This document shows positions 1-16,833 of a DNA stretch of 16,833 bases, one piece after another. This DNA is from Promethearchaeota archaeon (GTDB lineage: Archaea > Asgardarchaeota > Lokiarchaeia > Sigyniarchaeales > SOKP01): the NCBI GenBank assembly GCA_013375475.1, contig JABXKD010000043.1:14729-31561 (forward strand). Direction: 5' to 3'. The notes under the pieces were generated by a model. The model made no database searches, had not been told where the DNA came from, and was given only the letters and a program-made list of their open reading frames with translations. The translations under genes were made by a program, and so were the position numbers. The first letter of the stretch is position 1. Each line of letters opens with the position of its first letter.

Positions 1-137
1 AAAGGAAGAACCACCTAAACCAAAGGAAGAACCACCTAAACCAAAGGAAGAACCACCTAAACCAAAGGAAGAACCACCTAAACCAAAGGAAGAACCACCT
101 AAACCAAAGGAAGAACCACCTAAACCAAAGGAAGAAC
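1..137 (+). repeat. Perfect 21-bp tandem repeat AAAGGAAGAACCACCTAAACC, at least 6.5 copies, encoding (KEEPPKP)n
   Basis: Identical units start at 1, 22, 43, 64, 85 and 106, with a partial copy at 127-137. The array runs to the window edge and probably continues beyond it. Confidence 0.97.
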
Positions 138-1012
138 TTCAAAAACCTAAAAAGCCTGAAATGCCTGCTTCTCCTAAAGTTGGGGGTTTAGTGAAACCAG
201 AAATCCCCGTAGCAGTTCCTCCTCCACCTGGTCCACCAAAAAAATTAGATACGGTAGAAATAAAGCAACAACCAAAAATACCTGCGAAACCTCTAGGAAA
301 AGAAACATTAACTAAACCCTCTGAAGCCGAAATAATAATTGAACCTAAAATACAAGCCACTAATATGGGATTGAATCTAAATCCTGAAGATTTCATGGTT
401 AAACAGCGCCCTAAAACCGTAACTAATGTGCCGAAAGATGCTAAAAACAAACTAAAAACTTCACCTTTTGCCCACGTTTCAAATCCATTAGAATCTAAAA
501 AAATCATTCCAGTAACGCCTACAGAATTGAAAAAACCAAAGACTCCATCAGGTTTCATCCCACCCAGCAAAGATATAAAACCAAAAGCTCAACTGAAACC
601 TATCACCCCAATAAAAAAACCGCCTGAAACACCTCAAAAATCTACACCACCCCCGATACCAATCAACCCAACTACTCTTATAAAACCTAATAACCAACCA
701 ACTGCGGAAAAACTTATCAAAGAACAAGTTTCGAAAGAAGCACCCTCTATCCCTCAAAATGAAGAAATAGCTTCAACCCAAGCTCTTTCGGGGACTGCTA
801 ACACGCATCAAAAAGCCGAATTGGAAAAATCGTTAATGGATTTAAAGATTAAAAAAGCTAATACCACTAAAATATCTCTAGATTTTGATATGAAAGAACT
901 TACAGGTGAAATTACATCTGAAGAACTTGAAGAAAAGAAGCAAAAACTGAAAACGATTGAGACTAATATAGACCAGCAAATCAAAGACTTAGAGAAATTA
1001 TTAGGAAGATAA
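2..1012 (+). CDS. Pro/Lys-rich low-complexity protein with a C-terminal helical (SHOCT-like/coiled-coil) domain; 5'-truncated by the window edge
   Basis: The frame of ORF 161..1012 stays open back to position 2 (KEEPPKP repeats, then KEELQKPKKPE-MPASP), so ATG 161 is internal. The body is Pro-rich and contains PPPPGPP. The C-terminus is amphipathic (ELEKSLMDLKIKK...GEITSEELEEKKQKL...IKDLEKLL). Stop TAA at 1010-1012. Confidence 0.8.
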   Translation, partial: KEEPPKPKEEPPKPKEEPPKPKEEPPKPKEEPPKPKEEPPKPKEELQKPKKPEMPASPKVGGLVKPEIPVAVPPPPGPPKKLDTVEIKQQPKIPAKPLGKETLTKPSEAEIIIEPKIQATNMGLNLNPEDFMVKQRPKTVTNVPKDAKNKLKTSPFAHVSNPLESKKIIPVTPTELKKPKTPSGFIPPSKDIKPKAQLKPITPIKKPPETPQKSTPPPIPINPTTLIKPNNQPTAEKLIKEQVSKEAPSIPQNEEIASTQALSGTANTHQKAELEKSLMDLKIKKANTTKISLDFDMKELTGEITSEELEEKKQKLKTIETNIDQQIKDLEKLLGR

Positions 1013-1020
1013 GTAATTCA

Positions 1021-1031
1021 CTTTTCTTTTT
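1021..1031 (+). terminator. Possible archaeal oligo-T terminator
   Basis: CTTTTCTTTTT lies just after the stop at 1012. Weak evidence in AT-rich DNA. Confidence 0.3.
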
Positions 1032-1145
1032 AGATTTAACGTACTTAAAAGAATAAAAATTAGGATTTACTCATAATAAGATTTTTTACTTATTTTACCT
1101 TTAAGAGTTTAAATAATTAAGTTTACTAAAGAAAAGATGTTTATT

Positions 1146-1150
1146 AGGTG
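1146..1150 (+). promoter_or_regulatory. Shine-Dalgarno-like site for aspartate kinase
   Basis: AGGTG lies 6 nt upstream of the TTG start at 1157. Confidence 0.55.
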
Positions 1151-1156
1151 TAAGTT

Positions 1157-2575
1157 TTGACTCTAACTGTAATCATGAAATTTGGCGGAAGCTGTTTAAT
1201 TGACAAGAGTGCTTTTAATAAAATCTTCGAAATTTTAAATATATATAAAGAAGCTAAAAAAATAATTGTCGCCTCAGCATTTAATGGGATAACCGATTTA
1301 CTACTAAATACAGCTCTCAATGTCAACGATTCAAGAATTCTTGACGATAACATGGCAATTTTAGAAAAAAAACATTTTAATGCTATAGAACAAATCTTCG
1401 CCGAGGATTCAGAGCATTATATGAAAGCTAAAATTTGGGTTGACGAGAAACTAAGCGAATTAGAAGATACATTTGCTGATATCAAAGAATTTGGATTGGA
1501 ACCCTATTATCAAGATTATGTCTTAAGTTTTGGGGAAATTCTATCAACATATATTTTAAACCAATATATCTTAAGTAGAGGGTTGGATTCTGTTTATATT
1601 CCCGCAAATAAGTTGATTATAACTAACGACGAATTTAACAACGCTTATCCCTTCTATGATTTTACAAATCAGAGAGTACAAAAGTTATTGATACCTCTCT
1701 TAGAAAATCCTCAAAAAGATATAATTATCTGTATAACAGGATTCATTGGAAGAAATAAAATCGGATATACGACCACTTTAGGGCGAGGTGGCTCCGATTA
1801 CTCCGCCACAATTCTCGCCCATTCGATATCTGAAACAGCAAAAGATAAAGATATTAAGGTTATATTGTGGAAGGATGTAGATGGATTAATGGCCATAAAT
1901 CCAAAATTCGTTCCAAAGTCAACCCTCATCAGAAACTTAGATTACAAAGAAGCTAAGCATATAGCCAATTTTGGAGCTAAAATACTCCATCCTAAGTGCC
2001 TTGAAGCAATCGAGAAAAAAAATATACCTTTAGAACTAAGAAATTTTGACAAACCTTTGGAAAAAATAGAGTTTACCGAAATTTCAGAGCATACAGATAA
2101 AAACGAGATCAAAGGCATTTCAACAGTAGAAGATGCTGTAATCATTACCGTTGCTTCAGGTAGTTTAGTTGATGTTCCAGGAGTTTTAGCAAAGATTTTT
2201 AAAGTTATGAGTAAAAATAGTATAAGCGTCTCCTTGGTGGCTCAAAGTGCTTCTGAAATTAGTACATCATTTATTGTAAAAGAAAACGAATCCAAGAAAG
2301 CAGTTGAAGCTTTATACAATTCGGGATATTTTTCTGATTTTTTTGAAATCAAATCTGAAGAGGTAGCAATTATCAATATCAGCGGTTTTAAAATATTAGA
2401 AAACTTAACTAAAGCCAAAATCTTTCAAGGATTAGATAAAGAAAAGATTCATGTAAAGGCATTAACTCAAAGTACTGAAGAACTTAACCTTTCATTAGTT
2501 ATTGATAGAAAGGATGTCCTTAATGCCATTAACATCATTCACGATGATTTATGCGAAGATTTTGACCAAGGATAA
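1157..2575 (+). CDS. lysC: Aspartate kinase with C-terminal ACT domains
   Basis: Amino-acid-kinase motifs MKFGGS, LSFGEILS, TGFIG, TTTLGRGGSDYSA, WKDVDG and FGAKILHP. The ACT region reads PGVLAKIFKVM...ISVSLVAQSASEISTSF. Confidence 0.95.
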   Translation: MTLTVIMKFGGSCLIDKSAFNKIFEILNIYKEAKKIIVASAFNGITDLLLNTALNVNDSRILDDNMAILEKKHFNAIEQIFAEDSEHYMKAKIWVDEKLSELEDTFADIKEFGLEPYYQDYVLSFGEILSTYILNQYILSRGLDSVYIPANKLIITNDEFNNAYPFYDFTNQRVQKLLIPLLENPQKDIIICITGFIGRNKIGYTTTLGRGGSDYSATILAHSISETAKDKDIKVILWKDVDGLMAINPKFVPKSTLIRNLDYKEAKHIANFGAKILHPKCLEAIEKKNIPLELRNFDKPLEKIEFTEISEHTDKNEIKGISTVEDAVIITVASGSLVDVPGVLAKIFKVMSKNSISVSLVAQSASEISTSFIVKENESKKAVEALYNSGYFSDFFEIKSEEVAIINISGFKILENLTKAKIFQGLDKEKIHVKALTQSTEELNLSLVIDRKDVLNAINIIHDDLCEDFDQG

Positions 2576-2599
2576 AAATATTTAGGTAAAATGTGAATA

Positions 2600-2616
2600 A
2601 TTACAATTATTGTAAT
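2600..2616. other. Inverted repeat ATTACAA-TTA-TTGTAAT between convergent genes
   Basis: Perfect 7-bp arms in the 65-bp gap between the aspartate kinase and GTPase stop codons. Function unknown. Confidence 0.35.
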
Positions 2617-2640
2617 AATCAGAAAAAGGTTGATTTAAAT

Positions 2641-3168
2641 CTACTGACTCCTTGATTCTACTATTCTACGAGTGAGTTCAGTAAAGGCATCATCTACATT
2701 GATCCCTGTTTTAGCTGAAGTTTCTATGTAAATACTACCTTCATTTTCAGCAAATGCTCGTGCTTCTTCTCGATCAATAACTTCTCCAACATCTTCGAGT
2801 AGATCTACTTTATTTCCAATTAATACAAAAGGGATGTTCTCGTTGCTGAATTGACGAATTTCTGTAAGCCACTTCCTAGTCTCAATGTAAGTTTGCTCTC
2901 TTGTTAAGTCAAAAACTAATAAAGCACCAGCAGCTCCCTTGTAAAAGGTCGATCGGATGAATTCGAAGCGTTGCTGACCACCTATATCCCATATAGAGAG
3001 GGTAGCTACTTCTCCGGGTTTAAATTCCACATCTTTAGTTAATATGTCAACTCCAACTGTTAACTTATAGTTCGCTGCAAACCGGTTTTTGATAAACCTT
3101 TGAACAAGGCTCGTTTTTCCAACAGCGGCAGCTCCCGTAAGTAAAACTTTTAACTTAAAACTCGACAT
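2641..3168 (-). CDS. Rab-like small GTPase (Ras superfamily, Asgard type)
   Basis: G1 GAAAVGKTS, G2/RabF1-like TVGVD, G3 WDIGGQ, RabF-like RFEFIRSTFYKGAAGALLVFD, G4 NKVD and G5 ETSAK. It has no hypervariable tail and no C-terminal Cys. Confidence 0.95.
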   Translation of the reverse strand: MSSFKLKVLLTGAAAVGKTSLVQRFIKNRFAANYKLTVGVDILTKDVEFKPGEVATLSIWDIGGQQRFEFIRSTFYKGAAGALLVFDLTREQTYIETRKWLTEIRQFSNENIPFVLIGNKVDLLEDVGEVIDREEARAFAENEGSIYIETSAKTGINVDDAFTELTRRIVESRSQ

Positions 3169-3173
3169 AGAAG

Positions 3174-3178
3174 ACCTC
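3174..3178 (-). promoter_or_regulatory. Shine-Dalgarno-like site for the GTPase
   Basis: GAGGT on the minus strand, 5 nt upstream of the ATG at 3168. Confidence 0.5.
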
Positions 3179-3467
3179 TACCTTGAATAATATTCTATTA
3201 TTTTTAAAAATTTCAATTGAATATAAGATATTATCTTTATTATTAAATTCTATTTATTTATTTCTTTTTAAAAATTAAATACAGTTTCTGATAAAATTCT
3301 AATATATTTATCTCTTAAATACTTTTATACTCTTTTTCAATGATTATATATATATTATTAAAGGTTTCAGTCATTTACATTAAATTCTACAAATTCTTCT
3401 GTTTTCTTTGTATAATATCGTATTATTTTTGGTGTTTGGAGTAAAGAAATGTGATAAAGAAACTGAT

Positions 3468-5435
3468 TTATCTTTTTAAAATATCATTATATTCTGTTAA
3501 ACTAGGAAAGTATTCTAGATTTAGATGTGGAAAGTACATAGCTTTTGCATATTCAGTTTGAAATTCTTGAGCAACAGCGATTTCAACGTATTTTATATTT
3601 TTGATTAATTTTCGAGCTTTATCTCTCAAATTTACATTTAATAAACAATTTTGAGCCCCTATCCCTGCAGCGTTTCCAATTTGATATATAAATTCGTCAG
3701 AAATATCGGGGATCATGCCAATGAATTTTGCATTACTTTTATTGATATAATTTCCAAAAGCTCCAGCCAAAAAGATCTGTTTGATCTTAAGTTCAACTTC
3801 GTCTGCTTTATTTAAAAAGTTTAAAATTATACGAGTACCAGAATAAAAGGCTGCTTTTGCCATTTGTAACTCTCTTATATCATTCTGAGAGATTGTAATA
3901 TCTCTGTTAATTGAAGTTTGCTCTTTTTTAACCAAAATAAACTCGACGCCTTTATTTTTTTTTGTAAAACTCTCATGATCTATAAAATTTTTATTGAAAC
4001 CCCCGCTTCTTGTGATGATTTTTGATTTCAACATTTCTGCTACAGCGTCAATTATTCCAGAACCACAAATACCTAGTGGTTTTTTGTTATTGATTGTCGT
4101 ATATCTGACACTTAAATTCGCAGGGTCAATCTTAAGGGAGTCAATTGCACCCGCTGCTGCTCGCATTCCATTTTTTATGTGTGCGCCTTCTAAGGCAGAA
4201 CCCGCCGCGCAAGATCCTGTGGCAAGAATATCCTTATTACCTACAATGATCTCACCATTTGTCCCTACATCAATAGCTAAAGTTAATTCTGATTCTTTAT
4301 TAATTTCTGATGAAAGAATTATCCCCGTTGTGTCAGCTCCCACATATCCCGCAATTAAGGGAAGCATATAGGCATAACCTCCGCGATTGATTTTAAGATT
4401 TATGTCCTTGGAGCGTATATTCAAATCCTTCTTAATCGCGGGAACGTAAGGGCTTAAACCAATATAAGTCGGATCAATATTTAAGAATATATGGTGCATA
4501 ACAGAATTTCCAACAAATGTTGCTTCATATATTTGGGATGGCGAAATTTTAGCTTCGGCACAAACTTCATCAATAATTACATTTATAGCGTCTATTACGG
4601 ATGCATTTAACTTTAAGAGCCCTTCCTTATTATTTTTAATATATGTAATGCGGGAAACGACATCTTCGCCATAAGCAGTTTGTGGGTTAAGAGCGGATGC
4701 AGTCGAATAGATTTTTCCATCGTTTAAGTTAATTAAATAGCCAACTAGGGTTGTAGTTCCGATGTCAAAAGCAATTCCATAATTATTTGCAACAGTATTT
4801 CCTGCTTCGCAATCAATAATTTTATTTTCTTCATACAGAGTTAATGTAATGTGGTGGTTATCTGCTCTTAATGTTAACGGTATTTTTTTTAAAGATTCGA
4901 ATTCAATCGAAGGTTCTATATGATCTTTATTAATTTTAGTTGTAGATGAGAGCGCTGTTACAATCCTCTCAAAATCAGGAATAATTGTTTTTAAATTTGG
5001 TCTCTCAACTTCGATAAATACTTTCTTAACATTTGGATTTAGGTTAACGCCTTTATTTAAACCAGAAGTCAAAATCTTAAAATCTTCTAATAAAGATTCT
5101 TGTGGTAAAAAGACTCTAATTTGAGGTTGTGGTAGTCTTTTTAGGTGATCAATTTGATCTTCATCAATGGAACATTGGCATGCTAATCGGACGTTTTCAG
5201 TAATCTCTTCCTCTGATAGTACTTTTTTTTCAGAATCAGTGGGAGGATTAAGATATTTCAACCCTTGTTGGACTAATAACTTACACTTCCCACAAGTTCC
5301 AAAACCACCACATTGTGATCTTACACGGATGCTTGAATTAACTAACAATTGGTAAAAATTTTCTTTTTTTTTATAGAACAATCTTCTCGAAATCGGTTCG
5401 AAATCAATAATAATTCTAGAATTATCACTCATCAT
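3468..5435 (-). CDS. ASKHA-domain ATP-dependent reductive activator of corrinoid proteins (RACo/DUF4445 family) with an N-terminal [2Fe-2S] domain
   Basis: [2Fe-2S] motif CGGFGTCGKC...RLACQC. ASKHA/RACo motifs DIGTTT, NPQTAYGEDVVSRI, GYVGAD, DVGTNGE, CAAGSALEG, GICGSG, LAGAFG and GNAAG. Confidence 0.92.
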   Translation of the reverse strand: MMSDNSRIIIDFEPISRRLFYKKKENFYQLLVNSSIRVRSQCGGFGTCGKCKLLVQQGLKYLNPPTDSEKKVLSEEEITENVRLACQCSIDEDQIDHLKRLPQPQIRVFLPQESLLEDFKILTSGLNKGVNLNPNVKKVFIEVERPNLKTIIPDFERIVTALSSTTKINKDHIEPSIEFESLKKIPLTLRADNHHITLTLYEENKIIDCEAGNTVANNYGIAFDIGTTTLVGYLINLNDGKIYSTASALNPQTAYGEDVVSRITYIKNNKEGLLKLNASVIDAINVIIDEVCAEAKISPSQIYEATFVGNSVMHHIFLNIDPTYIGLSPYVPAIKKDLNIRSKDINLKINRGGYAYMLPLIAGYVGADTTGIILSSEINKESELTLAIDVGTNGEIIVGNKDILATGSCAAGSALEGAHIKNGMRAAAGAIDSLKIDPANLSVRYTTINNKKPLGICGSGIIDAVAEMLKSKIITRSGGFNKNFIDHESFTKKNKGVEFILVKKEQTSINRDITISQNDIRELQMAKAAFYSGTRIILNFLNKADEVELKIKQIFLAGAFGNYINKSNAKFIGMIPDISDEFIYQIGNAAGIGAQNCLLNVNLRDKARKLIKNIKYVEIAVAQEFQTEYAKAMYFPHLNLEYFPSLTEYNDILKR

Positions 5436-5637
5436 TAGTTGCTCTTTATAACATATATTATAGATTGAATTGAAGTTCAGATATTTATTATAATACTGAT
5501 ACGACTTTTAACCGTTAGGTTTTATTAGTAAGGTAATCATTAAAATATAAAAAGTTTAATTAATAAATCTGTTTAATTTATTGTAAGAAGTAAGAATAAT
5601 TTCACTTAGCCTTTATTCCATATTTCATTTATTAAAT

Positions 5638-5643
5638 AAGGAG
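5638..5643 (+). promoter_or_regulatory. Shine-Dalgarno-like site for the giant repeat protein
   Basis: AAGGAG lies 11 nt upstream of ATG 5655. Confidence 0.45.
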
Positions 5644-5654
5644 TTTAGATTAAA

Positions 5655-8600
5655 ATGGAGGGAAAAGAAGAGTTAGCTCAAGAAGCTTTAAGATATCTAT
5701 CTATAGCTCAGAATTTTGAAGAGGGAAAGGATTTTGAAAAAGCTATAGAAAACTATCACATAGCTGCCGATTATCTTAAAAGTAGTGGATATTTGATAAA
5801 TAAAATTGGCGATATTTATTCTAGAATTGAAGATTTAAAAGAATTTGCTAAACAAGAGAAGATCTACAATCAAGCTAGTGTAAAAAGCCAAATTGAACAA
5901 ATGCAAGATGAAGCGTTTTCCTTATTAGATGGAGCTCAAAAATTAGAATCAGATGGATTTTTAGAGGATGCTATTGATCAGTATATGTCCGCTATTAAAT
6001 TATTGGTTCAAGCAGGGTGGTCAGAAACCCAATTAGGAGATTTAAAAACTAAATTAAGTCAAATTGCTGGAAAAATAGAGCAGGGGAATTTAGTTAAAAA
6101 ACAAAGAAGTAGTGAAACTCAACAACCTATGACTGCTTCTAGAGAAGTTAAACCTCAGGTTTTGAGCGCGTTTGGAGAAAAAAACAGTGCGGCTAAGGAA
6201 GAAGAATTAAAAAAGTATAAAGAAATGAAAGAGCAGGAAGAGCGAATTCAAAACGAGGCTTTTACTTTCATAGATAATGCTAAATTCTTTGAAAACGATA
6301 GGAAGTTTGATAAAGCAATAGAAAATTACCAAAATGCGGTAAATCTATTAGAATCAATAGGATGGCAAGATCAAACTCAGAACATTATCCTCATAATTAA
6401 CAAATTGAAAAAAGAAAAATCTGAGTATGAAAAATTCAAAGCGCAAAAATTAGCAAAACCTACAATTATAGAAGAAAGAAGTAAAGAAGAAGTTATTGAT
6501 ATAGAAGAAATAAGAAGAGATGAAGAAAATAAGCAGTTTGCAGCTTTTAACTTGGTTGATATCGGAAAGAAGTTGGAACGAGAAAAAAAATACGATCAAG
6601 CTATAACCAATTTTGAAAAAGCGATAAAATTATTTAAATCCATAGAATGGGATTCATACATTCAGCCAGTTAAAGGTTTTATCAAAAACGTAAAAGAAAA
6701 GCAAGAAAATGAAGAGAAAACTGAAGAATTAACAGTGAAAAGAGAATCTGAACTTAAAAATCTTCAAGACACAATTTATTTAAAAGAGAGAGAAGAAATT
6801 ATACAAACTGCGAGGGAACTAGATCAGAAAAGATTAGAACACGAACAGAAACGGAGAGAAGAAGCAAGAAGAGAAGAACAATTTTTTACAGTTTTAGATG
6901 AAGCTGATAAGTTATTAAAAGAAAATCGCGCCTTCTCTGAAGCCACTAAGAAATATACAGAAGCTTTGGACCTACTCACAAAATTAGGAGCTGGCTGGGA
7001 ATCTCATGCTACTACGATTAAAAATACAATTTCAAGCATAAAAAAAATACAAGAAACTCAAATCGAAAAAGAATTGGAGGAGCAAAAGAAATTAGAACAG
7101 CGAAAAAAGTTAGATTTAGATTTTCAACAACAAACCTCTATCCAACTAGCTAAAGAAAGAGAAAAAATAAAACAAAGAGAAAGTGCTTTACAAGTAAGAA
7201 GAGATGAGATTGAATATAGAGAAAAGCAAAAAGAAGCAGCCTTTAAAGCCTTAGATGCAGCAGAAGATTATATTAAGCAATCTGAGTTAGATAAAGCGAT
7301 AACAGCGTATCAAACGGCGGGTAATATTTTTGCTAGTATCCAATGGAATGAAGAATTACATTTAATTGAAAATTCTATAAGAGACCTTGAAATTAGAAAA
7401 AGAGACCAAGCAATAGCAGAGCAAAAAGAAATGCAGAAATCCATAGAGAAATATAAAACAGATCAACAGTTTCAGGAACACATGTCTAAGCAACTTCAAC
7501 AAGAACGGGAGAGATTGAGAAAGAAGGAAATAAGGTTAAGAGATCAAAAAGCAGAACTAGAATACCGAGAGAAAAGAAAAGAATATGCTTTTAGGATATT
7601 AGACGAGGCACAACCGTTCCTAGAAAAGGGAGATTATGAAAAAACCATAGAAATCTATCAAGAAGTAACTAATATTTTCGCAGGCATTCAGTGGTATGAT
7701 GAAATGGAAAGAATTGGTAACGCTATCATCGAAATTGAAAATAAGAAGCGCAATGCTGAAATTAAAAAACAGAGGGAAATAGAAAAGCAAATCAATAGAG
7801 AAAGGGAAGATAGAGAGTTTCAAGAGAAAGTTATCAGCGAAATGAAAATTAAGAGAGATCAACTAAAACAGAGAGAAGCAGTCAAGAAGAAACGTGAAGA
7901 TGAGATATCGTTTAGGGAAACTCAAAAACAAGAGGCTTTTAGAACATTAGATGAAGCTCAAAACTATCTATCGTTAGGAAAATTCGATCTCGCTATTGAT
8001 AAATATCGAGAGGTTAACGGTATTTTCGCCCAAATTCAATGGTTGGAAGAAATACCTTTAATTAATCAAACCATTAATCAAATTGAAAATAAAAGAAAAG
8101 AGGAAGAGTTTAGAAAGCAGAGGGAATTTGAACAGATAATTAAAGAAGAAGCAGAGAATCAAAAATTTCTAGATAACATTAAAATTCAACGAAAGAGAGA
8201 ACAACTAAAAATCCTGAAGATAAGAGAATCAGAAGAACAAAAGAGGGAATTTAGTGCACAACATCTTACACTTCAGAATAATGCGTTTAAGATGATTGAA
8301 GATGCAGATGAATATCTGAAACGAGAGAATTTTGAGGAAGCCTTAGGAGCATATCAGAACGCTCTTAATGTTCTAGAAAATATTGGATGGACGGGTAATT
8401 ACATTACTTTATTAAAAGATTCGATACAGAGTGTCCAATTCAAAAAGAGGGAGAAAGAGCAAAGTGTTCTTCTGGAAAAGGAAAAATTAAGAAGACAATG
8501 GGAGGAAGAAAGAGAATTCGAACAGGAAGTAGCCCATAACCTCCAAAAAGAAAAAGAAAGGATGATAGCGAAGAAAATTGAGCTTCTTAAGAAAGAAGAA

Positions 8601-10586
8601 GTTCTACAAATGACAGAAAATCAAAAAGAAGAAGCTTTCAGAATAATGGAAAACGCAGAAGAGTTATTAAAGCAGGGGAATTATGAACAAGCAATTGATA
8701 ACTATTATCAAGCAGAGCTAATTTTAATTCAAATCAACTTTCCAACAGATCTTGTTAAGGATGCGATAAGTAAAATACAAGAAGAGAAGAGAAAAGCAGA
8801 TTTAGCAAAACAACAAGAGTTAGAAGCTAAACTTAGAAAAGAAGAAGACGAAAGACAATTCCTACAAGCAATTACAAATAAAATGAAGTTTGAGGACGAC
8901 CAAATGAGAGCTAAGCAAGTCAAAATTAAAAAGCAAGAGGAATTAAAAGCTTACCTAGAAAAACGTAAAGAAGTTGCTTTTGAATTAATAGATGAAGCAG
9001 ATAATTTAGTAAAACGAGGAAATTACGATAAGGCACTTGAATACTATAGAAGCGTCGAATTAGTACTAAGCGAAATAAACTATCCAACCAATTCAATTAA
9101 AGAGCAAATTGTTAAAGTTAAGGAAAGAAAAAGAAGCGAGGAATTACAAAAACAGAAAGAACTCGAAACTAAGCTACAAAAAGATAGAGAAGAGTTCGGA
9201 TTTCAGAGGAAAATTGCTGGAGATTTAATTAAAGAAAAGAAGCGTTTAAAATTGAAGCAAATAGCTATAGAAAAGCGCACATTAACTCTCGAAAATATTA
9301 ATAGGAAAAAAGATGATGCGTTTAGAATCTTAGACGATGCAGAGCGCCATATTAAAAATTCGGAATTTGAACTTGCATTATTGAGTTATCGAAAAGCAAT
9401 GCTAATTTTAAATGAAATCCAATTCCCAACAGACTCAATTAACGAAATGATAACAAAGGTAAGCAATCTTAAGTCAAAAAAAGGCCAAGAAGCCCAACAC
9501 GTATTAAAAAGAGAGCTAGTAAGACTAAAAGAAGAGAAATCCCTAGAAACAATAATCGAAGAAAGACGAAAGCAAGAAAGAGAGAAAAAGATCGCTCAAC
9601 AGATCGCATTACAGCAAAGAGAAAAAACCGTGCAAGATCAACTTACTTACAGAGAAGCCGCTTATTCTTTTCTTGAAGACGGAGGAAAATTCCTTAAAGG
9701 AAGGTCGCCTGATTACGATAAAGCAATATCTTTATATATACAGGCTAGAAATTTGCTCGCTGAAAAAATTGGATGGGAGCCCGAAATCAATAACTTGAAT
9801 ATACTAATTAATGATTTAGTTCGTGAGAAAGATAAATATAGAGAGAAGAAAAAGTTAGAAGCAGAAACCAGAATTAAAAGGCAACAAGAATATGAACTGT
9901 TTCGACAGCAAATTCAAAAGCAACAATTGGAAAACGAACTCAACAAGCGAGAACAACAAAAAAAGTTAAGGAAATTATACGAAGATCAAAAATATGCAGC
10001 AATAACTAAGGAGGAGGGCTTAAGTTTAATAGATGAGGGAAAGGAGCTAGCGATGAAATATAATTTCGATGATGCTTATAAAAAGTTTAATCGCGCGATT
10101 CAAAAATTCAACGAGATTGGTTGGAGTGAACAAACGAAGTATATTGAGAAAGAGATTGAAAATACAAAGATTTTCGAACAACAGGTAAGAGAAAATGATA
10201 TCAAAATCCAAAAAATACATAAAGAATTAGAGATTAAAAAAAGAGATGAAGAACGCCTAAGTAAAATAGCTGAGAGTAAATTAAAAGTAACTATTAAAGA
10301 AGTAGGTGATTTAGCTGGTGAAGTCTCGCAACTTATCAAAACTAAAAAAGAACGAGATGAAATTAAAAAAAAACAGAAAAAAGAAAAACTAATATCAGAA
10401 TCTAAACAATTTAAACGAGATATGAAAGATTTAATTAATTTGAAAGAAGAGCTTAAGAGAGAACTGTCAGAGGCAAAGAAAGATGAGGAAAAACGGAAAA
10501 AGGAGCTAGAAATAGCTAAAGATAAAGAAAAGGCGGATGAGATTAAGAAAATGCTTAAGGATATATCAAAAAAAAAATCGACCTAA
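5655..10586 (+). CDS. 1643-aa protein with about 14 MIT/TPR-like helical modules separated by long E/K/R/Q-rich coiled-coil linkers
   Basis: The motif AFxxLDxAxxxxxxxx(Y/F)(D/E)xAIxxYxxAxxx(F/L)xxIx(W/F) was counted 14 times by eye, roughly every 100-125 aa. Linkers are highly charged and helical. No signal peptide or transmembrane segment is apparent. Confidence 0.85.
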   Translation: MEGKEELAQEALRYLSIAQNFEEGKDFEKAIENYHIAADYLKSSGYLINKIGDIYSRIEDLKEFAKQEKIYNQASVKSQIEQMQDEAFSLLDGAQKLESDGFLEDAIDQYMSAIKLLVQAGWSETQLGDLKTKLSQIAGKIEQGNLVKKQRSSETQQPMTASREVKPQVLSAFGEKNSAAKEEELKKYKEMKEQEERIQNEAFTFIDNAKFFENDRKFDKAIENYQNAVNLLESIGWQDQTQNIILIINKLKKEKSEYEKFKAQKLAKPTIIEERSKEEVIDIEEIRRDEENKQFAAFNLVDIGKKLEREKKYDQAITNFEKAIKLFKSIEWDSYIQPVKGFIKNVKEKQENEEKTEELTVKRESELKNLQDTIYLKEREEIIQTARELDQKRLEHEQKRREEARREEQFFTVLDEADKLLKENRAFSEATKKYTEALDLLTKLGAGWESHATTIKNTISSIKKIQETQIEKELEEQKKLEQRKKLDLDFQQQTSIQLAKEREKIKQRESALQVRRDEIEYREKQKEAAFKALDAAEDYIKQSELDKAITAYQTAGNIFASIQWNEELHLIENSIRDLEIRKRDQAIAEQKEMQKSIEKYKTDQQFQEHMSKQLQQERERLRKKEIRLRDQKAELEYREKRKEYAFRILDEAQPFLEKGDYEKTIEIYQEVTNIFAGIQWYDEMERIGNAIIEIENKKRNAEIKKQREIEKQINREREDREFQEKVISEMKIKRDQLKQREAVKKKREDEISFRETQKQEAFRTLDEAQNYLSLGKFDLAIDKYREVNGIFAQIQWLEEIPLINQTINQIENKRKEEEFRKQREFEQIIKEEAENQKFLDNIKIQRKREQLKILKIRESEEQKREFSAQHLTLQNNAFKMIEDADEYLKRENFEEALGAYQNALNVLENIGWTGNYITLLKDSIQSVQFKKREKEQSVLLEKEKLRRQWEEEREFEQEVAHNLQKEKERMIAKKIELLKKEEVLQMTENQKEEAFRIMENAEELLKQGNYEQAIDNYYQAELILIQINFPTDLVKDAISKIQEEKRKADLAKQQELEAKLRKEEDERQFLQAITNKMKFEDDQMRAKQVKIKKQEELKAYLEKRKEVAFELIDEADNLVKRGNYDKALEYYRSVELVLSEINYPTNSIKEQIVKVKERKRSEELQKQKELETKLQKDREEFGFQRKIAGDLIKEKKRLKLKQIAIEKRTLTLENINRKKDDAFRILDDAERHIKNSEFELALLSYRKAMLILNEIQFPTDSINEMITKVSNLKSKKGQEAQHVLKRELVRLKEEKSLETIIEERRKQEREKKIAQQIALQQREKTVQDQLTYREAAYSFLEDGGKFLKGRSPDYDKAISLYIQARNLLAEKIGWEPEINNLNILINDLVREKDKYREKKKLEAETRIKRQQEYELFRQQIQKQQLENELNKREQQKKLRKLYEDQKYAAITKEEGLSLIDEGKELAMKYNFDDAYKKFNRAIQKFNEIGWSEQTKYIEKEIENTKIFEQQVRENDIKIQKIHKELEIKKRDEERLSKIAESKLKVTIKEVGDLAGEVSQLIKTKKERDEIKKKQKKEKLISESKQFKRDMKDLINLKEELKRELSEAKKDEEKRKKELEIAKDKEKADEIKKMLKDISKKKST

Positions 10587-10587
10587 A

Positions 10588-12114
10588 TTAATTTACCCTA
10601 TCTCTTTTCTTTATATTCAAACGCAATTTTACAATATAGACTAAACTAACGATACTAATCCCGAATAAGAATAAAAAAATAATATTTCTATATTCAGGAA
10701 CTAATCGTATTAAAAAATTACCTGCTCCCAGTTGAATTGATTTTACTACCAAGAAATAATTTTGTTCTACCTCACAGAAAATCCCCATTCTTTTTGTTAA
10801 GCTTTCTTGAACGAGTTGATTGACAGTATTAGATACAAGACTCGGTATTCCATAATTGTTTGGTTCCATTTTATACAAATACATCTCTGCATGTACCAAA
10901 TTCAGCTGAACTAATTCAAAATAGTAGTAATTTGGTTTAAGGCTAATGGGTAAACAAAACACAGTATAGTTTTGAGTGAGAGAAACTGCAATTTCTGTAC
11001 TGCCGTTTATTAAAACTGGAGTATTTAACGATTCTAATGCAGCGTAACCTTGAATAACACCCCATCCTTGCGTGTTATCTTGAACTAATCTTGGATTTTT
11101 AGTCTTATATGAAGTTAACGAGAGGATGTTTTTAAGATCTAAAGGAGTTAAAGTCCCTTTCTTTTCTAACATTAACGCTGCTAATCCCGACACAAATGGT
11201 GCCGCTCCTGATGTTCCTGAACCAAAAGCATAATCATCTGGAAAGTCTGTATCCGCACCATATATGCTAACAGCGGGAGCACATACATCAGGTTTTTTTG
11301 TGAATTCAAAACTTGGACCTTTCGAGCTAAGTTGATACATTTCTCCATCATAATCAACCCCACCAACAGCAACTACTTTTTTCTCAGAAGCAGGAGAGTT
11401 AATAGTTCCGATTCCATCGGACGGATCTCCATCGTTACCGGCCGCAGCTACTACTAAAATTCCATTATCAACAAGCTTTCTAACAATTTGTTGAAGATTA
11501 ATTATTTCAAACAGTTTATCTGCTTCTGGTTTTGCTCCAAAACTCATACTGACGATCCTAATATCGTAAATATCCTTATTTTGAAGTATCCAATTTATGG
11601 CATTTTCGAAAACGGAAACATTTGTTTCCCCAATACTATCAAAAATTCTTAAAATAACTAAGTTTACTCCTGGCGCTACACCTTGATAGTCGCTACAATT
11701 TCCTCCCAATATAGACGCAACCCATGTTCCGTGCCCGTTATTATCTTGAGGGATATCTGATGAATTTGTTATTAAATCGTAGTATTTTATAATCCGATCA
11801 GACCATAGTTTTTTACCATCGTTAGTAAAAGCACTATGATTTCCAAAGATACCAGTATCTATCACTGCAACTGTAATATTTTTTCCTGTTAGTCCGTTCT
11901 CCCATAAGCTATCTTGTAAGCCAATATAATCTTGCGCGTTATAAGTAGAACTAATTTCTATTTTACTTGAATAATAATTAAAACTGTTACTCCTATTATT
12001 ATCATTTTGAAATGAGTCAATAACTTGAATCTCATAATAGTTGGTAGCAAGAAATACAATTTGATTTATCGGAAGCGCAATAATAACTAAAAATACAATA
12101 ATTAGCTTTTTCAA
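10588..12114 (-). CDS. S8 (subtilisin-like) serine protease, exported, with a C-terminal membrane anchor
   Basis: Catalytic motifs VAVIDTG (Asp), NGHGTWVAS (His), AAAGN (oxyanion Asn) and GTSGAAPFVSG (Ser). N-terminal signal-like MKKLIIVFLVIIAL and C-terminal hydrophobic IIFLFLFGISIVSLVYIV followed by a basic tail. TTG start. Confidence 0.93.
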   Translation of the reverse strand: MKKLIIVFLVIIALPINQIVFLATNYYEIQVIDSFQNDNNRSNSFNYYSSKIEISSTYNAQDYIGLQDSLWENGLTGKNITVAVIDTGIFGNHSAFTNDGKKLWSDRIIKYYDLITNSSDIPQDNNGHGTWVASILGGNCSDYQGVAPGVNLVILRIFDSIGETNVSVFENAINWILQNKDIYDIRIVSMSFGAKPEADKLFEIINLQQIVRKLVDNGILVVAAAGNDGDPSDGIGTINSPASEKKVVAVGGVDYDGEMYQLSSKGPSFEFTKKPDVCAPAVSIYGADTDFPDDYAFGSGTSGAAPFVSGLAALMLEKKGTLTPLDLKNILSLTSYKTKNPRLVQDNTQGWGVIQGYAALESLNTPVLINGSTEIAVSLTQNYTVFCLPISLKPNYYYFELVQLNLVHAEMYLYKMEPNNYGIPSLVSNTVNQLVQESLTKRMGIFCEVEQNYFLVVKSIQLGAGNFLIRLVPEYRNIIFLFLFGISIVSLVYIVKLRLNIKKRDRVN

Positions 12115-12191
12115 AAAGAAACACTAAAAGAATTTAAATTTTCTTGAAGAATAAATTATATATATTATAATATAATTTAGGGATATTTAAA

Positions 12192-13769
12192 ATGACAGTA
12201 GACAAGGAAGATATCAAAAAATCACGGATGTACGCCCGTCAACAGTTAATAGACGGGTGGGATCAAGAAATTGTTAGTGAAGGATGCGTAATGATCGTAG
12301 GTGTTGGAGCTTTAGGTTGCGAGATAGCTAAAGATTTCGCCTTAATGGGAATAGGAAAAGTAGTTTTAGTGGATTTAGACACCATTGAAACCTCTAACCT
12401 TTCACGTCAAATGCTATTCAAACCTGGTGACGAGGGTCGTCCTAAAGCAGAAGTCGCCGCAGAAAGGTTAAGAGATATGAATCCCTTTTTAAAAGTCGAC
12501 TTTTATTTTGAAAAGCTTCAAAAATTACCGATGTCAGTGTACGAAGAATGTGACATTGTTATTGCTGCATTAGATAACTTTAACGCAAGGCTAGATTTAA
12601 ATAAAATATGTTTAAGACTAAAAAAGCCAATGGTTGAAGGTGGAACAGTAGGATTTGAAGGGCACGTTCAAGTAGTTATTCCAGAAGGATCTAAACTCGA
12701 GTATAAAAATCGAGAAAATGAAATCGAAAAAATTGTAGAAACTAAAATGTGGGAATACGACAATCCAGAGTATTTAGATGCACAGAAAGAAATAGAGCAG
12801 TTAGAATACCTTATTGAAAGGTTGAGGATTGAAAAATTAGAGCCTTTTAAAAAACTTGTTAGAAAACAAGTCGAAGAAGATTTTGATAAAAAATACGCAA
12901 AGGATTTATTGGACATTACTCCTTGTTATCGTTGTTTGGTTCCCATCCCCCCTGCTGACGATAAGTTGGTAGCCGCGTGCACTTTAAAGGGACTTCCGAG
13001 AAATAGAAACCATTGTGTTATAAAAGCAGAAGTAACCTTCGAGAAAGAACACGGTTTTAAACCTGATATGAATGTAGACGACGATGTGGTAAAATTGATG
13101 GCATTATCACAAAAGGAGTTAGAAGAATTACGAACAAGAGTCTTTAATGAGAATGTTTCACCGGAAAAATTAGAAACTCTCAGTGATGAAGAAATTCAAG
13201 AATGGAAAGATAACATTAAAGAAACATTTGGTGCTAATTACAAGTTCGAAGAAATGGAGAATATTTTAGGAAATAAAATTGCAGCGATTCAATCGGTCAG
13301 CTCTGTTATTTCGAGCATACAATCCCAAGAAGCCTTAAAATTATTGTTTCGATTACACGGTAGAAATATTGGCCCTCCAATGGATCCTCCTTATGTTAAT
13401 TATAATGGTGTATATGGTCAATTTGATCATTTAGATATTACTAAAAGAGACGATTGCCTTGCATGTGGGAAGATTGAAGGTGAGGAGAATGTGCAAATTG
13501 TTGTTCCATTTGACGCTGACGTAGGATATATATTCAAAGCTATGAGAATAACAGGCTATGAATTGGAACCTATTTTATGGATGATTACTAATCCAGTTAA
13601 TAAAGAGATGTTTTGGAATCCCTATATGAGTGGAGAGTTTAAAGATCCGAGCATAAAATTAACAGCCCTTAAAATTAAAAGCAATGATATAATCACCCTT
13701 ACACCTTTAGGCAAAGCGAAGGTAGAATCAGAGATCAAAAAGTATAATGTAATAATAACCTACATGTAA
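12192..13769 (+). CDS. Ubiquitin/UBL-activating enzyme E1 (ThiF/MoeB fold with a eukaryote-like catalytic-Cys domain and a C-terminal extension)
   Basis: Adenylation motifs YARQ, VGVGALGCE, DLDTIETSNLSRQMLF, KAEVAA and ALDNFNAR. Zn ligands PCYRC and DCLAC. Catalytic-Cys motif CTLKGLPRNRNHC (Cys codon 12978-12980). Confidence 0.93.
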   Translation: MTVDKEDIKKSRMYARQQLIDGWDQEIVSEGCVMIVGVGALGCEIAKDFALMGIGKVVLVDLDTIETSNLSRQMLFKPGDEGRPKAEVAAERLRDMNPFLKVDFYFEKLQKLPMSVYEECDIVIAALDNFNARLDLNKICLRLKKPMVEGGTVGFEGHVQVVIPEGSKLEYKNRENEIEKIVETKMWEYDNPEYLDAQKEIEQLEYLIERLRIEKLEPFKKLVRKQVEEDFDKKYAKDLLDITPCYRCLVPIPPADDKLVAACTLKGLPRNRNHCVIKAEVTFEKEHGFKPDMNVDDDVVKLMALSQKELEELRTRVFNENVSPEKLETLSDEEIQEWKDNIKETFGANYKFEEMENILGNKIAAIQSVSSVISSIQSQEALKLLFRLHGRNIGPPMDPPYVNYNGVYGQFDHLDITKRDDCLACGKIEGEENVQIVVPFDADVGYIFKAMRITGYELEPILWMITNPVNKEMFWNPYMSGEFKDPSIKLTALKIKSNDIITLTPLGKAKVESEIKKYNVIITYM

Positions 13770-13791
13770 TGTTTCTCTGTTGATAATTTTT

Positions 13792-14409
13792 TTAATTTTT
13801 TCTAACTTTCTTGATTAAGTTGATAAGATCACCAATTTTGTATGATTCAATTCCAGCATTCCCACCAGCGACTAAATCCATTTTTAAATCTCCAAAATAA
13901 ATCATGTGTTCTTTGAGTACTTGAAAATGATCCCGAATTTTTAATAATCCCTCTGGATTGGGTTTCCACGCTCTTACATCTTCACGTCCGATATAGAATT
14001 CAAATTTATTAACTACTCCGGCTATTTGTAGTGATTTGATAATAGTAGATTTCGTGTTGAGAGAAAATACTGCTAACTTTACTGCCGAGTTCACTCCAAA
14101 TAATTCTTTGTTGTTAACAAAATAGATAACATCCTCAATAGGCTCGTTCTTTGTTATATTTTCGTTTTCGTATTTTTGCATTATGCTAAAATTATGATAT
14201 AGTTCCTCTTCGTCTCCTCTAGCAATAATGTCACTTAGAAGATCAGACATCCTATGAAAATGGCCTTTTTCTTTATACTTTTCACAATAACGTGTATTTA
14301 ATAGTTTTCTTAAAGAATGCCAATCTGCCGCTAATCTAACAATCGTACCGTCTAAATCGAACACAATTACTTTTTTGCTTTTAAGGGAAGAAGCATCCAT
14401 TATGGTCAA
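13792..14409 (-). CDS. HAD-superfamily hydrolase (phosphoglycolate-phosphatase-like)
   Basis: Motif I FDLDGT, motif II SLN, motif III KPNP and motif IV GDLKMD followed by GGNAG. The start may be TTG 14409 or ATG 14400. Confidence 0.88.
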   Translation of the reverse strand: MTIMDASSLKSKKVIVFDLDGTIVRLAADWHSLRKLLNTRYCEKYKEKGHFHRMSDLLSDIIARGDEEELYHNFSIMQKYENENITKNEPIEDVIYFVNNKELFGVNSAVKLAVFSLNTKSTIIKSLQIAGVVNKFEFYIGREDVRAWKPNPEGLLKIRDHFQVLKEHMIYFGDLKMDLVAGGNAGIESYKIGDLINLIKKVRKN

Positions 14410-14490
14410 ATACAGTTAAAGTAAGTTCTATGAATAGTTAAAATAAGAAGATATCGAAGTTAAGGTTTGGTAATAGATTTTACATACGGT

Positions 14491-15372
14491 TTACAATCGC
14501 GAATAATACATAGCTTTATAACCTATTTTATGAAAGGGACACTCCTTGATACACACACTGCAGCCAGTAGTTTCGTAAAAGTATTCAATGCATTTATCAC
14601 CATCAATTCGAGTTACCGTTCCATTTTCTTTATTAATAGGCTCGTTGTAAATAGCGCTCACAGGACACATTAACACACACCTCCTATATTTTCTACAATA
14701 TGTCTCAATTTCAAATTCAACTTCGGATCTTTCTGGAAGAGGAGATATATTTGCTGATATAACTGACAATCTCTGTCTAGGTCCAAATTTCTTTGTTATC
14801 AAAAGTCCTTGTCTTCCAATTTGCCCTAAACCTGCTTTTACCGCCATAGCAGGGTAAAGTATTGGGTCGCCAAGAGGATGACACGCAATCGCCCTATACC
14901 CCTTAGATCGAATAAACTCCGTTAATTTATTAGTAGCCTCTCCTAACTCTGCGTAAATATTCATTGACTCCGCTCCAGCTGGAAATTCAGGAGCAGTTTC
15001 GATGGCATCGTAATCCATTTCCATACCGAGAACAATAGCATTTTGGTACAAAACCTCAATCCCTCCTACATGGTCCTCTTCAAATATTAAATTTTCATCT
15101 TTAGGCGCAAATCCTATTAGATCGATACCTAAGTTTTTTGCTTGTTCCTCAACTTCATTCCAAAACTCTTTAGGTGCAATTTGAATTTCTTCTGGGAGCT
15201 CTGCAATTTCTCTTTTATAACCTGAAATTGCTTTGGGAACCGTTTTAAAGACTTTAGGCATTATTTTTTTCATTTTATCTGATGAGGAGCCTTCAATGTT
15301 CGTTATATCGAATTTATTAAGTTCAATTAACCGCGATTTCAACCCCTTCGACTTTTTTAACAAACCTAACAC
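14491..15372 (-). CDS. Reductive dehalogenase/epoxyqueuosine reductase-like cobalamin-dependent Fe-S protein
   Basis: AKNLGIDLIGFA, NAIVLGMEMD, FIRSKGYRA and AVKAGLGQIGRQGLLITKKFGPRQRL match the RdhA/QueG core. Fe-S motifs are CRKYRRCVLMCP (variant) and C..CSVCIKECPF. No twin-arginine signal is seen, and the start (GTG) is uncertain. Confidence 0.82.
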   Translation of the reverse strand: MLGLLKKSKGLKSRLIELNKFDITNIEGSSSDKMKKIMPKVFKTVPKAISGYKREIAELPEEIQIAPKEFWNEVEEQAKNLGIDLIGFAPKDENLIFEEDHVGGIEVLYQNAIVLGMEMDYDAIETAPEFPAGAESMNIYAELGEATNKLTEFIRSKGYRAIACHPLGDPILYPAMAVKAGLGQIGRQGLLITKKFGPRQRLSVISANISPLPERSEVEFEIETYCRKYRRCVLMCPVSAIYNEPINKENGTVTRIDGDKCIEYFYETTGCSVCIKECPFHKIGYKAMYYSRL

Positions 15373-15496
15373 CTAAGAATTAATATTAAGCTTTAATTCA
15401 CTCAATTTTATAAACCTTATTGTTATACATGCTGAAGTAATATCCTTATAAAATCTTCTACATTAATTCTATAGAACATAAATCGAGGTCAAAATT

Positions 15497-15688
15497 ATGC
15501 CAAATATAACCATTGATGGACCAAAAATTGAAAATATAGAAATTAAAAGAGTTTTAATTCAAGAAATCACAGACTCAATAGAAAAAGCTTACAAAATCCC
15601 AAGAGACCATATAATCGTAGTAATCAAAGAAAACTCACCTGAGAATGTTGGAGTCGCCGGGAAACTTATTGCTGACATGAGAAGATAA
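15497..15688 (+). CDS. 4-oxalocrotonate tautomerase family protein (DmpI-like)
   Basis: 63 aa with catalytic Pro1 after Met removal (MPNITI), KRVLIQEIT and IVVIKENSPENVGVAG. GAGGT RBS at 15485-15489. Confidence 0.9.
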   Translation: MPNITIDGPKIENIEIKRVLIQEITDSIEKAYKIPRDHIIVVIKENSPENVGVAGKLIADMRR

Positions 15689-15770
15689 AAAAATGTACAT
15701 CAAAAATTTTTCTTATTTCCTTTTTTCATTAAATACCTCAATCTTGGAATTAAAAATATAATTTAATGTC

Positions 15771-16238
15771 ATGCGAGATAAGAGATTTGTAGCAGAACAT
15801 CGTGGTGGACTCCTAAAAAAGGAGCAGCACCGCCAATTAATGCAGTGGGGTTGTGATTGTGCTGAAAATGTATTATCCCTCTTCGGTAAAGAAATGGATA
15901 AACGACTAGGATATGCTATCACAGTGGCTAAAGAATGGATAAATGGAAACGCTTCGGTAGGGAATGCAAGAGATGCTTCATTAGGTGCACATTTGGTGGC
16001 AAGAGAATCCACTGATCCAACTTCGATAGCGGTTGCACGTTCTGTTGGACATGCTGTTGCAACAGCTCATATGGCTGATCATTCATTAGGAGCCGCGTTA
16101 TATGCATTAAAGGCCGTTAAAAGTGCAGGTAAGTCTATTGAGGTCGAGAGAAACTGGCAGAATGAAAAATTACCCGTTGAAATTATGGAGCTTGTAAAAA
16201 CTGCAAGAAATAAGAAAGAGAAAGCTTTGAAGATATGA
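15771..16238 (+). CDS. Imm5-like putative immunity-family helical protein
   Basis: HRQLMQWGCDCAENVL, ARDASLGAHLVARE, ARSVGHAVATAHMADHSLGAALYALKAV and ERNWQ match my recollection of the Imm5-like family pattern. Not verified by a search. Confidence 0.7.
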   Translation: MRDKRFVAEHRGGLLKKEQHRQLMQWGCDCAENVLSLFGKEMDKRLGYAITVAKEWINGNASVGNARDASLGAHLVARESTDPTSIAVARSVGHAVATAHMADHSLGAALYALKAVKSAGKSIEVERNWQNEKLPVEIMELVKTARNKKEKALKI

Positions 16239-16341
16239 CATTATATAATAAGTTCATAAAACTACCATATGTGTCTATACAACCTTGAATAAATAATTTA
16301 GTTTAGTACAAAAAATAAGGGATAAAAAAGAGTAATTAATC

Positions 16342-16833
16342 CTAATCCATGGCGTATTTAGCAGTCCATGACTTAGCTTTTGCTTCGAACTTCTTTTGAG
16401 CTCTAAAATATTGCTCACCCGCCTCGTGGTTAAGAGGGTCTCCTGGGTTAAAGAAGGGAGGCTCAACATGCATCATACCTTTTAAGGCTTCTATGATGTT
16501 CGTCAAGGTTTTTGAAGGGGTCCAACCGGAAGCCCCTGTCGAAGCGTCAACTTTACCAACTAGGTCGGGATTAATCAAATCTAAACATATATTAAGTTTT
16601 CCGGGAGGAATGCTGCTATCTATATTAGGGTGCCACATTAAGGTAACGGCATATGCATTTCTCCAAGATAGACGAGATGTCTCACATTATGGAGGGGCGA
16701 AAGGATAATTTTTTTCCCTCTAAACCGAGATGGTTTAAAAATTATAAAGATCTGGGAATTTAATTTCGAAAATGAATTTTCCTTTCGCATATGGCGTTCC
16801 TTCTTTTCCGATGATGGTCAGTCGGAGGTGGTC
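16342..16833 (-). CDS. Ubiquitin-conjugating enzyme E2 (UBC), 5'-truncated by the window; split gene, complement(join(16342..16658,16689..16712,16752..>16833))
   Basis: The joined product reads DHLRLTIIGKEGTPYAKGKFIFEIKFPENYPFAPPYAYAVTLMWHPNIDSSIPPGKLNICLDL...GWTPSKTLTNIIEAL...PLNHEAG...AKSWTAKYA. It contains all UBC hallmarks (GTPY.gG.F, FP.nYPF.PP, HPNI, catalytic Cys at 16585-16587, W.P, PLN.EA). The ORF track captures only the last 98 aa because of in-frame stops in the two insertions. Confidence 0.92.
16659..16688 (-). other. Putative 30-nt BHB-type intron 2 of the E2 gene
   Basis: Sense sequence AATGTGAGACATCTCGTCTATCTTGGAGAA, which creates an in-frame TAA at its 5' junction. Central helix CUCC/GGAG, bulges AU^A and AA^A. 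Joining gives CCA T|AT GCA (P-Y-A). Confidence 0.78.
16713..16751 (-). other. Putative 39-nt BHB-type intron 1 of the E2 gene
   Basis: Sense sequence ATCTTTATAATTTTTAAACCATCTCGGTTTAGAGGGAAA, with in-frame TAA and TAG. Central helix UCCC/GGGA, bulges AG^A and AA^A, inner helix UCU/AGA. Joining gives CCA G|AA AAT TAT (P-E-N-Y). Confidence 0.8.

Follow-up and report, generated by a model that had tools for sequence, protein, structure and literature searches.

The E2 ubiquitin-conjugating (UBC) gene described here is interrupted by two short, stop-bearing insertions, which are most likely introns that the splicing endonuclease EndA and the ligase RtcB would remove from the E2 pre-mRNA. Their predicted structure places them with the bulge-helix-bulge (BHB) introns, in a relaxed, HBh'-like form, as an earlier note on this DNA had proposed from the letters alone. 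The gene lies at the end of the window, by which we mean the whole stretch of 16,833 nucleotides that was analysed (G000:C226:14729-31561); the contig ends where the window ends. The genome has a G+C content of 32.5%, and the window encodes a Ras-family GTPase, a giant MIT/TPR protein, a ThiF (E1-like) protein and RACo, among others. The guess that the host is Asgard-like was right, the orthologues in public records being those of Promethearchaeota.

On the minus strand, the reading frame that starts at 16833 gives DHLRLTIIGKEGTPYAKGKFIFEIKFP and then meets in-frame TAA, TAG and TAA codons. With X put in for each stop, the translation matches the Pfam family UQ_con (PF00179) at 3.2e-19, with 69.4 bits against a cut-off of 27. 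Together with this profile score, the HPNI and NICLD of the 3' exon, both contained in the 3' ORF at 16342-16638, assign the gene to the UBC/E2 family; we take the HPN motif to play its usual UBC role and the cysteine of NICLD to be the catalytic one. DNA alignment with intron-less orthologues, together with pairwise re-alignment, places insertions of 39 nt and 30 nt at 16713-16751 and 16659-16688, exactly where the earlier note had seen them. Both can slide by +1 with the product unchanged. What remains after their removal is 423 nt, or 140 codons with a single terminal stop, in which the canonical spacing FPENYPFAPPYAYAVTLMWHPNI is restored. The 5' end of the gene is cut by the contig end, and about 28 N-terminal residues are missing. 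The parts of the gene, preceded by the ThiF-family gene for context only, are as follows.

12192 to 13769, plus strand: ThiF-family (E1-like) gene (PF00899, 4.2e-58), about 2.6 kb from the E2 gene, context only
16752 to 16833, minus strand: 5' part of the E2 coding sequence, ending in ...AAATTCCCAG, cut by the contig and window end
16752 to 16757, minus strand: last six nucleotides of this exon, TCCC (16754-16757) as predicted central-helix strand and AG (16752-16753) as predicted bulge nucleotides
16713 to 16751, minus strand: putative intron 1, 39 nt, phase 1 (FP|E), with in-frame TAA (16735-16737) and TAG
16713 to 16718, minus strand: 3' end of putative intron 1, GGGA (16715-16718) followed by AA
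16689 to 16712, minus strand: middle exon, 24 nt, AAAATTATCCTTTCGCCCCTCCAT, encoding (E)NYPFAPP(Y)
16689 to 16694, minus strand: end of the middle exon, CTCC (16691-16694) as predicted central-helix strand, followed by AT
16659 to 16688, minus strand: putative intron 2, 30 nt, phase 1 (PP|Y), with in-frame TAA
16659 to 16664, minus strand: 3' end of putative intron 2, GGAG (16661-16664) followed by AA
16342 to 16658, minus strand: 3' exon with the HPN motif and the NICLD cysteine, stop codon TAG at 16342-16344

The insertions belong to the genome and not to its assembly. An artefact of assembly or binning might be suspected where a contig ends inside the gene and the metagenome-assembled genome (MAG) is a mix of strains, with 6.41% contamination, a second E2 allele on contig C9 and a second EF-2 fragment on C109. 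Yet a DNA contig of another, independent study (X4, 224 nt), which spans 16568-16791, holds both insertions with two mismatches and no gap, as was to be expected if they are genomic. Homologous insertions also occupy the same site in G005, G051 and other MAGs, and an artefact is barely conceivable. The introns do not represent a repeated element, since a search for further copies in the same genome (blastn-short) returned chance-level matches only; a search of the window against Rfam gave no family at the gathering score.

Uninterrupted E2 orthologues had been expected in related genomes. Among 42 genomes of the genus, the present one included, 30 carry an orthologue with neither stop nor insertion, 83-100% identical to the query in amino acids. 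Insertions occur in five (G000, G005 with two alleles, G023, G050 and G051), and the remaining genomes have a fragment at a contig end (G052), only a paralogue of 40-45% identity (five genomes) or nothing (one genome). The five genomes hold six insertion-bearing alleles with 11 insertions, up to three per gene, at six sites.

FP|E: G000
PP|Y: G000, G005:C91 and G051, mutually homologous; G023, with a different sequence
WH|PN: G023
KGM|M: G005:C91
E|PP: G005:C185, G050 and G023
AG|EQ: G005:C91

Two further public MAG loci, L188 and L195, have insertions at E|PP, and a third, L144, repeats the G051 sequence. Seven of the 11 insertions, as well as those of L188 and L195, are 30 nt long; two are of 29 nt, one is of 31 nt and one of 39 nt. 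The last is intron 1 of the window, which is known only from the window allele and the one independent DNA contig. Intron 2, on the other hand, has homologues in G005:C91 and G051, likewise 30 nt long and at the same site, and the hairpin of this family shows compensatory changes, one pair being CG, UG or UA.

Judging by substitution rates, the E2 exons are evidently under strong purifying selection. Against six intron-less orthologues the exons of the window allele have a pN/pS of 0.005-0.081, at a pS of 0.43-0.84, and the other intron-bearing alleles have values of 0.04-0.10. The exons of all six insertion-bearing alleles are open and conserved, with a stop or frameshift in none. These data support a functional E2 gene and bear on the possibility of a decaying pseudogene, in which random insertions are never removed and the function is lost or supplied by a second UBC gene. 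The genome does hold such a second gene (G000:C37), the 5' end of the window allele is unassembled, the KGM|M insertion of G005:C91 has no central helix, and the RNA contigs discussed below derive from intron-less relatives. Decay is nonetheless hard to reconcile with a pN/pS this low at near-saturated synonymous divergence, with exons free of lesions, and with insertions that return at defined sites, their structure conserved and their base changes compensatory. A highly conserved EF-2-family gene of four genomes moreover has insertions of this kind. We thus consider a pseudogene very unlikely.

If the insertions are BHB introns, their boundaries should obey the register in which the endonuclease cuts. 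Both this cut rule and the cbf5 precedent, on which the earlier note had relied, are stated in PMC2738675, according to which EndA cuts between the second and third residue of the 3-nt bulges that flank a 4-bp helix. We took a junction that yields the product defined by the alignment and asked whether the exon bases at -6 to -3 pair, by Watson-Crick or G-U pairs, with the intron bases at -6 to -3 from the 3' end. The set comprised 16 insertions, 11 from E2 and five from the EF-2-family gene, the two of the window included, and falls into 10 sequence families. A perfect 4-bp helix in register is present in 13 of the 16 instances and in 7 of the 10 families. The imperfect instances are G023 PP|Y and the P-loop insertion of G015, with three of four pairs each, and G005:C91 KGM|M, with one of four. 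When exon ends were combined with introns of other families, 6 of 220 combinations (2.7%) were perfect; when the boundaries were slid by -8 to +8 so that the product changed, four pairs were found in 1 of 243 (0.4%). The binomial probability of at least seven families in 10 is about 1e-9 at p=0.027 and about 9e-6 at p=0.1. An attempt to align the 11 non-homologous introns with MAFFT misaligned them and was replaced by the register-based counting script.

The helices TCCC/GGGA and CTCC/GGAG, described for the window introns by the earlier note, are thus present where slid boundaries almost never offer one, and the cut rule gives in-frame junctions for both, AG^A/AA^A and AT^A/AA^A. Outside the note, on the other 14 insertions and on L188 and L195, the rule likewise predicts the in-frame junction in most cases. 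The latter two loci fit it at the sole slide that yields MMHVEPP and MMHIEPP, respectively, and in both of them, as in both window introns, a cut predicted after the second bulge nucleotide of the central helix gives the junction of the orthologues. The predicted junctions of the spliced window E2 are TTCCCAG|AAAATTAT and CCTCCAT|ATGCAT, and the peptide expected from the spliced product is KFPENYPFAPPYAYAVTLMWHPNIDSSIPPGK. The rule also hits eight other places in the window; these lie inside open frames, are indistinguishable from chance and were discarded.

The structure extends beyond the central helix. The intron's own hairpin adjoins it, beginning after the third bulge nucleotide and ending before the helix strand, with 8-10 of 9-10 checked positions paired in most instances. 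RNAalifold, which was not supplied with the rule, returned the helix, the 3-nt 5' bulge and the stacked hairpin for the EF-2 and PP|Y families, and for PP|Y it further predicted an outer helix of 3 bp and a 3' bulge of 3 nt, with double compensatory changes at three of the pairs. Among the homologous E|PP introns the central helix itself is compensated (ACGU/GCGU, ACAU/GUGU, AUAU/GUGU). Several central helices include G-U pairs. Read from the other strand these would be A-C mismatches, and the structure is therefore one of the sense RNA. Exon ends appear fitted to the introns even at synonymous sites. In the EF-2-family gene the exon reads TCAGAT in all four intron-bearing alleles and in none of the nine readable intron-less ones (TCTGAC in eight, TCCGAC in one), and at E2 PP|Y it reads CTCCAT in all four intron-bearing alleles versus 5 of 30 intron-less ones; since kin are not independent, these fits are supporting hints.

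The earlier note was also correct in calling the outer exon-exon helices weak and the motif relaxed. Nearly all instances have no outer helix, and that of the PP|Y family comprises at most 3 bp and is displaced by 1 nt. The intron-intron (h') helix is present and in register in most. With the outer helix mostly missing, the introns are of the relaxed HBh' type rather than strict hBHBh'. Both introns of the window count as weaker examples, and intron 1 is the least canonical. Folded as single sequences they give z scores of -1.26 and -1.02 against shuffles, 22 and 28 of 200 shuffles being as good. Intron 1 has an internal 8-bp hairpin (TTTAAACC/GGTTTAGA) that adjoins GGGA, its minimum free energy fold has a 14-nt 5' bulge, and the strict register leaves only three hairpin pairs.

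Could the ribosome deal with the insertions instead, either by hopping over them (translational bypassing) or by recoding the stops? Known bypass elements, such as those of T4 gene 60 and the byps of yeast mitochondria, have a stop closely after the upstream coding part, and they need matched take-off and landing codons at codon boundaries. The E2 insertions resemble them as short, stop-bearing insertions in a conserved gene whose protein is intact; both window insertions are multiples of three, and a stop follows soon after the upstream exon. They differ in that the E2 junctions split codons (phase 1), with no slide possible in G005 and G051, and in the RNA structure conserved in the EndA register. 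On reading the window sequence we found no matched take-off and landing codons, and neither CCA nor any other matching landing codon stands before the resumption point. Insertions of 29 and 31 nt in relatives shift the frame and hence cannot be translated through, which also speaks against recoding, as do the TAG stop of the E2 gene itself and the window ORFs, which tile normally under table 11. A ribosomal solution is highly improbable.

Splicing by EndA and RtcB would require that the host encode both, and predicted genes for both are present. Two EndA paralogues, of 200 and 202 aa, match tRNA_int_endo and TIGR00324, with Pfam scores (99.1 and 70.4 bits) over the cut-off, and a single RtcB is encoded (560.7 bits). 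The contigs that carry the EndA genes are G000:C215 and C133. One of the EndA paralogues has Tyr, His and Lys at the putative catalytic positions, which we presume to form the catalytic triad; in the other, Lys replaces the His. [quoted passage not shown] In PMC5829648, Asgard EndA is described as (alpha-beta)2 with an L1 insert, inserts of this kind are associated with broad substrate specificity, and both (alpha-beta)2 and epsilon2 enzymes are said to cut relaxed motifs. A preprint reports two EndA paralogues in most surveyed Asgard genomes, heavily interrupted tRNA genes and a median length of 22-23 nt for their intervening sequences (bioRxiv 10.64898/2026.10.13.758758). Consistently, 14 of the only 29 tRNA genes that ARAGORN found in the present genome bear introns.

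Another RNA-processing enzyme, an Ire1-like nuclease or excision at the DNA level might remove the insertions by a different route. EndA cleavage is at present a prediction, and intron 1, like several of the other insertions, departs from the canonical form and lacks an outer helix. Ire1 substrates carry two 7-nt stem-loops, whereas the splice sites here adjoin a helix. The register of a 4-bp helix, a 3-nt bulge and a cut after nucleotide 2 is that of EndA (PMC2738675), and a tRNA intron in this genome shows it too. Against excision from DNA, the G-U pairs favour a signal in sense-strand RNA. The end of contig C9, it is true, is an intron-less 5' part of the same E2 gene. Throughout the compared stretch its DNA equals that of the G014 allele, and several exon positions there are unlike C226, so that the intron-less DNA in the sample is another allele and not an excised form. 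Comparison of the MAG with itself yielded only the polymorphism of the EF-2 intron (C244 vs C109) and one intergenic indel. We regard these other routes, taken together, as unlikely.

RNA contigs from three data sets (X10, X16, X18) cover parts of the 3' exon, end their match at 16656/16658 and continue intron-less. Their exon letters differ from the window allele and match intron-less alleles, the continuation of the X10 contig being the C9/G014 allele. They therefore represent transcripts, or DNA carry-over, of intron-less relatives, and are silent on splicing of the window allele. The introns themselves are covered by none of the RNA contigs, which speaks neither for nor against splicing.

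Insertions of the same kind are not confined to E2. In an EF-2-family gene we found five, at two sites, in four genomes (G000, G023, G046, G015).

SD|EEE, 30 nt, G000:C244:55788-55817: recurs in G023, G046 and G015
AHID|HGKT, inside the P-loop, 31 nt, frame-shifting: extra insertion of G015

Rule-based removal gives EF-2 frames of 752-762 aa, compared with 694-697 aa unspliced. A paralogue of 33-35% identity exists, and it and the gene itself score just under the aEF-2 cut-off; in view of this paralogue the gene cannot be claimed as essential.

For the rest of the genome we used a census that is free of any motif, in which the ORFs of three G008 contigs were compared with G000 by tblastn at 60% identity or more, over 73,219 + 88,665 = 161,884 aligned residues. 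It returned 19 insertions of at least 5 aa in G000, of which those that bear stops inside genes are the two of E2 and one of the EF-2-family gene. With only three such insertions in protein genes per 161,884 residues, there is no genome-wide habit. The census also returned a polymorphic 30-nt tRNA intron (G000:C224:21776-21805), which has the same 30-nt architecture as the mRNA insertions. In the reverse direction (G000 ORFs against G008:C34, 72,000 residues), seven insertions of at least 5 aa were found in G008, none of them stop-bearing inside a gene. A de novo scan of the whole genome for the motif (a 4-bp helix with a hairpin in register, 16-100 nt, whose removal must merge two open frames) gave 839 candidates, compared with 820-886 in controls whose 3' boundary was moved by 1-2 nt, and a stricter scan (20-60 nt, AA end) gave 23, against 13-23 in the shifted controls; showing no excess over controls, these scans cannot count introns genome-wide. 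The known EF-2 intron fell below the hairpin threshold of the de novo scan. Pairs of ORFs split by one in-frame stop in both G000 and G008, which had looked unusual, turned out to be ordinary neighbouring genes or antisense frames.

How the introns came to be distributed among relatives was approached through a tree of the E2 exons (38 alleles, without G000:C9, which is too short). Intron-bearing alleles are scattered over this tree. The intron label needs seven changes, at least four of them forced by well-supported branches, and it is no more clustered than in shuffles, 211 of 500 being as low. Repeated loss, repeated gain and transfer cannot be told apart from the exon tree.

With these data in mind, one may outline how the E2 transcript of the window would be processed. 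The central helix would form between two stretches of four bases, one in the exon that stops 2 nt short of the junction and one in the intron that stops 2 nt short of its 3' end. The intron's own hairpin would stack on these 4 bp, so that the 5' site keeps a bulge of 3 nt (14 nt in intron 1) and the 3' site a segment AAN. A heteromeric EndA would then cut after the second nucleotide on each strand, and RtcB would ligate the exons and probably circularise the intron. The product would be an mRNA for a UBC core of more than 140 residues with FPENYPFAPPY...HPN...C intact, whereas translation of the unspliced RNA would end at the TAA of 16735-16737.

The mechanism is known in kind; what is unusual is the host gene, the lineage, the multiplicity and the turnover. 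In eukaryotes, unconventional splicing of HAC1/XBP1 by Ire1, with RtcB or a tRNA ligase, forms part of a regulated stress response. The likeness to the E2 case lies in a short mRNA intron removed independently of the spliceosome by a protein endonuclease, with RtcB-type ligation predicted to follow here as well; the difference is that Ire1 recognises twin stem-loops, while here a 4-bp helix with bulges would be recognised. The non-canonical (HBh') archaeal tRNA introns share the helix and bulge geometry of the E2 introns, but in E2 the host is an mRNA, in which no tRNA body aids recognition and the junction must keep the frame. In archaea, the pre-mRNA intron of cbf5 in Crenarchaeota (Desulfurococcales and Sulfolobales) depends on a hetero-oligomeric EndA and has been gained and lost among relatives, according to PMC2738675, which places its predicted cut between the second and third bulge residue. 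The E2 introns would share these features. The cbf5 intron occupies one site in one gene and is experimentally spliced. In contrast, the introns reported here are predicted to be spliced, occupy six E2 and two EF-2-family sites in an Asgard lineage, reach up to three per gene and have a uniform length of 29-31 nt (one of 39). The full-text literature open to search yielded tRNA and rRNA introns for Asgard archaea and no description of a BHB-type intron in one of their protein genes. That intron of cbf5 was the only archaeal pre-mRNA BHB intron that we found, in line with the novelty that the earlier note had guessed at.

In a wider view, one may speculate that the genus harbours a turning-over population of mini-introns of about 30 nt, resembling tRNA introns, that enter, persist in and leave protein genes and are spliced by EndA and RtcB, with at least six sites in E2 and two in the EF-2-family gene. 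According to this speculation, to which we give roughly equal chances of holding and of failing, mRNA splicing independent of the spliceosome, with gain and loss of introns, would operate in those prokaryotes that stand nearest to eukaryotes, and it might gate the expression of the ubiquitin-like system. On the practical side, gene callers will truncate or split such genes, and the window E2 would yield fragments of 98 aa and 32 aa. If the introns are indeed spliced, an Asgard lineage has several of them in a eukaryotic-signature ubiquitin enzyme and in a paralogue of a translation factor. Their polymorphism between close relatives would make the arrival of BHB introns in coding sequence, and their loss from it, open to test, as would be what an mRNA requires to serve as an EndA substrate without a tRNA body, and whether archaea near the eukaryotic stem already had interrupted protein genes.

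Within the source MAG (G000), the assembly breaks inside the E2 gene, and contigs C9 and C226 carry different alleles of its 5' part:

G000:C9:9182-9396, contig end, E2 5' part, intron-less allele
window 16752-16833, E2 5' part, start of the intron-bearing C226 allele

The C9 allele is identical to that of the related genome G014 over the stretch compared. The coexistence of the two alleles shows that the MAG, with a contamination of 6.41%, is a mix of at least two populations. A contig of G052 likewise breaks off within the E2 gene. The gene neighbourhood in the window is eukaryote-like:

2641-3168, minus, Ras-family small GTPase
5655-10586, plus, MIT/TPR protein, 1643 aa
12192-13769, plus, ThiF/E1-like protein, long insert within the ThiF domain

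Immediately downstream of E2 is a gene for an Imm5-like protein (15771-16238, plus).

Further candidate introns were found outside the window:

G000:C244:55788-55817 (L117:789-818), plus, EF-2-family gene, SD|EEE, 30 nt
G015:C76 (L097:2285-2315), minus, same gene, P-loop, AHID|HGKT, 31 nt, frame-shifting
G005:C91 (L024:2762-2791), minus, E2, KGM|M, 30 nt, in-frame, stop-free
G000:C224:21776-21805, minus, tRNA gene, 30 nt, not in G008

The SD|EEE insertion contains a TAA, has a perfect TCAG/CTGA helix with the hairpin also in the bulge-helix-bulge register, and is common to G023:C25, G046:C1 and G015:C76; a fragment of a second, intron-less EF-2-family allele lies on G000:C109. The P-loop insertion has three of the four helix pairs, and its outer helix is present to some extent. 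At KGM|M the hairpin is in register but the central helix is missing (1/4 pairs), and these 30 nt could be either a decayed intron or an insertion that is kept as coding sequence.

The tRNA intervening sequence, with a CGGT/GCTG helix and a 6-bp hairpin in register, has the same layout as the mRNA insertions. Across the whole MAG, ARAGORN calls just 29 tRNA genes, of which 14 contain introns, so it probably misses many others whose sequence is too interrupted.

Follow-up and report, generated by a model that had tools for sequence, protein, structure and literature searches.

Here we report that a gene for a ubiquitin-conjugating enzyme (E2; UQ_con) on the minus strand of a Promethearchaeota (Loki-type Asgard) MAG is very likely interrupted by two archaeal bulge-helix-bulge (BHB) introns within its coding sequence, and that its pre-mRNA is very probably spliced. 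The gene lies at the end of the 16,833-nt stretch of DNA that was analysed (the window). One reading frame extends from the window end to a stop codon at 16342-16344, and it contains three in-frame stops (TAA, TAG and TAA), all of them within two inserts located between the FP...YPF..PP and HPN motifs of E2. Alignment with 11 orthologs of the same genus identifies these inserts as one 39-nt and one 30-nt insertion and reveals no other lesion in the exons. Excising both restores KFPENYPFAPPYAYAVTLMWHPN, the protein sequence of the relatives, with both splice junctions inside a codon (phase 1). The contig (C226) and the window both end inside the E2 gene, so that its 5′ end is missing. The features of the locus are as follows, an arrow within a bulge marking the predicted cut:

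16752-16833, minus strand: E2 exon 1, partial, encoding DHLRL...EIKFP and the first base of a Glu codon.
16754-16757, minus strand: H(a) of intron A, exon TCCC, forming the 5′ side of the 4-bp central helix; the bulge AG↓A (16751-16753) comes next.
16713-16751, minus strand: putative intron A, 39 nt, with in-frame TAA and TAG, missing from the 11 same-genus orthologs.
16721-16737, minus strand: hairpin 1, TAAACC-ATCTC-GGTTTA, the distal portion of intron A's inner helix h′.
16715-16718, minus strand: H(b) of intron A, intron GGGA, which pairs with TCCC, followed by the bulge AA↓A (16712-16714).
16689-16712, minus strand: exon 2, a 24-nt micro-exon encoding ...ENYPFAPP and the first base of a Tyr codon; its final six bases, CTCCAT, comprise the H(a) of intron B plus two of its bulge bases.
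16659-16688, minus strand: putative intron B, 30 nt, with in-frame TAA; four other genomes have an orthologous intron at this position.
16670-16682, minus strand: hairpin 2, AGAC-ATCTC-GTCT, the distal portion of h′ of intron B.
16661-16664, minus strand: H(b) of intron B, GGAG, which pairs with exon CTCC (16691-16694), followed by the bulge AA↓A (16658-16660).
16342-16658, minus strand: E2 exon 3 with the stop codon, containing HPN and the NICL catalytic-cysteine region.
12192-13769, plus strand: ThiF-family (E1-like) gene, 2.6 kb from the E2 gene.

Assignment to the E2 class rests on a UBC-fold profile match together with the presence of both HPN and NICL. Exon 3 alone matches Pfam UQ_con (PF00179) with 36.6 bits (cut-off 27) over profile positions 70-139, and the intact ortholog L031 scores 91.7 bits over positions 13-139. 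The ThiF-family gene and the E2 gene probably belong to the same ubiquitin-type system. Near both of them, on the plus strand at 5655-10586, the window encodes a protein of 1643 residues that combines MIT with many TPR repeats and may be part of the same eukaryote-like module. Directly downstream of E2, on the opposite strand (15771-16238, plus), lies a gene for an Imm-5-like putative immunity protein (139.7 bits).

The junctions were mapped independently, by alignment with intron-less orthologs, and the canonical geometry was applied per strand: four nucleotides of helix, then two bulge bases, the cut and one further bulge base. Intron A reads TCCC (AG↓A) ... GGGA (AA↓A) and intron B reads CTCC (AT↓A) ... 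GGAG (AA↓A), with four of four central helix pairs in each. Both 4-bp helices (TCCC/GGGA; CTCC/GGAG) have a 3-nt bulge on either side, and cleavage past the second base of each bulge would reproduce exactly the alignment-mapped junctions and leave the conserved ORF intact. Cleavage after the second bulge base is the archaeal BHB rule and is consistent with the 37/38 geometry of tRNA. Shifted registers that yield an equivalent product form only one or two of the four pairs.

The minimum-energy folds of introns A and B include both central helices, with fold energies modestly below those of shuffled sequences (z of -1.6 and -1.9). For intron A, a canonical 3-nt 5′ bulge needs a 3-bp UCU/AGA helix, and the minimum-energy fold gives a 14-nt 5′ bulge instead. 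For intron B, the minimum-energy inner hairpin is UGAG/CUCG with the loop ACAU and not AGAC-ATCTC-GTCT, a register that is backed by comparison with the orthologous introns. At site B, described below, the inner helix h′ is present and covaries, and across the E2 inserts the outer helix h (exon-exon) amounts to 0-2 bp at nearly all sites; because h is nearly absent, the motif is a relaxed BHB and not a strict hBHBh′. An Rfam scan of positions 16300-16833 returned only one snoRNA hit, at chance level (E 0.83) and outside the introns. Self-splicing introns of group I or group II were rejected as candidates on the lack of an Rfam match and on size, the inserts being only 39 and 30 nt long. Group I and group II introns are hundreds of bases long.

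We propose the following mechanism. In the pre-mRNA, the four exon bases just 5′ of each 5′ splice site would pair with the four intron bases just 5′ of the 3′ site, leaving a 3-nt bulge on each strand, while the intron interior would fold as the inner hairpin h′, which corresponds to the hairpins listed above. The tRNA-splicing endonuclease EndA would cut after the second base of each bulge, and RtcB would ligate the exons and probably circularise the intron. The mature mRNA would encode a conserved E2 of about 171 residues, and translation of the unspliced RNA would end at the stops in the introns. We infer that cleavage and ligation take place in the cell. The genome encodes candidates for both enzymes: two EndA paralogues with tRNA_int_endo (PF01974), of 200 and 203 aa, score 99 and 70 bits, and one RtcB (PF01139) ORF scores 561 bits; the EndA ORFs are on contigs C215 and C133 and that of RtcB is on C211. 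ARAGORN finds 29 tRNA genes in the genome and calls an intron in 14 of them. Relaxed BHB forms are, according to one report (PMC5829648), cut only by two-subunit and epsilon-type endonucleases.

Similar inserts occur in E2 genes of related archaea. In what follows, G000 is this genome and other G and L labels denote related genomes and loci. Among the best 80 of 141 E2 loci in species-representative genomes, five are interrupted and two are truncated at contig ends. Within the genus, the ortholog was found in 36 of the 42 genomes searched and is interrupted in five (G000, G005 with two copies, G023, G050 and G051, the last being by its coordinates the same record as L067). Altogether there are 15 inserts in 10 interrupted E2 copies; these are not independent, since they occupy seven sites in a 171-codon gene and some of the introns are orthologous. 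Genes in relatives carry up to three introns. G005 has two E2 orthologs (C91 and C185), one with three introns and the other with one, and G015 has an extra C-terminal E2 fragment (C14:32671-32799) located 3 kb from its intact gene. On a 140-codon tree, intron-bearing tips are scattered among intron-less neighbours, which implies repeated gain, loss or exchange, the tree being too short to choose among the three.

The inserts measure 29, 29, 30 (nine times), 31, 31, 32 and 39 nt. A complete central helix (4/4) is found in 13 of the 15, a count that includes two whose boundary was re-placed by 5 nt with an equally conserved protein as the result; one further insert has 3/4 and one has 1/4 (G005b, site C′). 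As a null, displacing the 3′ strand by at least 2 nt gives 4/4 in 2 of 294 registers (0.7%). Three inserts (G023 at site E, L097 and G023 at site C) do not form a strict BHB where the alignment first placed them; they fit one once the boundary is moved or set to an equivalent position. Of the 15 inserts, 13 have AA↓A as the 3′ bulge and 14 end in AA. Because five of the 15 inserts have frame-breaking lengths (29, 29, 31, 31 and 32 nt), the frame is kept only on their removal. The spliced ORFs are intact in all 10 copies, at 170-175 aa, with that of G000 truncated by the contig end.

Aligned orthologous introns show compensatory change. At site B (five sequences: G000, L067, G005b, L092 and G023), 86% of cells are paired compared with 34-58% when slid, both sides have changed in six of nine h′ pairs, and the closing pair of hairpin 2 is variously C-G, U-G and U-A. 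At site C, which is occupied in four relatives and not in the window gene of G000, 98% of cells are paired compared with 15-47% when slid. In the central helix of that site one pair, formed by an exon codon base and an intron base, switches from G-C to A-U (L106, L025, L097 and L023; columns 9 and 38 of alignment A2), and the codon concerned is Val versus Ile/Met in GMMH[V/I/M]E. Splice signal and protein sequence constrain one another at site C. Intron A has no ortholog, hence there is no covariation support for intron A itself.

These comparisons bear on the idea that the ribosome crosses the inserts, either by translational bypassing, as in phage T4 gene 60, or by stop-codon read-through. 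In favour of it, the gaps are short and have stops and a hairpin in them, and in G000 a single frame is kept throughout. Read-through, however, would add 23 unconserved residues within the conserved YPF..PP..HPN core and would not accommodate the 29-, 31- and 32-nt inserts of the relatives. Bypassing is at odds with the phase-1 junctions, which have no matching take-off and landing codons, and it gives no reason to expect the 4-bp helix between exon and intron or the covariation of this helix. We regard crossing by the ribosome as extremely improbable. Reassignment of a stop codon was also considered and rejected, as ORFs elsewhere in the window terminate normally under table 11.

The exons are under selection at the protein level. 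Comparison of the interrupted genes with their nearest intron-less relatives gives dN/dS from 0.002 to 0.028; G000 and L031, for example, differ by 39 synonymous and 2 non-synonymous changes. For G000 versus L067, both of which have the site-B intron, the ratio is 0.011. The interrupted E2 genes thus appear, from their pattern of substitution, to be alive. The same values weigh against a reading of the inserts as insertion scars that are never removed from a decaying pseudogene. That reading can appeal to the in-frame stops, to the lack of any sign of removal in RNA, and to an intron-less allele of the 5′ part of the gene elsewhere in the bin. The public runs examined were one DNA run and three RNA runs (4 of the 22 listed); spliced RNA was not seen in the three RNA runs, and no RNA contig from this strain spans the introns. 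RNA contigs at the locus are intron-less past the exon-3 boundary, and their exons match relatives that lack the introns in their DNA, so these contigs say nothing about this strain. Against decay stand, in addition to the substitution ratios, the absence of a further lesion in the exons, the compensatory changes in the stems, and the recurrence of inserts at the same sites in separate lineages, reported as always BHB (though site C′ of G005b forms only one of four helix pairs). A pseudogene is, on this balance, very unlikely.

The intron-less allele just mentioned lies at a contig end (G000:C9:9182-9394, L130), covers the 5′ part of E2 and is G014-like. A second, intron-less fragment of an EF-2-family gene is found at G000:C109:162-680. 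Because the bin holds such intron-less second alleles, it mixes at least two related strains. The assembly broke inside the E2 gene between two strains, with contigs breaking where the strains differ by introns. The break within the gene and the mixture of two alleles also lend themselves to an explanation of the inserts as artefacts of assembly or binning, or as elements excised at the DNA level. A contig from the public DNA run, however, covers 16612-16833 with both inserts and zero differences, although this run may stem from the source sample and is then not fully independent, and inserts of the same kind occur in nine further gene copies from other assemblies. We assign an artefact or DNA-level excision almost no weight, and BHB introns remain our preferred account of the inserts.

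The original prediction had drawn attention to the inserts through their hairpins, both of which are present on the minus (sense) strand at the positions listed above. It had further observed that the 7-mer CATCTCG is identical in the two introns and that each insert has A as its first base and AA as its last two, and these observations are correct; the terminal bases are the bulge nucleotides of the BHB. The feature common to introns A and B is this BHB geometry at the exon-intron boundaries, which the prediction had not seen. Its proposal of a single intron family holds insofar as the E2 gene contains two small introns of one kind, but there is no support for the C-AUCUC-G loop as the mark of such a family. 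The different yet paired stems had been likened to covariation; introns A and B are non-homologous, and true covariation is found only among aligned orthologous introns.

The loop itself had been put forward as a recognition site for a factor that assists splicing, or as the tag of one mobile intron family that could be traced genome-wide. The identical 7-mer does occupy the hairpin-loop position in both introns, and one site-C intron (relative L097) likewise has ATCTCG in its loop region. Yet the orthologous site-B introns of four genomes have other loops (AATTA, GGTTA and others) on a covarying stem. In the 3.92-Mb genome CATCTCG occurs 224 times on both strands, close to the composition estimate of about 212, and 15 of the 224 are enclosed by a stem of at least 4 bp where about 13 are expected. 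The 13 other stem-CATCTCG-stem sites found by this genome-wide search all lie inside open frames of 215-743 codons and none interrupts an ORF, so that the motif finds no support as a handle on split genes. The EF-2-family intron and two tRNA introns described below lack CATCTCG. Shuffled introns of 39 and 30 nt share some 7-mer in 6.7% of 20,000 trials (p about 0.07), and a shared 7-mer is found in 3 of 88 non-orthologous intron pairs of the E2 set. By eye, introns A and B have no clear similarity beyond the 7-mer and the helix-constrained 3′ end. A role for the loop in recognition or as a family tag therefore has little to recommend it, and the shared loop is most likely a coincidence, with a small chance that intron A was derived from intron B. 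The identical loop plays no part in the mechanism proposed above. Further interrupted genes are to be sought by a 4-bp helix between exon and intron, with bulges of the AA↓A type, combined with comparison to intron-less orthologs, and not by the loop sequence.

A comparison was made between the genome and 370 kb of a relative (G008:C34), of which 215 kb aligned. A gene of the EF-2/EF-G family contains a BHB-shaped 30-nt insert (G000:C244:55788-55817; L129:388-417) with an in-frame TAA and the boundaries TCAG (AT↓T) ... CTGA (AA↓G). This insert splits the Pfam GTP_EFTU domain, profile positions 3-37 preceding it and 48-187 following it, and a 30-nt stop-bearing extension is present in the same EF-2-family gene in G046, G023 and G015. 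Compared with G008, two apparent tRNA genes, one of them with several interruptions, contain inserts of 30 and 29 nt:

G000:C224, near 9790 from its end, minus strand, and G000:C9, near 1398, minus strand: tRNA-gene inserts relative to G008.

In the opposite direction, G008:C34 has near 241678 (minus strand) a 30-nt insert relative to G000:C9, with the boundaries ACCC (TG↓A) ... GGGT (AA↓T) and no long open frame; its host may be a non-coding RNA. Three more stop-bearing "insertions" (C224 at 9150, and C246 in two places), obtained when 514 ORFs of G008:C34 were compared with the genome at the protein level, were discarded as upstream-of-start or non-coding-frame noise. A scan of the genome by motif only (4-bp helix, h′ of at least 4 bp, length 24-45 nt, at least 60 open codons on each side) gave 252 hits compared with 234-276 for four decoy geometries, and it has no power because adjacent genes dominate.

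The nearest precedent is the cbf5 (pseudouridine synthase) pre-mRNA of Crenarchaeota, which is described in earlier reports as having a BHB intron (Watanabe 2002; Yokobori 2009, PMC2738675). A 2020 paper names cbf5 as the sole reported archaeal mRNA BHB intron apart from that in the 5′ UTR of HVO_1309 (PMC7714728). The E2 introns resemble the cbf5 intron in being short, BHB-defined and within coding sequence, in an expected removal by tRNA-splicing endonuclease and RNA ligase, and in a presence that varies among related lineages. They differ from it in the host, an E2 gene of the Asgard phylum, and in that splicing is here a prediction from sequence. They also differ in number: two lie 24 nt apart in one gene, with up to three in relatives, and the 171 codons of that gene contain at least seven sites, several of which have introns in separate lineages. 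The HVO_1309 intron of Haloferax volcanii likewise belongs to an mRNA, and the same paper confirmed in vitro that this mRNA is a substrate of the archaeal splicing endonuclease (PMC7714728). Unlike the E2 introns, the HVO_1309 intron lies in an untranslated leader and its removal rebuilds no ORF.

Non-canonical tRNA introns of Asgard archaea are the subject of a preprint that covers tRNA genes only, with a sole mention of "protein-coding" that refers to neighbouring genes used for locus matching (10.64898/2026.10.13.758758). With these tRNA introns the E2 introns share the host group, the motif and repeated gains at motif-competent sites, but their host is an mRNA, so that frame and stops matter. 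[quoted passage not shown]

A eukaryote-signature gene of an Asgard archaeon would carry two BHB introns 24 nt apart, and a translation-factor gene of that genome would carry one too. If splicing is confirmed, gene callers misannotate such Asgard genes as pseudogenes or fragments, the substrates of the tRNA-splicing enzymes include mRNAs in the lineage nearest to eukaryotes, and the arrival of introns can be tested on a gene that gained them many times independently. We put forward, only tentatively, a wider picture in which the genus harbours a changing set of endonuclease-dependent introns, each roughly 30 nt long, within ordinary protein-coding genes: dozens per genome, several per gene with micro-exons between them, regained at the same motif-competent codons and polymorphic between co-existing strains. 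Were this the case, the identical loops could be a remnant of one of the two introns, A or B, having seeded the other, for instance through reverse splicing in the same transcript. A layer of mRNA splicing carried out by protein enzymes would then exist already in the prokaryotes closest to eukaryotes, and this layer could gate expression, for example that of ubiquitin system genes.
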